Below, one piece after another: positions 1 through 64,000 of a stretch of 64,000 nt of DNA. The translations under genes were made by a program, and so were the position numbers. This DNA comes from Dehalococcoidia bacterium (GTDB lineage Bacteria; Chloroflexota; Dehalococcoidia; GIF9; UBA5629): contig JBEKIW010000002.1 in the NCBI GenBank assembly GCA_050011565.1, positions 160,001 to 224,000 of the forward strand, in the 5' to 3' direction. Each line of letters starts with the position of its first letter. Position 1 is the first letter of the stretch. The notes under the pieces were generated by a model, which saw nothing but the letters and a program-made list of their open reading frames with translations, made no database searches and had not been told where the DNA came from.

Positions 1-38
1 TAGGCGTAGTAGCACAGATCCGGTTTGACGATACATGC

Positions 39-347
39 TTGAAACTGCTTATCTCCACACAGTATATTGGAGTCCCAAATGGCATGCAGAGGTCCCTAAT
101 GAATCTCAGCCGTTCAATCAACATATACAACTGTTGGCTTGGGAACTGGTCTACGGCCACTAACTTGCAAAGTACGGAAAATACGTTGAGCGAATATCTG
201 CCCAAATTCAAAAAGCATCTGCTGGGATTACTGAAGCAGTTTAGTAAAATCAGGGTTGACTACTTAAAAGATAATTACCAAGAACAGTATGCCCCCGCTG
301 TTATATTAATGAGCAAGGAGCATGAAGCCTATGTTGAGTCAACCTAG
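39..347 (+). CDS. Hypothetical protein, AT-rich, start uncertain
   Basis: ORF track; lower GC than the neighbouring operon; no motif recognised. Confidence 0.4.
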   Translation: MKLLISTQYIGVPNGMQRSLMNLSRSINIYNCWLGNWSTATNLQSTENTLSEYLPKFKKHLLGLLKQFSKIRVDYLKDNYQEQYAPAVILMSKEHEAYVEST

Positions 348-390
348 TATTTCCAAGATTAGGTCACTTGACGGTGGTTTAAGTTCACGG

Positions 391-463
391 TGGGCGATAG
401 TGGATTTGAACCACTGACCCCCTGCGTGTAAAGCAGGTGCTCTAACCGCTGAGCTAATCGCCC
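391..463 (-). tRNA. tRNA-Val(TAC)
   Basis: Reverse complement GGGCGATTAGCTCAGCGG...CCTGC-TT-TAC-AC-GCAGG...GGTTCAAATCC...TCGCCCA; followed by CCG, so no encoded CCA. Confidence 0.96.
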
Positions 464-467
464 AAAA

Positions 468-543
468 TGGTACGCCTGGTGAGATTTGAACCCACGACCT
501 CAGCCTCCGCAGGGCTGCGCTCTATCCGCTGAGCTACAGGCGC
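468..543 (-). tRNA. tRNA-Arg(GCG)
   Basis: Reverse complement GCGCCTGTAGCTCAGCGGATAGAGCG-CAGCC-CT-GCG-GA-GGCTG...GGTTCAAATC...ACCA. Confidence 0.95.
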
Positions 544-546
544 ATG

Positions 547-629
547 TGCCGAAGGTGGGATTTGAACCCACATATCCTTTCGGATACTACGTCCTGAACG
601 TAGCGCGTCTGCCATTCCGCCACTTCGGC
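547..629 (-). tRNA. tRNA-Leu(CAG)
   Basis: Reverse complement GCCGAAGTGGCGGAATGGCAGACGCG-CTACG-TT-CAG-GA-CGTAG with long variable arm; no encoded CCA. Confidence 0.95.
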
Positions 630-630
630 G

Positions 631-703
631 TGGGCAGTACTGGATTTGAACCAGTGACCTCTTGCGTGTGAAGCAAGCGCTCTAACCGCTGAGCTAACCG
701 CCC
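631..703 (-). tRNA. tRNA-Val(CAC)
   Basis: Reverse complement GGGCGGTTAGCTCAGCGG...CTTGC-TT-CAC-AC-GCAAG...GGTTCAAATCC; 1 nt from tRNA-Leu. Confidence 0.95.
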
Positions 704-774
704 CGAAACCGTTCTATTTTAGCCACAAAAAGGAGCTTTGTAAACATACGCCTTTGAAGGGGGTACCTTGAGCG

Positions 775-972
775 GAGATTCTTCGCTACGCTCAGAATGA
801 CAGTTAGGAGCGCACCCCTACGAGATTGCCACGCTTTACTCGAAATGACAGGGAAATAGCGCGGGCATTCTTCGACAGGCTCAGAATGAGCGGGAGAGAG
901 ATCAGAATGAGTGGTAGAGGGGCTCACCTCTCCGAGATTGCCACGTCCTTCAGAGGAAGGACTCGCAATGAC
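775..972. repeat. Cluster of REP-like short repeats (GAGATT...AATGAC family)
   Basis: Units at 775-801, 822-849, 871-893 (partial) and 934-972 share GAGATT and/or AATGA ends; related copy at 42111-42141. Confidence 0.7.
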
Positions 973-988
973 AGAAAAAAAGAAGGGC

Positions 989-1804
989 TTATTCTTTCTT
1001 GTCCGGCAGGCGGCGGACGCTATTGGATTTGCACTTGGGGCAGACGCGCTCTTCGAGCCCTTTCTTGGCATCTGTAGTCATCTTATATTTGAAGCCGCAA
1101 TTGAGACACTTGAGTTGTTCTTCCATGTTAATCACACCTTGGCTGCATCGCTGAGTTCGTCCTCGACTTCCGGTTCTTCTTCTCCCCCACAGCCAGCTAC
1201 CCAGCCAGAAAAGGGCCATTACGATTACCAGGGCGATTATGAAAAGTGCTGGAGATGGGGCGATACCGGCAAACGTGAAACCGGTCCTTACCGCCAGTCC
1301 GGCGGCTATCTCTGCGCCATCCGTAATCACGGACGAAATCACGACGCCCAGGCAGAAATAGAGATATCTAATCTGGAAAAGCCCGGCAGCGACAGTCGAC
1401 GGCGTTAGCAGCCCGGGCGTCAATCTGGCCATAGTCACAGCCATCGGGGAACGTTTTTTCATGCTGGTGCCCAGGTCCTGGGCCCGGCGCAGTATATTTG
1501 GAAATCTTCTGCCCAACCACCGAACAAATCTGGGGCTCAATAAACGAGCAACCCAATAGATGATTGACCCGCCGAAGATTTTCCCCGCGATGAGCGCCAG
1601 CATAACCAGCGGTGCCAAATGCAGAAGTCGGCCCGTAGGCTCATATCCGACGTAAAAAAGGACAGTATCCTGAACAAACGGGACAGGTATGGCCATTTCG
1701 ATAACTGTGGAGATGAGAAACAAGGCGCCGAAGACCGACGGGTCACCTTGCTGAAGCCACTGTGTCAGAGTCGAGGCAATCCCCTGAAACCATTCAAACA
1801 TCAA
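989..1804 (-). CDS. DedA/VTT family membrane protein with C-terminal zinc ribbon fused in frame
   Basis: DedA motifs (VPFVQDTVL, GGSIIYWVAR, ARLTPGL..PSTVAAG); last 45 aa carry CxxC...CxxC and nearly match 1879-2016. Confidence 0.8.
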   Translation of the reverse strand: MMFEWFQGIASTLTQWLQQGDPSVFGALFLISTVIEMAIPVPFVQDTVLFYVGYEPTGRLLHLAPLVMLALIAGKIFGGSIIYWVARLLSPRFVRWLGRRFPNILRRAQDLGTSMKKRSPMAVTMARLTPGLLTPSTVAAGLFQIRYLYFCLGVVISSVITDGAEIAAGLAVRTGFTFAGIAPSPALFIIALVIVMALFWLGSWLWGRRRTGSRGRTQRCSQGVINMEEQLKCLNCGFKYKMTTDAKKGLEERVCPKCKSNSVRRLPDKKE

Positions 1805-2068
1805 TATGCTGCCCGGTTATTCGACACTTGACGTGGGTAATTCGGAATGGTGCTTTCTCCGCTACCCGAGGGAGCGAACTATTCTTTCTTGTCCGGCAGG
1901 CGGCGGACGCTATTGGATTTGCACTTGGGGCAGACACGCTCTTGAAGCCCTTTCTTGGCGTCTGTTGTTATCTTATATTCGAAGCCGCAGTGGAGACACT
2001 TGAGTTGTTCTTCCATATCAATCACACCTTAGCCACGTCGCTCAGCTCGTCCTCGACCTCTGTGTCTT
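990..2068. repeat. Diverged direct repeat of about 190 bp (about 990-1178 and 1880-2068)
   Basis: Both copies contain the hdrA tail (EVEDELSDxAKV*) plus the zinc-ribbon ORF; offset 890 nt. Confidence 0.9.
1879..2016 (-). CDS. Small zinc-ribbon protein (45 aa), not in ORF track
   Basis: MEEQLKCLHCGFEYKITTDAKKGLQERVCPKCKSNSVRRLPDKKE*; ATG 5 nt after hdrA stop; paralogous copy keeps the frame. Confidence 0.8.
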   Translation of the reverse strand: MEEQLKCLHCGFEYKITTDAKKGLQERVCPKCKSNSVRRLPDKKE

Positions 2069-4481
2069 CTTTCGCCTTACGCCTCTGCTCGGCGAGCATC
2101 TTCCGCCCATGCGCTATCTCCTCGGGCGTTACTTTCTGGCGCATCTCCTCGAGCTGACGCATTATCTGAGCAAACCGGGGACCTTCAGCGGCGCTTATCC
2201 ACTCCAGTTGCAGCCGTTCCGGTCGAATGCTCAGCTTTTCCAGCTTGTTCCAAAGCTTATCCGCCCGGCGCATCGTCCAGTGATTGGCGCTGATATAGTG
2301 GCAATCGCCTAAATGACAACCGGACAGCAGCACCAAAGGTGCGCCTTTCTCGAAAGCACGGAGGATAAAGCTCTCGTCGACACGCCCGCTGCACATGGTG
2401 CGGATGAAGCGGTTATTAGGCGGAAACTGCATTCTGGAGACACCAGCCAGGTCGCTGGCGGCATAGCTGCACCAGTTGCACAGAAAAGTAATAATTTTCT
2501 GCTCCGGGTCAGTTTCCAGAGCAGCATCGATTTGGGCCAGCACCTGGGCATCGCTGAAGTGCTGCATGGCTATGGCATCAAAGCGGCATTCGGCGGCACA
2601 GGCGCCGCAGCCGGCACAGGCAGCAGCTACGAGTTGCGCTCCTGACTTCGCCTTAACATCCACCTTCATGGCGCCGTAAGGGCAGACGCGGGCACAGACG
2701 CCGCAAGAGGTGCACTTTTCGAGGTCTATCATGGCCTTGATAGCCTCACCTTTGAGGACACCGGCATTAAGGAGAATTGAGCTGCGTGCTGCAGCGGCTC
2801 CGGCCTGGGTGACGCTGTCCTTTATATCCTTGGGCGCTTCCACGCAGCCGGCATAGAATATGCCGGGTGTCGGTGCGTCTACCGGTCTGAGCTTAGGATG
2901 AGCTTCCATCAAAAAGCCGTCGCTGGTCTGCGATAGGTTCAGCACATTGATTAATCTCTTCAGGTCGGCCTTGGGCTCGAGTCCCACCGATAGTATCACC
3001 ATATCCAGCTCATATTGCTCAACGCGCGAAGTCGTGGTATTTTCCACCTTAAGCAGCAGATTCTTAGTCACCGGGTCTTCCTTTATTTCGCCGGGGAAAC
3101 CGCGAATATAGCGGACACCGGCATCCCTAGAGCGGCGGAGTAAGTCCTCAAACCCCTTACCGAAGGCGCGGAGGTCCATATAAAAGACAAAAATTTCGGC
3201 GTCGGGGTCATGCTCCTTGATGAGCAAACTGTCCTTAACCGTATTCATACAGCAAACATTAGAGCAATAGGGATTGCCGCGGTTCTCCGTCCGCGAGCCG
3301 ACGCATTGTATGAAGCCGATACGCTTTGGGGTTTTGTGGTCGGAAGGTCGCACCAGGTGACCCTCGGTAGGTCCGCCACCGCATATTAACCTCTCGAATT
3401 CCATGCTGGTGATGACATTCTCAAAAAGAGTGTATCCGTACTCATCCAGCTGAGCTGGGTCATATACGTCCATTCCGGTGGCGACGATTATGGCGCCGAC
3501 CTCAATCTCCATTATCTTGTCCTGCGCGTGTAAATCAATGCACTTTTTCTCGCAGGCATCCATGCATTTAACGCAGGCAACTGGTCTATTCCCCAGACAG
3601 TGTTCCATGTCGACGAGGAAGGCCGAGGGTACTGCCTGCGGGAAAGGTATATAGGCTGCCTTGCGCGATGAAAAGCCCTGCTGAAACTCGTCGGGCAGCA
3701 CCACCGGGCAAGCCTCGGCGCATTTGCCGCAGAGGTTGCACAGTGTCTCATCCACATAACGGGCTTTCCGGCGGATGCGGACTTTAAAATTACCAACGTA
3801 GCCGGACACCGCTTCCACGGTGCTGTAGGCCAGAAGTTGTATTTTGGGATGGCGCCCCACATCCATCATCTTCGGCCCCAGCACACAGATAGAGCAGTCC
3901 ATGGTGGGGAAGGTCTTGTCCAGCTCGGCCATGATGCCGCCGATTGACGGCTTTTCCTCAACCAGGTATACCTGGTGCCCGGCATCAGCCAGGTCGAGTG
4001 CTGCCTGAATACCGGCGACGCCGCCGCCGATAACCAGTGCAGCATCGGTCACCGGAATCTCCATCTCCTGCTGCGGCTGAAGCAGGCGGGCTCGCGCCAC
4101 CGCCATCTTCACGATATCCCTGGCTTTTTTAGTCGCCGACTCGCGGTCATACAGATGCACCCAGCTGCAGTGCTCTCTTATGTTAGTCATTTCCAGCAAA
4201 TAAGGATTCAGTCCGGCGTCAGCGATGCACTTTCTGAAGGTGGACTCATGAAGCCGCGGCGTGCAGGAAGCTACGACGATGCGGTTGAGCTTGTGTTCCT
4301 TGATGTGCCTTTTGATTTCAGCCTGGCCGGGGTCGGCGCAGGTGTAGCGGTTTCTCACCGAAACGACCACACCGGGAAGCTTTTCAGCCGAGCGCCGTAC
4401 TTCCTCGGTATCTACAGACCCGGCAATGTTCAGTCCGCAATCACAAACAAAGACGCCTATTCTCAGCTCATCTTCAGCCAA
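2022..4481 (-). CDS. hdrA: Heterodisulfide reductase subunit A fused to C-terminal MvhD domain
   Basis: CDCG, SCTPRLHE, NIREHCSWVH, GGGVAG, DKTFPTMDCSIC, QCVGSR, CSNVCC, ferredoxin motifs; MvhD part FLCNWCSY...CSGRV...GCHLGDCHY. Confidence 0.93.
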   Translation of the reverse strand: MAEDELRIGVFVCDCGLNIAGSVDTEEVRRSAEKLPGVVVSVRNRYTCADPGQAEIKRHIKEHKLNRIVVASCTPRLHESTFRKCIADAGLNPYLLEMTNIREHCSWVHLYDRESATKKARDIVKMAVARARLLQPQQEMEIPVTDAALVIGGGVAGIQAALDLADAGHQVYLVEEKPSIGGIMAELDKTFPTMDCSICVLGPKMMDVGRHPKIQLLAYSTVEAVSGYVGNFKVRIRRKARYVDETLCNLCGKCAEACPVVLPDEFQQGFSSRKAAYIPFPQAVPSAFLVDMEHCLGNRPVACVKCMDACEKKCIDLHAQDKIMEIEVGAIIVATGMDVYDPAQLDEYGYTLFENVITSMEFERLICGGGPTEGHLVRPSDHKTPKRIGFIQCVGSRTENRGNPYCSNVCCMNTVKDSLLIKEHDPDAEIFVFYMDLRAFGKGFEDLLRRSRDAGVRYIRGFPGEIKEDPVTKNLLLKVENTTTSRVEQYELDMVILSVGLEPKADLKRLINVLNLSQTSDGFLMEAHPKLRPVDAPTPGIFYAGCVEAPKDIKDSVTQAGAAAARSSILLNAGVLKGEAIKAMIDLEKCTSCGVCARVCPYGAMKVDVKAKSGAQLVAAACAGCGACAAECRFDAIAMQHFSDAQVLAQIDAALETDPEQKIITFLCNWCSYAASDLAGVSRMQFPPNNRFIRTMCSGRVDESFILRAFEKGAPLVLLSGCHLGDCHYISANHWTMRRADKLWNKLEKLSIRPERLQLEWISAAEGPRFAQIMRQLEEMRQKVTPEEIAHGRKMLAEQRRKAKEDTEVEDELSDVAKV

Positions 4482-5630
4482 TTAATCTGCCTCCTGGTCC
4501 AGCGACCGGGCTGCCAGACAAGCCAGGTCCTGAATATCAATTTTAGGCTTTTTCCCATTCCGGCTTTGCTGGGTGCACTTCAAATGAATCCGGCACTTAG
4601 GACAGGAGGTCACCATCACCTCAGCTCCGGTAGCCTCTGCCTGGGTAAGGCGCTCATCCTGTATCTGCCGGTTGGCCGCACCGCAGTGTACCCAGGAGCT
4701 GGCTCCACAGCACAGCGCCGTCTCCCGGTTCGGCTGCATTTCCACCAGTTCCAGGCCTTTTATCGCACCCAATATCCGGCGGGGTGATTCAAAAATTCTC
4801 AAGCCCCTGCCCAGTGTGCACGGGTCATGGTAAGTAGCCTTTTCCTTGAGCCTGCCAAGGTGCAGCTCGCCGCTGTCAAGTAAGGGAGCTACGGCTTCGG
4901 TCCAATATACTACCTCAGCGATTGTTTTACCCAGCATCCTGGGATAATCAACCTTCAATGCATAATAACATTCCGGGCAGCTGGCGATGATTTTCTTGAC
5001 GCCCAGGCGGTTGAACTCATTTACGTTGGCTTGCGCCAGAGCCATAAAGCCCTCTTTGTCGCCCTCAAGAAGCAGGTCACGTCCGCAGCAAAGCTCGTTA
5101 GCTAAAAGGTTAAAAGGTATTTCAGCGCGGTTCAGCAGCCTTAATGCCGCCTTCACACCTTCCAACGTGTTCACTTCCAAATCCCTGAACATGATGTCGA
5201 AATAGGGAGCGCAGCCTACAAAAAATATAGTATCGTGTTGAGTAGATAGCCTGATATCAGACGACAGCCAGCCCAGCCGCTGCTGTTTTACCTTTTCCCC
5301 GGCCATCAGATGCATCGATGCCTGCAATGCCCCGCCGTGGCTGCACTGTCCCTGAGTTCCTTTAACCAGTGCCTCCGTTCTCAATATGCGAATGAATTCG
5401 GGGAATTCTACACGGTAATTACACCGCTCCAGGCACATATAGCAATTAAGGCAGGACCAAATTGTCTCATCGTTAAAATTCCGATTCCTGTGTTCCATAT
5501 TTCTCTGGACTATAAGCCGGGGATTAAACTCGGGGTTGTACCGGGCAATAGGGCAGACCACAGTACACTTGCCGCAGTCAAGACAAAGATGTATACGGGT
5601 ATCTTTTATTTCCTGCTTATGTTTAGACAT
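4482..5630 (-). CDS. HdrD-like Fe-S oxidoreductase (2x4Fe-4S plus two CCG domains)
   Basis: CLDCGKCTVVCP, CLNCYMCLERC, FVGC, CCG, SCPEC, YHDPC, CCG, SCPKC. Confidence 0.88.
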   Translation of the reverse strand: MSKHKQEIKDTRIHLCLDCGKCTVVCPIARYNPEFNPRLIVQRNMEHRNRNFNDETIWSCLNCYMCLERCNYRVEFPEFIRILRTEALVKGTQGQCSHGGALQASMHLMAGEKVKQQRLGWLSSDIRLSTQHDTIFFVGCAPYFDIMFRDLEVNTLEGVKAALRLLNRAEIPFNLLANELCCGRDLLLEGDKEGFMALAQANVNEFNRLGVKKIIASCPECYYALKVDYPRMLGKTIAEVVYWTEAVAPLLDSGELHLGRLKEKATYHDPCTLGRGLRIFESPRRILGAIKGLELVEMQPNRETALCCGASSWVHCGAANRQIQDERLTQAEATGAEVMVTSCPKCRIHLKCTQQSRNGKKPKIDIQDLACLAARSLDQEAD

Positions 5631-5645
5631 GGTTCCTAAATTCCA

Positions 5646-6038
5646 CTATCCGGCCTGCTCTACTTCGGCAATGAAATTCTCGACCTGTTTCACAAAGCCT
5701 TTGCCGTCGCCTCGAGGCAACCAGGCTAGCCTGAGCCTGTCTGCCCCCAGACCCAGCAGTCCCAGTATACCTCGCGTCTTCTCGTACTCCTTAACGTTAA
5801 ACCTTTCATCCTTCTGGTAATAACAACTTTCCGACTCGCACCCCAGGAGCATCACACCGTCAGCTCCCAGCTCAAAAGCCTTCAGGATGAGACCCGAATG
5901 CACCCGGGAAAGGCAGCTCACCTTTACCACCTTTATCGAAGGCGGATAGCTAAGACGGCTTTGTGCCGCGGCTTCAACGCAGCTAAGACCGTCCCAGTTG
6001 CAGGCAAAAACTACGATATCAGCGTTATTCCGACTCAT
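5646..6038 (-). CDS. mvhD: MvhD-like [2Fe-2S] hydrogenase delta subunit
   Basis: FACNW...VSCLSRV...AFELGADGVMLLGC..SCYY. Confidence 0.85.
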   Translation of the reverse strand: MSRNNADIVVFACNWDGLSCVEAAAQSRLSYPPSIKVVKVSCLSRVHSGLILKAFELGADGVMLLGCESESCYYQKDERFNVKEYEKTRGILGLLGLGADRLRLAWLPRGDGKGFVKQVENFIAEVEQAG

Positions 6039-9000
6039 GTGGTCGCACCCACCTTGCCAGGTCTGGCCAATAAAGCTTCCAGCGTACTAATTATACTTAA
6101 ATCACTTTGAACGGGCTGTGTTATAGCTCCGGTTGGACATGAGGTAATGCAAGCTCCGCAGCCCAGGCACAGTATCGGGTCAACAGCGGCATAAGCAGCG
6201 CCGGAGTCACTGTCTTTCATCTCTATATAGGGACATACTGCAGTGCAATCGCTACAGCCGCGGCACAGTTGTCTATCGATATTAACGGCGGTAACCCGTG
6301 CCCTGAGCACGCCCTGACCCAAATAGCTTAACACTCTGGCCGCCGTCGCCTGCCCCTCGATGACTTGTTTTTCAGGCGACTCCGCTGTGTTTGACGGCAC
6401 CATATATATACCGGTGGGGTCGCCGATGGCGAACTCCCAAAGTGCAAAATCCAAAATCTGGCGATTGTCCGGGTTTTTATGCCAGGTAAAAATACGGCCA
6501 ACAAGACTTTCTTTGAAAGAAGTATCGGTCTGAGCCAGTATTTTAGCCACGGCTCCGGAATCCGCTACCACGGCGCCGACCTTGACATCGGCTGTCTCCG
6601 AAGAGTGCTCCAGTGCAACCTCATAATTACCGGGCACACCATGAATACTTATTCTTTTAGACCAGGGCATGACAGATACGCCTGATTTTTCAAGCTCTCT
6701 CAATAGACCGGCTTCTGTCTCAAAGTACTTAAGGGGCTGTTTTTCCCTGGTCTTCTTTAATCCTGATTTGTAAAGAACGGTAACCGGGTAAGTCTGAGAC
6801 GCCAGACTCACTGCCGCTGCCAGACCGGAAAGCCCGGTGCTTAATACAAGTACGCCCCGGCTGATTTGCCTCTCCAGCAGTATAGAGGGCACAGTACCGT
6901 GAGCCCGAAGAACTCCCGATGTGATTATGTCAACAGCCTTGCGCGTAGCCTCGGCAGTATTACCACTGTGTACCCAGGCACATTGTTCGCGGATATTAAC
7001 GAACTCGACAGGTATTTTGAGGTCACCGGCTAACTGCTCATTCAGATATTGCTGACATCTTACACGCTGCTCGGTACAACTGAAGCAGATTTGCTCCAGA
7101 TTACAACATCGACAGGCGGCTACGACCAGTCTGTTGAGTTTCTCTTCAGAGGCCAAAGCTTTAATCTCTCGTGCTGTCTGCTCAGTGCAAATCTGAGATA
7201 ACTCCCGGACATAAGAAACGCCGGGCATAAGCTGTATTTCCCCGGCTGCCTGTGAGAGGTCAATTATGGAGCTGATGCTGCCGCCGCAACGACACAGTAT
7301 TACGCCGGTGCGCTCATCGCCGAGCACTTCCGGTTCTAAATTCAAGCCTTCATCATGGTTCCCCCCAGCATCTGCTTTAGCTGAGACAACCTTCTCCATC
7401 AGCTTTAAATCACGTGCTACCCCCAGGGCAATTGCCGAAGCGCGACTGAGTTCATCTTTTAATTCGCCGTCACCCTCAGTTTTTACGACAAACACGCCGG
7501 GGCCCGAAATTTGAAGCGTCTTCGCAGCAGCGTTATCGGAAACAAAATTAACTACGGCTCCAGCTTCTATGGTCACGGACTCAATAATATCCTTATGTGA
7601 AACAGCATTTACCTGGCATATCCGCTCACATTCCAGACAACCGCTGCATAAGGCGCAACTGAGGCAGCGTCCGGCTTCCAGCCGTACCACCTCGGCAGAC
7701 AGACCTCTCTTAGTCTCCTCATAACTACCCATCCTGTCCATGTGAGGCAGCGTCGGCATCTTAGCCCGCTTTTGAGGAGACACATATCTCTGCTCAATAT
7801 CGACTTCGACCGGTTTAGGCCCTTCCAGGCTGCGTCCCTCCTTCAGGTCGCGTCCGCTGAGATACCTGTCCAGCGACTCGGCAGCTTTGATACCGGCAGC
7901 CATAGCATCGACAACGGTATTGGGGCCGGTGACGCAATCGCCGCCGGCGAAGATGTCGGGTATGCTCGTCTGAAGCGTTAGCGGGTCGACATTTATCGTT
8001 AAATCTTCGTTGGCTTTAATGTCCTTTATTCTGAGCAGCGCTGTGCTCGGTCGCTGCCCTATGGCCACCACCACGTGGTCGGCGTCTATGGTAAATTCCG
8101 AGCTCTCGATTGGCACCGGTTGGCGACGGCCGGTAGCATCGACCTTCCCTAACTTCATCCGCTGGCAACGTATGCCGGTGACCCTGGTTCCATCGCCGAT
8201 GATTTCAACCGGCGCGGTGAGAAACTCAATCAGCACGCCTTCTTCAATAGCCTCTTCCACGTGCTCCTTTATGGCAGTCATTTCTTGTGCCGTACGCCGG
8301 TAAAGTATACGCACCGTACCCTGGCTCCGCCTTTTTACGGCTCTGGCCGAGTCCACGGCGCTGTTGCCACCGCCGATAACCACCACATTGGAACCGACCG
8401 TGGTGCCAACCTTCAAATTAAGTGCAAAAAGCATTGAGATTACATCAACGACGCCTTCGAAGTCTTCACCCGGAATATTCAGTTTATTATTCAAACCGGC
8501 ACCTATGGCCAGGTAAAAAGCCTTGTAGCCTTGCTCCCTGAGGTCGGCAAGCGTTATGTCCCGGCCCACAATTATGCCCGTCTTTACATCCACTCCCATA
8601 GCTTTAATGGCCTCAACCTCCCTCTCGCGTACCTCACGCGGCAGACGGAACCGAGGAATACCTGTAGCCAGCATACCACCGACCACCGCATGGGACTCAA
8701 ATATAGTGGGAGTGTAACCGCGACGGGCAAGTTCCCAGGCTGCAGCCAGCCCGGATGGGCCGCTGCCGACAATAGCTATTTTCTCTTCTCTGGGTTTGAT
8801 GGGGCTGGTGAGGTAATTAATACTGCCGGAAGCATTATCTGCAGCATAGCGGTGCAGAGCCTTGATGAACACCGGGCTATCGACTTTGGCCCGCTGACAA
8901 TTGTCTTCGCACGGATGGCTGCACACGCGGCCGAGTATGCCGGCTAAAGGCGCCGCCTGGTTGATGAGATTAAGCGCTTCGTCTGCCTTATCTTTAGCCA

Positions 9001-9520
9001 GCAGGCAGATGAATCCGGGCACATTGATACCTAAGGGGCAAGCTACCCGGCAAGGGGCAGTTCCAGTCTTATCTATAGCATAGGCTGCCGGTACCGACCG
9101 GACACCCACCAGCGGCTCATGAATAGCGCCGCGTATAGAGGTTGAACCACGGTCAGAAAAAGGTATTTTGACGGGGCAGGCTTCCTGGCATTGACCGCAA
9201 CTGGTGCATAAGCTCTCATCTACATATCGGGGCAGTTTCTTTACCGCTACATTAAACTGACCGCGTTTCCTGGTTACAGCTTCTACGCCGGAGCCGGCAT
9301 AAACCTTAACTCTGGGATGACTTGCCGCCCTGAGCAGCAGCGGCCAGATGCGAAGGTATTCGTCGGTTGTGCCGATTTGGGAATCGCTGCTTCCCTTCTC
9401 TTTTAAACTTAATGCCTTAGCCGAGACAATAAGGCTGACCTCGGCGCCCATGCCAGCCAGAGCCAGAGCACACTGAGCTGCTCCAACACTATTACCAATT
9501 ACTGCAACGCTCCTCACCAT
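6035..9520 (-). CDS. HdrL-like flavoprotein: GltD/NfnB-type NAD(P)H oxidoreductase flanked by degenerate HdrA modules
   Basis: APCRVACP, LGRVCSHPCEDNC, GSGPSG, GGGNSAVD, AGGD; HdrA-type CRCGG, NIREQCAWVH; ferredoxin motifs. Confidence 0.85.
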   Translation of the reverse strand: MVRSVAVIGNSVGAAQCALALAGMGAEVSLIVSAKALSLKEKGSSDSQIGTTDEYLRIWPLLLRAASHPRVKVYAGSGVEAVTRKRGQFNVAVKKLPRYVDESLCTSCGQCQEACPVKIPFSDRGSTSIRGAIHEPLVGVRSVPAAYAIDKTGTAPCRVACPLGINVPGFICLLAKDKADEALNLINQAAPLAGILGRVCSHPCEDNCQRAKVDSPVFIKALHRYAADNASGSINYLTSPIKPREEKIAIVGSGPSGLAAAWELARRGYTPTIFESHAVVGGMLATGIPRFRLPREVREREVEAIKAMGVDVKTGIIVGRDITLADLREQGYKAFYLAIGAGLNNKLNIPGEDFEGVVDVISMLFALNLKVGTTVGSNVVVIGGGNSAVDSARAVKRRSQGTVRILYRRTAQEMTAIKEHVEEAIEEGVLIEFLTAPVEIIGDGTRVTGIRCQRMKLGKVDATGRRQPVPIESSEFTIDADHVVVAIGQRPSTALLRIKDIKANEDLTINVDPLTLQTSIPDIFAGGDCVTGPNTVVDAMAAGIKAAESLDRYLSGRDLKEGRSLEGPKPVEVDIEQRYVSPQKRAKMPTLPHMDRMGSYEETKRGLSAEVVRLEAGRCLSCALCSGCLECERICQVNAVSHKDIIESVTIEAGAVVNFVSDNAAAKTLQISGPGVFVVKTEGDGELKDELSRASAIALGVARDLKLMEKVVSAKADAGGNHDEGLNLEPEVLGDERTGVILCRCGGSISSIIDLSQAAGEIQLMPGVSYVRELSQICTEQTAREIKALASEEKLNRLVVAACRCCNLEQICFSCTEQRVRCQQYLNEQLAGDLKIPVEFVNIREQCAWVHSGNTAEATRKAVDIITSGVLRAHGTVPSILLERQISRGVLVLSTGLSGLAAAVSLASQTYPVTVLYKSGLKKTREKQPLKYFETEAGLLRELEKSGVSVMPWSKRISIHGVPGNYEVALEHSSETADVKVGAVVADSGAVAKILAQTDTSFKESLVGRIFTWHKNPDNRQILDFALWEFAIGDPTGIYMVPSNTAESPEKQVIEGQATAARVLSYLGQGVLRARVTAVNIDRQLCRGCSDCTAVCPYIEMKDSDSGAAYAAVDPILCLGCGACITSCPTGAITQPVQSDLSIISTLEALLARPGKVGATT

Positions 9521-9531
9521 CGATAGTACGC

Positions 9532-10083
9532 CTAACTTTTCTTTCCATGCTTCTGCCCGTACTCATAGCCGGTCGTGAAAGCTTTGATGTTAAATTCTCC
9601 AGTACCTTCGGGGACAGTTGCCAGTATAGATTCCTTGAGCGCTTTAGCCGAAACCACATCGCTAACCGCCGCCACAAATCCGAGCATTATAATGTTGGCC
9701 ACCACCACCCGCCCCATATCACGGGCCAGGCTCGTAGCCGGTATAGATAGTATGTTCGCGTTATGAGACGCGTCGGGTTTGACCAGGTCGGGGTCTATAA
9801 TTATCAGGGATTCCGGACTTAGACCCGGCGCGTATTTGTTATATGCTTCTTGCGACATAATAACCAGCACCTCGGGACTTATCACATAGGGATAGCCTAC
9901 GGATTCATTCGAAATTACTACCTCAGCCGAGCAGGAGCCACCCCTTGCCTCCGGGCCATAGCTTTGAGTAAAGGTGGCCAATTTTCCCTTTTCATGCAGG
10001 GAGGCTGCCTGTCCCAGAATCTGACCGGCGAGCACAATCCCCTGTCCGCCGGCGCCGCTTAACCTTATCTCTGTTCGGCTCAA
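9532..10083 (-). CDS. korC: 2-oxoacid:ferredoxin oxidoreductase gamma subunit
   Basis: GAGGQG, SYGPEARGGSC, NIIMLG; substrate not determinable. Confidence 0.9.
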   Translation of the reverse strand: MSRTEIRLSGAGGQGIVLAGQILGQAASLHEKGKLATFTQSYGPEARGGSCSAEVVISNESVGYPYVISPEVLVIMSQEAYNKYAPGLSPESLIIIDPDLVKPDASHNANILSIPATSLARDMGRVVVANIIMLGFVAAVSDVVSAKALKESILATVPEGTGEFNIKAFTTGYEYGQKHGKKS

Positions 10084-10126
10084 GTTATCCTCTCCAATAG
10101 TCTTTTTGAATTAGCCGCCTGTCGCT

Positions 10127-10975
10127 CTATCGTTTCTTGTGCTTGCCGGCTCGGTCAAGTACCTGCCGGTAGCAATCCCACAGAGTGGGGCGCTCAATAT
10201 CGACAAATTTACCTACCACGATGGGGCCATTCATCGACAGCTCGACATCTCTGGGGTCAGCGCCATCACGGATAACGCTTCTCTCCTGATATCTGCGCAT
10301 CTCATCCAGGCCGCGCGGCTGTTTATTCAGGCGGCCATATACAGTGGGGCACGGGCTGAGCACCTCTATAAAACTGAACCCGGGCTTGGTCAAAGCTTCG
10401 GCGATTGACCTCTCCAGTTCCCGCAAATGCAGCACCGTCCACCGGGCAACGTATGTAGCACCGCTGGCAGCCACCAGGTAAGGCAAGTTAAAGGGATACT
10501 CGTAGTTGCCGTACGGAGAAGTAGTGCTGCGGGCATCGAGCGGTGTGGTCGGCCCCATTTGCCCGCCGGTCATGCCGTAGTTGAAGTTGTTTATACAGAT
10601 GACGGTCATATCGATGTTACGGCGGGCGGAATGGATAAGATGGTTGCCGCCTATAGCCGCAATATCCCCGTCACCGGAAAAGACCACCGCCGTCAATTCC
10701 GGATTGGCCATTTTCAGACCGGTAGCAAAGGGTAGAGCCCGGCCGTGTGTGGTATGGAAAGAATCCAGCTTTATATAACCGGCTACCCGCCCGGAACAAC
10801 CTATTCCCGAAACCACGGAAACCTTGTCAGGGTTCAGACCGGCACGGTCGATAGCTCTGACGAAACACCCGGTTGCCGGCCCAATGCCGCAGCCGGCGCA
10901 CCAGATATGCGGTATCCGGTCCACTCTAAGATAGCAGTCCAGAGGATTTGCTTCTACGGTCACCATTTTTGTCAT
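10127..10975 (-). CDS. korB: 2-oxoacid:ferredoxin oxidoreductase beta subunit
   Basis: WCAGCG, SGIGCS, HGR, GDGD TPP motif, YGMTGGQ, SPCP. Confidence 0.92.
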   Translation of the reverse strand: MTKMVTVEANPLDCYLRVDRIPHIWCAGCGIGPATGCFVRAIDRAGLNPDKVSVVSGIGCSGRVAGYIKLDSFHTTHGRALPFATGLKMANPELTAVVFSGDGDIAAIGGNHLIHSARRNIDMTVICINNFNYGMTGGQMGPTTPLDARSTTSPYGNYEYPFNLPYLVAASGATYVARWTVLHLRELERSIAEALTKPGFSFIEVLSPCPTVYGRLNKQPRGLDEMRRYQERSVIRDGADPRDVELSMNGPIVVGKFVDIERPTLWDCYRQVLDRAGKHKKR

Positions 10976-12123
10976 CGGGCTTCCTCGCGTATAGCCTCAA
11001 GAACTGTTTCGGGAAGATGCACGCCGCCACCCATATGAGGTACCAGCCTGACTTTGGCTTTGCCTGCCACGCAACGTTCTACTTCCCTGACTATCTGTCC
11101 GTAGTTTATCTCCGGGACTATAAAGGCTTTCACCGCCGTCGCCAGCTCTCTAATGCGGTCATCGGCAAAAGGCCATACCGTTATCAGCCGCAGCAGGCCC
11201 GCTTTTATCCCTTCTTCTCTTGCCTTTTGCACCGCATATCGGGCAATGCGGGCTGATATCCCGTAGCTAACTACAACGACCTCAGCATCATCGACTTTTA
11301 CCTCTTCGTACTTCGTGATATCTTTTATATTCAGTCGAATTTTATCCACCAGCCGTCTAACCAATTTGTCCTGAGCCTCTGCCGTCATTGTCGGATAGCC
11401 TCTGTCGTCATGCGTCAGCCCGGTAACATGGAAGCGATATCCCTCGCCGGCTACTGCCATCGGAGGCACCAATCCCTTCCTGGAATCATAGGGCAAATAC
11501 TTTTCCGGCGCGACTTTCGGGCGCGGTCGATTTACCAGTTCCTTTGAACTTATCTCAGGTATGACCACCTTCTCACTCATGTGGCCCACAGCCTCGTCGG
11601 CCATGAGCAGCACCGGCACCCGGTATTGCTCAGATAAATTGAAAGCCGAAACGGTGAGGTCAAACATCTCCTGCGGCGAATCGGGAACGAGGGCGATGAT
11701 TTCATAGTGCCCATGCGAGCCCCATCTGGCCTGCATCATATCTCCCTGAGCGACCAGTGTCGGCAATCCCGTTGACGGGCCTGCCCTCTGGACGTTGGCT
11801 ACCACGCAGGGTGTTTCCAGCATAACTCCCAGCCCTATATTTTCCATCATCAAACTGAACCCAGGGCCGGAGGTAGCCGTCATGGCTTTTACGCCTGCCC
11901 AGGAAGCTCCGAGCACGGCGTTCATGGAAGCTATCTCGTCCTCCATCTGGATAAAAACACCGCCTATTTGAGGCAGACGTTCGCTCATTCTCTCGGCAAC
12001 CTCAGTTGCCGGAGTAATCGGATAGCCGGCAAAGAAACGGCAGCCGGCGCTTATAGCTCCTTCGGCGCAAGCTGTGTCGCCGTTCATAAAAAATTCGCCG
12101 CAGAGCACATCATCTTTGGGCAT
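10972..12123 (-). CDS. korA: 2-oxoacid:ferredoxin oxidoreductase alpha subunit
   Basis: AGYPITP, QMEDEIA, TATSGPG, QRAGPSTGLPT. Confidence 0.92.
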   Translation of the reverse strand: MPKDDVLCGEFFMNGDTACAEGAISAGCRFFAGYPITPATEVAERMSERLPQIGGVFIQMEDEIASMNAVLGASWAGVKAMTATSGPGFSLMMENIGLGVMLETPCVVANVQRAGPSTGLPTLVAQGDMMQARWGSHGHYEIIALVPDSPQEMFDLTVSAFNLSEQYRVPVLLMADEAVGHMSEKVVIPEISSKELVNRPRPKVAPEKYLPYDSRKGLVPPMAVAGEGYRFHVTGLTHDDRGYPTMTAEAQDKLVRRLVDKIRLNIKDITKYEEVKVDDAEVVVVSYGISARIARYAVQKAREEGIKAGLLRLITVWPFADDRIRELATAVKAFIVPEINYGQIVREVERCVAGKAKVRLVPHMGGGVHLPETVLEAIREEAR

Positions 12124-12400
12124 GCGTCACCGGCTCTTCTTCTTTTTCTTCCGTGGTAACGTAGATTCCAAACTCAGGACACATCGCCTGGCAGAGGCCG
12201 CAGCCCAAGCATTTGATTTCGTCGACTACCTTGACTAAGTTATAGCCCTTAGGACTGAGCTCATCGGTCATTTTCAGTACGCCGCGGGGGCAAAATTCAG
12301 CACAATATCCGCAGCCCTTGCACCTGTCTACACTAATATGCACCCTGACGGGCCTGGGGGCCTTATCGGTCATATCAAAGGGCTTTCTCCACAACTTCAT
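12110..12400 (-). CDS. korD: 2-oxoacid:ferredoxin oxidoreductase delta (2x4Fe-4S) subunit
   Basis: CKGCGYCAEFCP and CLGCGLCQAMCP; first gene of operon. Confidence 0.88.
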   Translation of the reverse strand: MKLWRKPFDMTDKAPRPVRVHISVDRCKGCGYCAEFCPRGVLKMTDELSPKGYNLVKVVDEIKCLGCGLCQAMCPEFGIYVTTEEKEEEPVTHAQR

Positions 12401-12563
12401 ATCAGTACCGCTTTACCTTATTTGTATTAGTCTTTAACCCCGCTATAAAGAAATAACAGCCAGCAACGCTGGCTATAACTACATTTAAGAAAAAAGTATA
12501 GCAAATTCGTATCTACTTAACAAACTATTGAGGTTCAGTCCTATTAAGGCTAAAATACAGTCG

Positions 12564-13220
12564 ATGCACAAGTCCCTTTTGGCAGTTTTACTATTACTGT
12601 CGTTGGTGACAGGTTGCACACGACAGTTACAGCCTGCCGATGCCCAACCTCCGACAGCGGATTTTACCGCCAGTTCGGAACAGGGGTCAGCTCCCTTAAA
12701 GGTCACCTTCACTGATTCATCCACGGGTGATATTACTCACTGGCACTGGGACTTCGGCGATGGACAATTCAGCAGCGATTCGGAACCTAACCATAGTTAC
12801 ATCGCGGCCGGAGACTATGCGGTTTCGCTGGCCATAATGGGACCGGGAGGCAGTGACATCGAGACAAAAGCCGAATATATAAAAGTGGCTACCGGCGTTA
12901 TAAGCTGGGATGAGGCCAGCAGTTATATCGGGCAACATCAAGTAGTCGAGGGAATAGTTGTTGGCGCTTATTATGCGGCTGACACAAAAAGCCAGCTTAC
13001 ATTCCTGGATTTCCATAAGCCCTATGAAAACTATTTCAAGTGTATAATCTGGGGTCGCGACAGAGATAAGTTTGTAAAAGAGTTCCCTCCCAATCCCGAA
13101 ACTTACTTCCTGAACAAACATGTTCAGGTCACCGGCTTAATCGAGGAATACCCTAAAGGGTCAGGCGTCCCGGAAATGGTCCTCAAAGACCCGTCTCAAA
13201 TCAAGCTCGCCGCAGAATAG
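12564..13220 (+). CDS. Lipoprotein with PKD domain and OB-fold-like C-terminus
   Basis: Lipobox VTGC; PKD motif WDFGDG; start at 12564 inferred. Confidence 0.8.
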   Translation: MHKSLLAVLLLLSLVTGCTRQLQPADAQPPTADFTASSEQGSAPLKVTFTDSSTGDITHWHWDFGDGQFSSDSEPNHSYIAAGDYAVSLAIMGPGGSDIETKAEYIKVATGVISWDEASSYIGQHQVVEGIVVGAYYAADTKSQLTFLDFHKPYENYFKCIIWGRDRDKFVKEFPPNPETYFLNKHVQVTGLIEEYPKGSGVPEMVLKDPSQIKLAAE

Positions 13221-13254
13221 ACTGCAGTTTGCGCCGCATGCTTACAGCTAGCTG

Positions 13255-13268
13255 AGGACTAAAGTCCT
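13255..13268. promoter_or_regulatory. Palindromic operator candidate AGGACT-AA-AGTCCT
   Basis: Perfect 6-bp inverted repeat upstream of the lipoprotein operon; resembles NarL/LuxR-family (LiaR/VraR-type) boxes. Confidence 0.35.
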
Positions 13269-13378
13269 ATCTATTTCACAACCCGTTTATTGATGTTTTT
13301 CAGTTGTGTACCGTATACTATTCGTACCTGAATCGCAGGAAATGAATACGGTTATAGCGATATAGATAGTAAATTTAG

Positions 13379-14305
13379 ATGAAAAACGAAGCTGTTAGAT
13401 ACTTAGTCTCACTCGTGGTATTGCTATTACTAACACTTAGTCTGGTCGCGGCTTGCGCTCAACCGCTGCCAAACCTGGCACCGGTGCCCCCTAAGTCTCA
13501 GGTGACAGCGCCGCCAGCTACCAGCGAAAACCAGTCAACAAAAGAGGCGGAAACACCCCCGGCTAATCAGGCCGTAGATGAGGAGAAATGGTACCCGGTT
13601 GAAACCTTTAGCGGTGAAGCGAACGAAACAACTCCAATATTTCATATATATGGCACAGAATGGCACCTCACCTGGACCATAGACACCGACCATCCCGAAA
13701 CAGCCGTATTTAAGCTGGCTATTTACCCCAAGCAGGAACCTTATTTCCTTTGGCAGACCGTTTCTAACACAGGCGGCAGTACCGGCACCATTAATTACCT
13801 CGTATCCTCGGTAGATAAACGGGATTACCTTATCAAGGTCACGGCTCAAAACCTACGGCACTGGACTATTGCCATAGAAGACAATGCCACCGCGGCAACC
13901 TCTTACCCGGTCCAGATAAGTTCGATTCACTACAAAGGAACTGTATATTTACCGGACCCTTCAGCAGAGTGCTGTACCTACGAAAGGGTCGAGCCTGATG
14001 AATACGTGGTCATAAAAAACCTCAGCACTCGCTCTCAAGATATAACTGGCTGGGTGCTAAAAAATATAAGCCAGCCCAGTCCCCCGTTTAAATTCCCCAC
14101 CTACACAATTTCGCCAGGTGAAATCATACGCGTTTATACCGACGAATACCATTCTGAAACCGGAGGCTTCACTTTCTACTATGGTTACGGCGACATATGG
14201 AATAACGACAACTCCAATACAGCTGTGTTATACGATGCACACGGCAATGAGGTCTCCAGAAAAAGCTACGCAGTTCCAACGGAACTAAATGGGACGATAA
14301 AGTAA
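13379..14305 (+). CDS. Lipoprotein with C-terminal lamin-tail domain (LTD)
   Basis: Lipobox VAAC; DEYVVIKN...DITGWVL...IWNND...AVLYDAHG. Confidence 0.8.
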   Translation: MKNEAVRYLVSLVVLLLLTLSLVAACAQPLPNLAPVPPKSQVTAPPATSENQSTKEAETPPANQAVDEEKWYPVETFSGEANETTPIFHIYGTEWHLTWTIDTDHPETAVFKLAIYPKQEPYFLWQTVSNTGGSTGTINYLVSSVDKRDYLIKVTAQNLRHWTIAIEDNATAATSYPVQISSIHYKGTVYLPDPSAECCTYERVEPDEYVVIKNLSTRSQDITGWVLKNISQPSPPFKFPTYTISPGEIIRVYTDEYHSETGGFTFYYGYGDIWNNDNSNTAVLYDAHGNEVSRKSYAVPTELNGTIK

Positions 14306-14494
14306 ATGGCAGAGTACCTGAATACTGGAATGCTCAAGAAGACTTTTTCCGTTTTGTTAGTTAGCGCAATCCTGGCAGTGCTGCTGATGCCCATTCAGGC
14401 CCTTGACAAGCCAGCACTTGCAGAATTGTCGCTTATCATAGTTGTGGCCGGAACGACGGCATGGTTTATGATGCGTAAGAAAAAAACATTATAG
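14306..14494 (+). CDS. Small two-helix membrane protein
   Basis: Abuts the upstream stop; two hydrophobic segments and a basic tail. Confidence 0.6.
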   Translation: MAEYLNTGMLKKTFSVLLVSAILAVLLMPIQALDKPALAELSLIIVVAGTTAWFMMRKKKTL

Positions 14495-14503
14495 GAGTCT
14501 ATT

Positions 14504-15475
14504 ATTAATTCAGCATTTTCAGCCCGCCTGCTTATTTACATCGGACTGGTACTCCTGTCAGCCAGTTCTATTGTAGCCTGCGGCTTAACGACACCGACTG
14601 CACCGGTTGCTGAACCCAAAACACGGCCGCCGGCTGCCGTGGAAAATCAACAACCGGCTGAGGCATCGCCCTCTGAGGCATCTACTGAAAATGAAGCCGG
14701 ATGGACTCACGTTAAAAGCTTCAACGGTAAAGACAGTCAGACTACGGCTGCGTTTCCTATTTCGGGCACCAAATGGCGCATTATCTGGACGGTAGACGCT
14801 CAAAACCCTCAATATGCCGTTTTTGACATCCTAGTATATCCTAAGGACAATCCAGGCGTGCTTATCGAAAGGATTTCCTATTCAAAAGGCATGTCCGGCG
14901 ACACGGCCTACATTATTGATGAAGGCGGCCGCGATTACTATCTGAAAATTATAGTTGCCAATTTAGCCAACTGGGCTGTAACGGTCGAAGACTATGCAGG
15001 CGAAAGTGCCGCTGAACCCGTTCAAATAACCAGTATCCACTATAAAGGCATGGACTACCTTAGTACTATTGCGAGTAACCGTCTGATAGTTGAATGGGAT
15101 GAATATATAGAAATAAAAAACACGAGCTATTCGCCGCAGAACATAGCCGGTTGGACGCTGAAAAACATAACGAAGGGACAACCCACATTTATTTTCCCAA
15201 TCTTTACACCGTGTTCCTGCAATTATTTGGGAAGCTTGCAAAAATGTGTTGAGGAATGCTATCCGCCGCGCCCGGACACTATAGAGCCGCGTGAGAGCAT
15301 CAGAGTCTACACTGGCGAACCTCAGTGGGAATCCGGGGGCTACTGCTTTTACTACGGGCCAGGTGACATCTGGAATAACGAGACACCTGATACGGCCGTT
15401 TTATATAATGCCGAAGGACAGGAAGTATCTAGAAAAAGCTATGTAATACCTTCTAAAAACAACGCTATTAAATAA
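14504..15475 (+). CDS. LTD lipoprotein, paralog of 13379-14305, probable ATT start
   Basis: Frame is open upstream of 14639 and encodes signal peptide ...LLIYIGLVLLSASSIVAC; AGGAG at 14493-14497; LTD motifs with a CSC...C...C insert. Confidence 0.78.
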   Translation: MNSAFSARLLIYIGLVLLSASSIVACGLTTPTAPVAEPKTRPPAAVENQQPAEASPSEASTENEAGWTHVKSFNGKDSQTTAAFPISGTKWRIIWTVDAQNPQYAVFDILVYPKDNPGVLIERISYSKGMSGDTAYIIDEGGRDYYLKIIVANLANWAVTVEDYAGESAAEPVQITSIHYKGMDYLSTIASNRLIVEWDEYIEIKNTSYSPQNIAGWTLKNITKGQPTFIFPIFTPCSCNYLGSLQKCVEECYPPRPDTIEPRESIRVYTGEPQWESGGYCFYYGPGDIWNNETPDTAVLYNAEGQEVSRKSYVIPSKNNAIK

Positions 15476-15663
15476 GTAACCCGGCCAAAACTTATAAGAC
15501 GACGGATAGCCTGAAATACCGCTACAATACAATCTTTAAATTGGCGACTCGACTATTGCTTTCTTTTTAGCATCAGATGTATAATCATAATAATAAAATG
15601 CTGCTACGAACAGCAGGAGTCTCCGGTTTGGAGCAAAAAAGGATAGCAATAGAGAACTGAAAT

Positions 15664-16455
15664 ATGCAACAGAGATGTCCTAATTGCGGTTCACCCGTTA
15701 TACCCGGTCAGCGTTTTTGTGGCGGTTGTGGAGCTCAGTTAAGTCTGTCCTGTCCTCAGTGCCGGATTACGGTCAGCCCCGGTACCAGATTTTGTCCTAA
15801 TTGCGGCACTACGCTGGGCGGTGGACCGACACAGCAGCCGGGATGGGGACAGCCCGGTGGACCGCCTCCACATCAGCCGGGAATGCCACCGCAACAGCCG
15901 GGTATGCCGCCACAGCAGCCGGGAATGCCGCCGCAGCAACCGGGTTGGGGACAGCAGCAAGCCTGGGCTCCGCCGGCACCGAAGAGCCAATCGTCATCAT
16001 CGAGACCATTTCTGGTAATACTGCTAATAGTTCTCGTGATTGGACTTGGCGGGCTTGTCTACTGGCAATTTGGCGATCAGCTCCTAGGGTTTTTTAACTC
16101 TTCCATCGGTGGTGGCAGTTCTACTATTGTCGATACCACAAAACCGGTGATCACGTTTTCTGAGGACCCAACTGTGTCAGTAAAAAGCGCCAGCATCTTC
16201 TGGCATACTGATGAGTTTGCTAGCACGCAGGTTGAATATGGCACTAGTAACACTTACGGCACACTCGAACCTGCCCAGCCAGCAGACGACCCAACTGGCG
16301 GCCAGTCGCTTGGAGTTATTGACCACTCTGTACTTTTAAGTGACCTTCAGCCGACTACTACCTATCATTACAGGGTCAAGTCGAAAGACAAAGCTGGTAA
16401 CGAGGCAATATCCTCCGACGATAGGACTTTTACGACCATTGCAGCTACAGAGTAA
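15664..16455 (+). CDS. Double zinc-ribbon, Pro/Gln-rich linker, TM helix, FN3-like domain protein
   Basis: Four CxxC pairs; QQPGMPP repeats; hydrophobic helix; WHTDE...STQVEYG...YHYRVKSKD. Confidence 0.85.
   Translation: MQQRCPNCGSPVIPGQRFCGGCGAQLSLSCPQCRITVSPGTRFCPNCGTTLGGGPTQQPGWGQPGGPPPHQPGMPPQQPGMPPQQPGMPPQQPGWGQQQAWAPPAPKSQSSSSRPFLVILLIVLVIGLGGLVYWQFGDQLLGFFNSSIGGGSSTIVDTTKPVITFSEDPTVSVKSASIFWHTDEFASTQVEYGTSNTYGTLEPAQPADDPTGGQSLGVIDHSVLLSDLQPTTTYHYRVKSKDKAGNEAISSDDRTFTTIAATE
15832..15960 (+). repeat. Coding tandem repeat, about 21-nt unit (QQPGMPP/QQPGWG)
   Basis: Repeated cagcagccggg(a/t)atgccgcc units within the CDS. Confidence 0.8.
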
Positions 16456-16648
16456 TAGCTAAATTTCGGCCTACTAAGACCAAGCATAATCCTCGTATGA
16501 ATGAGCCTATACCCGGGTTTGAATTCGAGCTTATCTTTCCCGTCAGCATCTTTTTGATGTTATTCCCGGTCGTTGTTTTATTTTCGTGGCACAAGTTGTA
16601 TAATCGGTAGGTGACCCTGAGGGTCTTAAACTAATGCGGGAGGTTATT

Positions 16649-16981
16649 ATGAAATACATTAGCTTGCTAGCTGCTATTTTTCTTCTAGTCTCGTTTGGAG
16701 GCTGCACGCTGATAAACAGCGCACCACGTCATTCGGCCGACGAGGTAGCCGCTATAGCTAAAAGCTTCAGTCCTACGTGCCAGAAGCTGATACCGCCAGC
16801 TCCCGGAGCACCACACACCTGAGGTTGCGCCGCTCCTCAGTATGAGGAGGTCGCCTCGACTTATACGGCGCAATATCAGGATAATGGAATGTGGACTATA
16901 ACGAAGGCCTGCCCCGTAGACTCCACATATGACCGCAGCTGGTCCTTCAATGATAATACAAATGAATTGATATGGAAATAA
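16649..16981 (+). CDS. Putative selenocysteine-containing lipoprotein (110 aa, U58, motif T-U-G-C)
   Basis: GGAGG RBS; lipobox FGGC; in-frame TGA 16820-16822; frame continues 52 codons to TAA; hairpin CTCCTCA-GTA-TGAGGAG starts 10 nt after TGA. Confidence 0.7.
16833..16849 (+). promoter_or_regulatory. Candidate bacterial SECIS hairpin
   Basis: Perfect 7-bp stem; G is the first loop base, 18 nt after UGA. Confidence 0.6.
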
Positions 16982-17020
16982 AGCTTATAGCGAACGATTT
17001 AGAAAGAACTGAGTCTTAAA

Positions 17021-17341
17021 GTGACTGACATTCTGGATGAAGCCCAGGCGTTAGTTCAATGCAAGGCCTGCCCCTGGTATAAGAGCTGCGCCTTACCGGT
17101 GAAGCTAACAGAGGATGACTTAAGAAAACAGCTCGAGTCTTCAATGCCGGGAGCCGCCAACCCGGGTACCTCCCCATACGGCATGCAGCAGTTGTTATCC
17201 GGCCTGGCAGCCGCTGCTGAAAACTCCATTCTGGAAGGCTGTCCGGTATTTATCAGCAGGCTTCGCTCCAGCCCCAAGCTCGCCGAGCAGATAAAAAAGC
17301 TAATGCAAGACTGGTCAAAAGAGACCCAGAGCCAGCCTTAA
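17021..17341 (+). CDS. Hypothetical protein with Cys motif
   Basis: CKACPWYKSC...EGCP; possible metal site. Confidence 0.7.
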   Translation: MTDILDEAQALVQCKACPWYKSCALPVKLTEDDLRKQLESSMPGAANPGTSPYGMQQLLSGLAAAAENSILEGCPVFISRLRSSPKLAEQIKKLMQDWSKETQSQP

Positions 17342-17421
17342 TTATCCGACCGCATTTTTACCTTCACCTGCTGCCTCACTGAATACTATCCTTGCGGAAT
17401 AAACATAGAAGGATAACCTGC

Positions 17422-17997
17422 ATGAAGAGATTGTCCAAATGGTTTTATCTCGGCTCGATGGTCGGCGGTCAAGTCGGCGGCATCATTCTGCTAACAGCCG
17501 GTGTAGTTCTCTTAGTCGTTTCTGGAATATTAACCAATTATGTTCTCGACCTCAGCCACGCCGATATATGGACACTGGCGAACTCTCTTCTGCTCATCTT
17601 ATTGGGCTGTGCCGCCATACTGTTCGGGGCAACGATATGGTACCTGTTGCTTTATAGGGCATGGTCGGTAATACAAGACGGCAACGCCAGTACTACGCCG
17701 GAAAAAGCGGTAGGCTTCATTTTCATACCATTTTTTAATTTCTACTGGATTTTCAAGGTCTGGTACGGATTCGCCCTGGATTATAACCGTTACATTGAAC
17801 GCTATGCACTAAATGCACCGAAGCTGGGGAAAAGCCTTTTCCTGGCTTTTTGCATTTTGTTTATCTGCAGTATGGTGCCCTTCTTGAACTACCTGGCCGG
17901 ACTGCCATTCCTGGTGATATTAGGTATTACATCTAACAAAACTATTGATGCAGTAAACGGCTTACTGGCGTTACAGGCGGCCGCTACAAATCAATAG
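17422..17997 (+). CDS. Membrane protein (DUF4328-like)
   Basis: AVGFIFIPFFNFYWIF motif; several TM helices. Confidence 0.7.
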   Translation: MKRLSKWFYLGSMVGGQVGGIILLTAGVVLLVVSGILTNYVLDLSHADIWTLANSLLLILLGCAAILFGATIWYLLLYRAWSVIQDGNASTTPEKAVGFIFIPFFNFYWIFKVWYGFALDYNRYIERYALNAPKLGKSLFLAFCILFICSMVPFLNYLAGLPFLVILGITSNKTIDAVNGLLALQAAATNQ

Positions 17998-18024
17998 CAT
18001 GAAGAAGATTGTTCGCTATTGTGG

Positions 18025-18324
18025 CTAAAAGATGTAGCCGTGCTCAGCATCTCCCGAAGGCGGAACCGGCAACTGAAGTGATTTATTAACGGAATGATTA
18101 CCGATTGCGATTTGAAATGCAGCCAACTCACCCAATCGTTTGGCTACTACAGGAGGTATCCAATTGGAAGGCTTCCAGGAACCGGTGTAACTTGGCGATA
18201 ATACCAGATAATAACCATCGTCACTTGTTATCCCCATCCTACAGCCATTGCCTAAATCAACTACTTCCTTTGGTTGCCAAACCACCGGTCTTTCACATAC
18301 AATGCTACCCATATTTACCCCCAT
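18025..18324 (-). CDS. Small hypothetical protein, paralog of 34945-35172
   Basis: Shares WQPKE.VDLGNG.RMGITSDDGYY...WKPSNWIPP.VAKRLGELA.FQIA. Confidence 0.7.
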   Translation of the reverse strand: MGVNMGSIVCERPVVWQPKEVVDLGNGCRMGITSDDGYYLVLSPSYTGSWKPSNWIPPVVAKRLGELAAFQIAIGNHSVNKSLQLPVPPSGDAEHGYIF

Positions 18325-18364
18325 AAAAGAAATAGTTTTACTTGAAGTGAAGAGATGCTTTCAT

Positions 18365-18448
18365 CTAGAACAAATACCAGGCAAAGAAAAAGAAGACCAG
18401 ACACACAAACAGAAAACTTCCGAGTATGGCGATAAGCTCTTTGTTCAT
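18365..18448 (-). CDS. Possible 27-aa single-helix membrane peptide
   Basis: MNKELIAILGSFLFVCLVFFFFAWYLF*; AAGGAGG upstream but with long spacing. Confidence 0.35.
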   Translation of the reverse strand: MNKELIAILGSFLFVCLVFFFFAWYLF

Positions 18449-18540
18449 GGCCTTTTACACACCCCTCCTTGGTTCTAAAATATATAACGAATCAGCACCG
18501 AAAATGGTTTAGGCCTCAGCCATAGAATGGGATTATAAAG

Positions 18541-19269
18541 ATGAAAAAATTAATGTTGTACACCGTCATTACCGTAGCTCTGCTACTTATTTCAGTCGCG
18601 GCTTGCAGTCCGCCGGTCAGTCAGCCCGAGCAAGAGTTCTTCAACCGATGTGACCAGATGCGTAAAAATATAGAACAAGCGCAGGCTATCGCTTCAGAGC
18701 TACAGCACTTCGATTGGAAGGAGTTCGCAGCCATCGGTATATTATGCCCGCCGGGCGGAATATGCCCGGTGGGAAACTTGCCTATAGTGGAAAAGGCTTC
18801 AGTGGCTAAAGAGCTTGCAGACCGCGTGGTCCCTTTGCCCGAACGATTGCCATCGCCCGAGACAGCCGAAACCTACTCCGTGCAGTGCGCCAGCTGTTTG
18901 AAATTCACCATAGAGGTCTGTTCAAATAGCCCCTATAATGAATCACAAGCCAGTGCCGCGGGGTCGGAAAATATTACCGCTCAGTGGCAGCAGTTATGTG
19001 GTCAACTCCAATCAGCCTTACAGGGAGCTGAATATCTGGCTTCCAGAGACAAGACCATTGCCGCAGATTACACGTTCCCTCAACTGTTCGCTTATTTCAC
19101 TGCCTCTGAGGAAAAGGTAAAACAGAAGTATCTCGAAAAGTTTATCGCCAAATCTGACGAATACATTAGACTTCATGATGAGCTAATACAAAATATGCAG
19201 CAGGCCAAACAAACCGCATTAGACCTGTCTAACTGGCAATTCAGTCCTCAAGACACCTCAGCGCAATAA
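18541..19269 (+). CDS. Cys-rich lipoprotein, unknown function
   Basis: Lipobox VAAC; CPPGGICP, CASC; helical composition. Confidence 0.75.
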   Translation: MKKLMLYTVITVALLLISVAACSPPVSQPEQEFFNRCDQMRKNIEQAQAIASELQHFDWKEFAAIGILCPPGGICPVGNLPIVEKASVAKELADRVVPLPERLPSPETAETYSVQCASCLKFTIEVCSNSPYNESQASAAGSENITAQWQQLCGQLQSALQGAEYLASRDKTIAADYTFPQLFAYFTASEEKVKQKYLEKFIAKSDEYIRLHDELIQNMQQAKQTALDLSNWQFSPQDTSAQ

Positions 19270-19342
19270 ACACGGAAAAGGGGAAAATTCTCTTTTGCTT
19301 TTGTCGGGTATATAATTAAACAAATTGTTCAGAAGTCGTGAC

Positions 19343-20323
19343 ATGAAACATAAGCATATCCTCAATATTTTTTTACTTTTTAGCCTGGCCGTATTATCGG
19401 CCTGTTCGGTAATCTCCTGTCGCCCGGAACCGCCGTCTATTGTCCTTTTCTCTGCCACTCCTTCAGAAATCAATAGCGGAGCGTCATCGACCTTAAAATG
19501 GGGTGTGAAAGATGCTACCAGCGTGACTATAGACCAGGGTGTAGGCGAAGTTTCCGCCAACGGTTCAAAGGAGCTATCACCCTCTAAAACCACTGCTTAC
19601 ACCCTGACGGCTACTAACGCCGGCGGTACCGTCACCAGGTCGGTAGTCCTTTATGTTACGGAACCACCACCGACACCACCGCCACCAGTAGTTGATACCA
19701 CGCCACCGGTAATCAAAACCGTCTCAACTTCATCTGAAACTGAGACCAGCGCCGTCATAACCTGGACGACAAACGAGCCGGCGAGCAGCGACGTTGAGTA
19801 CGGTAAAGATGCCGACTACGGTTTAACCGCCTCCTCGGCTGAACTGACCACCGACCACAGCCTCACCTTAAGCGACCTCGCGCCTAATACCGCCTATCAC
19901 TTCCGGGTAAAGTCCAGTGATAAAGCCGGTAATCAAGCTTCATCCGCTGACAATATTTTTGTTACAGCACAAGAAAAATCACAGTACTCACTGGCACTTC
20001 TGTCACTGGAATGGGGAAGGAGAACAGAGTCCACGGATATCGGCATGGGGATCAGCCCGGTACAAGGTAAAAAGTATCTCTACATCAAGGGTACATTACA
20101 GAACAAGAGCCAGGCAACCCTGAGGGCAATAATATATACGATGAATTGTTGGAGCGGCAGTACAATTGTAAAATATGAAGTATACGTGTATCGCGGTCCT
20201 GCCTTACCGGGACAGGTTTTTTCATTTAATATAGAAACTGCCGATGACCCCACGGTTGACAATGTGACCATTGATTTCGCCGACTCGGTGGGCAGGGATA
20301 TCGTGGTTACCAAACAACAATAA
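19343..20323 (+). CDS. Lipoprotein with Ig/PKD-like and FN3-like domains
   Basis: Lipobox LSAC; YTLTATNAGG; WTTNEPASSDVEYG...YHFRVKSSD. Confidence 0.8.
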   Translation: MKHKHILNIFLLFSLAVLSACSVISCRPEPPSIVLFSATPSEINSGASSTLKWGVKDATSVTIDQGVGEVSANGSKELSPSKTTAYTLTATNAGGTVTRSVVLYVTEPPPTPPPPVVDTTPPVIKTVSTSSETETSAVITWTTNEPASSDVEYGKDADYGLTASSAELTTDHSLTLSDLAPNTAYHFRVKSSDKAGNQASSADNIFVTAQEKSQYSLALLSLEWGRRTESTDIGMGISPVQGKKYLYIKGTLQNKSQATLRAIIYTMNCWSGSTIVKYEVYVYRGPALPGQVFSFNIETADDPTVDNVTIDFADSVGRDIVVTKQQ

Positions 20324-20416
20324 AGAGATAACCGAAAGCCCAGCCTGTTTTAAACGCGCGCCATATGTCTGACCGGCATATCGTGTAAGCCAGCAGAAGA
20401 AGGAAAAAAGAGTTAC

Positions 20417-20743
20417 ATGAACGAAACAACGACGTTAATGTTACTTACCGCTTTAATACTCATTATTATATTCGTGCTACCCCAAATAATGTTGAGGCGT
20501 GCCATCTCTTCCGTAATACGTACCTTCCGGCAAAGTAAGGCCGTCGGTGCTCAGAATGCTAAGACGATTGATGAACTTGGGCTCAGACCGAAGAGCATGA
20601 TGCAGGCTATATTCCGGGGAACGCAGTATAAAACAACCGCTTTACTGGTGTTGAGGAATGCCGCTGTCATCGAGAGCACTGAAGACAGCAAGCTGTACCT
20701 TTCCGAGGAAAACCTTTCCCGTAGCCGATGGAGAGGACGCTGA
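20417..20743 (+). CDS. Hypothetical membrane-anchored protein
   Basis: N-terminal TM helix; RBS-like sequence upstream. Confidence 0.7.
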   Translation: MNETTTLMLLTALILIIIFVLPQIMLRRAISSVIRTFRQSKAVGAQNAKTIDELGLRPKSMMQAIFRGTQYKTTALLVLRNAAVIESTEDSKLYLSEENLSRSRWRGR

Positions 20744-20816
20744 CGCGACTATCCGATTCTCCAATCTGGCACGACATAGGTCTTAATAATAATGGCGTCG
20801 TCATGTCTGTTTTACG

Positions 20817-21956
20817 TTAGGCGAGCAGGCAGCGCGAGATGACCACCCGTTGTACCTGGTTGGTGCCCTCGTAAATCTGCGTTATCTTGGCATCCCGCAT
20901 CATCCTCTCCACCGGATGGTCTTTTATGTAGCCGTAGCCGCCCATAACCTGCACCGCATCGGTGGTCACCTTCATGGCCACGTCGGAAGCGAATGTCTTC
21001 GATATGGCCGACAGATAGGTGAGGTTTGGCACTTTGTTGTCGATAGCCGAAGCCGCCCGGTAGACGATGGCGCGCGCTGCCTCGACCTAAATAGCCATGT
21101 CGGCCAGCATGAACTGTACCGCCTGTAAGCTGGCGATGGGCGCATTGAACTGCACCCTTTCTTTAGCGTACTTGGTCACGTAGTCCAGCGCTCCCTGAGC
21201 TATGCCGGTTGCCTGGGCGCCTATCACCGGCCGGGTTCGGTCGAGCGTCATCATGGCATAGGTGAAGCCTCTGTTTGCCTCACCGAGCCGGTTCTCAACG
21301 GGCACGGGGCAGTTTTCGAAGATAAGCTCGGCTACCTGCGAACCGCGAATCCCCATCTTGTCCTCCATCTTGCCGATGGAAAAGCCGGGCGTTTTTCCGG
21401 GAACGATAAAGGCTGAGATACCGCGCACACCTTTCTCCGGGTCCGTCTTGGCGAAGATGGTATAGGTAATAGCCACGCCGCCGTTGGTAATAAAGCACTT
21501 GCCGCCATTGAGTATATACTTATCTCCCACTTGTTTAGCAGTAGTCTCCATGGCAGCGGCGTCGGAGCCGGCTTTCCGCTCGGTTAGTCCGAAAGCGAAC
21601 ATACCTTCTCCCTTAGCCAGTGGAGTCAGATGCTTAACCTTTTGCTCCGGACTTCCGGCAATTAGTATCGGCTCGGCCGCCAGCCAGCTCGAACCGACTA
21701 TGTTGGAGCAACTGGGGTCGACACGTGACATCTCCTCGGAAAAGATGCAGCAGGTTACCATATCTTTATCAACGCCGCCGCATTCCTTTGGCATATGCAA
21801 ACCGAACAGCTTGTTAGCCTTGAATATTTCGAAAATGTCCCAGGGGAACTCTCCCGTGCGGTCGATTTCCGCGGAGCGCGGCGCTACTTTTTCCTCGGCC
21901 AATTTGCGTATGGTCTGGCGGAACTTCTCCTGCTCCTCTGTCGTTATATATGGCAT
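20817..21956 (-). pseudogene. Acyl-CoA dehydrogenase interrupted by one in-frame TAG (21087-21089)
   Basis: LTERKAGSD, GGKCFITNG, KMGIRGS, ERVQF...MLADMAI*VEAAR...GGYGY...IYEGT all in one frame. Confidence 0.85.
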
Positions 21957-22131
21957 CGGCTTCTCCTTTCTGGAATTTATCATTGTATTTTCTTCTCCCT
22001 CTCCAGTCAATAGCACATAATGTTTACACGGCGATGTTTAGGATAGTACAATAGGGCTTTCCTGGCCGCGCTTTATTTTAGCGCTTAGATATTATTTATC
22101 GTAAACGAGTAACTAATTGGGAGGGTAGGAC

Positions 22132-23316
22132 ATGAAATTGGAATTCAACTATTTTATACCAACCAGGATTCTTTTCGGTGCCGGAAAGCTAAAAGAGCTG
22201 GCTAAGACGCCTTTTCTGCCGGGGAAGAAAGCTCTGATTGTGATTAGCTCGGGTGCTTCCATGAAAAGACACGGATATCTCGACCGGGCAATTAGCTATC
22301 TGGGCGAGCGCGGCACACAGTCAACCGTTTTCGACAAAATACTGCCTAATCCTGTAGCCGAACACGTCGCCGAAGGAGCGACACTGGCTAAACAGGAAGG
22401 ATGTGATTTCGTTATCGGCCTGGGCGGCGGCAGCAGCATCGATAGCGCCAAAAGTATAGCTTTCATGGCCAAAAATCCGGGTGAATACTGGGACTATCTC
22501 CGGACCGGGACCGGCAAGAAAATGCGCCCCTCGGGAGAGGCGCTGCCAATTGTAGCCATTCCCACTACCGCCGGTACTGGAACTGAAGCCAACCCCTGGA
22601 CGGTTATAACTAAAACCGAGACGAAAGAGAAAATCGGTTGGGGAGCTGATTACACCTTTCCTGCCCTGTCGATAGTTGACCCGGAGTTGATGACCAGTGT
22701 CCCCCCGCTACTGACTGCCTATCAAGGGATGGACGCCTTCTTCCACGCCGTCGAAGCCTACCTGTCCATTAGAAACAATCCGGCAAGCGATATGTATGCC
22801 CTTGACGCCATTGGATTAATCACGGAGTACCTACCCATAGCAGTAAAAGACGGCGGCAACATTGAAGCCCGCGCCGCGCTGGCCTGGGCCAGCACCGAAG
22901 CCGGCTTTGTGCAATCGCTTTCAACTCTGATATCGCATCACTCACTGGAACATGCCATCAGCGGGCATCATCCTGAAATTCCCCACGGCGCCGGCTTGAC
23001 CGCAACCTCGGTTGCTTATTTTAGCTGTCTGGCAGAACGCAATGTTTCCAGGCTTTCGGATATCGCCGGAAAGATGGGTGAGAATGTGAATCAATTATCG
23101 GGCGATAAAAAACCGTCTGCTTTTATCACCGCCTTGAAAAAGCTAATCAAAAAGATTGGATTGGAAAAAACAGATTTAGCCAGCTTCGGCGTCAAAAAAG
23201 AAGAGGCAGCCGTCATAGCCCAGAACTCGATGGATACAGGCGGCTTTCTATACTTAAGTAATCCGGTGCCACTGACTAAAGAAGACGTGGTAAAAATCTT
23301 CGAGAGTTGTTTTTAA
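22132..23316 (+). CDS. Iron-containing alcohol dehydrogenase
   Basis: GGGSSIDSAK, PTTAGTGTE, DAFFHAVE, HSLEH...HG. Confidence 0.92.
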   Translation: MKLEFNYFIPTRILFGAGKLKELAKTPFLPGKKALIVISSGASMKRHGYLDRAISYLGERGTQSTVFDKILPNPVAEHVAEGATLAKQEGCDFVIGLGGGSSIDSAKSIAFMAKNPGEYWDYLRTGTGKKMRPSGEALPIVAIPTTAGTGTEANPWTVITKTETKEKIGWGADYTFPALSIVDPELMTSVPPLLTAYQGMDAFFHAVEAYLSIRNNPASDMYALDAIGLITEYLPIAVKDGGNIEARAALAWASTEAGFVQSLSTLISHHSLEHAISGHHPEIPHGAGLTATSVAYFSCLAERNVSRLSDIAGKMGENVNQLSGDKKPSAFITALKKLIKKIGLEKTDLASFGVKKEEAAVIAQNSMDTGGFLYLSNPVPLTKEDVVKIFESCF

Positions 23317-23346
23317 ACTTGTAATCTTTTTTGGGGGGACTTACCT

Positions 23347-23745
23347 ATGCATCAAAATTCCACCGTCACTGAAAAAGAACCCACCGCAAATAACTCGGGG
23401 CAAGGTTTTCGTGTAGGCGATGCCCCGGAAGAAATTAAAGAATGGAACTGGGGAGCTTTCTTCCTCACCTGGATATGGGGCATAAGCAACCGGGTGTGGC
23501 TGGCACTTGTTGCCCTGGTACCGCTTCCGCTAGTGGGGTTGGCCATGGGGATACTTCTGGGAATTAAAGGCAATGAATGGGCCTGGCAGTGCAAGAAATG
23601 GGACAGCGTGGAGCAGTTCCGCCACAGACAGCGCATCTGGATGTACTGGGGCATCGCCGGCGCATTAGCGCCTTTTGTCTTTATTCTTGGCTGGATTCTG
23701 ATAATAGTTGGACTGCTCGGTTACTACGGCTACATTCACTTCTAG
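23347..23745 (+). CDS. Conserved membrane protein (WNWGAF motif)
   Basis: WNWGAFFLTWIWG...GIKGNEWAW. Confidence 0.75.
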   Translation: MHQNSTVTEKEPTANNSGQGFRVGDAPEEIKEWNWGAFFLTWIWGISNRVWLALVALVPLPLVGLAMGILLGIKGNEWAWQCKKWDSVEQFRHRQRIWMYWGIAGALAPFVFILGWILIIVGLLGYYGYIHF

Positions 23746-23773
23746 CAGGAGTAAAGCTAATCAAATCTATTAG

Positions 23774-24502
23774 ATGAGAATAGAAAATCTAATAAAAAAA
23801 CATATACCCGATGACGGCGAACATACATGGGGGTTCGCCGATTTAACCGGCCTGCTCCACCCCCGGTTCAAGGGATACAACTACGGAATAGTAATCGGGA
23901 AAAAACTGGACGATGGCATCGTCGACTCCGTGATTAACGGGCCGACGATGGAGTACTGCAACCAGTACATTGACACCAACCGTTATTTATCCGGCCTGGT
24001 GAAAGAGCTGGCGGATGAGCTAACGGCAGCGGGCATCAAGAGCCTCCCTATAAATGCGACACCAAACGAGATTGACCGCGCCGACGATTATGACCGGACA
24101 TTGAGAAACACCTTCTCTCATAAAATGGTCGCCACCCGGGCCGGACTGGGCTGGATAGGCAAGACTGACTTGTTCATATCGAAAAAATTCGGGCCCAGGT
24201 TAAGGCTGGCTTCCGTCCTGGTGGACTACCCGTTGAAACCCTTAAATCCACCAATAGACAAAAGCCGGTGCGGTAAATGCAACCTGTGCGTGGAAGCCTG
24301 CCCGGCAAAAGCCGCCAGCGGCAAACTGTGGAACATACACATAGACCGCGACCAGTTCTACAGCGCGGCTAAATGCAAGGAAACCGCCAATCGACTTACT
24401 CTGGAAAAAATCGGTAAGGATGAGCGCCTGTGCGGCATCTGCGTCGCCGTCTGCCCGGTCGGTAGGTTGCGCAAGGCAAGTGTTACAAAGGGAGGTAAAT
24501 AA
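23774..24502 (+). CDS. QueG/RdhA-superfamily 4Fe-4S double-cluster protein
   Basis: SHKMVATRAGLGWIGK...GPRLRL; CGKCNLCVEACP; C...CGICVAVCP. Confidence 0.82.
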   Translation: MRIENLIKKHIPDDGEHTWGFADLTGLLHPRFKGYNYGIVIGKKLDDGIVDSVINGPTMEYCNQYIDTNRYLSGLVKELADELTAAGIKSLPINATPNEIDRADDYDRTLRNTFSHKMVATRAGLGWIGKTDLFISKKFGPRLRLASVLVDYPLKPLNPPIDKSRCGKCNLCVEACPAKAASGKLWNIHIDRDQFYSAAKCKETANRLTLEKIGKDERLCGICVAVCPVGRLRKASVTKGGK

Positions 24503-25083
24503 TGTCTGAAAAGGTACGTTTCTATGACTGGTTTATTGACAACTGGGCCAAGGCAAGTCTACCTCTGGCCATAGTTCTGTTTCTTATCAGCCCGTTTGTT
24601 TACAAGGGCATCGGCCTAGCGGCTTTTCTGGTCTATCTTACCCTGCCGTTCTATATGCTCCACCAGTATGAGGAACACGCCGGCGGCCAGTTCAAGGCTT
24701 TCGTAAATAAAACCGTCGGCAGAGGTCGGGAAGTCCTGAGCGACAGAGCCATCTTCCGGGTAAACGTGCTGTGGGTATGGCTGGGTACCCTGGTTGTGCT
24801 CTACCTTTGCGTATACGTCAACATAGTCTGGGGTCTGCTTTCCGGATACCTGGTCGCCCTTAATGGAATAGTGCATATCGTTACCAGCATAAGGATGCGG
24901 AGATACAACCCGGGATTGTGGACGAGCGTGGTGGTCTTCCTGCCGCTGGGCATCTACATAATATACCTGATAAGTAAAATATCCGGCGCCGGCCTGCTCT
25001 ATAACGGCATATTTCTGGTCGTCACCATATTGCTGCACTCGATGATTTTACTCAACATTAGGCGACAGCGCAGACAGGCTTAA
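24502..25083 (+). CDS. HXXEE domain membrane protein
   Basis: HQYEEH and YNPGL motifs; TAATG coupling to the upstream gene. Confidence 0.85.
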   Translation: MSEKVRFYDWFIDNWAKASLPLAIVLFLISPFVYKGIGLAAFLVYLTLPFYMLHQYEEHAGGQFKAFVNKTVGRGREVLSDRAIFRVNVLWVWLGTLVVLYLCVYVNIVWGLLSGYLVALNGIVHIVTSIRMRRYNPGLWTSVVVFLPLGIYIIYLISKISGAGLLYNGIFLVVTILLHSMILLNIRRQRRQA

Positions 25084-25102
25084 CACGTTTCCTGGAAATC
25101 TC

Positions 25103-25130
25103 CGTAATACTTCCCCCGTTTATCCGTATA
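25103..25130 (+). promoter_or_regulatory. Candidate ECF-sigma promoter CGTAAT-N16-CGTATA
   Basis: Resembles the ECF -35/-10 pattern; upstream of an operon containing an ECF sigma. Confidence 0.45.
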
Positions 25131-25165
25131 TTACTGTAGACAAACGGATAAAAAGGAGGTTCGCC

Positions 25166-27001
25166 ATGAAAGGCTCAAACTCGCTGACCCATCGGATTGT
25201 TCCCCTTTTTCTCATCTTGATACTGCTGGCTACAGCACTGGCTTCGGCCTGCGCACCAAAAGCCGGAGCACCTGCTACTCCCCCGGTGCAGCAATACATA
25301 CCACCGGCACCATCTACCCAACCACCTGTTGGCGCACCTTCACCAGCCGCCGAAAGTGCGCCGCCATCTACATCTGCACCATCAGGCGGCTATCCGGCCA
25401 TTTCGCCAACCCCACCATCCGCTCCCAGCACGACCGCACCATCAATCACCTTCCCCTGGTCCAAGGGCTCGGACACCATAGGCTTTGCCGTGGGCGGCTC
25501 CAAGGACATCAACAACTTCCGGGAAAACATAAAGCACGGCTATTTGCCGCTGCCCTCCGACATGACCCCTGAAGGCCTGTACTACGGCTACTACTTCGAT
25601 ACCGGCCAGACCAAATCGTGCAACAAGCTCTATTGCCCGTCTTACAGCTACGCCGTCACCAGAGACCCCTTCTCCAATAAGACGGAGTACTACCTCTCCG
25701 TAGGTCTCAACTCGGGCATGAAGCAAAGCGATTTCGAGCGAAAGAAGCTGAACCTGGTTATCGTCCTCGATATCTCCGGCTCCATGTCATCGCCGTTCAA
25801 TTTCTACTACTACGACCAGTTCGGCAATCAGACGGAACTCCCCTGGGAAGAGCAGCACATGCAGAAAATCGAGGTGGCCAAGGACGCCGTCAGGTCAATA
25901 CTCGACCAGCTAAATGACGGCGACCGCTTCGGCATCGTGCTGTATAACAGCCAGTCGTACCTGCTCCAGCCCATGACACTGGTTAGCCGTGCCGACATGG
26001 AAGAGGTATACGACAGGATTTCCGAGGTACAGGCGGAAAGCAACACCAACCTATCCGCCGGCATGCTACTGGGCACCGACCTCCTGGAAAAATACAGCGA
26101 CGACGACCCGTACGATTATGAGAACCGCATTATCTTTCTCACCGATGCCATGCCCAACACCGGCGAAACCGGCGAATACAGCCTGCTCAACATGCTCAAA
26201 AACAACGCCGCTAATCATATGTACACCACCTTCATCGGCATCGGCGTCGACTTCAACACCGAGCTCATCGAATACATCACCAAGACCCGCGGCGCCAACT
26301 ACTACTCCGTACACTCACCTCATGAATTTATGGGTCGGGTGGACGATGAGTTCGACTACATGGTGACGCCGCTCGTTTTCAACCTCCGCCTGACCTTGGA
26401 CTCCGACGACTGGCAAATCGAACAGGTCTACGGCAGCCCCGAAGCTGACAAAGCTACCGGCGAATTGATGAAAGTAAACACGCTGTTCCCGTCCAAGAAA
26501 GTCGAGGGCGAGACCAAAGGCGGCCTGATACTGCTCAAGCTAAGGAATATAGGCGATGAGGGCGGCAGCCTCAGGCTCAAGACCAGCTATGAAGACCGCG
26601 CCGGTCGCGTGGACGGCAGCGAAACCAAAATCAATCTCACTGACGAGCGGCCGGAGTACTTTGAAAACAGCGGTATACGCAAGGGCGTGCTGCTTGCCCG
26701 CTACGCCGACCTCGTCCAGAACTGGCTCATCGATGAGCGGGAACACGCCAGCTGGAGCCGACCCTGGGAGCCGCGGGTAACTACGGAAGACGGCATCTGC
26801 GTACCGCCGTCCCAGCTAGGCCAATGGGAACGCACGTCGCTGCCGCTGACAGTGTCGTCGCCGTACCGCTCCCTGTTCCGCGACTTCAGCGTCTACTTCA
26901 GTAATGAGATAAACGAAATCGGAGATAACACAATGCTGCAGGAGCTCCAAATACTCCGACAGCTTGGCGGCGTGATTAGCTACGGCGGCTACGAAGACTA
27001 G
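25166..27001 (+). CDS. VWA-domain lipoprotein with Pro-rich linker
   Basis: Signal peptide ending ASAC; MIDAS motif DISGSM; IIFLTD; IGIGVDFN. Confidence 0.88.
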   Translation: MKGSNSLTHRIVPLFLILILLATALASACAPKAGAPATPPVQQYIPPAPSTQPPVGAPSPAAESAPPSTSAPSGGYPAISPTPPSAPSTTAPSITFPWSKGSDTIGFAVGGSKDINNFRENIKHGYLPLPSDMTPEGLYYGYYFDTGQTKSCNKLYCPSYSYAVTRDPFSNKTEYYLSVGLNSGMKQSDFERKKLNLVIVLDISGSMSSPFNFYYYDQFGNQTELPWEEQHMQKIEVAKDAVRSILDQLNDGDRFGIVLYNSQSYLLQPMTLVSRADMEEVYDRISEVQAESNTNLSAGMLLGTDLLEKYSDDDPYDYENRIIFLTDAMPNTGETGEYSLLNMLKNNAANHMYTTFIGIGVDFNTELIEYITKTRGANYYSVHSPHEFMGRVDDEFDYMVTPLVFNLRLTLDSDDWQIEQVYGSPEADKATGELMKVNTLFPSKKVEGETKGGLILLKLRNIGDEGGSLRLKTSYEDRAGRVDGSETKINLTDERPEYFENSGIRKGVLLARYADLVQNWLIDEREHASWSRPWEPRVTTEDGICVPPSQLGQWERTSLPLTVSSPYRSLFRDFSVYFSNEINEIGDNTMLQELQILRQLGGVISYGGYED

Positions 27002-27121
27002 CCCTCCTTTCTTAAGCTTCTGCCCGTCCTTTCTCAAGAGAAGGGGCGGGCAGTGGCCGGGTTGATTGAAATATCGAACGTGCTACAATGTTACAACGGA
27101 ATACCGAATCGAGAAAAGAGC

Positions 27122-27664
27122 GTGGCAGACAGCAATATTGCCCGGCACAATGGTATAAGCGGCTTTACCGCGTTGTATGAGGAGCACATGGCTTACGTTT
27201 TTCGCTATATTAACTATCGACTGGGCAACCGGAACGAAGCCGAAGACCTGACGTCGGTCGTTTTCGAGAAAGCGCTGGCTGCCTTCGACAGGTACGACCG
27301 GCGGAAGGCGGCGCCGCAGACCTGGCTGCTGAGCATCGCCCGCAACACGGTCACCGACCACTTGCGGAAATCATCTAAGAGGAAAACTATGCCGCTGGAT
27401 AACGCCCTCGGTGTCGAGTCGTTAGACCCCCCACCGCCGGAGGAGGCAGAGAGGCGGGAGGAATACCAGCGGCTGCAGTTCTGCCTGGCGGCGCTGCCGC
27501 AGCGCGAGCAGGAAATCATATCGCTCAAGTTCGGCGGCGAGCTAAATAACCGTCAGATTTCCTCGGTGGTCGGGCTATCTGAAAATAACGTGGGCACCAT
27601 AATATTCCGCGCCATTTACAAGCTGAGGAATTGCTTAAAGGACTGGTCGAATGAAAAAAGGTAA
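27122..27664 (+). CDS. ECF RNA polymerase sigma factor
   Basis: AEDLT..VFEK, WLLSIARN...DHLR, region 4 LPQREQEIISLKF; start uncertain (27053 or 27122). Confidence 0.9.
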   Translation: MADSNIARHNGISGFTALYEEHMAYVFRYINYRLGNRNEAEDLTSVVFEKALAAFDRYDRRKAAPQTWLLSIARNTVTDHLRKSSKRKTMPLDNALGVESLDPPPPEEAERREEYQRLQFCLAALPQREQEIISLKFGGELNNRQISSVVGLSENNVGTIIFRAIYKLRNCLKDWSNEKR

Positions 27665-29015
27665 GTCCACAGAAAAACTGTTTCTGGAATATCTGGACAG
27701 GTTGCTGGCGGGCGAGCAAATAACCGTCGGCGACGAGCTCAGCGATGAGGCGCGGGCAGCTCTTGAGCTCGCCCGGAAGATGCTGGCTTTTCGCGAAGAG
27801 CCTTCAGCCGCTTTCAGAGCCGACCTCAGAGACAGATTGTTGCGGCAGGTGGCCGAGAAACAGGCCGCGACCTACCCCTTGACAGAGAGAGAAGGATTCT
27901 GGGACCGGGTGGCTAACCTGTTCCCTCAGCGGGCAGTCATGATTGCCGTAACCAGCACGGCGCTGGTGGTGCTGCTGGCCTTCATCGGCGTTGTCTGGTA
28001 TTCCAGCAGATTTGCTGGGGCGCCACAGCAAGCCCTGGCTCCATCCGTCGCTAAATACTCGGTCAGGCTGCCGGCAAATATCGTCCCGGAAGGCATAACC
28101 TTCGAAGCTACAACACCGCTGACGACCAATCCAGGCCAGGCGGCGGTCTACCGGGTAAATAGCAGCCAGGTCACGGTTGCCTCCGTAACCGAGCTCGGCA
28201 GAAGGCTCGGCTTTACCGGCCAGGCCAGTCTTAGCCACGACGGGACGAAGATTGTCATGACTCAGGGAAGCGATGAAGAGGCCAGGCAGCTTACCGTCTG
28301 GACCGCTTCAGGAGCCGTTGAGTACGGGTACGTGGAACCCGAAAAGCTGTATCCATCCCAGCCGGCTCAGCTTCCGTCGCAGTCGGAGGCAGAGCTAATC
28401 GCCTATGACTTTTTGCAACAAGCTGATTTGCTACCGTCCGGATACCGCAGCCCGGCTCAGATAAAGGATGAAACAACCGTAGTCGCCGGCGGCGGCTACT
28501 CCGTCAGCCCGAAGTATGCCGCAGAAGCACCACCAGCCGCAGCGCCGGCTGCACCGTCGGCGTCATCGGGACCGGCGGAGCCAACCACACCCGCACCAAC
28601 CACACCGACCGCGCCGCAAGCACCCACCTACTGGCTGGTCGACTTACCGTATCAGGTTGACGGCGCCTCGGCTACGGGACCCGGCTCGAAAATCGAGGTC
28701 AGCGTCGGCGATAAAGGCGAGGTAGTTAAACTTGTCTGGTCGTGGAGGCAGATGTCACCGCTGGGCACGGACAATATCATATCCCAGCAGCAAGCCTATG
28801 AGGACCTCATCCAGGGCAAAGGCAGCCTCGATGTCCCTCTCGACTGCCGGAAGGTGGTCGTTGAGCAGGTCCAACTCAAATACTGGCTGGATCCGCCTTC
28901 CGAAAAGCAGGACTACGCCCTGCCCGTCTACGAGTTCACCGGAACGTGCCTCGATAAAAACGGCAAAACCCTAGAGGACTTCACCGGCTGGACACCGGCC
29001 CTGTCCAGCAACTGA
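27651..29015 (+). CDS. Probable membrane anti-sigma factor with large extracytoplasmic domain
   Basis: Overlaps the ECF gene; PSAAFRADLR; single TM helix. Confidence 0.72.
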   Translation: MKKGKSTEKLFLEYLDRLLAGEQITVGDELSDEARAALELARKMLAFREEPSAAFRADLRDRLLRQVAEKQAATYPLTEREGFWDRVANLFPQRAVMIAVTSTALVVLLAFIGVVWYSSRFAGAPQQALAPSVAKYSVRLPANIVPEGITFEATTPLTTNPGQAAVYRVNSSQVTVASVTELGRRLGFTGQASLSHDGTKIVMTQGSDEEARQLTVWTASGAVEYGYVEPEKLYPSQPAQLPSQSEAELIAYDFLQQADLLPSGYRSPAQIKDETTVVAGGGYSVSPKYAAEAPPAAAPAAPSASSGPAEPTTPAPTTPTAPQAPTYWLVDLPYQVDGASATGPGSKIEVSVGDKGEVVKLVWSWRQMSPLGTDNIISQQQAYEDLIQGKGSLDVPLDCRKVVVEQVQLKYWLDPPSEKQDYALPVYEFTGTCLDKNGKTLEDFTGWTPALSSN

Positions 29016-29136
29016 ACTAAATTCTCGCCCCCATCCTGGCTTTGTAGCATTATCTCCACCCCTCCACGGAAGCTATACTGCTCACACGTAAGAAGTGATA
29101 CAATAGCTTGGGGCAGGTCAGTCGGCGGCTAATACA

Positions 29137-29892
29137 ATGAGTGTGCGGCATCAAAGTCAAAAGTTACTACAGAGCCGGTTTGATATTGTCTGGCAGCGCC
29201 TGGATGATGCCGGCGAACAACAGATGGTAACGCCAGACGGTCACAGGTTTATGGCACTGGCTTCCCGGCGTAAAAGGACTCCGGAAGACCAGGACCCCAG
29301 GTTCATTGCAGTCAAACAGCGCGGGCAGGAGTTTGCCCGTATCTACCCCTGCTGTTGGGGCCACACCACCAATTGCCATGGCACGCGAATAGGCGGCTAT
29401 AGCGATGGGCTGGATGCCTGGGCTAAAGGCATGATGATAAGCAAGGAGAGTCTGACTTTAAAACCTAATGATGAGGTCATTTACCTGCTCAGTAAGTTGC
29501 TCAACTCAGAGGAGTTAGACTATGACCAGGCTTGCCTGCATCTTCCCCCAAAACCGGGAGTCTATCTAGTCTATGATAGAAAGCAAAAGAAATACATCTA
29601 TGCCGGTAAAGCTCTGGATATACAGAAAAGAATTCAGCAGCATGCCCAACATCAAAATAGGTTGTTTGGATTTAGTAATCAACCGGTTCAGAAAGGGCTA
29701 ATCGATAAAAAACTTTGTGCCGACTCAAGTGGAGCCCAAGAATACTTAGCCACAAACTGCACTGTAAGGTACCTGGTTGTATCCGATGAAAAACAAAGAA
29801 AGCAGCCCTGGAAGAAGCGCTCGCTTTTAGAACATTACGCTATTTGCGTTATTGAACCTGAATACAATATTTCTGGCGAATTCGAGCATTAG
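29137..29892 (+). CDS. Protein with C-terminal GIY-YIG nuclease-like domain
   Basis: PGVYLV...YIYAGKA..I.KRI..H...LE...I...PEYN. Confidence 0.72.
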   Translation: MSVRHQSQKLLQSRFDIVWQRLDDAGEQQMVTPDGHRFMALASRRKRTPEDQDPRFIAVKQRGQEFARIYPCCWGHTTNCHGTRIGGYSDGLDAWAKGMMISKESLTLKPNDEVIYLLSKLLNSEELDYDQACLHLPPKPGVYLVYDRKQKKYIYAGKALDIQKRIQQHAQHQNRLFGFSNQPVQKGLIDKKLCADSSGAQEYLATNCTVRYLVVSDEKQRKQPWKKRSLLEHYAICVIEPEYNISGEFEH

Positions 29893-29906
29893 CCACGCCA
29901 ATATCG

Positions 29907-30719
29907 CTATCGTACATTATCAAGGAGCCTAAATAATTCAATAACCTTATCTTTGGATAATCTTGTTGATATTACTTTACCAACTACTTCCTTACTTTCT
30001 GATTCCACCCGCCCCTTAAAATAATTCACTTGTATATCGTATTCCCCCTTCAGTGAATCTGTATCCATTAAAAGTTTGTTAGTGAACTCAGGTTCATTTT
30101 TGTACCAATTCGTCATCCTTTTTAAGAATTCAATACATAAGAGCAATTGAAGCCTGAAAAGAAATTCCACAGATTCTGGATAATAAAAACCACCTAAAAA
30201 TAAATTATGTCCGTAATATGGTTTATCCGCCCCATAAACAGGAGTAGCCTTGCTATTCGTATGTATATATAAGGACAGCCAGTCCCATATATCTTTCCAT
30301 TCCTGACCGTCTTCAATCTTGTCTTTAATATTATTTATACTAAACCGAAGTCTTTCTTTTTTAGTCTCTGCTTTCCACCAAGCTAAAGCATCATTTGGGA
30401 AAGAATGTAAGTATTCCGTTAGAGCCATTGCCTCTATTGCATCCCTTACTACCATCATGGCCTGGAGATAAAAACCATTCTTTGTCAATTCACTAGTTAC
30501 CTTCAAATCATTCCATATACGAACCCCAAGATCGACAGTATGCCTATCTACTCTATTAGCCCTATCCTTTTTAGTTAATAGCCGGATATATTGCGCTAAA
30601 TATTCATATGCCTTATCCGATACGTTTTGAAGTTCCCCGATTAAATTAGCTATCTTCTCGCGAGTTACCGTGGAGTCTTCTTCCATTACATTTTTCAAAA
30701 TATATAATGGTCTAGGCAT
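29907..30719 (-). CDS. AT-rich hypothetical protein
   Basis: 270-aa ORF with low GC; helical, with R...E and LS.Y.H motifs. Confidence 0.7.
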   Translation of the reverse strand: MPRPLYILKNVMEEDSTVTREKIANLIGELQNVSDKAYEYLAQYIRLLTKKDRANRVDRHTVDLGVRIWNDLKVTSELTKNGFYLQAMMVVRDAIEAMALTEYLHSFPNDALAWWKAETKKERLRFSINNIKDKIEDGQEWKDIWDWLSLYIHTNSKATPVYGADKPYYGHNLFLGGFYYPESVEFLFRLQLLLCIEFLKRMTNWYKNEPEFTNKLLMDTDSLKGEYDIQVNYFKGRVESESKEVVGKVISTRLSKDKVIELFRLLDNVR

Positions 30720-30915
30720 GTGAGCCTCCGTCCATAATAATTATTGATAGTATATGTCTACAAAATCTTCTTTACAATATTTTTACTCAATTTTTACCCA
30801 TTCGAATGATTTCTTATAAGGCCGATAGCTAGTATAAAGTTGATAAATAACGCTAGTTACCATTGATTTTATGATATCGGCGGCTCTAATTCAGTAAGTG
30901 ATATAATCCCTAATC

Positions 30916-31047
30916 GTGCTTCTATTCAACTATTCCACCATTATCGACCCGATACTGAAAGACGTCAGGACTTGTGTCGCTGAGCTTTATGGCATCAAGG
31001 CGGGCGACAGGGTACTGGATGTCGGCTGCGGTACGGGCGGCCTTTAA
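30916..31047 (+). pseudogene. Truncated class I SAM methyltransferase (N-terminal fragment)
   Basis: YSTIIDPILKDVR...GDRVLDVGCGTGGL* stops right after motif I. Confidence 0.7.
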
Positions 31048-31191
31048 TTAAATCAAAAGTTAAAAGCCAAAATTCAAAAATACAAGTAAAATGTAATAAA
31101 TAGTCTCTAGACTGCGGAGATTTTTTCAGATTATGAAGGACGTGATACAATAATCCGGCGCATCATATATTAACTTGAGGAGACGACCGCT

Positions 31192-32274
31192 ATGACTACC
31201 GTTTATGAGAAGCTTCGCGAGAGATTGGATATGTTCCCACAGGGGTTCGCCAAGACGGAGAGCGGGGTGGAGCTGGAAATACTGAAACGCCTGTTTACTC
31301 CGGAAGAAGCGGAAATTATGCTGGGGCTCAAACCCATGCCGGAAAAGCTGGCGGATATTGCCCGGAGGATGGGCAGGGACGAAACCGAACTGGGAGAGAA
31401 ACTGTACGATATGTCCAAGCGGGGACTGCTCATGCGCTGGCAGGCACCCGATAAGGAAATGTACTATTTCCTGATTCCGTGGGCAATCGGTATTTTCGAG
31501 TTCCAGTTGAATAACCTCAACAAGAAAAACGTCGAGCTGTTCGAGAAATTCTACGAAGAAGGCATGGTGCCTTCCTGGAAAAACAGAAAAACGGGCATGG
31601 TCCGGGTTATTCCCGTTCAAAAAGAAATAGAAGGGAAAACCGAGATTCAGCCCTACGAAAGGGTGTCGCAGATTATCGAATCGCATACCAGGTTTGCTGT
31701 GGCTGACTGCATCTGCCGGAAAATAGGCAAAATGCAGGGACACGGCTGCGACAAGCTGATGGAAGCCTGCATGAGCTTCGGGCCGGCGGCGGATTTCTAC
31801 ATCGAGAACGGTATCGGACGGGAGATTACCAAAGAGGAGGCAAAGCAGATACTCGAAAAATCCGAGGAAGCCGGACTGATTCACTGCTCGACAAACAAGG
31901 TGGGCACCAAGACATTTATATGAAATTGCTGCGGCGACTGCTGCGGGGTCCTGCGGCTCATCACCAAATACGATAATCCTGGAATGGTAACCACATCTAA
32001 CTACTATGCCGAAAAAGACGACGATACCTGTAACGACTGTTTTACCTGCGTCGACCGGTGCAATGTGCACGCTATAACCGTTGAAAAAAATGAGGCTACG
32101 GTCATTAGCAGGGAAAAATGCATCGGCTGCGGGCTGTGCGCCTCTACCTGCCCCACGGGGTCGATTACCATGGTTAGCAAATCACCCGCTGAAGCTCCCC
32201 CCATCTTCTCACGCGAAATGGAGATGCTGCAGGCTATGGGGATGGAAAGGGGAAAGAAGTTCCCCTTTGACTAA
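31192..32274 (+). CDS. Putative selenocysteine-containing Fe-S protein (HTH-like N-terminus, C-terminal 2x4Fe-4S), 360 aa, U244
   Basis: ORFs 31192-31923 and 31984-32274 are in frame across TGA 31921-31923, reading FI-U-NCCGDCC; hairpin GCTGCGG-GGTC-CTGCGGC at 31940-31957. Confidence 0.82.
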
Positions 32275-32298
32275 ATTTGCCTTTAATTTTGGTTTCCA

Positions 32299-32628
32299 CC
32301 CTCACCCTGACCCTCTCCCATCAAGGGAGAGGGAAGATTTTTTTTCTGAGAGGGGCTGCGCCCCTCTTAACTCCCTGGGGCGGGATTAAACAAGTTAAAA
32401 GCTAAAGACCCCCCTTTAGTCCCCCTTTTCCAAAGGGGGGATACATCATCAAAGACCAAAGTTAAAAACCAAAAAGACAGCTTCACCCCCACCCTAACCC
32501 TATCCCATTCCCCATATCCCAGCGGGAGTAAATCCTCGCTGGATGCCTGCCCACCCTTCCTCTCGGGGAGAGGAAAAAATAGAACTCTTTTCTCTCGCCC
32601 CTGGAGGGAGAGGGTTAGAGTGAGGGGG
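32299..32628. repeat. Cluster of REP-like hairpin repeats (CCCTCACCCT...GGGAGAGGG family)
   Basis: Units near 32299-32333, 32348-32368, 32409-32442, 32486-32506, 32597-32628; related copy at 43831-43882. Confidence 0.72.
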
Positions 32629-32829
32629 AAACAAATCAAAAGTTAAAAAAGTTTTAGGGGTCACCTGCCCTCAGGTGACCCACCACGCAAATACAAACCA
32701 CGACGATCACCCGTAGGCGGGTGACACGTAGTAATTTCGGCGGGGTGGAAAAAAGAGAGTATTGCTAGGGCCAGACCACATATGTATAATGATAATTACG
32801 TGGGGTGATTCAAAGGTAAGGGAGAAATT

Positions 32830-32988
32830 ATGAATATCTTATTGATTATCGGCCTTATACTGCTGGCATTATGGCTGCTGGGTTTCCTGGTTTTCCCTGC
32901 TTTGGGCTGGCTGCTCCATATAGCGCTTATTATTGCCGTTATTCTGATTATTATCTGGCTGCTAAGAAGGGTATTTAAACTCTTTTAA
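32830..32988 (+). CDS. lmo0937-family small membrane protein (52 aa), not in ORF track
   Basis: MNILLIIGLILLALWLLGFLVFPALGWLLHIALIIAV...; GGAG RBS; paralog at 39837. Confidence 0.82.
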   Translation: MNILLIIGLILLALWLLGFLVFPALGWLLHIALIIAVILIIIWLLRRVFKLF

Positions 32989-33018
32989 CGGCTCCCAATT
33001 TATAAGCCGGCAGATTAG

Positions 33019-33246
33019 CTAATGGCTCCGCTTCTTCCTCTTGAACTTTCCGTACAATTCGATAAACATTACATTCAACGAAATAGATAAAACGAGAGGT
33101 ACAAGTAGCAGCCATAAGTGCTTATATATATCGATGCCGAAATACTGGCAGGCGAAAACCAGAATAAAGGCGAACACCATGCCTAGCGCCGCGCAGCCTA
33201 CCGCAAAATAGATAAGCTCCAGTATAAAACTATCCCGTCCGCTCAT
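33019..33246 (-). CDS. Small two-TM membrane protein
   Basis: Overlaps the yihY-like stop; hydrophobic. Confidence 0.65.
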   Translation of the reverse strand: MSGRDSFILELIYFAVGCAALGMVFAFILVFACQYFGIDIYKHLWLLLVPLVLSISLNVMFIELYGKFKRKKRSH

Positions 33247-34078
33247 TCCCAGCCCTGCTCCGCATTTCCAGGTTTACATGCATTACCTTGGCAATGAATA
33301 GAAAGACCAGCGCCGATAGATAAGTCCACATCAGAAAAGCGATAAGAGCGCCTATGGAACCGTAGACCAGATTATACGGGTTGAAAACCCTGAGATAAAC
33401 TAAAAATACTATCTTGGTAATTTCAAAGGACATAGCAGCTACCAGAGCGCCCAGCCATATATCTTTCCATTTTGGCCGTTTTCCGGGTATGAACCTGTAG
33501 AGAAATAGGAATACCAGGAAGGCAAGGCCGGTAGCTAAGACATTTGCCAGTATACGTTCTATCACATTGCTGTTTACCATGTGGGCTCCAGGCACCGGGA
33601 TGCCTTGCTCGGAGACAGTGCTGAGAAAGACCGTTATCAAGACTGATAAGAACAGAAGAATGGCGGCACCAATCATCATTATCAAGTTAATAAGCTGGCC
33701 TTTCAGAATGTGTTGAGGTTTGCGTATACCCCAGGCTGTATTTAGCGAGGCTCTTATTGAATTGAAAAAGGAGAAACCGCCCCAAATCAGCCCGATAAAA
33801 GCCACCACGCCGATGGCGCCCCGGGCGGCGGCAACACTGGTTACGGTGCTGGCAATCAACTGCCGGGATACAGGCAGCAGATAGGCGATGCCGCGAATGA
33901 TTTCATCCTGCGTATATGGCGATGCGGCAAAGGAGCCCGCGATGTATACCACCGCCAGAGCCAGTGGAAATATTGATAAAAGTAAATTGAATGAAACGGA
34001 AGCTGCCAGGAGAGTGCCGTTATCGGTGCCGAATTCCTTTAATGACTCCTTTAACAGCGGGATGATTTTGCTTTTCAT
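33230..34078 (-). CDS. YihY/BrkB family membrane protein
   Basis: LLSIFP, LYRFIP, YNLVYGSIGALIAFLMW. Confidence 0.9.
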   Translation of the reverse strand: MKSKIIPLLKESLKEFGTDNGTLLAASVSFNLLLSIFPLALAVVYIAGSFAASPYTQDEIIRGIAYLLPVSRQLIASTVTSVAAARGAIGVVAFIGLIWGGFSFFNSIRASLNTAWGIRKPQHILKGQLINLIMMIGAAILLFLSVLITVFLSTVSEQGIPVPGAHMVNSNVIERILANVLATGLAFLVFLFLYRFIPGKRPKWKDIWLGALVAAMSFEITKIVFLVYLRVFNPYNLVYGSIGALIAFLMWTYLSALVFLFIAKVMHVNLEMRSRAGNERTG

Positions 34079-34195
34079 TGACCTTCCCCCGGACTATTAT
34101 AACACCCCCTTTAAGAGATTGGCATTTAGAGCGTAGTTGCAATTACTTAGCATGTATGTGAAAATCAATTATAACGTCAAAAAGGGGGCACTATT

Positions 34196-34648
34196 ATGAT
34201 AGAAGTTGGCAGCCGGGCTCCTGACTTCGCACTAAAGGACCAGGATGGCAAATCAGTGAAGCTTCCTTCTTTTAAAGGTAAGAGGGTTCTACTCTCATTC
34301 AGACCGTTGGCCTGGACGCCGGTCTGAAGCGACCAGATGGTGTCTCTGGAAGAGCACTTCGACCAATTCGACAAATTGAATACAGTAGCCCTGGGCATCG
34401 GCGTTGATTCAGCGCCCTCGAACAAGGCGTGGGCAAAATCACTGAACATCGAGAGAACCAGATTACTTGCTGATTTCTGGCCTCAGGGAGAGGTGGCAAG
34501 GCTATATGGCGTGTTCCGGGACAAAGACGGTTTTTCCGAGCGAGCGAACATATTGATTGACGAGAACCAGGTAGTAGTATTTGCCAAGGTATATCCTATC
34601 TCTCAGCTACCGGATATTGAGGAGATAATTAAGTTTTTAAAAGCCTGA
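34196..34648 (+). CDS. Selenocysteine-containing peroxiredoxin (AhpC/TSA family), U44
   Basis: MIEVGSRAPDFALKDQ...PLAWTPV-TGA(34325-34327)-SDQM...; TGA sits at the peroxidatic Cys of PxxxTxxC; hairpin CCAGA-TGGTGTC-TCTGG. Confidence 0.9.
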
Positions 34649-34944
34649 CCGACTAAGGATCTTACACGAAGCAAGTGCCTATAAACCGCCTCCAGCGGTT
34701 GGACGGCACAGGAAGCCGGAGGTACGCAGAGCTGTCAGGAATAAGCTGGCAGAATCAGAAACCTGCGAGGAACCTCTGCAAATCAAAACTCAAACATTAA
34801 AAATGGCAAGTCACAGCCCGATAATCATATAGTACTATGAAATATAGTAGTACTACTGGACGTATAAAATCAGTACTTAATCGTTATTCCCTTTATTCTA
34901 TTTCAATGATAAACTGAAAACTGGATTACTTAAAGGAGACTACG

Positions 34945-35172
34945 ATGGATAACACGGACGGCGAAAAAGAAATGAGATGGCAGCCAAAGGAGCTAGTTGA
35001 CCTGGGCAACGGCCTCAGAATGGGAATAACAAGTGACGACGGTTATTATATAGTCCTGTCACTAGGTCATGAAGGTTTCTGGAAACCTTCTAATTGGATT
35101 CCTCCCAGAGTGGCAAAACGACTGGGTGAATTAGCTGGTTTCCAAATTGCATTAGCTAATGCGTATCACTAG
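34945..35172 (+). CDS. Small hypothetical protein, paralog of 18025-18324
   Basis: AAGGAG RBS; strong similarity to the paralog. Confidence 0.75.
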   Translation: MDNTDGEKEMRWQPKELVDLGNGLRMGITSDDGYYIVLSLGHEGFWKPSNWIPPRVAKRLGELAGFQIALANAYH

Positions 35173-35177
35173 TATCG

Positions 35178-35921
35178 CTATCTCCCCAGAAGGGCATCCC
35201 AAAATGGCACGGTTTCGGTCTTATAGACGGTCCGCTGCTTTTCAGCCTGGTAGGGGACCTGATACGGTACTTGCCGTTCCCCGGTGACTGTCTTCGGTCC
35301 GATTACCTCGTCCGTCCAAATCAGTTTAACGCTTCTTATGGCATAAGCGTCCCAGGTGGTGGCTAAAATACCAAATTCCCTTACATTGTTGGCGTCAAAT
35401 ACAATTTGATTGGCTGCTCCGGAACCCAGCTGCACCTCACCGAGCATCGGCGCCGTGCTGAGCGTGGCATTGAGGTTGCTCAACCAGTCCAACTCGGAAG
35501 GCTGTATCCAGATCTTCTTGAACGGTGTTGGCCGTGGCGGAATCGGGCCATTGCTGGAAAGGTCGTAGACTCTCACCATTCCGCTTTGTTCCTGTGCACC
35601 CTGTGACAGGTCAATTTCTACCTGATTTTTGGAATGCACCGGTTCAATTATATAGTCGTAGTAATAGGTGCCGCCTGAGCCTTCGAACCCGGGTGCAAGC
35701 ACATCGGTATACCATTTCGTCTGTAGATTCAGATAGGTAGTACCCTGCTTGGAGCTTATTACGGCATTTACCGTCTCAGTATACGGTTCAGTCCGGTACT
35801 CAGTCTTGTATTCAGTTTCGTAATAAGTCTCAACTACCGGTATCTGTCTGGTCACACACGAGGTCACCAGCAGCAGCGAAATCACAACAAGTACGCAAAA
35901 CAATATTCCAAACTTTCTCAT
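35178..35921 (-). CDS. Lipoprotein, unknown function
   Basis: Lipobox VTSC; repeated ETYYETEY and VPYQVPYQ segments. Confidence 0.75.
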   Translation of the reverse strand: MRKFGILFCVLVVISLLLVTSCVTRQIPVVETYYETEYKTEYRTEPYTETVNAVISSKQGTTYLNLQTKWYTDVLAPGFEGSGGTYYYDYIIEPVHSKNQVEIDLSQGAQEQSGMVRVYDLSSNGPIPPRPTPFKKIWIQPSELDWLSNLNATLSTAPMLGEVQLGSGAANQIVFDANNVREFGILATTWDAYAIRSVKLIWTDEVIGPKTVTGERQVPYQVPYQAEKQRTVYKTETVPFWDALLGR

Positions 35922-36135
35922 CTACATTCTCCTCGACAAGTGCCTGCTTTTTAGGATACGTCGATTGCATAAAGTTGTCAAACGTAAAATATGGTGAGGC
36001 CCAATGAGCGGCAAAGACTCACGAAATGCCTGCAGCGACCTGGCTTTAGCTCTCTGGTATACTAAGGTATAATGGTGACGATAAGCTGAAATTGCAGCTC
36101 CTGGCCTGCATTAAAATACTTTCGGGAGGTGAAAC

Positions 36136-37350
36136 ATTAAAAAGTTAATTCCTTTGCTTCTACTGATGGTGATGCTTACAGCCGGCTGCGATTTGGCCGG
36201 GATTAGCATCTCAACTAGTACACAGCCGCCGGTCATCAGCTCGTTTAGCGCTAGTCCAGCAAGTATTACCGCCGGCGCATCCTCGACGCTTAACTGGAGC
36301 GTTGCCGGGGCGACCACAGCAAGCATAGACCAGGGTATAGGTAATGTGGCTTTGACCGGGAGCAGGGCCGTAATGCCGGGCGCAACCACTGTCTATACCC
36401 TGACGGCAACCAACTCGACTGGTACGAGCGCTACGGCTACGACCCAGGTGATAGTTTCGGGAGCATCAACACCGCCAACGCCACCGGCACCCGGTGGCCT
36501 GCCGGTTATCAACTATTTTACAGCCAGCCCAACTAATATATATGCGGCTGATTCGTCTACCTTGAGCTGGAATGTATCGAATGCGACGTCAGTAAATATC
36601 GACCACGGAGTAGGTGCTGTCGGCCTCTCAGGAAGCACGTCAGTCTGGCCAGCGATGAGCACCGATTACACCTTGACGGCAACTAATGCGGCTGGAGAGT
36701 ACATCAGGACAACTACCGTTTTTGTTTCCGGAATACCACTGCCATCATCGTTTGCTGTTACCAGTGTCACGTCGACTGCTGACCCGCCGTTTTTCAGTGG
36801 CGCGTGTCCCATGATCGTTAACTTTAATGCTGTAATTACGGTTAATGGACCGGGCACGGTGACTTACAGGTGGGAGAGCAGCGAAGGCGGAACGGGAACG
36901 ATGCAGAGCATCAACTTCCTGAGTGCCGGCTTGCAGGAGGTCAGCACCTCGTTGCAAGCAGATACGACGGGTTCCTACTGGTTACGCCTGCACGTTTTCA
37001 CACCCAACGAGATAATATCGAATCAGGCGAATTTCACGCTCAACTGCGCTTCGGCTCCAGGCGGGATTTGGGGGAGGACCTGGTCAACCACTTACGGCAT
37101 GATGACTCTGACTCAAACGGGAAATCAGGTATCAGGCAATTATGAGCACAGTAATGGGCATATCACAGGTACGGTTTCAGGCAATGTTCTAACCGGCACC
37201 TGGTCCGAGGCACCAACCTATACCGCGCCTGATAATGCCGGCGATGTTCAGCTAACAATTTCGCCTGACGGCAAAACCTTCACCGGTGGCTGGAGATATG
37301 GGTCTTCCGGAAGCTGGACTATGAACTGGAACGGGACCACAATCTTCTAA
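36136..37350 (+). CDS. Lipoprotein with repeated Ig/PKD-like domains, probable ATT start
   Basis: GGAGGTG-aaac-ATT AAA AAG TTA... gives (M)KKLIPLLLLMVMLTAGC; two YTLTATN repeats. Confidence 0.78.
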   Translation: MKKLIPLLLLMVMLTAGCDLAGISISTSTQPPVISSFSASPASITAGASSTLNWSVAGATTASIDQGIGNVALTGSRAVMPGATTVYTLTATNSTGTSATATTQVIVSGASTPPTPPAPGGLPVINYFTASPTNIYAADSSTLSWNVSNATSVNIDHGVGAVGLSGSTSVWPAMSTDYTLTATNAAGEYIRTTTVFVSGIPLPSSFAVTSVTSTADPPFFSGACPMIVNFNAVITVNGPGTVTYRWESSEGGTGTMQSINFLSAGLQEVSTSLQADTTGSYWLRLHVFTPNEIISNQANFTLNCASAPGGIWGRTWSTTYGMMTLTQTGNQVSGNYEHSNGHITGTVSGNVLTGTWSEAPTYTAPDNAGDVQLTISPDGKTFTGGWRYGSSGSWTMNWNGTTIF

Positions 37351-37372
37351 GCCGGCAAACGAAGATGGTTAT

Positions 37373-38563
37373 TTAAATCTGGGGCTTCCCCAGGCTGATG
37401 ACCGCCTGTGGGATATGCGGTGACGGTATGCCGGTGGCGCTCTGAATGGCTTGTTGCTCCCCGGCAGTTAATTTGGTTTTGAAGTAACAGCCTAAATCAA
37501 TTGCCGATGCCTGAATCAGCATATTGCTAGCCACGAAACCTGCTTCCAGCTGGGCGAACTCCTGCCCCACATAAGAAGAGTCCAGGCAAAGTATGACATA
37601 GCACGGCGCCTGATTGAGACCACTGACAGCAGATTGCAGGCTGCCTCTAACATCGTCGGAATTTATCCGTTCCAGCCTGTGGTCGCGAGTGGTCAGGTCT
37701 GTGTCGGGATTTCTGTTGTGATAACGGTAAACCCCATTTTCATTTACCAGATAGATGCTTCCCGTTAAATAATATTTAGCCATGGCTGAGGGAACTGTCA
37801 AGCCCGCCCTGCCATTTGAGCTGTCGTGGGGAGTGCAGCCGTATCCAGCCCACAGAATCTGCGAGATTTGCTGCCTGGTTAAATTCGTTTGGTCGAAATT
37901 GCTGGTGTATTTTAGATTAGCCAGCACTGTTTCCAGTGCGTCGTCACCTGTAGTTTTGGGGTCCGGTAGCCAGCCGTCATCACCCTCCGGCACCGAAGAA
38001 TGTGCTACCAGTTCGGAGGTTAGTCCTCTAACGTCCTGTACTCCGAAATATAACTTCGACCGCATGGGGCAGCTGGAAACCGACGATCCACTGGTGCCCC
38101 ATTGGGAGACGGAGGCCAGTATTGCCGGCATATACGATAGGCCGGCATCAAAATCAATCTCTCTCTCAAAACTCAGTACAAAAGCACCCCTGTCAGCCAC
38201 ATCATTTGAATACCAGCTAAGTGAGTTAGTGCCCGGGTCATACAAATATGTCGCGGTCGGCGTAGCGACATAGATTTTTCTGAAAGCCCCGGTGACCGGA
38301 ACCTTTCCGGCAGCCCACAAAACGTTACTTAGTTGCTGGTCGCTGGCAGTGCCGGTGGGGTTATGGTCTGAATACCGGCTGTTCAGGCAGATTTCAACAG
38401 ATTGTCCGGTGTGGATTGGCTCGGGAAGAGAAATTTTAGACTCCGTTCCAAGTGCAGGAGGTGCCGGCGCGGGCCCGGTTGGAGTTGGAGTCGACGGCGT
38501 AACACAACCGCCAAACAGAATGATAACGATGCCCAGTAGCGGGACCAAAAGCGCCTTTTTCAT
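37373..38563 (-). CDS. Lipoprotein with tandem SagB/nitroreductase-like domains
   Basis: Lipobox FGGC; LSNVLWAAG and ISQILWAGYG, TVPSA, LEAGFVASN. Confidence 0.78.
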   Translation of the reverse strand: MKKALLVPLLGIVIILFGGCVTPSTPTPTGPAPAPPALGTESKISLPEPIHTGQSVEICLNSRYSDHNPTGTASDQQLSNVLWAAGKVPVTGAFRKIYVATPTATYLYDPGTNSLSWYSNDVADRGAFVLSFEREIDFDAGLSYMPAILASVSQWGTSGSSVSSCPMRSKLYFGVQDVRGLTSELVAHSSVPEGDDGWLPDPKTTGDDALETVLANLKYTSNFDQTNLTRQQISQILWAGYGCTPHDSSNGRAGLTVPSAMAKYYLTGSIYLVNENGVYRYHNRNPDTDLTTRDHRLERINSDDVRGSLQSAVSGLNQAPCYVILCLDSSYVGQEFAQLEAGFVASNMLIQASAIDLGCYFKTKLTAGEQQAIQSATGIPSPHIPQAVISLGKPQI

Positions 38564-38681
38564 TTTAGTGTTCCTTATGGTCAATGGTTTCAGTATAGCA
38601 ATAGTCCATGGGCTGTATCAATGAACTTATGAGATGCGTGCATTGTTTGCTAATCAAAAAAGCATGGTGCATAATTACATT

Positions 38682-38912
38682 ATGGATAAAAATAATTCTG
38701 GACGATGGACAAATGGATTTTTAGGCTTCTTGGGACTGCTGGGGTTTATGGCCTTTACCATTCACAACCCTTGGCAATTGTTCTTCTTTGCCTTTTTCGG
38801 CTTTTTCGCTTACTTTAGATATTTGAAGAGTGGGCTTAAATATCTGGGCATATTGGGAGCGATAGGAGTTATCGTAGGCATACTTGGTGTGCTAGGCGTG
38901 ATTCCAGTCTAG
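38682..38912 (+). CDS. Small membrane protein (DUF3796-like)
   Basis: GFLGFLGLLGF...FFFAFFGFF. Confidence 0.65.
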   Translation: MDKNNSGRWTNGFLGFLGLLGFMAFTIHNPWQLFFFAFFGFFAYFRYLKSGLKYLGILGAIGVIVGILGVLGVIPV

Positions 38913-39041
38913 CCCCTTGGTCAAAAGAAAAGGTAACTGAACCTCTTTAAGTCTTCGAGGTTGCCAGGTCCTCAGTGCAAGGACTCGTGTTCAAGGACGT
39001 TGATAACAGAAATGGAATTAAAAAGATAGGAGGACTGCTTC

Positions 39042-39620
39042 ATGGACAAATCAATAAAAGGTACAAAGACAGAGAAGAATTTACTCACAGCTTTTGCCGG
39101 TGAGTCCCAGGCGAGAAACAGGTACACTTATTTTGCCAGTGCAGCTAGAAAAGAGGGATTTGAGCAAATCTCCAGCATATTTACGGAAACAGCAGAAAAT
39201 GAAAAGGAACACGCCAAGATATTCTTTCAATATCTGGAAGGCGGCGATACTGAAATAACCGCAGGTTACCCGGCAGGGATGATCAAGGACACCAAATCGA
39301 ATCTAGAAGCTGCCGCTGCTGGAGAAAATATGGAATGGACCACGATCTACGCAAACTTCGCCAAGATTGCTAAAGATGAGGGCTTTCCACAGATTGCCAA
39401 TTCATTCAAGCAAATTGCTGAAGTTGAAAAATTTCATGAATCAAGATACAGAAAACTGGTTAATAACATTATCAATGACGAGGTTTTCAAGAGAAAATCT
39501 ACAATTAAATGGCATTGTAGAAACTGCGGATATGTATTTGAGGGCACCGAAGCGCCTAAAGAATGTCCGGCATGCAAGCATCCTCAGGCATTTTATGAAC
39601 TGCTAGCCGAAAATTATTGA
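39042..39620 (+). CDS. rbr: Rubrerythrin
   Basis: [23 protein letters not shown]...CPAC. Confidence 0.95.
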
Positions 39621-39836
39621 ACATCTATAAAAAGGTGCTTGACTTGGTTCTACGTAAAAGGGATAATTCTATAAGAAGCAGCGCAAACACTCTGATGCAC
39701 GAGGGTTACGACAATGGCGACGAAATCAACTAAGAAGGGTGCAAAATACTTCGTGGATGGTAAGCCAGCTTCTTTATTGGACGTTGTAGAAGCCTAGCTG
39801 AAATCTAAAACCTGACGGTTTAAAAAGGAGGTAATT

Positions 39837-39995
39837 ATGAGTATCTTATTAATTATCGGTATTATTATCCTGGCTTTGTGGCTGCTTGGATTCATCTTTT
39901 TCCGCAGTTTGGGTTGGCTAATCCATATAGCCTTGATTATTGGAGTTATTCTCCTTATCATCTGGCTACTGCGGAGTGTGCTTGGGCTCTTTTAA
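39837..39995 (+). CDS. lmo0937-family small membrane protein (52 aa), not in ORF track
   Basis: AAGGAGG RBS; MSILLIIGIIILALWLLGFIFFRSLGWLIHIAL... Confidence 0.82.
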   Translation: MSILLIIGIIILALWLLGFIFFRSLGWLIHIALIIGVILLIIWLLRSVLGLF

Positions 39996-40009
39996 GCTTT
40001 ATTCATCCG

Positions 40010-40049
40010 TAAAAAAGAAGGGGGTTTTTCCTTTTCGTCCCCTTTTTTT
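40010..40049 (+). terminator. Probable intrinsic terminator
   Basis: AAGGGG...CCCCTT stem followed by a T run, after the small gene. Confidence 0.45.
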
Positions 40050-40258
40050 AGGCGTAGTATTATCCCTATGCCCAGAATTTTGCATTTGGTGCACAATTAT
40101 GCCTATTCCAATTACCTCCGTTACCTTACCTCACCAACCTGTCCACCGGTGACGCTACCAATATCATAACTATTTAACATATCGTGCCTCGATTATATTA
40201 CTTCTACATGTTCACTATGCTATTATTTATTTAATAGTGATTATAGGAGGTGGCATCA

Positions 40259-40441
40259 ATGGCTGATAATATAACTAAAGGAAAATGGAACCAGGTCAAG
40301 GGCAAAGTCAGGGAAGAGACCGGTAAATTAACCGGCAATAAATCACAGGAAATCAGAGGTAAAGGGGAGCAAGCAGCCGGAAAAGTACAGGAACAGTACG
40401 GCAAGGCTAAAAGAAATATCAAAAAAGCAATAGGAGACTAG
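40259..40441 (+). CDS. csbD: CsbD family stress protein
   Basis: KGKWNQVKGKVREETGKLTGN...GKGEQAAGKVQEQYG; GGAGG RBS. Confidence 0.9.
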   Translation: MADNITKGKWNQVKGKVREETGKLTGNKSQEIRGKGEQAAGKVQEQYGKAKRNIKKAIGD

Positions 40442-40500
40442 TCAGATTTAATTTACTATATCGATTATCTGTCCTGTGAAAGCATCAAGCTTATCTTCTG

Positions 40501-40815
40501 TTAGCGTGTATATTTCCGCGCCTTAACTGTTATGTGTTCTTTTCTTATATTAAGTCTCGCACTGAGCTCGTTAGCAAACTTGTGAGCATCTTGCTGCTTC
40601 TCAAAGAGCATTAGCGGGATGCCATGCTTATCCTCGGTCTTCCCTTTAAACTCGGTGATGTGTTTGTCGATGAAAGCTATCAGGTCTCCCTGTCTTTCTG
40701 GTCCTAAGTCCTTGGTAATGTAAACCTCGTGTGAGGCCTCATAGCTTGGAGTGAAGCCATCCCTGGGTCGCCACCTATGTACCGCTCTTTCTTCGTGTTC
40801 TTCGTGTTCCATCAA
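40501..40815 (-). CDS. Hypothetical protein
   Basis: ORF with RBS-like sequence; no motif recognised. Confidence 0.6.
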   Translation of the reverse strand: MMEHEEHEERAVHRWRPRDGFTPSYEASHEVYITKDLGPERQGDLIAFIDKHITEFKGKTEDKHGIPLMLFEKQQDAHKFANELSARLNIRKEHITVKARKYTR

Positions 40816-40957
40816 ATGCCTTTCCTTTCCGTTTCACTATGGCCTGGCCTCAATAATTGTACCACTTCTTAAGTTAGATTTGCCGTCACAATAGAGTTCA
40901 GTTTGAAGCAATCAATTGGCGAGTATTTCCTGTGAGCTTCAATTGCATCCAAGCCTC

Positions 40958-41526
40958 CTACCTCACCAACCTATCCACTGGACTAAACTTCTTATGTGCT
41001 TCCACTGCGTCATATCAAGTGTTACAATTGTGCCAGAAAAGTAAAATTAAAGGGCGAGGAGGAAAGAGGAAGTGAAAGGAAAATTAATCTGGTCAGTATT
41101 CTGGGCGTTGGTTGGGGTTCCTATCATAATAGTCGGTACGCTAGTCGGTACGAGGTTTCCTCCATTCGGACAATTACTTGAGCGTTTTGTCCTTGTCGCC
41201 GTTCTTGCCGTTGGGCTTGTCCTCCTTGGCCTCGGGGTGACATTGATAATCTTGACCGTAAAAGCAAGAATGGGCGGAATGCTCAAGAAGTTCTTACTAT
41301 TAACTGGAGCTTCCGTCGTAGGACTGCCTGTTTTTGGCATCTTGCACAATGCGGTTAGTGCTCTGCTTAACACGGAGGAGCCTGTCTTCTTTATCATTGC
41401 AATCATTGTCTGCCCAATAGGTTTTCTAGTAGGTGCAATCGGAAGCATAGTTCTCACCATCAAGAGGATTAGATAGAGACAGGATAACAAGAAGTCATTT
41501 ATGGCTTGCTTAATGGTAGTAGACAT
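40958..41526 (-). pseudogene. Remnants of a tyrosine recombinase gene: N-terminus 41479-41526 and C-terminus about 40958-41022
   Basis: AAGGAG-ATG MSTTIKQAINDFLLSC; TLDMT (box II-like) and AVEAHKKFSPVDRLVR*; the middle is occupied by an opposite-strand gene. Confidence 0.55.
41072..41476 (+). CDS. Four-TM membrane protein
   Basis: Hydrophobic; ILHN...EEPVFF motif; RBS upstream. Confidence 0.75.
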   Translation: MKGKLIWSVFWALVGVPIIIVGTLVGTRFPPFGQLLERFVLVAVLAVGLVLLGLGVTLIILTVKARMGGMLKKFLLLTGASVVGLPVFGILHNAVSALLNTEEPVFFIIAIIVCPIGFLVGAIGSIVLTIKRIR

Positions 41527-41690
41527 TGAACCTCTCCTTATTCTTGTTTGAGTGCGTGCGACGATATACGAGAATCGAGAGAAGGTCAATAGCTTTGTGG
41601 CACATAAACTGAATATGATATTGGGGAAGGACAATACTTAATGACGTTGTTATAATATGTTTGAATTTGAATATCTAATGGGGAGGAGTT

Positions 41691-41966
41691 ATGTCACAAG
41701 AAGAGAAACCAGATAAGAAACCAGCGGCTGATAACTTTGCCGAAATGTTCAGGGCTTTCGGTCAGGCAATTGGTGAGGTGTTCGACGACCCGGAACTGAA
41801 AAGGAAAGCAAAAGAATTCGCTGACAGTGCTACAGATTCAGCAAAAACCCTGGCAAATAGATTTAAGGACGAGGATGTCAAAGCTAAATTCAGAGACGTG
41901 GGCAAGGCAGCTGAAGAATTCGGCAAGAGTGTGGCGGATAATTTCAAGACAGAGAAGAAAGAATAA
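41691..41966 (+). CDS. Small helical hypothetical protein
   Basis: GGAGG RBS; amphipathic repeats. Confidence 0.7.
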   Translation: MSQEEKPDKKPAADNFAEMFRAFGQAIGEVFDDPELKRKAKEFADSATDSAKTLANRFKDEDVKAKFRDVGKAAEEFGKSVADNFKTEKKE

Positions 41967-41969
41967 TTC

Positions 41970-42044
41970 TGGTGGCAGCGACTGGATTTGAACCAGTGAC
42001 CAAGGGCTTATGAGTCCCCTGCTCTGCCACTGAGCTACGCTGCC
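41970..42044 (-). tRNA. tRNA with CAT anticodon, probably elongator Met (Ile2 not excluded)
   Basis: Reverse complement GGCAGCGTAGCTCAGTGG...CT-CAT-AA...GGTTCAAATCC...GCCACCA; G2-C71 and C3-G70, no C4-G69. Confidence 0.92.
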
Positions 42045-42164
42045 ACGGTCTAAAAGTTAGCACAGCCGGCGTGGGGTGTCAAACCCAGAAATTGCTTATT
42101 AGCTAACTCTGGATTCTTCGCCCCCAGGGGTTCAGAATGACACGGGTGGGAATGCTAAAGCGTA

Positions 42165-43802
42165 TCAAACCTTCCTGGACTGCCTTGATCTTTTCACCGA
42201 GCCGGACCTGAAATGCTGGCACAGGGCCGCCCGGGCGCGGTAGTCTTCAACCTGCCGTCGCTGTTCAGCCTGGCTCCACTTCAGAAGCCGTCCCATCTCC
42301 TGCGCCACTGTCTCCACTGCGTCCAGGCCCTGACACGACATCAGCCCTGCATTACTGCGGCGGAGCAGGAAATCAGCCACGGTCAAAGCGCTTTCTTCCT
42401 TTACGCTGTGCTCCACCTGAGCCAGGATGTCCGGACTGTGGGGACAGAGGCGCTGCCCGCCTCGCTTGTTGCTCTCCACCAACTTTAAAACCTGGGAAAA
42501 ACGGGAACCGTAGAGGGCGGCAAGATGCCTTACCGTGTTCAAAGGCAGGCTGCTTTCCCGAGCGGCACTAGCCATCTTTTCCTGCGACACCGCAGGTGCC
42601 CCGGGCAGCGGTACTTCGGCTGTAGTGCAAGCTGCTTTCACTCCGAGCTTGCGACAAACGGTATCGACGGCATCTTTGGCCACAGCGCGGTAGGCGGTTA
42701 TCTTACCTCCCAGCACCGAGACCAGGCCCTCTATACCATCCCTCAGCTTGTGGTCGAGCACCCTGTGCTCACGTGTAATATCAGACGGCCGCTCGCCGCC
42801 GCTGTGAACCAGCGAACGCAACCCAGCCATGGTGAAAAATATGTCTTCCTCGCGCAACTTAGGGAATATCTGGCGGACGCTGCCCAGCATGTAGTCTACA
42901 TCAGATTTACCGGCACAAACAGCATCGAGATCACCCTTGTAATCGGTATCGGTGGTACCTATCAGAGTATAATCCAGCCACGGCATAACAAAGAAAAGAC
43001 GCCCGTCGACGGGTGAAAATAAGACCAGCGCCTTTTGTGTCAGCCTGGGAGTCAGCAAATGTATGCCCTTGGTCCGGCGTACCGTGCTGGCCGGACCACT
43101 GCGGAGCAAATCCCTGACGCAATCGACCCAATGTCCGGCCGCGTTGACCACCAGCCGCGCCTTAATCTTATGGGTCTCTCCAGACAGGCAGTCCAGCATT
43201 TCTATGCCGCGTACGTCATTACCATCTCTTAGAAACCCGGTTAGTTGAGCATGGTTCATGATAACGGCACCGTTTTCGGCGGCACTAAGTACATTCTCTA
43301 TGCCCAGACGCTCGGTATAAGGCGCCTGGCAGTCGTAGTAGAGTAAAGCACCTCTCAGACCTTTCAGCCCCTCGAGTTCCGGCTCTATTTCCAGAACCTC
43401 ACTCCGCGAAAGATGCTGGTGGGATGGCATGGACTTGCCCGAAGCCATCACATCATACATGCGCAGGCCGATGCTCAGAGCTACCTCGTAATAAAGGTTG
43501 GTTATGGGTATGATGAAAGGAAAGGCATGCACCAGGTGAGGCGCAATTTTCAATAGAACCTCTCGCTCCAGCAAGTCCTGGCGCACCAGGTGAAACTCGA
43601 GCATTCGCAGATAGCGCAGTCCACCATGAATCAAGCGCGAGGAACGAGAAGTGGTGCCGTAGCCGAAGTCTTCCTTTTCGATTAGCAAAGTCTTTATGCC
43701 GCGGAGAGAGGCATCCCGGGCAATGCCCGTGCCTATAATGCCGCCACCCACTACAATCAGGTCGAATTTTTCCCTGGCAATGGCACCGATGTCTCTTTTC
43801 AT
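42165..43802 (-). CDS. glpD: FAD-dependent glycerol-3-phosphate dehydrogenase
   Basis: GGGIIG, GTTSRSSRLIHGGLRYL, GTTD, GGKITAYR. Confidence 0.92.
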   Translation of the reverse strand: MKRDIGAIAREKFDLIVVGGGIIGTGIARDASLRGIKTLLIEKEDFGYGTTSRSSRLIHGGLRYLRMLEFHLVRQDLLEREVLLKIAPHLVHAFPFIIPITNLYYEVALSIGLRMYDVMASGKSMPSHQHLSRSEVLEIEPELEGLKGLRGALLYYDCQAPYTERLGIENVLSAAENGAVIMNHAQLTGFLRDGNDVRGIEMLDCLSGETHKIKARLVVNAAGHWVDCVRDLLRSGPASTVRRTKGIHLLTPRLTQKALVLFSPVDGRLFFVMPWLDYTLIGTTDTDYKGDLDAVCAGKSDVDYMLGSVRQIFPKLREEDIFFTMAGLRSLVHSGGERPSDITREHRVLDHKLRDGIEGLVSVLGGKITAYRAVAKDAVDTVCRKLGVKAACTTAEVPLPGAPAVSQEKMASAARESSLPLNTVRHLAALYGSRFSQVLKLVESNKRGGQRLCPHSPDILAQVEHSVKEESALTVADFLLRRSNAGLMSCQGLDAVETVAQEMGRLLKWSQAEQRRQVEDYRARAALCQHFRSGSVKRSRQSRKV

Positions 43803-43883
43803 ACTTTTCTCCGTTGATAGTTTATTTTCACCCTCACCTTATTCCTCTCTCCCCTGGCGGGAGAGAGTTAGAGTGAGGGGGTG

Positions 43884-45386
43884 TCAGCTTTCGACCCAGC
43901 CGCGGGCACGTTCTACGGCACGTTTCCAGCCGGCATAAAGTGTCTCACGTTGGTCAACAGACATCTTCGGTTCAAAGGTTTCGGCTGCTTTCCACATCCG
44001 GGCAAGCTGAGCCGTGTCTCGCCACATGCCGACTGCCAGACCGGCCAGGTAGGCAGCGCCCAAAGACGTGGTCTCAGCTATGGCTGCCAGCTGTATGGGT
44101 ATACCCAGTATATCGGCCTGAAACTGCATCATGAGTGAATTGGCGGTGCCGCCGCCATCTACACGGAGCACTGGTAGCTTGAGGCCAGATTCAGCACCCA
44201 TAGCATCGGCTACATCCCGTACCTGGTAGGCGATAGCTTCCAGCGTAGCCCTGGCCAGATGCCCGCTGGTGATACCTCGAGTAAGTCCAACGATGGTGCC
44301 CCGGGCATACATATCCCAGTAAGGAGCACCAAGTCCCACGAAGGCAGGAACAAAGTAAACACCGCCGTTATCAGGCACTGATTTGGCGAGTGCCTCGCTC
44401 TCGCCGGCGGTTTTTATCAGGCGTAAGCCGTCACGTAACCACTGGACGGCGGCGCCGGTGATAAAGACACTGCCTTCCATAGCATAAATGACCTTGCCCC
44501 CCAGACCCCAGGCTACGGTTGTAATCAGCCCTTTCTCAGACGGGATTGGCCTGTCACCGGTGTTGAGCAGAATGAATGAACCCGTGCCGTAAGTGTTCTT
44601 GGCCATACCTGCCTGGTAACACGCCTGGCCGAAAAGAGCTGCTTGCTGGTCGCCGGCAATGCCGGCTAGAGGCACCCGCGCATCACCCAGCAGGCCGGCG
44701 GCGGTCTCCCCATAAACCTGGCTTGAAGACATCGCTTTGGGAAGAACGGCCTCAGGTATGTCCAATTGAGCCAATAGTTCCTTATCCCATTGAAGAGTAT
44801 GAATATTAAACAGCATAGTGCGGGAGGCATTACTATAGTCGGTAATATGGACGGCGCCACCGGTTAGATTCCAGACCAGCCAGCTATCTATCGTCCCGAA
44901 CAAGAAGTCGCCCTGCCGGGCACGACGTTGACCATCGGGCACGTTATCCAGAATCCAGCGCAGCTTGGTAGCGGAGAAATAAGCATCAACGAGCAGTCCG
45001 GTCTTGTCCCTGATAGGCTTAACCATGCCTTTCTGCTTAAGTTCTTCGCAAATCGGTGCGGTGCGACGGCACTGCCAGACTATGGCGTTGCTCACCGGCT
45101 TTCCGGTGCGGCGGTCCCAGACCACGGTCGTCTCCCGCTGGTTGGTGATGCCCAGTCCTTTTACCTGAGAGGCAGCCACCCCCGCCTGTTGCAGTGCTTC
45201 TTTAGCCACGGCCAATGAGGTTTGGAAAATCTCTACCGGGTCATGCTCCACCCAGCCGGGCTGTGGATAAATCTGACGTATCTCACGGTCGGCGCTGGAC
45301 ACTACCTGTCCCAGGTCATCAAACAACAAAGCAGCGCTTCCCGTGGTTCCCTGGTCGATAACTAGAATATAGCTCTTACCGGGCAT
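43884..45386 (-). CDS. glpK: Glycerol kinase
   Basis: [36 protein letters not shown]. Confidence 0.96.
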
Positions 45387-45450
45387 TGATAATGCTCAGT
45401 CGTCTGGGCGCAAATCATGCCTAGTATGGCATGTTATGTCCCAGTTGGCT

Positions 45451-45780
45451 TTATTTTTCCTCAAAGGCCTCGATAGCGATGCAGCTATGCGCCAGAGCAC
45501 CGCCGGCTCGCAGAGATGCGGCCACAAATATCGCCTCAGCCAGTTCTCCATCCATAGCGCCTGCCTTCTTGGCCCTTTTGGTATGTGCTTCTATGCAGTA
45601 GGGACACTGGGTGACATGAGCGCAGGCTACAGCAATAAGCTCTTTAATCTTTGTGCTAAGGGCTCCCTCGGCAAAGACCTTGCCGTCGAAATCCATAAAA
45701 GCCTGCAAAATCTCAGGTTTCAATTGATACAGCTTGCCTAATTTAGCAATGCTGTCTTTACGATAGTGACATTCAGCCAT
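45451..45780 (-). CDS. Carboxymuconolactone decarboxylase/AhpD family protein
   Basis: KELIAVACAHVTQCPYCIEAH. Confidence 0.88.
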   Translation of the reverse strand: MAECHYRKDSIAKLGKLYQLKPEILQAFMDFDGKVFAEGALSTKIKELIAVACAHVTQCPYCIEAHTKRAKKAGAMDGELAEAIFVAASLRAGGALAHSCIAIEAFEEK

Positions 45781-45827
45781 CTTGAACTCCTTTTTTCGAT
45801 ACAAAATCCAGGCTTTATCAACCTATT

Positions 45828-46664
45828 TTATCGGATGTGCTTTGTCAGCCAGGCTTCCATATCGACGAAGACCTGCTCACGCTCCGGTTCATTGCAAATC
45901 TCATGGTAGCAGTTGTCGTACAGCTTCAGCGTCTTGTCTTTTGAGCCTACCCGCTCAAACAGCAGTTTACTTCCCCGCGGGTCAGACAGCTGGTCAGCGA
46001 AACCATGCATAATCAGTACGGGCAGCTTTATCCTGGGCATCTGTTCCGGCAGCTGCTTCCACATCCTGGCCAGCTCGGCACCCGTCCGGGCAGGGACCTT
46101 CCCCCGGAATACAAGCGGGTCATTGACGTAGGCATCCACAACAGCCTTGTCGCGGCTGATGAAGGAAGCATCGAGGACGGTTACACCCATTTTCGGCAGC
46201 AGCGCGGAGACTATCCCGGCCATGGCGAGTAATGCCGGCGAAACACTGGTGGTTGGTACGAGGCTTGACCCGGAAAGTATAAGCCCGGCGAGGTCCTCTT
46301 GATGTTCTACCGCGTAGGCGGTGGCAATAGTGCCGCCCAGACTATGCCCGAAAAGGAAAATCCTGGCATTTTTATTATCTTTACGCACCATGTCAAAAAA
46401 GGTTTTAAGGTCGATGAGGTAATCGTTGAAGTTGTCGACATAGGACCGCGTGCCCTCTGATTTGCCGTGACCTCGATGGTCAAGTGCGTAGACGGCATAT
46501 CCCTTGGGAACGAAGTAATCGACCAGGTTTTTATAACGTCCGCTGTGCTCAGCCAGGCCGTGAGCGACAAGCAGCACAGCCTTGGGTTTTTTATCCGGCA
46601 GCCAGTATTGGTAATAGAGTTTAAGCCCTTTATATCCGACGAATTTACCTTCTTTATGATTCAT
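45828..46664 (-). CDS. Monoglyceride lipase/lysophospholipase (alpha/beta hydrolase)
   Basis: HGLAEHSGRY, DHRGHG, GHSLG, HG..D, HE. Confidence 0.9.
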   Translation of the reverse strand: MNHKEGKFVGYKGLKLYYQYWLPDKKPKAVLLVAHGLAEHSGRYKNLVDYFVPKGYAVYALDHRGHGKSEGTRSYVDNFNDYLIDLKTFFDMVRKDNKNARIFLFGHSLGGTIATAYAVEHQEDLAGLILSGSSLVPTTSVSPALLAMAGIVSALLPKMGVTVLDASFISRDKAVVDAYVNDPLVFRGKVPARTGAELARMWKQLPEQMPRIKLPVLIMHGFADQLSDPRGSKLLFERVGSKDKTLKLYDNCYHEICNEPEREQVFVDMEAWLTKHIR

Positions 46665-46784
46665 GCACCTGCCCTCCAACTGTAATTTTCCAATTCCCGG
46701 TTGCTGCCGGAGCGGTCTGAACAATAATTTGCGATGAAGGTCCTTCTGTTACAGGAATATTCTAAATAATGCCGCGCCTAACTC

Positions 46785-46895
46785 TCAATTCCTTCGAGTT
46801 CTAACGCCAGCCAAAATATACATAAATGGCAGCAGGAATATCCACAGAGCCCACAGTGCGTAAAATATAACCCAATCCAACTTCCGCGTCTTCAT
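46785..46895 (-). CDS. Possible 36-aa membrane peptide
   Basis: MKTRKLDWVIFYALWALWIFLLPFMYILAGVRTRRN*; TTGACA just upstream. Confidence 0.35.
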   Translation of the reverse strand: MKTRKLDWVIFYALWALWIFLLPFMYILAGVRTRRN

Positions 46896-46961
46896 GACGT
46901 ACTACATTAATACTTCGACAGAAGGTGTGTCAAGTGGTCGGTATGTATAATTCTGCCGTCC

Positions 46962-48110
46962 TCACAACTGGTAAAGGATAGAATACATATAAAGATAGAA
47001 CTGGGCAGCCTCGGAGATGACATGGTGGAGGTTGGAAATTCGAGCCTTCAACAGGTCTTCAATGCTAACGTGGTAGAACTGGCGAAAAATTCTGAAGTAG
47101 ACCTTATTTTTATCATCAATAGCGTCGACGAGCTTACATGATTCCACCCAGGGTATGACGTCATCGTTAAAGGTGTGGATAATAGCGATTTTGGTGTTGT
47201 GCTGCGCAATTTTCGTGTGGGGGGACAAACTATTAAGAGTTCGCCGCACCTTCGGGTCGAGCTTTTCCCAGAGTTCTCCGACTCGTTTGGGGTCACGATT
47301 AGTAAGCAGTTCATACGTGGCTTGCCCCGAAGGAGAAAGGCGGTTCTTCAGTGAATCTGTGGAGTTGCCTCTCAGCAGTTTCTCGAGGCAGGCTCTGTCC
47401 GAGGCATCAGGTAACAGCTCAACCAGCCACTTAGGTGCTTCCTCTATCAGAAGGTCTCGGGGTTTCCAAGGTTTGGCCTCACCACCATCAATGTAGCGCA
47501 GCGCAAGAACAGCTTGCAGCCAGTCGTTAATATTATAAAAGCCGCCCCAGCAAGTGATAACGGCGACATTCCGGCTGCTGTTTGGTTCGGCCGCCGCCAA
47601 AAAAACCAGCGGCGCGCTGAGACAGACACCCATCAGACCTATCTTTCCATTGCAGAACTCTCGCTCCGAAAGATAGCGAACGCCGGCGACCAGTGCGTCT
47701 ACATCATCCTGATGCAGCCGTAGTCTGCTCAAGTTTTCCAGTTGCGGCACCAGCGCAATATAGCCGGCACTGGCCAAGCTCTGCCCGCCGAATCTCAGCG
47801 CTCTATCGTCTTTGCCACCCTTGATGGCGCCGTGAGCCAGGATTAGACCTGAATGTCGTCTTTTGTCATTTGGACGATATAAATTGGCAACTATGTACCG
47901 GTCACCGCAACCAAACGTGACCTCAGAGACATGAATATTTCCAGGTATAGAACCGGTATTCTTTTTATAGCTGATACCCAGGCTCACTATCATAGCCGCG
48001 GTTTTAAGTCCCACCCGAACCGGCCTGGCTAGAAAAACTACAGCCAGCACAGCCAGGGCAAGTAAGCCCACCAATATCCACTGCCAGTTATGGGTCAAAA
48101 ACTCAAACAT
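46962..48110 (-). CDS. Membrane-anchored alpha/beta hydrolase-fold protein
   Basis: N-terminal TM helix; HG, GVCLS at the nucleophile elbow, H..DDVIP, H. Confidence 0.7.
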   Translation of the reverse strand: MFEFLTHNWQWILVGLLALAVLAVVFLARPVRVGLKTAAMIVSLGISYKKNTGSIPGNIHVSEVTFGCGDRYIVANLYRPNDKRRHSGLILAHGAIKGGKDDRALRFGGQSLASAGYIALVPQLENLSRLRLHQDDVDALVAGVRYLSEREFCNGKIGLMGVCLSAPLVFLAAAEPNSSRNVAVITCWGGFYNINDWLQAVLALRYIDGGEAKPWKPRDLLIEEAPKWLVELLPDASDRACLEKLLRGNSTDSLKNRLSPSGQATYELLTNRDPKRVGELWEKLDPKVRRTLNSLSPHTKIAQHNTKIAIIHTFNDDVIPWVESCKLVDAIDDKNKVYFRIFRQFYHVSIEDLLKARISNLHHVISEAAQFYLYMYSILYQL

Positions 48111-48165
48111 TTTTTACACCGGGCGATTTAAACTTTAATTGGCAAGTCCATTTTTGTCAAACCGT

Positions 48166-48966
48166 TTAGTCTTGAGGTTCCCGGTTAAAATTCTTACTGT
48201 CTCCTAATGCCTCGACTATTCTGTCCCTGGCAAAAGAGACTACTTTACTATTTAGATGCACTTCATCAGCAGCGTATTCCTTCTTTATAAATCCGTTTTC
48301 ATCCGCGGCAATCGACTGCATGTCTATGAAAGGAACCCCGCTTCTCCGGCAGAACTCACCAAGTTTTTTGTTAAATTCTCTGGATATCTCACTTCTCTGT
48401 TCCGGGCTGCCGAGGAAGGGGAGATTTGACTCGAAGTCTTTTCGTGCCGCCGGCGGCAGGCCGTGAACGCACACTGCGAATCCTTCAGCCTTCAGCCTTC
48501 TAATCGTCTCCCCGTATTTCTCTACGGTAGCATCAATGAGTCTCTCGATGCTTATCTTCTCGTTATTCTTTTCATACTGAAGGTATATATGCACACGGGC
48601 ATCTATTTCACCAAAAACCAAAAGCAAGACATCCCTCCGTTTATTTATTGCGGGCAAGAACGAATTCAAATATTTCTTCGACTGGGAGAAGCTGTTGTCC
48701 TTGTTCAGATTGTAGGCAGTTGCCTGTGATATGTGATGCAATAAAAAAGGGCTTCTAAACACGAAGGGCTTCAAGTGGCTGTCACCTACAACATGAATTA
48801 TGGCGCGATTAAACAATTTGGCTTCTAACATGAGCCCCGCGTTATATAGGCACAGCCAGGGATATTTAAAAAATACGTCAATATAGCTGAAATAAATGGA
48901 GCCTCTTTGTTGCAGCTCTTCTCTCAGCCGTGTATCTATTCTTTGAAAAACGGCCTTAACCATCAT
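48166..48966 (-). CDS. SGNH/GDSL hydrolase-like protein
   Basis: GDSH, FGEID, DEVHL. Confidence 0.75.
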   Translation of the reverse strand: MMVKAVFQRIDTRLREELQQRGSIYFSYIDVFFKYPWLCLYNAGLMLEAKLFNRAIIHVVGDSHLKPFVFRSPFLLHHISQATAYNLNKDNSFSQSKKYLNSFLPAINKRRDVLLLVFGEIDARVHIYLQYEKNNEKISIERLIDATVEKYGETIRRLKAEGFAVCVHGLPPAARKDFESNLPFLGSPEQRSEISREFNKKLGEFCRRSGVPFIDMQSIAADENGFIKKEYAADEVHLNSKVVSFARDRIVEALGDSKNFNREPQD

Positions 48967-49065
48967 AATTTTTAGACAGACACAGAACCGGCCTTACTTT
49001 ACCATTGAGAAACTACAACTTTCAATCTATGAAGGAGCTTTAAGATGGAGGCTGTATAGAAAGAA

Positions 49066-49211
49066 AAAGTCCCGAGTAACCTCACTCGTTCCCGGCGCTT
49101 CCTCCGCTTGCGTTCTCGGCTTCGGCTTACTTTGTTTGCGGTAGGTTACCGCACCCTTCAGCCTGCACCGAACTCCACCCGCCGGGTCTAAGCTTGACCA
49201 CTCGGAACTTT
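49066..49211 (-). ncRNA. Rod-shaped ncRNA candidate, 6S RNA-like
   Basis: 16-bp terminal stem plus nested stems; own promoter directly upstream; U-rich 3' end. Confidence 0.6.
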
Positions 49212-49215
49212 ATTA

Positions 49216-49245
49216 ATAATAGCACATTTTGGCCTGATTTGTCAA
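49216..49245 (-). promoter_or_regulatory. Sigma70 promoter TTGACA-N18-TATTAT
   Basis: Near-consensus hexamers ending 4 nt before the RNA stem. Confidence 0.65.
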
Positions 49246-49403
49246 ATCTCGTAGCTGGCAGCACGGTCAACCTTATACCGCAAACTTGAAACAGAATAAT
49301 ATTCCATGGGCTTCAACAAGATAGAAATTGGGGTTTAACCGGGCGGCGTCCCACGATGATTTTCTGCCGTGTTATGCGACAGGTGGAACGCTTATAAGCT
49401 TTT

Positions 49404-50648
49404 TTAAAATTTAAATCCCTTCTGGGTAAAGACCTTTATGCACGCATCCACCGCCTCCGGGGAATACAGTACACCCCTTTGTTGCAAGATTTCTAAAAGG
49501 GCTTCCTCTATGCTCAAGGCCGGACGGTAGGGGCGATGGGAGGCCATAGCTTCGACAACGTCAGCCACACTCATTATCTTTGCCTCAATTAGAATCTCGT
49601 CTCCGGAAAGCCCAAGAGGGTATCCGGAGCCATTCATCCTCTCATGATGTTGAAGGACTATCTGGGCTACAGGCCAGGGAAACTCTATGGTACTCAGCAG
49701 GTCATAGCCCACCTGGGCGTGGTCCTTGACCAGGTTGATTTCGTTTTGTCGTAAACGGCCCGGACGGCTAAGAATCTCCGCAGGCACATATATTTTGCCT
49801 ATGTCATGCAAGGTCCCGGCAACACGAACCCCTTCAATCTGGTTTTCGGAAAGACCGAGTTCTCTGCCAATGGAACAAGCCAACTTGGCCACGCGGTGTT
49901 GATGACCGGCTGTGTAGGGGTCTCTAATCTCCGTAGTCAGGGCGACGGCGTTGATGGCACCCTCAATAGCTCTTTGCAATCTAAGTGAAGTCTGCCTTAG
50001 CTCTTCGGCCGTCCGTTTGCGCTCACTGATATCACAGACAGCGCTCACTATTAGCTTTCGACCTCCCGACTCTATAATGAGGCTACTGATTTCCACCGGA
50101 GCTAAAGGTTTATTTTTGCAGACGTGAACTGACTCAAAAGTCAACTGGTTTTTTTCTATCAACTCAACAATCTTTGCCTTAACGGTCTCAACCTGCTCCG
50201 GAGCATTCAGTTCATAAAGATTTATCCGCAACAGCTCCTCTTCATCATAACCGTAAAACTGGCAAGCACGCTCATTAGCGTAAACGCACTTGCCTTCCAA
50301 GTCGTGAACGATGATTGAGTCGGTAGTAGCGTAAAAAAGCTGTGCATAAAACTCCACCTGTTCCTTCAATAGTTTTTGCCTGCCGCTAACACGGAGCAAG
50401 AACCATGAAACCACGGCTGCCGGGATAAGGAGAATTGTCAACGCCAGCACAAAAAGCTTGGTAAATATTGCGCCCCCGGTCACCTGAATATAGTCGGCAG
50501 AAATGAAAGGAAACGCCTGATAGTAGAATAAGGTCAAGGCCAAAACACCAAATGCGGCAACAGACAAGAATATAGTTATAAAGTATTCCAATGCTTGCCC
50601 GCGGTACCGGAGGCCTTTTGGAGATATTAATTGCGGCTTACGGCTCAC
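49404..50648 (-). CDS. Membrane PAS plus HD-GYP phosphodiesterase
   Basis: Two TM helices, PAS domain, RDPYTAGH, LHDIGK, HHERMNGSGYP. Confidence 0.92.
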   Translation of the reverse strand: MSRKPQLISPKGLRYRGQALEYFITIFLSVAAFGVLALTLFYYQAFPFISADYIQVTGGAIFTKLFVLALTILLIPAAVVSWFLLRVSGRQKLLKEQVEFYAQLFYATTDSIIVHDLEGKCVYANERACQFYGYDEEELLRINLYELNAPEQVETVKAKIVELIEKNQLTFESVHVCKNKPLAPVEISSLIIESGGRKLIVSAVCDISERKRTAEELRQTSLRLQRAIEGAINAVALTTEIRDPYTAGHQHRVAKLACSIGRELGLSENQIEGVRVAGTLHDIGKIYVPAEILSRPGRLRQNEINLVKDHAQVGYDLLSTIEFPWPVAQIVLQHHERMNGSGYPLGLSGDEILIEAKIMSVADVVEAMASHRPYRPALSIEEALLEILQQRGVLYSPEAVDACIKVFTQKGFKF

Positions 50649-50865
50649 GAATATCCTTTTTTAAACTGTCGACAATATTATCACTAACTTTAATGCCTGG
50701 TCAATTATAAACACAATGTGGACAGACTACCCCGCTATAGAATTTTTTAAAAGTTTTCATTTCAGTTACCTACAACTGCGCGGGAGAAAAAATCATGATA
50801 ACTTGAACCCGTTGAGTGTTGTAAGCCGGAAATCATCATGCTATAATGCCGATAGCTCGATAGCG

Positions 50866-50960
50866 GCTTTCCGAGCCTTTTGCCCTAAAGGAATAGCCAA
50901 GGGCATCGGCCGATAGGGTGCCACTGGAAACGGTGACGCCTCCCATCCTTGGAAAGGAGA
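50866..50960 (+). ncRNA. Moco/Wco RNA motif (riboswitch candidate)
   Basis: TTTCCGAGC...CCTAA...GGGTG.CACTG-GAAA-CGGTG.CGCCTCCC...TTGGAAAGGAG; promoter TTGTAA-N17-TATAAT at 50819-50847; upstream of tupABC. Confidence 0.85.
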
Positions 50961-50987
50961 GCAGAGTTGAAGGGTATCTTTTTTAGA

Positions 50988-51021
50988 AAAGGCGCCGTCA
51001 CAGAAGCGGCGTTTTATTTTT
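50988..51021 (+). terminator. Intrinsic terminator after the Moco motif
   Basis: GGCGCCG-loop-CGGCGTT followed by TTATTTTT. Confidence 0.55.
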
Positions 51022-51258
51022 GGCATAAAATCTGTCCATATTTATACGCTACATTTCTTAACTTTCTTCTAACCCCGCGTGACTTACTACTTTGTCTTTG
51101 CTATAATAAAATACCTGGCTGTTCCTGTCGCATTTGGCAGTTAACAACCACCAATAAATCGCCCCCTCTTCATCATAATGTCAGGCACTACAAATACTTT
51201 GTTGCTCGTATGCTTTAGAAAAATGTGTTTGATTCAAAAATCACAAGGAGTTTGAGAA

Positions 51259-52221
51259 ATGAATAAAAAAACTATTAAGATATCCTCGATATTAATTGCC
51301 GTAACGATTATCCTTTCGCTCTTAATTGGATGTGCACCGGCCACTCAGGCTCCGTCATCCCCGCAATATCCAGTTCATGCCCCCCTAACAAGGTTCAAAA
51401 TCGCTACCACCACCAGTCTTTACGACACAGGACTGTGGTATTATCTGGAGCCTATGTTTGAGAAATATGCTGATGTGGAAATGGATATCATTTACGCCGG
51501 CACGGGGATTGCACTCGAATATGGTAAGAGGGGTGATGTGGACGCGGTTGTAGTGCATGACCCTGCTGCAGAAGACCAGTTCATTGCCGATGGGTACGGA
51601 ATTAACCGAAGGTATTTTGCCTATAATTTCTTCCTAATTATAGGCCCACCGAACGACCCTGCCGGAATCAAAGGTTCAACCGCGACCGAAGCCTTTAAAA
51701 AGATATATGAGGCAGGTATAAAGGACCCGGATACCGTCAAGTTTGTCTCCAGGGGCGACAACTCCGGTACTCAATCCAAGGAAAAATTAATCTGGAGCAA
51801 AGCCGGCTTCAATTATGCTGATATTGAGAAGTCCGGAAAATGGTATGTAGAAGCCGGTCAGGGAATGGGGCCAACCCTGTTGATGGCCAATCAACAGCTG
51901 GCATACGTGCTGGCTGATATATCCACCTTCCTCGCCTATTCAAAGAAAAATAACTTGACCATTCAGCCTCTGGTAGAGCAGGACCCGGTGTTTCTTAACG
52001 TATATGCGGTTATGGCTATCAATCCAGAGAAGAACACGAATGCCAAGATCGATATGGCTAATAAGTTCATAAACTGGCTTATCTCTCCCGAAATTCAGAA
52101 TGTAATCGGAACTTATGGTAAGGCTGAATACGGCAGGCCACTGTTCTTCCCGCTGGCCGATGGCAGCTGCAATATGGAAGGTTGTCCCTCACCTGAAAAA
52201 TATTCTACACCGGTCCCATAA
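51259..52221 (+). CDS. tupA: Tungstate ABC transporter substrate-binding lipoprotein
   Basis: TupA signature ATTTS; SRGDNSGT; GQGMG. Confidence 0.92.
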   Translation: MNKKTIKISSILIAVTIILSLLIGCAPATQAPSSPQYPVHAPLTRFKIATTTSLYDTGLWYYLEPMFEKYADVEMDIIYAGTGIALEYGKRGDVDAVVVHDPAAEDQFIADGYGINRRYFAYNFFLIIGPPNDPAGIKGSTATEAFKKIYEAGIKDPDTVKFVSRGDNSGTQSKEKLIWSKAGFNYADIEKSGKWYVEAGQGMGPTLLMANQQLAYVLADISTFLAYSKKNNLTIQPLVEQDPVFLNVYAVMAINPEKNTNAKIDMANKFINWLISPEIQNVIGTYGKAEYGRPLFFPLADGSCNMEGCPSPEKYSTPVP

Positions 52222-52292
52222 CGGTTTAAAAAATGAAGGCCGCGGGGATTCGACGACATTGACGGCATAATCAGTTAAGGCGGTAGGCTGAA

Positions 52293-52979
52293 TTGATCGC
52301 AATATGGCAAGGGTTTCTAAAAGCAATTGAGCTTATCCTCACACTTAACCCTGAAGTTTTGGAAATTACTGCCAGAACGCTGGTCATCTCCATTTCATCA
52401 ACCACAATAGCCGGTATTATTTGTTTACCTCTGGGCAGCCTGATTCATTTCAACAATTTCCGTGGAAAGAGGACACTGATAAATTTGATACAGACCTTTT
52501 ACAGTGTGCCCACTGTGGCGGTCGGCTTGATTGTATTTCTGTTGTTCTCCCGGTCGGGACCACTGGGTTTCCTGGAGCTTCTGTTCACACCTCAAGTCAT
52601 GATAATAGGTCAGGTAATACTGATATCTCCAATAATGCTAGGTCTGGTGATAGTTGCTTTAAAAGGTGTGGACCAGGCCGCATATGAGACTGCGATAGCC
52701 ATCGGTGCCAGCCAATTCCAGGCGACGACAATAATCATAAGGGAAGCCCGATATGCCATTTACTCGGCCCTAATATTGGGATTTGGCAGAGCTATATCGG
52801 AAGTCGGTCTGGCTTTGATGGTAGGTGGTAACATACGCGGATATACCAGAGTAATGACCACGGCTATTTCTTTGGAAACGTCTAAAGGGGATATCGTGCT
52901 GTCTGTCGCGCTCGGGATAATACTCATCAGTATAGCGCTTGTTATAAATTTTTCTCTCAGTCGACTGCAGCAGAGGTAG
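52293..52979 (+). CDS. tupB: Tungstate ABC transporter permease
   Basis: FGRAISEVG...VGGNIRGYTRVMTTAI. Confidence 0.92.
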   Translation: MIAIWQGFLKAIELILTLNPEVLEITARTLVISISSTTIAGIICLPLGSLIHFNNFRGKRTLINLIQTFYSVPTVAVGLIVFLLFSRSGPLGFLELLFTPQVMIIGQVILISPIMLGLVIVALKGVDQAAYETAIAIGASQFQATTIIIREARYAIYSALILGFGRAISEVGLALMVGGNIRGYTRVMTTAISLETSKGDIVLSVALGIILISIALVINFSLSRLQQR

Positions 52980-52985
52980 TAATAG

Positions 52986-54068
52986 ATGGTTTTAGTGGAA
53001 ACTGTAAGCTTGAGACACGAATACGACGGACGCCCTGTCCTGATAGACGTGAATCTAAAGATAAACAGTGGCGAGGCCTTTGCTCTGATTGGCCCTACTG
53101 GCGCTGGAAAGACGACTCTGCTTAGGCTGCTTGACCTTCTGGAAATACCAACCTCAGGCAACATCTGCGTTAACGGTGTTGATGTTACCCACTCCCGTCG
53201 CCAACGGGCGGACACAAGGCGGCGGATGTCATTTGTGCAACAGAAGCCGTTAGTGTTCACCATGAGCGTCTATGATAACGTCGCTTGTGGTCTGAGATGG
53301 CGGCGAGAGGAGAAGGAGACCATTCACAGGAAAGTGGATAACGCGCTGGAATTAGTCAACCTGGCTGATTATAGAAATAGGAATGCCAAAACACTCTCCG
53401 GAGGAGAAACGCAGCGGGTGGCTATTGCCCGAGCCCTGGTTACAGAGCCGGAATTGCTCTTCCTGGACGAACCTACAGCCAACCTCGACCCTGTTTCTAC
53501 CGCTAAAGTCGAGGAGGTTTTAGCCCATGTAATTCGAGGGCGAAAGACGACCATAGTAATGGCAACCCATAATATGTCACAGGGGCAGCGTCTGGCTGAT
53601 AGAATCGGCGTGCTCATAGGTGGCGAAGTATTACAGATAGGCAGCCCAAATGAAATATTCTGTCTACCCACGAATATGGAGGTGGCTGAGTTCGTCGGCG
53701 TAGAAAACATCTTAAAGGGCGTGATAGTAGACAAAGAGGACAATCTGGTCACCATACAAGTGAATAGCAGCATCATACAAGCCATTTCTGACTATGAGAT
53801 AGGCGAGGCGGTCTATGCCCTGATAAGGCCTGAAGACGTAATATTTACACTGGCAAAAGGCAAGACCAGTGCCAGAAACGTCTTTGAGGGCAAAATAACG
53901 AAAATAGCCTCGGTGGGACCGCTGGTTAGAATTGAAGTAGATTGCGGGTTTCCGCTACTCGGAGTCATAACAAAAAGGTCAGCAGATGAGTTAGAACTTA
54001 AAGTTGGCGGCAGAATTCACGCCAGCTCCAAGGCGACAGCAGTGCATGTCATAAAAAGGTGGACTTAG
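52986..54068 (+). CDS. tupC: Tungstate ABC transporter ATPase with TOBE domains
   Basis: GPTGAGKT, LSGGE, LDEP; C-terminal SARN TOBE region. Confidence 0.9.
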   Translation: MVLVETVSLRHEYDGRPVLIDVNLKINSGEAFALIGPTGAGKTTLLRLLDLLEIPTSGNICVNGVDVTHSRRQRADTRRRMSFVQQKPLVFTMSVYDNVACGLRWRREEKETIHRKVDNALELVNLADYRNRNAKTLSGGETQRVAIARALVTEPELLFLDEPTANLDPVSTAKVEEVLAHVIRGRKTTIVMATHNMSQGQRLADRIGVLIGGEVLQIGSPNEIFCLPTNMEVAEFVGVENILKGVIVDKEDNLVTIQVNSSIIQAISDYEIGEAVYALIRPEDVIFTLAKGKTSARNVFEGKITKIASVGPLVRIEVDCGFPLLGVITKRSADELELKVGGRIHASSKATAVHVIKRWT

Positions 54069-54204
54069 CCTTCTCCCCAGTTTTATTCCTGCATATCGGG
54101 CGGGATTGTAGCCGATGCTCCGGGGTACCTCAATAACAAATCCTAAATCCCAAGCATCAAATCCCAAACAAATTCAAAGCACCAAATAACAATGATAGAA
54201 ACCC

Positions 54205-55335
54205 CTACAAATACGAGCCTATTGTGTCCAGGCAATTGCTTGTCCCGGTTCCTTCAATTATATCTCTGCTACCGCGCTCCCAGATAATATCGCCGCAGTC
54301 CTCCATAATCTCAAGGTGGGCTCTGATTTCGTTTTCCGCCAGTGATTTACCCATGCCGGCAAGCCGCGAAGGTGGAAAATGCTGGAGTACTATATCTTTT
54401 ATTTCAATCGGTTTATTATCAATAATTTTCAAGATGTCCCGGCATCGGTCAATATGAAACTGGATAATCTCCTTAGCCCGCTGGCAACTATCAAGCAGGT
54501 TGAATCGACCATTATAAAAAAGTCGATGGGCAGGAAAGGTAGCTTTAAGGGGTTGAGAGCGCAGATTGGCGATCTTGCTCAGAGACTTGATGTAGTTCAT
54601 TAGACCGTAGACATCATTTTTCTGCCGATATTCTTCCGGCAAAATCCGGTGATTGACCTTGAAGGCATATGCCAGAGAAGGCTGAGAGGTGATGTCCGGC
54701 AGCAAAGTATCGCCGGTAAAAATAACCTCGTCCTCCAGAACTATGCACAGCGAGTCAGGGCTGTGCCCCGGGGTAAATACGAAACTAAGTTCTTCGCCCG
54801 GCAGCTCCTGGCCATCAGTGATGGCAAAGTCAATATTCAGCGTACTTCTTGCCTTATGATATGGTAGACAATTCTTACGATAGAAGGCTTCCGGCATTCT
54901 ACAAACGCGGCAGGAACCAGGCAGCTCAGGATGTAGCGCGCCATCTGTTATGTGTGGGTGATACGAAATCATCTGGCGGTAAATGGTATGTGCCCATAAT
55001 TCAGCCGGCGCTGCCGAGATTATTTCAGCCACATTTCCATCGTGGTCTTCGTGGCTGTGGGTAACAACGATTCTCTGAATATCCGAAAATCTCTTGTCGA
55101 TCGACTTTAAAAGAGCTCCAAAAACGTCGAATTTCCCAAGCCGGCCGGTGTCTATCAGGGTAGTTTTCCGACCTGAGATTAAATAACACCAGGTCGGCCC
55201 AAGGTCCCAATCGGCATTGGCGTATATGTTAGGTACACCCAAACCAAAGACATCGGTCCCTTTGGCCGTCTTATAATGGATGACCATACCCTCTCCATTA
55301 TCTTTCCCTTTAACAATTACGTCCGGTGTCTTCAT
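54205..55335 (-). CDS. MBL-fold metallo-hydrolase
   Basis: THSHEDHDG, TPGHS, FTGD, PAH. Confidence 0.88.
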   Translation of the reverse strand: MKTPDVIVKGKDNGEGMVIHYKTAKGTDVFGLGVPNIYANADWDLGPTWCYLISGRKTTLIDTGRLGKFDVFGALLKSIDKRFSDIQRIVVTHSHEDHDGNVAEIISAAPAELWAHTIYRQMISYHPHITDGALHPELPGSCRVCRMPEAFYRKNCLPYHKARSTLNIDFAITDGQELPGEELSFVFTPGHSPDSLCIVLEDEVIFTGDTLLPDITSQPSLAYAFKVNHRILPEEYRQKNDVYGLMNYIKSLSKIANLRSQPLKATFPAHRLFYNGRFNLLDSCQRAKEIIQFHIDRCRDILKIIDNKPIEIKDIVLQHFPPSRLAGMGKSLAENEIRAHLEIMEDCGDIIWERGSRDIIEGTGTSNCLDTIGSYL

Positions 55336-55377
55336 GTTTAAGTAGTTATGACAAGTGATATTTTCCCAATATCTATT

Positions 55378-55722
55378 TTATGGCTCGACTTCAATACTTT
55401 CGATGTAAGATTCTTGTCCGCCAATCACATCAAGACCGGTACCCTGGCAATTAGGACAAATCCAGGCGGAATCGTTCGGATGGAAAACAGTCTGGCAAGC
55501 ACGACACCGCAGCTCTATCGGCACCAGTTTAAAATCAAGAGTTGCTTCCTCGGCTGCATTACCTTTCTTTAGAAAATCAAAGTAGAATTGAACGCAATCG
55601 CTGACGACCCCTGATAGTTCACCAATCACCAGATTTATCCTGGTGACCTTTTTTGCCTGAGCCGCTTTAGCCTGGTTCAAGACAATATCTAGTATACTCT
55701 GTGTTATAGATAACTCATGCAT
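55378..55722 (-). CDS. hypA: Hydrogenase nickel incorporation protein
   Basis: MHELS; CRAC...CPNC. Confidence 0.95.
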   Translation of the reverse strand: MHELSITQSILDIVLNQAKAAQAKKVTRINLVIGELSGVVSDCVQFYFDFLKKGNAAEEATLDFKLVPIELRCRACQTVFHPNDSAWICPNCQGTGLDVIGGQESYIESIEVEP

Positions 55723-55910
55723 TGTAATTAGCTAAGCAGATTTTTTAATGTCAACCTGTGAATTATAGGCTTTTTACGAGCGGCTTTTCAAAAATGTACG
55801 CCACTGTCCTTGACAAAACAGGGCGAAGTCGCTAAAGTCTCTAGCCATCTGCCCGGATTGCAGTATGCAATATGATTCTTAGTCGGATTAGATGTCCTCG
55901 GAGTCGTTAA

Positions 55911-56909
55911 ATGTTAATTGCGGTAGATGCTATGGGCGGCGACTACGCTCCCAGAGAAGTTATAAAAGGGGCCATTGAAGCAGCCAAAGAATTCCCAATA
56001 GACATCGCGCTAGTCGGCAATAAACCTGTCCTCGAGATGCTGCTTCGGCGTTACTCTAAAAAATTGAACCTGTCCATTATTGAGGCGAGTCAGGTCGTCG
56101 AGCAAGATGAAGACCCTGTACAAGGGATTCAGAGCAAACCGGACGCGACAATATGTGTCGGAGCCAGACTGGTAAGAGATGGCATAGCTGACGGATTCGT
56201 CTCTGCCGGCAGCACCGGGGCCGTGGTAGTCGCCTCATTTCTTAACCTGAAGATGATAGCGGGCATCGAGCGTGTGGCAGTTTGCGCCGTCGCCTATCTC
56301 AACCAACCTCAACCGAGCCTAATCATTGATGCCGGGGTTAACGTCAACTGTCGCCCCATCTTCCTAGTGCAGTTCGCCCAGCTGGCTAGTATTCTAGCTG
56401 AAAAGGTTATTGGCATAACTTCGCCGCGGGTGGGCTTATTAAATATTGGCTCAGAGGAACTTAAAGGCAACACCCTGGCTAAAGAGGCCCACCAGCTCCT
56501 AAAAAAGACCGACCTGAACTTCATCGGCAATATAGAAGGTTTTGACGTCCTGCAGGGGAAAGCCGACGTAATAGTAACTGATGGTTTTACCGGCAACGTT
56601 TTGGTCAAGACAATAGAAGGCTATTCGCAAGTAATACAGAGTTTGCTGGGGATGGGACAATCGGCCAAAATCGACCGTTATCTCACGGGTGCTGCCCTGG
56701 CCCAATATATACAGCTCACCTCGACTGTAAAAAATCTGGACTACAAAGAATACGGCGGAGCATGTCTCCTGGGATTGGAAGGGAACATCGTCATCGCGCA
56801 TGGCCGCAGTCGAGCTAAAGCCATCACCAGCGCCATCTACCTGGCTTATCATGCCGCGAGGCAGGGAATAGTTGAAGCCGTCAAAAACTGCTGCTACGCA
56901 TCCGAATAG
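55911..56909 (+). CDS. plsX: Phosphate acyltransferase
   Basis: AVDAMGGDYAP, SAGSTG, TDGFTGN, HGRS. Confidence 0.93.
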   Translation: MLIAVDAMGGDYAPREVIKGAIEAAKEFPIDIALVGNKPVLEMLLRRYSKKLNLSIIEASQVVEQDEDPVQGIQSKPDATICVGARLVRDGIADGFVSAGSTGAVVVASFLNLKMIAGIERVAVCAVAYLNQPQPSLIIDAGVNVNCRPIFLVQFAQLASILAEKVIGITSPRVGLLNIGSEELKGNTLAKEAHQLLKKTDLNFIGNIEGFDVLQGKADVIVTDGFTGNVLVKTIEGYSQVIQSLLGMGQSAKIDRYLTGAALAQYIQLTSTVKNLDYKEYGGACLLGLEGNIVIAHGRSRAKAITSAIYLAYHAARQGIVEAVKNCCYASE

Positions 56910-56967
56910 CACTTGTATAACGTACCACAATTACCCTCGACAGGCAGATAAAAAGGGGGTAAAAGCA

Positions 56968-57144
56968 ATTCCTATAATTAAGTTGGAGCCAGGGGTAAGC
57001 CAGGTTATCAAATCATTCCTTGCCGATAAAGGTATACAGCAGCCTGTTCGCATTGAGCTTAATTTTACCGGCTGCTGCGACGCATCACTTTGCCTGCGCG
57101 CGGACACTATCTTGGATACCGATTTCAGCGACATTAAGATTTGA
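56968..57144 (+). pseudogene. Truncated HesB/IscA-like protein, ATT start
   Basis: PVRIELNFTGCCDASLCL; ends early; AAGGGGG RBS before ATT. Confidence 0.55.
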
Positions 57145-57181
57145 CCTAAACTTTAAGAAATAAATTAAAGGGAGAGAGCAG

Positions 57182-59842
57182 GTGGAACAATACAAACTGT
57201 TTATTGATGGTAAATTTGTCGACGCCGCAGATGGAAAGACCTTCGAGACAATTGACCCCGGCACTGAGACGCCCATAGCCACAGTAGCGCAGGCAGGACA
57301 GGATGACGCGGAGGCGGCTATTGCAGCCGCACGTAAGGCTTTCGACAGAGGCGATTGGAGTGGACTTTCCCCATCGGCCCGTGCAGCAAAAGTCCAGGAT
57401 TTTGCCGACCAGGTTGCGCAGCAAGGGCTACGCTTGGCTGCGACTGAATCCATGGATTCCGGCCAGATTTTATCGCTGGCCAAGTTCATGCCATTAATAA
57501 GTATCACCTTTTTACGTAATTTAAGCCTGGCGGCAGCCTCAAAATTTCCCTGGCAGGAGGAGATCCCGGTCTCAGGCAATGCGTTTGCTCCGGGCCGTGA
57601 ATATATCCGCAGAGAGCCGCTTGGTGTGTGTGTGGGAATAGTCCCCTGGAACTACCCTATGTACATTGCAATCTGGAAGATTACTCCCGCACTCTGCATG
57701 GGAAATACCATCGTTTTGAAACCGGCTTCATATACACCATTAACCGCTCTGATCTTAGCTGAAGCTGCCAAAGCAGCGGGCATCCCTGATGGAGTGTTCA
57801 ACGTCATAACCGGGCCCGGAGGAGAGCTGGGCAAAATCCTCTGCACCCATCCGGATGTGGATAAGATTGCCTTCACCGGCAGTACTGAGGTAGGACGCGA
57901 GATCATGAGACTGGCCTCCAGCACAGTGAAAAAGGTGACGCTCGAGCTCGGCGGAAAGTCGGCCAATATCATCCTGGATGATGCGGACATGGAGCTGGCC
58001 GTGGAGGGCGCCGTCTTCGGCACCTTCTTCCACCAGGGTCAGGTTTGCTCTGCAGGCACACGTGTGCTAGTTTCATCGAAGATATATGATCAGTTCATTG
58101 AGAGAATGAAAAAGCGGGCTGAGGCCTTACGCGTCGGATACCAAATGGATCCCAACTCTCACATAGGCCCGCTGATCAGCAAGGAGCAACTGGCCACAGT
58201 CGAACGTTATGTCAAAATCGGCAAGGAAGAGGGGGCGGAGCTTATCACAGGCGGCAAGCGCGCAGAAGTGCCCGGGATCAAGGGAGGATATTATTATGCT
58301 CCCACTATCTTTGTCAATGTAAATAACAAAATGCGTATTGCTCAGGAGGAGATATTCGGCCCGGTCGCCTGCGTTATTAAATACGACAGCGACGAAGAAG
58401 CGGTTGACATAGCCAACGATTCTATCTACGGCCTGGCAGGCGGCGTATTTTCCACCAACACCGCCAGGGCGGAGCGCGTAGCCCGCGGAGTCCGCACCGG
58501 TACGATGTGGATCAATAACTATCATATCTTTTCCGATTTCTGCCCTTTTGGCGGCTACAAGCAGTCCGGCATGGGCCGTGATTTTGGTATGGAAAGCCTC
58601 CATGAATATACCCAGGTCAAACGGATACATACTAGCTCTCTGGCCGACGCAAAGAGCAATATGTACTTCCAACTCCTGTCGGATTATAAAAAAGTGGACG
58701 GATTTTCATACCACTGTCCAACTAACGTAATAGCCAGCCATGGAGCTCTGGCATCAATCAGCAAGGCTGTTGTCGATCTTGGCTGCCACAGGGCTCTGAT
58801 TCTTACCGACCCTGGAGTCAGGAAAGCGGGATTAGCCCAGCTGGTGAAAGATGCCCTGGATGATTTTTGTGTTGGCATCTATGACAATATCACGTCGGAC
58901 CCCGATCTGGAAACAGTGGATGCAGCTACTGCCACGGCCCGCGAACTGAAGGCGGATTGCATCGTAAGCGTTGGCGGCGGCAGCGTTATAGATACCGCCA
59001 AGGGAGTCTGTGTAACCTTAAAGAATGGCGGCAAGGCAAACAATTACCTAAACTTCCTGGTACTTACTGAGCCACAAACTCCTCATATTGCTATTCCGAC
59101 AACAGCGGGAACCGGTAGTGAGGTAACAAATGAGGCCGTGCTGACCAGCCACGGCGCAGGCCGCAAGCTCTACATCGTTGACAATCGCATATTTCCGAAT
59201 GTGGCTATACTGGACCCTCGCTTCACCATGTCCCTGCCCAAGGATTTAACAGTTAGTACTGCCATGGATGCCATGACGCATGCCATCGAGGCAATGACCA
59301 GTACTATGGCTAATAAGATCTGTGACGGTATGGCCTTGCAGGCTATAAGGTTAATCAATGAAAACCTGCCGCTCGTCGTAGCCGATGGTACAAACGAAAA
59401 GGCTAGGCTGAATATGCAGCTGGCGGCCACTATGGCAGGATGGGCCTTTACTATCCCCCAGGTCGGCTTGGCACACGGTATGGCGCATACTATAGGGGCA
59501 CTTCACCATATCCCGCACGGAGTAGCTTGTGGCATTGTTCTTCCCAAGGTAATGCGGTACAACGTCGACCATGCAACTGACAAGCTAGCTCTGGTAGCAC
59601 AGGCTCTGGGCGTCAACATCACCAGCATCACAGAGCGTGATGCCGCGCTGGCAGCTGCTGACGCGGTGGAAGATTTGATGAAAAAGGTAGGACATCCAAT
59701 GAGGTTGCGTGATGTGGGCGTTCCGGAAGAAAACCTGGCCATATGCGCCTTTCATGCCATTGCCGATACGGCTGTCCTATTCAATGGTCGCCCTGTCAGT
59801 GACCCGAACGAAGTTCTGCAAATTTACACCCAGGCTTATTAG
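57182..59842 (+). CDS. Non-acylating aldehyde dehydrogenase fused to Fe-dependent alcohol dehydrogenase
   Basis: PWNYP, FTGS, LELGGK, GQVC, EEIFGP, PFGGYKQSG; then GGGS, PTTAGTGSE, DAMTHAIE, HGMAH...HG. Confidence 0.92.
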   Translation: MEQYKLFIDGKFVDAADGKTFETIDPGTETPIATVAQAGQDDAEAAIAAARKAFDRGDWSGLSPSARAAKVQDFADQVAQQGLRLAATESMDSGQILSLAKFMPLISITFLRNLSLAAASKFPWQEEIPVSGNAFAPGREYIRREPLGVCVGIVPWNYPMYIAIWKITPALCMGNTIVLKPASYTPLTALILAEAAKAAGIPDGVFNVITGPGGELGKILCTHPDVDKIAFTGSTEVGREIMRLASSTVKKVTLELGGKSANIILDDADMELAVEGAVFGTFFHQGQVCSAGTRVLVSSKIYDQFIERMKKRAEALRVGYQMDPNSHIGPLISKEQLATVERYVKIGKEEGAELITGGKRAEVPGIKGGYYYAPTIFVNVNNKMRIAQEEIFGPVACVIKYDSDEEAVDIANDSIYGLAGGVFSTNTARAERVARGVRTGTMWINNYHIFSDFCPFGGYKQSGMGRDFGMESLHEYTQVKRIHTSSLADAKSNMYFQLLSDYKKVDGFSYHCPTNVIASHGALASISKAVVDLGCHRALILTDPGVRKAGLAQLVKDALDDFCVGIYDNITSDPDLETVDAATATARELKADCIVSVGGGSVIDTAKGVCVTLKNGGKANNYLNFLVLTEPQTPHIAIPTTAGTGSEVTNEAVLTSHGAGRKLYIVDNRIFPNVAILDPRFTMSLPKDLTVSTAMDAMTHAIEAMTSTMANKICDGMALQAIRLINENLPLVVADGTNEKARLNMQLAATMAGWAFTIPQVGLAHGMAHTIGALHHIPHGVACGIVLPKVMRYNVDHATDKLALVAQALGVNITSITERDAALAAADAVEDLMKKVGHPMRLRDVGVPEENLAICAFHAIADTAVLFNGRPVSDPNEVLQIYTQAY

Positions 59843-59922
59843 AGATGGCGACCATAATATAGAGTTAACGAGTGAGCTAAATCAACCGGGTTCCACAGTA
59901 CCCGTTTGCTGAAAATGTTCTC

Positions 59923-60504
59923 CTAAGATTTAGCGGGGACCGCCCTGCTTATCTGAAATTGTTTCAGTACCATTAGCAGAATAAGAATAAGAGGATATAT
60001 TGCCAGAATAAGTGGTGCGTTCTGAAACAGGTATTGGACCAGAAGAACAATGGATAACGCAATAATTAAGATAGCAGTGCTCAGCCCTGATTTTCGTGTG
60101 ATAAGGAATTGAATGAAAACTACTGCTGCCACTGCTAGAAACTGCCACCATGCCAGGCAAACAAGCACTCCCCAAATCGTCGTGGCACCCAGTCCCCCTT
60201 TGAATTTCAAAAAGACGGACCAGTTGTGGCCGACCACTGCAGCAAAGCCGGCAATCATCACTACTATTAGAGATTCAGTGAGCATTCTGGCAATCAATAC
60301 AGCCAGAACTCCTTCGCCCACATCCATTATGACAACCAGCACAAAAGGAACAACGCCCAGCCTCTTATGTACTGCAGAGGCACTTATCCGGCCGTCAGCC
60401 TCTTCACGTAAATCTATCTTCCCCACTAGACGGCCGATGATGTAAGCGGAAGGAATTGAGCCCAATAGATAACCCAGCACTACTGCTATGGTCTCATTGA
60501 TCAA
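59923..60504 (-). CDS. plsY: Glycerol-3-phosphate acyltransferase PlsY-like (motif 1 divergent)
   Basis: YLLGSIP, D..EG, GHNWS.FLKFKGG.G; TTG start at 60504 inferred. Confidence 0.8.
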   Translation of the reverse strand: MINETIAVVLGYLLGSIPSAYIIGRLVGKIDLREEADGRISASAVHKRLGVVPFVLVVIMDVGEGVLAVLIARMLTESLIVVMIAGFAAVVGHNWSVFLKFKGGLGATTIWGVLVCLAWWQFLAVAAVVFIQFLITRKSGLSTAILIIALSIVLLVQYLFQNAPLILAIYPLILILLMVLKQFQISRAVPAKS

Positions 60505-61363
60505 TGCGGTCTTCCTTGTAGTAAGCCAGGGCGAGTGTTCCAGGACCGGTAGCATAACCCATGACCGGGCTAAAGTCGGTAATGAATATCTCCACGCAAT
60601 TGAACTCAGCGGCTATTCTCTCTTTAAGTTCCCGGGCTTCTCCTAGGGCATCAGCATGCATCACCGCTACATGAACCGGCTCCGAATCAGCTATATGCTT
60701 TCTCATTATCTGGAGCATTTTTTCAACTCCACTCTGTTTAGTTCTAGCGGCAGCGGCAAAGTTAATACGCCCGTTGGAGCCGGTCAGAACGGGCTTAATG
60801 GAAAGCATGGAGCCTATATCAGAAGCAAGCTTTGGCATCCTGCCGGTTCTATAGACATGGCGGATAGTTTCCAGAAGGCCGATAAATTTCACCCGTCCTT
60901 TAACTTTCCTGGCTATAGCAATGACCTCATCAAAAGACCTGCCTTCAGCAGCCGCCCGCGCTGCTGCCAGAGCAATAAGTCCTTCAGCAGCCGCCACAGT
61001 TTCGCTATCGAGGACTTCGATAACAGTTTGAGGCGATTTCTCCTTGAATATTTCTTTAGCATTCTGGGCACTGGTGTAGAACATGCTCAACTTGGAAGAA
61101 ATGGTGACCACCAGTATATTTCGGGCATGCCTGCTGAGTTCCCGGTAGACATCAAGATAGTCCTCGGGGGAAGCTGCAGAACTTTTCCAGAATTCGGGGG
61201 ATTTTTTTAAAAACTCATAGGCCTGAGCCGAACTCAGGTCTATGAAGTCGCGATAAACCCGGCCGTTGAACAATATGTTGACCGGGATTATTTTAACCCC
61301 ATAGTCATCAACTTGTTTTTTCGTAATGCAGGCGATACTGTCAGCAATAATGGCGGTGTCCAA
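60494..61363 (-). CDS. DegV family fatty acid-binding protein
   Basis: IIADS, ISSKLS, DSE, GR, L.IKP, GPG; start inferred. Confidence 0.88.
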   Translation of the reverse strand: MDTAIIADSIACITKKQVDDYGVKIIPVNILFNGRVYRDFIDLSSAQAYEFLKKSPEFWKSSAASPEDYLDVYRELSRHARNILVVTISSKLSMFYTSAQNAKEIFKEKSPQTVIEVLDSETVAAAEGLIALAAARAAAEGRSFDEVIAIARKVKGRVKFIGLLETIRHVYRTGRMPKLASDIGSMLSIKPVLTGSNGRINFAAAARTKQSGVEKMLQIMRKHIADSEPVHVAVMHADALGEARELKERIAAEFNCVEIFITDFSPVMGYATGPGTLALAYYKEDRIDQ

Positions 61364-61636
61364 CGCAATAGCCCCTGTTATAAAAAGAAATAACGCAGGC
61401 AATTATAGTAAATAGTAAGAGTTCGCGCTATAGCACTTTCCTGGCTAAAAACAGAGTGGACATACATCGGATAACGAGGTTATGCTACCACGAGATATAG
61501 GTACTGTCAATGATACGTATTTGAAATTCAAGTGCGATGCGTATCAAGATTTGACCCGGCTTGCCTCAAAAAAGTATCCGGATAGTCTTGTTCCAATTTG
61601 CCCCGAATACGAGTTTGAAGTAAAATTCATATCTGT

Positions 61637-63940
61637 ATGGCTAAAGTTGAGACCATAGAATTAGCCCGGATTAGCGTTCGCGGCGTAGTCCAGGGAGTTG
61701 GCTTCAGACCCTTTGTCTTCCAGCTAGCCACAAAGTACGGCCTGAAAGGCTGGGTGTGCAATACTTCGGAAGACGTGAAGATTGAAGTTCAGGGGGATAG
61801 CCGTGACCTGGAGCATTTCGTTTCTGAGCTCCAGTATGATGCGCCGCCGCTAGCCCGTATAGAAAACGTCACAGTTACCCATCACCCAGCGGCAGACTAT
61901 ACCAGGTTTGAGATTCGGCGCAGCGTTGCCGAAGAAGGCAAGTATCAACTGGTGTCTCCGGATATTGCCACATGTCACGCCTGCCTCAAGGAAGTCTTTA
62001 CCCCCGAAAACAGGCGCTATCACTACCCGTTCACCAACTGCACCAACTGCGGGCCGCGCTTCACCATAATAGAGGACATACCTTACGACCGCCCCAAAAC
62101 CACCATGCGCTCTTTCACAATGTGTCCCGACTGCCAGGCAGAGTATGATAATCCGCTGGACCGCCGCTTTCATGCTCAGCCTAACGCCTGCCCCAAATGC
62201 GGACCAAGGCTGGAATTGCTCGACGCCAAAGGGAATCACATCGAAGCCACGGATGTTATCGCCGCTGCCAGCCAGCTTCTTAAACAGGGAAAAATCACGG
62301 CTATCAAGGGTCTGGGCGGCTTCCTTCTGGCTTGCGATGCTACCAGTGAGAAGGCAGTACAGCTTTTGCGACACAGAAAGAGACGTCCTTTCAAACCACT
62401 GGCTATAATGGTCTCTGACATAGACGAAGCTAAAAACTATTGCCGGGTATCGGAGGCAGAAGAAAAACTGCTCATGTCGTCGCAGAGCCCCATTGTACTG
62501 CTTCCGTGGAAGTCAGAGTCTACCGTATGCCGGGCCGTAGCCCCGAACCTAAAATATCTCGGTGTGATGCTGCCGTATACCCCCATGCACCACTTGTTGC
62601 TTAGAGAATCGAGATTGCCCCTGGTGATGACCAGCGGCAATATCAGCGAGGAGCCGATTTGTAAGGATAACGATGAAGCTCTCAGACGGCTCCCAGGGAT
62701 TGCTGACTACTTTCTGGTCCATAACCGCGATATATATGCCAGATATGATGACAGCGTAACCGTCGTGGAGAGAGGTGATGTCCAACTCACCCGGCGGGCA
62801 CGGGGCTATGCGCCGTTTCCTGCCCACCTGACTTTTAAAGCCAAAGAGGTACTCGGCTGTGGGGCCGAAGAGAAAAATACATTTTGTTTGACCAAGGACA
62901 ACTACGCTTTCATAAGCCAGCATATCGGCGACATGGAAAACATGGAAACCATGGAGCACTTCGAAAACACGCTGGCTCTGTATAAAAAGCTATTCCGCAT
63001 AGAGCCTGAAATCATTGCCTACGACCTCCATCCCGAATACCTTTCCACTAAATATGCCCTTGAGCTGGGTAGCCAGTCCAGCCATCTTAAGCTGGTCCCG
63101 GTGCAGCACCATCATGCCCACATCGTAAGCTGCATGGCGGACAATAAAATTGAATCTCCGGTTATCGGCGTGGCTCTGGACGGTACCGGCTATGGCAGCG
63201 ATGGACGCATATGGGGTGGTGAGTTTTTAGTCGCGGATTATAAAGGCTTCAAAAGGCTGGGACATTTAGAGTATTTACCCTTACCCGGTGGAGCCGCCGC
63301 TATAAAAAGGCCGTATCGAACCGCCATAGGCTATCTAACCAAGCTGCTGGGGGAAGACTCGCTCAGACCCAGGCTGGCTTTCTTAAAGCTAGTAGACGCT
63401 GTTGAAATCGAGGTTATCAAGCAGCAGCTCCAGGCCGGCCTTAATTCACCGCTGAATTCAAGTATGGGGCGTCTCTTCGATGCCGTTTCCGCCCTGACAG
63501 GAATCAGGGGCGAGATTGACTACGAAGGCCAGGCCGCCGTTGAACTTGAGATGGCAGCTTACGACGGTATCGATAAGGTCGGCGATAAAGGTTATCCATA
63601 TTCCATAATCGACGGTGACGGTGTAAACATCATACAGCTTAAGGAGCTGTTCTCAGCCATAGTCGAAGATTTATTTCAGGGCGTGTCTAAAGCCGCGATA
63701 TCAGTGAAGTTTCACAACACCGTAGCTCATATTATATTTGACATGTGCCAATTGATAGCTAAGAAGACCGGCATCAACCAGGTAGCCTTAAGCGGCGGCG
63801 TTTTCCAGAACCGGCTGCTATTCAGGAAGGTTGTACCGCTGATTGAATCGGCTGGCTTTTCCGTGCTGGTCCATAAGCAAGTACCGTGCAATGACGGCGG
63901 CATTTCTTTAGGCCAGGCTGTAATCGCTAATTTCAGTTGA
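61637..63940 (+). CDS. hypF: Carbamoyltransferase HypF
   Basis: GVVQGVGFRP, zinc fingers, KGLGGF, QHHHAH, DGTGYG, NDGGISLGQ. Confidence 0.97.
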   Translation: MAKVETIELARISVRGVVQGVGFRPFVFQLATKYGLKGWVCNTSEDVKIEVQGDSRDLEHFVSELQYDAPPLARIENVTVTHHPAADYTRFEIRRSVAEEGKYQLVSPDIATCHACLKEVFTPENRRYHYPFTNCTNCGPRFTIIEDIPYDRPKTTMRSFTMCPDCQAEYDNPLDRRFHAQPNACPKCGPRLELLDAKGNHIEATDVIAAASQLLKQGKITAIKGLGGFLLACDATSEKAVQLLRHRKRRPFKPLAIMVSDIDEAKNYCRVSEAEEKLLMSSQSPIVLLPWKSESTVCRAVAPNLKYLGVMLPYTPMHHLLLRESRLPLVMTSGNISEEPICKDNDEALRRLPGIADYFLVHNRDIYARYDDSVTVVERGDVQLTRRARGYAPFPAHLTFKAKEVLGCGAEEKNTFCLTKDNYAFISQHIGDMENMETMEHFENTLALYKKLFRIEPEIIAYDLHPEYLSTKYALELGSQSSHLKLVPVQHHHAHIVSCMADNKIESPVIGVALDGTGYGSDGRIWGGEFLVADYKGFKRLGHLEYLPLPGGAAAIKRPYRTAIGYLTKLLGEDSLRPRLAFLKLVDAVEIEVIKQQLQAGLNSPLNSSMGRLFDAVSALTGIRGEIDYEGQAAVELEMAAYDGIDKVGDKGYPYSIIDGDGVNIIQLKELFSAIVEDLFQGVSKAAISVKFHNTVAHIIFDMCQLIAKKTGINQVALSGGVFQNRLLFRKVVPLIESAGFSVLVHKQVPCNDGGISLGQAVIANFS

Positions 63941-63951
63941 GGGGAAAAATT

Positions 63952-64000
63952 ATGTGTCTAGCTGTTCCGGTAAAGGTTGTTTCAATAGAGGGTAACGAAG
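63952..64000 (+). CDS. hypC: HypC, partial (runs off the window)
   Basis: MCLAVP directly after hypF. Confidence 0.88.
   Translation, partial: MCLAVPVKVVSIEGNE

Follow-up and report, generated by a model that had tools for sequence, protein, structure and literature searches.

A predicted exported selenoprotein of an apparently undescribed family in Dehalococcoidia

RESULTS

A reading frame interrupted by TGA

The window, by which we mean the whole 64,000-nt stretch of DNA analysed here (G000:C2:160001-224000), belongs to a 2.0 Mb genome of a Dehalococcoidia bacterium that is assembled in 8 contigs and 99.2% complete. Translated with table 11, the gene at 16649-16981 (Table 1) ends at an in-frame TGA at residue 58, yet the same frame runs on for 52 sense codons before it reaches TAA. 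When the TGA is read through, it falls in the context H-T-U58-G-C60; the other cysteines are Cys44 and Cys88 and the C-terminus reads ...NELIWK. A 39-nt gap separates the TAA from the next open reading frame, which begins with GTG. A sequence-only reading of the window had built its proposal of a selenoprotein on this interrupted frame, the 52 further codons, the gap, a ribosome binding site, a lipobox and two additional cysteines, all of which are present in the sequence. A promoter/terminator scan gave nothing decisive and found no terminator-like site in the 39-nt gap, and an Rfam scan of the window returned tRNAs and a Moco riboswitch only, with no match at this locus. Positions 16820-16822 are covered by contigs from other public DNA runs, in four of four without a listed change, while the flanks vary (differences at 16816-16818 and a loss of 3 nt at 16809 in one run); no RNA run is listed for this part of the window. 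Because the TGA is kept in the contigs of all four independent runs, it is not an assembly error.

The predicted signal peptide ends in ...LLVSFGG-C19 and thus has F at the -3 position, where L, V or I is commonest in the lipobox consensus. In short-form (lipoprotein) homologs a Cys recurs where the hydrophobic stretch ends (SGGC, VGC, GAC and similar), and the genome itself holds genes for lgt (2 matches) and lspA (1 match) above cut-off. Judged by its sequence, Cys19 of the selenoprotein would be lipidated.

Table 1. Positions of the features at and next to the interrupted gene, in window coordinates
Feature	Coordinates	Strand	Description
Shine-Dalgarno-like GGGAGG	16638..16643	+	5 nt upstream of ATG 16649, read directly in the sequence
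Candidate selenoprotein gene	16649..16981	+	ATG 16649, 110 codons plus TAA 16979-16981, with TGA read as U
Predicted signal peptide with lipobox-like F-G-G-C	16649..16705	+	Cys19 is the predicted lipidation site
Conserved domain of ~85 residues	16724..16978	+	Alignment A1 and AlphaFold2 model: helix and six strands
UGA, probable Sec58	16820..16822	+	TGA at the aligned codon in most homologs, Cys in some
Candidate bSECIS apical hairpin	16833..16849	+	7-bp stem, loop GUA, 17 nt past the UGA; also encodes (A)PQYEE
106-residue predicted cytoplasmic protein	17021..17341	+	Four invariant Cys: C14, C17, C23 and C74 (alignment A5)
242-residue helical lipoprotein	18541..19269	+	Homolog fused C-terminally to the Sec domain elsewhere

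Homology and coding constraint extend across the TGA

Homologs of the read-through protein align over residues 1-110, on both sides of the TGA, and the better conserved half is the part 3' of it, with invariant W, K, C and F (alignment A1). A search of 61 related genomes with this protein matched 26, all within the window's own family, and exactly one TGA is spanned by 46 of the 53 match rows; by family, the same search matched 25 of 36 own-family genomes as against none of 24 from four further families within the order. The profile A1, made from 26 domain sequences and searched against 77 genomes of the family, matched 39 of these with one TGA in 64 of 70 rows, the remaining six being fragments, a frameshifted copy or distant relatives that lack the loop. 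An even sample of the class yielded an A1-type domain in 4/401 genomes, all four from this family, and in 0/390 genomes of 87 other families. Within the Dehalococcoidia, the domain (hereafter the Sec domain) occurs in a single family.

Across the 47 codons between hairpin and stop, all pairwise comparisons among 15 short-form homologs give 1146, 923 and 1913 differences at codon positions 1, 2 and 3, respectively, and the window gene differs from its closest relative at 1, 2 and 14 such positions. The coding constraint continues 3' of the UGA. One copy, in genome G012, is frameshifted around the TGA, which marks it as a pseudogene or as the product of faulty assembly (the metagenome-assembled genome has 7% contamination); it was left out of both A1 and the covariation set A2, and three further loci (L033, L040 and L042), missed by the start-motif pattern, were left out of A1 only.

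To this genome sample we can add 77 metagenome loci, picked by two C-terminal peptide patterns. Their codon aligned to Sec is TGA in 67, TGC in two, TGT in three, TAT in one, and gapped or truncated in four, with TGG in none; the three TGT loci are distant, loop-less and of doubtful alignment, and the TAT locus is doubtful as well. Homology across the TGA, on which the selenoprotein proposal hinged, is thereby borne out, with TGA or Cys at the aligned codon and never Trp or Arg.

Protein databases hold Cys forms, stumps and apparent Trp forms

A word-indexed protein search returned seven matches. One of these, P0002, is full-length, 68% identical and carries Cys at the Sec site (HG-C-GC), and the other six are stumps of 62-71 residues that end just before the TGA. 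An exhaustive profile search of proteins gave 61 at E ≤ 0.001, of which we examined 29. Cys stands at the Sec site also in P0010 (C-R-C), P0014 (C-N-C) and P0020 (C-G-C), and the TGC codon is confirmed in the DNA of the Cys forms L121 and L131. More distant relatives are entirely without the Sec loop.

Six of the 29 examined relatives (P0011, P0012, P0013, P0015, P0016 and P0021) have W at the aligned position, and all six derive from ENA contigs of 545-882 nt. In DNA relatives a TGA lies opposite the W, both in L088 (113/125 identical to P0013) and in L148 (156/172 identical to P0015), and a second W in the N-terminal extension of P0015 is likewise TGA in L148. Because DNA relatives carry TGA opposite such a W, the residue is most likely a gene-caller artefact that arose when TGA was translated under a code-4-type table.

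A conserved hairpin follows the TGA

The hairpin downstream of the TGA, CTCCTCA-GTA-TGAGGAG, pairs perfectly. The 66 nt around it fold with -34.8 kcal/mol (z = -5.87, 0/200 shuffles as good), which is more than chance would give; the 43 nt of 16820-16862 alone fold with -17.5 kcal/mol (z = -2.0, 11/200 shuffles as good), a weaker and unexceptional value. Covariation was assessed on the 7-pair helix in 28 homologs (A2): 92.9% of cells are paired, and five of the seven pairs show changes on both sides (15 cells), values that 0/500 shuffles reach and that compare with 47-60% pairing in slid controls. RNAalifold by itself retained only the inner four pairs of the helix. For most metagenome loci, the loop of the best hairpin opens 17-23 nt past the TGA, with stems of 5-8 bp and GUA, GGU or N-GUA-N loops; the two TGC forms, L121 and L131, have no hairpin at the corresponding distance.

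The bSECIS model, as quoted in PMC13188914, has an apical loop of 3-9 nt on a stem of 4-16 bp, a G in the first two loop positions, a distance of 16-37 nt from the UGA and a minimum free energy ≤ -7.5 kcal/mol. The hairpin at 16833-16849 agrees with these rules, having a 3-nt loop that starts G-U, a 7-bp stem, a spacing of 17 nt and -17.5 kcal/mol for 16820-16862. The conservation of a hairpin after the TGA, which the sequence-only reading had left for comparative data to show, is thus found, with compensatory changes and a fit to the bSECIS constraints. Part of it is protein-level, since the stem overlaps the conserved codons for P-Q-Y-E-E, and RNA and protein constraints are entangled here; homologs with other residues than PQYEE (SLDGK, LQSAEE) still pair.

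The host encodes the Sec machinery and uses TGA as a stop

Contig C4 of the genome carries a cluster of selD (396 bits, with one in-frame TGA of its own), selA (572 bits), selB (368 bits) and tRNA-Sec (72 bits), all above curated cut-offs, so that the set of Sec genes that a selenoprotein presupposes is indeed found. Within the window, the Sec peroxiredoxin from which Sec decoding by the host had earlier been surmised is real: at 34205-34582 lies an AhpC/TSA match with one in-frame TGA, at 34325, in the motif T-P-V-U. The true stops of the 15 short-form homologous genes are TAA in ten, TAG in one and TGA in four, and the genome's own selA ends in TGA; as TGA terminates these genes, its code is unreassigned.

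Presence of the domain was set against that of selA in the 77 family genomes. Where the domain is present, selA is present in 31 genomes and not found in 8; where the domain is not found, selA is present in 7 and not found in 31. These co-occurrence counts come from kin genomes, and all 8 domain-only genomes are 55-88% complete.

Invariant residues, Sec-Cys register and predicted fold

Six residues are invariant in A1 (full-length numbering): Cys44, Sec58, Trp82, Lys86, Cys88 and Phe100. In 72 of 74 distinct contexts, Sec has a Cys no more than 5 residues away, and the nearest one is at +5 (31), -2 (16), +1 (16), +2 (7) or -3 (2), the remaining two contexts having none. The U-G-C motif singled out by the sequence-only reading is thus present in the window protein, but it occurs in only 7 of the 74 distinct Sec contexts and is not family-defining, because the register of the neighbouring Cys shifts (+5, -2, +1, +2, -3). 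The two contexts without Cys and the shifting register are as compatible with a metal- or selenium-binding loop as with a redox pair.

The AlphaFold2 model of the domain has a mean pLDDT of 87.1 and consists of a helix (residues 5-15) and six strands, with the Sec loop as its least confident part; the predicted fold requires both halves of the protein, N- and C-terminal of the TGA. No Pfam family matches the full protein or the 26 A1 members at E ≤ 0.1, and PF03413 (PepSY) matches 0/26 A1 members at E ≤ 1. NCBIfam 20.0 gave only LsoB_effector, with 21 bits against a cut-off of 60 and over the signal peptide. The earlier statement that the protein matches no recognised family therefore agrees with the Pfam and NCBIfam models. 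Foldseek found no match at E ≤ 0.001 in the PDB. The top VIA-align match is the C-terminal PepSY domain of YpeB (61 residues aligned, rmsd 2.5), with a Z of 7.1 that lies in the range of a common arrangement, and it is followed by a designed cystatin-fold protein, the CD1622 lipoprotein (Z 6.1), YpmB (Z 5.9) and UipA (Z 4.8). In a protein atlas, the Cys form P0010 had no match ≥ 0.9 (best score 0.84), with one cluster at 0.81, in which 33% of members have PepSY, as a weak lead. A PepSY/cystatin-like fold of the Sec domain, which these model comparisons suggest, is no more than a weak lead. NDUFB10, which appeared when the A1 profile was searched against PDB sequences, scored E 0.03 and weaker and was set aside as a chance match.

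The domain occurs in at least three architectures

The short form, a lipoprotein, lies in a gene order that is kept in the genus and partly beyond it: an LTD-domain protein and a zinc-ribbon/FN3 protein precede the Sec gene, and the 106-residue four-Cys protein, a DUF4328-like membrane protein and the 242-residue helical lipoprotein follow. The 106-residue gene adjoins the Sec gene in the short-form loci examined and is probably co-transcribed with it. We considered its product as a strict partner of the Sec domain and rejected this, because the gene occurs in 57 of the 77 family genomes irrespective of the domain, including genera without it, and is absent or located elsewhere in some genomes that have it.

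The 242-residue lipoprotein reappears as an extension of the Sec domain: BLASTP matches it to the extension of L046 (E 6e-10) and to P0027 (E 1e-9), and its homolog shares an open frame with the domain in L046 and in 10 of the 77 metagenome loci. The long form (P0009) consists of a double zinc ribbon, a transmembrane helix, a Pro-rich linker and the Sec domain. In the window's own genome a long paralog converges on selB with abutting gene ends (1-6 nt), and tRNA-Sec lies ~800 nt further on. The long paralog and selA share a contig and lie no more than a few kb apart in 10/13 genomes of the window's genus and in 3/3 of genus g17, and selB is found in 35 of the 77 metagenome loci, as a rule with 6 nt between it and the end of the Sec gene. 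A fusion to an AhpC/TSA-Redoxin domain is seen only among Cys forms, namely P0014 (Pfam E 7e-27), L121 and L131. The surface-anchored lipoprotein of the sequence-only reading thus stands for the window protein, with its predicted lipobox, but not as the sole form of the family, which has at least three architectures.

DISCUSSION

The in-frame UGA at 16820-16822 is, in our view, very likely decoded as selenocysteine, a judgement made from sequence comparisons. Two explanations do without selenocysteine. If the TGA were an ordinary stop, the gene would encode a 57-residue lipopeptide and the frame beyond it would be a small ORF in its own right or the remnant of a decaying one. Gene callers do end the gene there, six of the seven database matches are N-terminal pieces of 62-71 residues, and an ATG-started ORF of 30 residues occupies 16889-16981. 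However, the half after the TGA is the better conserved one and contains the invariant W, K, C and F, its substitutions concentrate at third positions, full-length Cys homologs exist, the hairpin covaries, the domain tracks selA across genomes and the predicted fold needs both halves, all of which makes an ordinary stop very improbable. The TGA might instead encode Trp or Gly, under genetic code 4 or 25, or be read through by a near-cognate tRNA, and the W at the aligned position in 6 of the 29 examined database relatives is what such decoding would leave. But these six proteins stem from ENA contigs of 545-882 nt and have DNA relatives that show TGA, TGG is found at 0/77 loci, TGA ends 4/15 homologous genes as well as selA, and the full Sec machinery is present; we regard this type of decoding as extremely improbable.

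Taken jointly, the evidence is read here, with high confidence, as that of an exported, probably lipid-anchored selenoprotein, which may act as an extracytoplasmic redox module. In the mechanism that we propose, SelB and tRNA-Sec would read the UGA at 16820-16822 as Sec, with the hairpin 17 nt downstream as the directing element. Once mature, the protein would be a small PepSY/cystatin-like domain, with one helix packed on a beta-sheet, that sits at the outer face of the cytoplasmic membrane; a location outside the cytoplasm is suggested by the signal peptide or the transmembrane anchors of the family members. Sec58 would be part of a flexible loop, an insertion between strands one and two, and have Cys60 beside it, and one and the same sequence would encode both this loop and the SECIS hairpin. 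Sec and its neighbouring Cys could form a reversible selenylsulfide and in this way provide an extracytoplasmic redox or thiol-exchange module, while Cys44 and Cys88 may form a structural disulfide. We infer the lipidation, the fold assignment, the selenylsulfide chemistry, a physiological substrate and the Cys44-Cys88 disulfide.

Granted that the protein is a selenoprotein, the chances of a redox module and of a binding or sensing role are roughly even. Three points favour the redox module: the neighbouring Cys, the fusion of Cys forms to an AhpC/TSA-Redoxin domain, and the placement of Sec in redox sites as a general rule. The other role is kept alive by the selB-adjacent paralog. In its full form, which we think possible but unlikely, the Sec/Cys loop of a genuine selenoprotein would bind or hand over a metal(loid) or selenium in surface capture, uptake or sensing, and the member of the family linked to selenium would be the zinc-ribbon/transmembrane paralog next to selA-selB. 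The 1-6 nt that separate the end of the long paralog from that of the convergent selB, the presence of selB in 35/77 metagenome loci and that of selA within a few kb in 10/13 own-genus genomes and 3/3 of g17 would all suit this role, as would a flexible register of the Cys partner, which is typical of chelating loops, and the weaker structural match to the metal-binding PepSY protein UipA (Z 4.8). The adjacency to selB is convergent, however, and implies no co-transcription; it is observed in two genera and in metagenome loci with 60-91% selB identity and may be inherited synteny, the paralogs of other genera are on other contigs or 194 kb away, and the short form of the window is not near sel genes. 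A bolder version, in which the family would be a lineage-specific selenium-status or selenium-capture device, we consider improbable. Here the zinc-ribbon/transmembrane paralog near selA-selB-tRNA-Sec would display the Sec/Cys loop outside the cell. Without selenium, translation would stop at the UGA and the fold could not form, so completion of the paralog would depend on the Sec supply. If this were true, the paralog could report or secure selenium for the Sec machinery, and the window lipoprotein would be a free-standing copy of the module.

Whichever role the loop of the selenoprotein has, the protein family appears to be undescribed and the recoding mechanism canonical. A 2026 review (PMC13188914) tabulates 119 prokaryotic selenoprotein families and subfamilies with model identifiers; by Pfam or NCBIfam model scan none of these matches, and in the table none is described as PepSY-like or as a lipoprotein. 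BSepDB, according to PMC13326102, was assembled from known families by homology and counts as many as 49 selenoprotein genes in Dehalococcoidia members. Full-text literature searches turned up no description of the Sec domain family, and an earlier entry in BSepDB or in supplementary lists is possible. The claim of a selenoprotein of a new family is thus upheld among the Pfam- and NCBIfam-modelled families and the literature examined.

The family resembles the bacterial selenoproteins with an in-gene bSECIS, as summarised in PMC13188914, in its UGA, hairpin, Cys homologs, nearby Cys and in the accompanying selA, selB, selD and tRNA-Sec. Most of the families catalogued there are thioredoxin-like or cytoplasmic enzymes (PMC13188914), whereas the window family is small, exported and possibly PepSY/cystatin-like. 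The extracytoplasmic U-G-C of the window protein and the AhpC/TSA-Redoxin (thioredoxin-like) fusion of a Cys-form relative recall the PF07610 system, but in the Sec domain a Pfam scan finds neither PF07610 nor a thioredoxin-like family. The PepSY proteins YpeB (5boi), YpmB (2gu3), CD1622 (4exr) and UipA (7atk) place a helix on an antiparallel sheet within ~60-85 residues, as is predicted for the Sec domain, and like it they are found outside the cytoplasm, in many cases preceded by a lipobox or one transmembrane helix. PepSY domains serve as inhibitors or bind metals, and they are not known to carry a Sec/Cys loop. The Sec domain differs from them in having no PF03413 sequence match, and the Z values between them are in the range of a common arrangement.

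Gene callers systematically miss selenoproteins, and in public protein sets this family is represented by N-terminal stumps or by entries whose Trp is spurious, so the annotation of many metagenome-assembled genomes from peat and sediment can be corrected. Among bacterial selenoproteins the family would be unusual in being exported, membrane-anchored and not thioredoxin-like and in having three architectures, one of which, the long form, stays beside the Sec-insertion genes. It also offers a lead into a role of selenium at the cell surface of the selenoprotein-rich Dehalococcoidia. Its very short Sec-Cys spacing, as opposed to CxxU/UxxC, is shared with the thioredoxin-like Sec.1 (CxU), Sec.2 (UxC) and other CxU/UC families listed in PMC13188914. 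Sec.1 and Sec.2 belong to another fold and family, and in contrast to them several spacings coexist in the Sec domain family, a natural series on one scaffold that would be useful for studies of selenylsulfide chemistry.

Genomic neighbourhood of the Sec gene

In other organisms, homologs of the 242-aa lipoprotein encoded near the Sec gene form a C-terminal extension of the Sec domain, the conserved PepSY-like domain that carries the Sec residue (loci L046; L100, L101, L114, L115, L133, L134, L141, L143, L146 and L150), and these gene fusions hint that the lipoprotein and the Sec domain work together. The 106-aa four-Cys protein is found in 57 of the 77 family genomes, is 68–87% identical between the window's copy and 13 aligned homologs, and had no match in Pfam and NCBIfam scans. 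The product of the gene upstream of the Sec gene has an N-terminal architecture in common with the long Sec paralog. In the sel cluster of the window genome this 235-aa zinc-ribbon/transmembrane paralog is convergent to selB, with the two stops abutting, and tRNA-Sec lies ∼800 nt beyond it.

Features in the window and at related loci
Feature	Location	Strand	Remarks
Gene upstream of Sec gene	window 15664-16455	+	double zinc ribbon, Pro/Gln-rich repeat, transmembrane helix, FN3/purple-acid-phosphatase-N-like domain
106-aa protein	window 17021-17341	+	no signal peptide; invariant C14, C17, C23, C74 (CxxCx5C...C)
242-aa lipoprotein	window 18541-19269	+	Cys-rich, helical; two genes downstream
AhpC/TSA peroxiredoxin	window 34205-34582	+	one in-frame TGA at 34325; T-P-V-U
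Molybdenum/tungsten cofactor riboswitch	window 50857-50975	+	66.2 bits vs gathering score 36
selD (in-frame TGA), selA, selB, 235-aa Sec-domain paralog, tRNA-Sec	G000:C4:46992-52951		window genome; loci L001, L009, L014
Sec-gene ortholog	G012:C5:15619-15944		related genome; L049 / L035; TGA kept

Variation at the Sec position

Six members of the family in public protein sets (P0011, P0012, P0013, P0015, P0016 and P0021), all from contigs shorter than 900 nt, carry W at the Sec position. Since related DNA has TGA at the codon opposite this W, they appear to stem from code-4-type gene calling on such short contigs. Two loci are exceptions to Sec-Cys pairing, as neither L037 (genome G036; GEERHG-U-GPATPL) nor L142 (GWGEAL-U-DGYELP) has a Cys within six residues of Sec. 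In the G012 ortholog small indels around the TGA shift the frame; this copy is a pseudogene or else reflects an error in the assembly.

The peroxiredoxin in the window is of a known Sec-Prx type; a short hairpin lies 3′ of its TGA.

Follow-up and report, generated by a model that had tools for sequence, protein, structure and literature searches.

The sequence of the window, by which we mean the whole stretch of 64,000 nucleotides that was analysed, contains on its + strand an open reading frame at 31192..31923 (243 aa) that terminates at a TGA at 31921-31923. The same frame stays open past this TGA as far as a TAA at 32272-32274, and the locus therefore poses the question of whether the TGA ends one protein or is decoded within a longer one. 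Translation of the TGA as selenocysteine (U) yields 360 aa, with U244 located inside the motif F-I-U-N-C-C-G-D-C-C. The initial annotation had described two ORFs joined in frame through TGA 31921, and the open frame up to the TAA bears this out. Judging from the sequence evidence presented below, we consider it highly probable (roughly 0.88) that 31192..32274 (+) is one intact gene of 360 codons plus the TAA, encoding a genuine SelB- and SECIS-dependent selenoprotein in which selenium would be inserted at codon 244. The predicted decoding of the UGA at 31921..31923 (+) as U244 is based on the column of Cys residues into which this codon falls and on copies of it in relatives.

The signals surrounding the frame can be read directly or with simple scans. 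A Shine-Dalgarno-like GAGGAG (31178..31183, +) lies 8 nt before the ATG at 31192, and a promoter-like site (TTTTCA, 17 nt, TACAAT with TG; 31123..31151, +) is found about 40 nt 5' of the start codon by a consensus scan, which is weak evidence, as it returned 7 sites in the region vs 2.9 expected. Past the stop codon by 37 nt follows a terminator-like hairpin of 9 pairs, 7 of them G-C, with a T run behind it (32311..32345, +). No terminator-like site was found on the + strand between the TGA and the TAA. With the promoter-like site and the Shine-Dalgarno-like sequence in front and the terminator-like hairpin only beyond the TAA, the transcription unit fits a single gene. The neighbourhood of the gene among relatives displays no conserved operon and gives no functional hint; recurring but variable neighbours include a methyltransferase, a ZIP transporter, an SCP2 protein, a TPR protein, BrkB/YihY and a DUF362-ferredoxin.

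Comparison with homologues defines the residue expected at the TGA. When 5.8 billion clustered proteins were searched, 5401 matched the whole protein, and the best 120 of these were examined. These are 64-83% identical, 346-415 aa long and cover 96-100% of the read-through protein, and each of the 120 carries Cys at the TGA column, within F/x-I-C-N-C-C-G-[CD]-C-C, in agreement with the initial annotation, according to which the family normally reads I-C-N-C-C at this site. Cys also occupies the column in all 41 other rows of alignment A1 and in 47 out of 47 of alignment A2. More distant relatives were reached with a profile of the middle domain, which collected 2981 representative clusters from 1.84 billion proteins; 149 representatives, mutually <=50% identical, were aligned. 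Positions 173 and 186 are Cys in 149/149 of these, positions 175, 193, 246, 247 and 251 in 148/149 each, and position 244, the Sec column, in 147/149. Two further positions vary more, with 138 Cys and 7 His at position 250 and 120 Cys and 26 Asp at position 249. From these counts, the TGA occupies one of eight near-invariant Cys of the middle domain. A UGA at a Cys column is the signature of Sec/Cys pairs and serves as a standard search criterion (PMC13326102).

The read-through protein, modelled by AF2 with a pLDDT of 90.6, consists of three parts. The N-terminal winged-helix domain (aa 21-123; 31252..31560, +) is assigned from this model by VIA-align, with Z scores of 8-9.4 to MarR/ArsR-type structures (2nyx_A: Z 9.4, rmsd 2.0, 62 aligned). 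No MarR/HTH family of Pfam passes its cut-off on this domain, where HVO_A0114 alone appears (E 0.041, 14.1 bits vs a cut-off of 27.6). At the other end, the C-terminal 2x[4Fe-4S] ferredoxin domain (aa 270-330; 31999..32181, +) is supported by Pfam, by a PDB profile and by its fold. Fer4_21 (37.9 bits, cut-off 35) and Fer4 (35.5 bits, cut-off 21.1) match residues 276-327, where C-x2-C-x2-C-x3-C occurs twice; the PDB profile matches are restricted to residues 270-335, and ferredoxin fold matches reach Z 9-10. All eight of its Cys (C280, C283, C286, C290, C310, C313, C316 and C320) are invariant. This is the only domain that Pfam and NCBIfam recognise.

Between these two lies the Cys-rich middle domain (aa ~165-258; 31684..31965, +), delimited from the alignments, with C173, C175, C186, C193, U244, C246, C247, D249, C250 and C251; its Cys are invariant in alignments A1 and A2. 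The domain has no Pfam match and no solved fold (best VIA-align Z 4.2; nothing in Foldseek at E<=1e-3), and modelled alone it reaches a pLDDT of 74.6. In the model, U244 and C246 are part of the beta strand 242-246, and C173 and C175 follow another strand. The placement of C173-x-C175 and U244-x-C246 at strand ends presumably recalls the C-P-C and C-H-C of ferredoxin:thioredoxin reductase. Ten ligand-capable positions with adjacent Cys pairs suggest more than one cluster, or an unusual one.

Existing family names do not extend beyond the ferredoxin domain. RnfB, the name given to relatives by one source, scores 32.4 bits with TIGR01944 (cut-off 68.7), a match confined to the ferredoxin domain, and the N-terminal Fe-S domain of RnfB (PF04060) is absent from the Pfam matches at E<=0.1. 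The C-C-G of the middle domain resembles, we assume, the CCG domain of HdrB/GlpC with its non-cubane clusters (PF02754); this family is not among the 14 Pfam families at E<=0.1. PRK07118-type models remain far below their cut-offs. For a Cys homologue, the ESM Atlas returned only clusters named '4Fe-4S binding' or 'hypothetical'. Members of the family occur in Chloroflexota, Thermodesulfobacteriota, Spirochaetota, Thermoplasmatota and Asgard archaea.

The TGA itself recurs in close relatives. Orthologues with >=65% identity were found in 13 out of 60 related genomes. Six further copies, distributed over 5 genomes that belong to the same genus, have the TGA at the exact codon, and TGC is there in 7 copies. 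In 79 metagenome loci, recovered by a scan that its search patterns bias to C-N-C-C-G-D-C-C, the motif occurs 81 times, with TGA in 21 instances, TGC in 55 and TGT in 5, while 2 loci end before it. Every metagenome TGA form is at least 77% identical to the query. In a genome collection, 5 of 80 loci have the TGA, in records titled Dehalococcoidia, Dehalococcoidales, Chloroflexota or Chloroflexia MAGs, and the remaining 75, mostly from Desulfobacterota, have Cys.

To place the Sec form among its relatives, we built a quick IQ-TREE phylogeny with SH-aLRT support and the Sec column masked. The 17 Sec rows group with a single Cys row, P0002 (SH-aLRT 100), and this clade is nested among Cys orthologues. 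From this topology we infer a single Cys-to-Sec change in one genus-level clade of Dehalococcoidia-labelled genomes. P0002 is a Cys protein, 83% identical, with F-I-C-N-C-C-G-D-C-C-G-V-L-R-L, and may be either a basal Cys form or a reversion; its position inside the Sec clade means that Sec is dispensable or that Cys was regained. Separately, a paralogue in genome G017, 29% identical, has a TGA at the same column, but in its tandem twin and in 5 orthologues the column is Cys or the sequence ends early. Being a singleton, it is not counted as support for a second occurrence of Sec.

Bacterial SECIS elements are stem-loops located shortly 3' of the UGA, with a G (GGU) in the apical loop. A SECIS-like element is present at 31928..31957 (+), in a stretch of low silent-site diversity, and can adopt either a 7-bp hairpin or a longer alternative. 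The 7-bp hairpin pairs a 5' arm at 31940-31946 (GCUGCGG) with a 3' arm at 31951-31957 (CUGCGGC) around the loop GGUC at 31947-31950. Its seven pairs include two G-U, and, counted from the A of the TGA, the stem starts 16 nt and the loop 24 nt later; the 7 bp, the GGUC loop and its distance of 24 nt had been pointed out in the initial annotation. The longer alternative is the minimum-energy fold, with 31928-31934 and 31936-31939 paired with 31947-31957, and is possible because UGCUGCGG occurs twice. Judged on this one sequence, the stability of the fold does not exceed chance (z = -0.64, with 48 of 200 shuffles as stable). Rfam likewise has no SECIS family at gathering score in the whole window or at E<=10 in 31850-32050, where matches are at chance level only.

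It is the comparison with relatives that sets the predicted hairpin apart from chance. Hardly any variation is seen among the Sec forms in the 34 nt that follow the TGA, silent sites included, with energies of -16.3 kcal/mol for the longer hairpin and -10.9 kcal/mol for the 7-bp hairpin. The 56 distinct Cys-form metagenome segments reach at best -10.6 and -8.5 kcal/mol, respectively, and most lie near zero; the hairpin is kept in the TGA versions but not in the Cys forms. In many of these Cys-form segments the encoded peptide is likewise N-C-C-G-D-C-C-G-V-L-R, but their silent sites differ freely. Silent-site diversity, calculated from 16 unique full-length genes of the Sec form, amounts to 0.064 at codons 245-256 vs 0.277 in the rest of the gene. 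The ten 12-codon windows with the lowest diversity all start at codons 236-246 (covering ~codons 236-257), and the median window has 0.282.

Covariation offers no further discrimination, as none of the 12 pairs shows a compensatory change in 20 unique Sec-form segments. Three hairpin variants were seen, all of them one-sided and with pairing kept, and two of the three are uninformative because Cys and Asp codons permit no other silent change. With no compensatory change, the hairpin structure rests on conservation, and the two alternative hairpins are equally compatible with the data. The G-V-L-R peptide after the motif is also common in Cys paralogues, and the hairpin seems to have been built by silent-site choices on a sequence already prone to pairing.

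The genome has the means to decode such an element. Within 6 kb on contig C4 are selA (571.9 bits), selB (368.2 bits) and selD (395.9 bits, with its own UGA), each above its cut-off, together with tRNA-Sec (anticodon TCA; 72.1 bits). At least 6 other selenoprotein genes are present, encoding SelD, FdhA, an HdrA-like protein, a DsbA-like protein, a C_GCAxxG_C_C-glutaredoxin fusion and an AhpC/TSA peroxiredoxin (Prx; T-P-V-U), the last of these inside the window at 34196-34648. The underlying screen used a hexamer coding-potential model, and the count is a minimum, since only 40 of 617 TGA-joined frames were run against Pfam. Five of these 40 are true selenoproteins, and most of the others represent two adjacent genes.

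The apical loops behind the UGAs of these genes offer a local standard. They read GGUCU in FdhA, on a 7-bp stem, GGU in the HdrA-like gene, on a 7-bp stem and at nt 27-29 from the U of the UGA, AGGUG in the DsbA-like gene, UGGUGUC in Prx, CGGGA in SelD and AGUUA in the C_GCAxxG_C_C fusion. GGU is thus found in the apical loop of 4 of the 6 other genes. With its GGUC loop at nt 27-30 from the U of the UGA and its 7-bp stem, the hairpin predicted in 31192-32274 fits this local pattern.

Among relatives, selB is found across the genus. It is present in 3 of 5 further Sec-form genomes, occurs as a fragment only in G012, and was not found in the Sec-form genome G003, which is 77% complete. It is also present in 4 of 5 Cys-form congeners, and was not found in two Cys-form genomes of another family (99% and 95% complete). 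Among the genomes examined, no near-complete one combines the TGA form with a lack of selB; as a test this has little power, Sec decoding being common to the whole genus.

Against this background, the rival that survives best is that the UGA is read through by a standard tRNA (near-cognate Cys, Trp or Arg) or inefficiently, with the conserved RNA acting as a stimulator or another regulatory element. The failure of Rfam to match a SECIS family, the lack of covariation that would prove a SelB-type hairpin, and the Cys of P0002, which demonstrates within the Sec clade that Cys works at the site, are all in keeping with such a reading. We nevertheless regard it as improbable, given the full Sec machinery, the location of the UGA at a Cys column, and a hairpin whose size, spacing and GGU-type loop are as in the FdhA, HdrA-like, DsbA-like and Prx genes.

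A further question is whether the region behind the TGA belongs to the same protein. If the TGA were a real stop, the ancestral gene would have been split, in this clade, into a 243-aa protein made up of the winged helix and half of the Cys-rich domain and a separately started small ferredoxin (ATG 31984, 96 aa). ORF calling with table 11 yields exactly these two ORFs, and all 62 truncated database entries are annotated accordingly: out of 65 new database clusters matched by the 243-aa fragment, 62 stop at ...F-I, directly before the TGA, as was anticipated when the gene was first described as one that automated annotation would split. Names on such 243-aa-type clusters, where there are any, are 'hypothetical protein' or 'RnfB'. 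The ATG in question is codon 265 of the long frame; the window has it, as do 14 of 21 unique segments.

The pattern of substitution behind the TGA does not favour two proteins. The 21 unique 120-nt segments, from 25 loci, contain zero stops and zero frameshifts, and the 20 codons from the TGA to codon 265, free of any stop or indel, keep the invariant C246, C247 and C251. Codon 265 itself is ATA or ATT in 7 of the 21 segments; with ATG in only 14, there is no conserved restart. Just before and after it, at codons 262-273, silent changes accumulate while residues are kept. Judged by these substitutions, the region behind the TGA is translated, and purifying selection acts on the gene before as well as after the TGA. 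A split would moreover cut an invariant 4-Cys motif in two, in a genome that decodes Sec and at a TGA that is followed by no terminator-like site. We consider a split gene very improbable.

The TGA might also reflect a nonsense mutation, a pseudogene, or a sequencing or assembly error. One copy, L039 in genome G012 (84% complete, 7% contaminated), does look damaged, with two additional in-frame TGAs upstream. The codon is nonetheless the same in independent assemblies, and the purifying selection on both sides of it is hard to reconcile with decay. In contigs of all 4 other public runs, 31921-31923 is unchanged; from 31909 to 31973 the sole difference is a silent one at 31926, and many differences occur in the flanks. 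A check of 24 runs for RNA found none listed as such. The possibility that the TGA is unique to one assembly, raised in the initial annotation as the outcome that would speak against Sec, can be set aside, since 5 further genomes, 21 metagenome loci and 4 runs share it, and we give this explanation next to no weight. Hardly any more credence is due to a genome-wide reassignment of TGA to sense, as in codes 4 or 25, for which the open frame itself and nothing further speaks, since in this genome, 99.2% complete by standard marker genes, most of the 40 TGA-joined frames are adjacent ordinary genes (PanB and PanC, L18 and S5, RibE and RibBA, TrpRS and inositol monophosphatase), in which panB, L18 and others end in TGA as an ordinary stop.

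For the selenoprotein reading, the mechanism would be the usual bacterial one. During translation, the UGA at 31921 would be read as selenocysteine, with SelB and Sec-tRNA(Sec) recruited by the RNA hairpin that the coding sequence itself carries 16-37 nt behind the UGA. In the folded protein, Sec244 would belong to a metal or redox centre of the Cys-rich domain, to which electrons may pass via the ferredoxin domain. The chemical role of the residue is open to several assignments by analogy. A redox-active selenol beside an iron-sulfur cluster is a reasonable candidate, at somewhat below even odds. Direct ligation of a cluster by the selenolate is a more tentative proposal, and its specific version, a selenolate ligand of an unusual iron-sulfur centre in a fold without a solved relative, seems rather unlikely. 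Predicted Fe-S contacts have been noted for some selenoprotein families (PMC13188914). The winged helix leaves room for another function altogether, in that the family might instead consist of redox-sensing regulators.

Several consequences would follow. All public copies examined are annotated in truncated form, as a fragment of 243 aa, and databases lack the selenoprotein of 360 aa. The family to which it belongs is large and widespread in anaerobes, has no Pfam model for two thirds of its length, and has no solved structure. To our knowledge, natural replacement of Cys by Sec is nearly confined to redox or metal sites that are critical for function, and a Sec/Cys pair at such a site makes residue 244 the place to study in this unannotated family. 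The protein could reveal the effect of selenium at or beside an iron-sulfur cluster. If Sec244 were a ligand, nature would provide an Fe-S cluster ligated by Se, and the residue would point to the catalytic site of a large redox family of anaerobes that is still unstudied. The gene would also add to the already rich selenoproteome of Dehalococcoidia, for which BSepDB includes members with 46-49 selenoprotein genes (PMC13326102).

How this protein relates to described selenoproteins was assessed against Table 1 of a 2026 review, which lists 119 families/subfamilies (PMC13188914). The rows compared, nearly all of that table, contain no family combining a winged helix, a Cys-rich domain and a ferredoxin domain, and no U-x-C-C, in line with the earlier claim that the family falls outside the classical selenoprotein list. 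Nor did a literature search return a paper describing a selenoprotein family to which 31192-32274 belongs. Coming nearest in Table 1 are NF005503 (an Fe-S cluster domain protein), HgcB, FTR-like, GlpC-like and HdrA, and the same table includes selenoprotein families with Sec in a Cys motif of an iron-sulfur site (PMC13188914). The listed Fe-S selenoprotein families have no sequence match to our protein, which differs from them in domain architecture. NF005503 is not among the matches listed (25 of 77 NCBIfam families), and NF005504 reaches 25.7 bits vs a cut-off of 437, on the ferredoxin domain only.

HgcB, the ferredoxin of mercury methylation, shares the 2x[4Fe-4S] ferredoxin-type domain and the occurrence of Sec at an invariant extra Cys in a minority of members, with Sec (GVGU) in 17 of 266 (10.1101/2022.07.06.499078). 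However, HgcB has ~95 aa with its Sec after the ferredoxin domain, whereas here the Sec is in a separate upstream Cys-rich domain. The HgcB model NF040864 gives 34.7 bits vs a cut-off of 99, again on the ferredoxin domain only. HdrA (CxxU) is likewise an iron-sulfur protein with a ferredoxin domain and Sec in place of a conserved Cys close to clusters. In the HdrA complex of M. maripaludis, Sec197 was modelled in a Cys-Sec pair and proposed as an electron relay (PMC13518236). In contrast to HdrA, the protein of 31192-32274 has no FAD / pyridine-nucleotide-disulfide domain and carries U-x-C-C rather than C-x-x-U. NCBIfam HdrA2 (NF040770) gives 36 bits vs a cut-off of 1100, restricted to the ferredoxin domain.

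For the decoding signal, the closest parallel is the E. coli fdhF-type SECIS, together with formate dehydrogenase FdhA, with which the gene shares an in-frame UGA followed by a hairpin in the coding region with a GGUC apical loop. The apex of the fdhF SECIS reads GGUC, with the loop at about nt 22-25. In 31192-32274, the loop begins at nt 27, counted from the U of the UGA, and the protein, in contrast to FdhA, is unrelated to molybdopterin enzymes. The Cys members of the family itself, annotated as '4Fe-4S binding protein', have the same length and architecture and are 64-83% identical, but their codon at the column is TGC or TGT, and the hairpin is not conserved in them. Taken together with these comparisons, gene 31192-32274 most probably represents a new selenoprotein family of the ordinary bacterial kind.

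The family to which the winged helix-ferredoxin selenoprotein belongs contains a further TGA-bearing member, a paralogue with 29% identity in the related genome G017 (L061 / L184, G017:C11:7080-8210), in which the TGA occupies the same Cys column within the motif T-I-U-N-C-C-S-C-C-C. About 30 nt downstream of this TGA lies a 6-bp hairpin with a GGA loop, and selB is present in the genome. The tandem twin of this paralogue is 76% identical and carries Cys at the column. Either a nonsense mutation or a second switch from Cys to Sec, independent of the first, could account for this TGA.

In the orthologue L039 (G012:C20), codons 222 and 230 are in-frame TGAs in addition to the common one, and the match of one stretch falls in another frame. 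Damage to this copy of the gene, or a fault in the assembly, is the probable cause. The G012 genome has 84% completeness and 7% contamination.

Within the Sec clade, the sole Cys form is the database protein P0002 (83% identical), which shares D249 and G-V-L-R-L with the Sec forms. Elsewhere in the family, Cys-form paralogues are frequently found in tandem arrays of two to three copies (L104, L105, L116, G025:C61, G001:C5), and single genomes hold at least 10 paralogues. This pattern of tandem copies and many paralogues suits a substrate-diversified family of enzymes or sensors.

Outside the window, the same genome carries at least five further selenoprotein genes (L156, L176, L178, L162, L183), encoding an HdrA-like protein (U195), FdhA (U354), a DsbA-like protein (U27, motif U-P-W-C), a C_GCAxxG_C_C-glutaredoxin fusion (U24) and SelD (U31). 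As just 40 of the 617 TGA-joined frames were screened, this count is a minimum, and the genome may harbor additional selenoprotein genes, perhaps many.

The intergenic region 3' of the main gene (32275-32700) is packed with short palindromes of high G/C content, such as those near 32300-32345 and 32480-32640, that resemble a repeated element. The terminator-like hairpin at 32311-32333 is among these palindromes. The window also holds four consecutive tRNA genes at its start (391-703, minus strand), an additional tRNA gene (41973-42044, minus strand) and a molybdenum/tungsten cofactor riboswitch (50857-50975, plus strand, 66.2 bits).

Another selenoprotein gene is located 2 kb downstream of the main gene, encoding an AhpC/TSA peroxiredoxin (34196-34648, plus strand, Pfam 110 bits). 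Its in-frame TGA (34325-34327, plus strand) takes the position of the peroxidatic Cys in T-P-V-U-S-D-Q and is followed by a 5-bp hairpin with the loop UGGUGUC. Table-11 ORF calling breaks the gene into two pieces of 43 and 103 aa. This peroxiredoxin selenoprotein family is already known.
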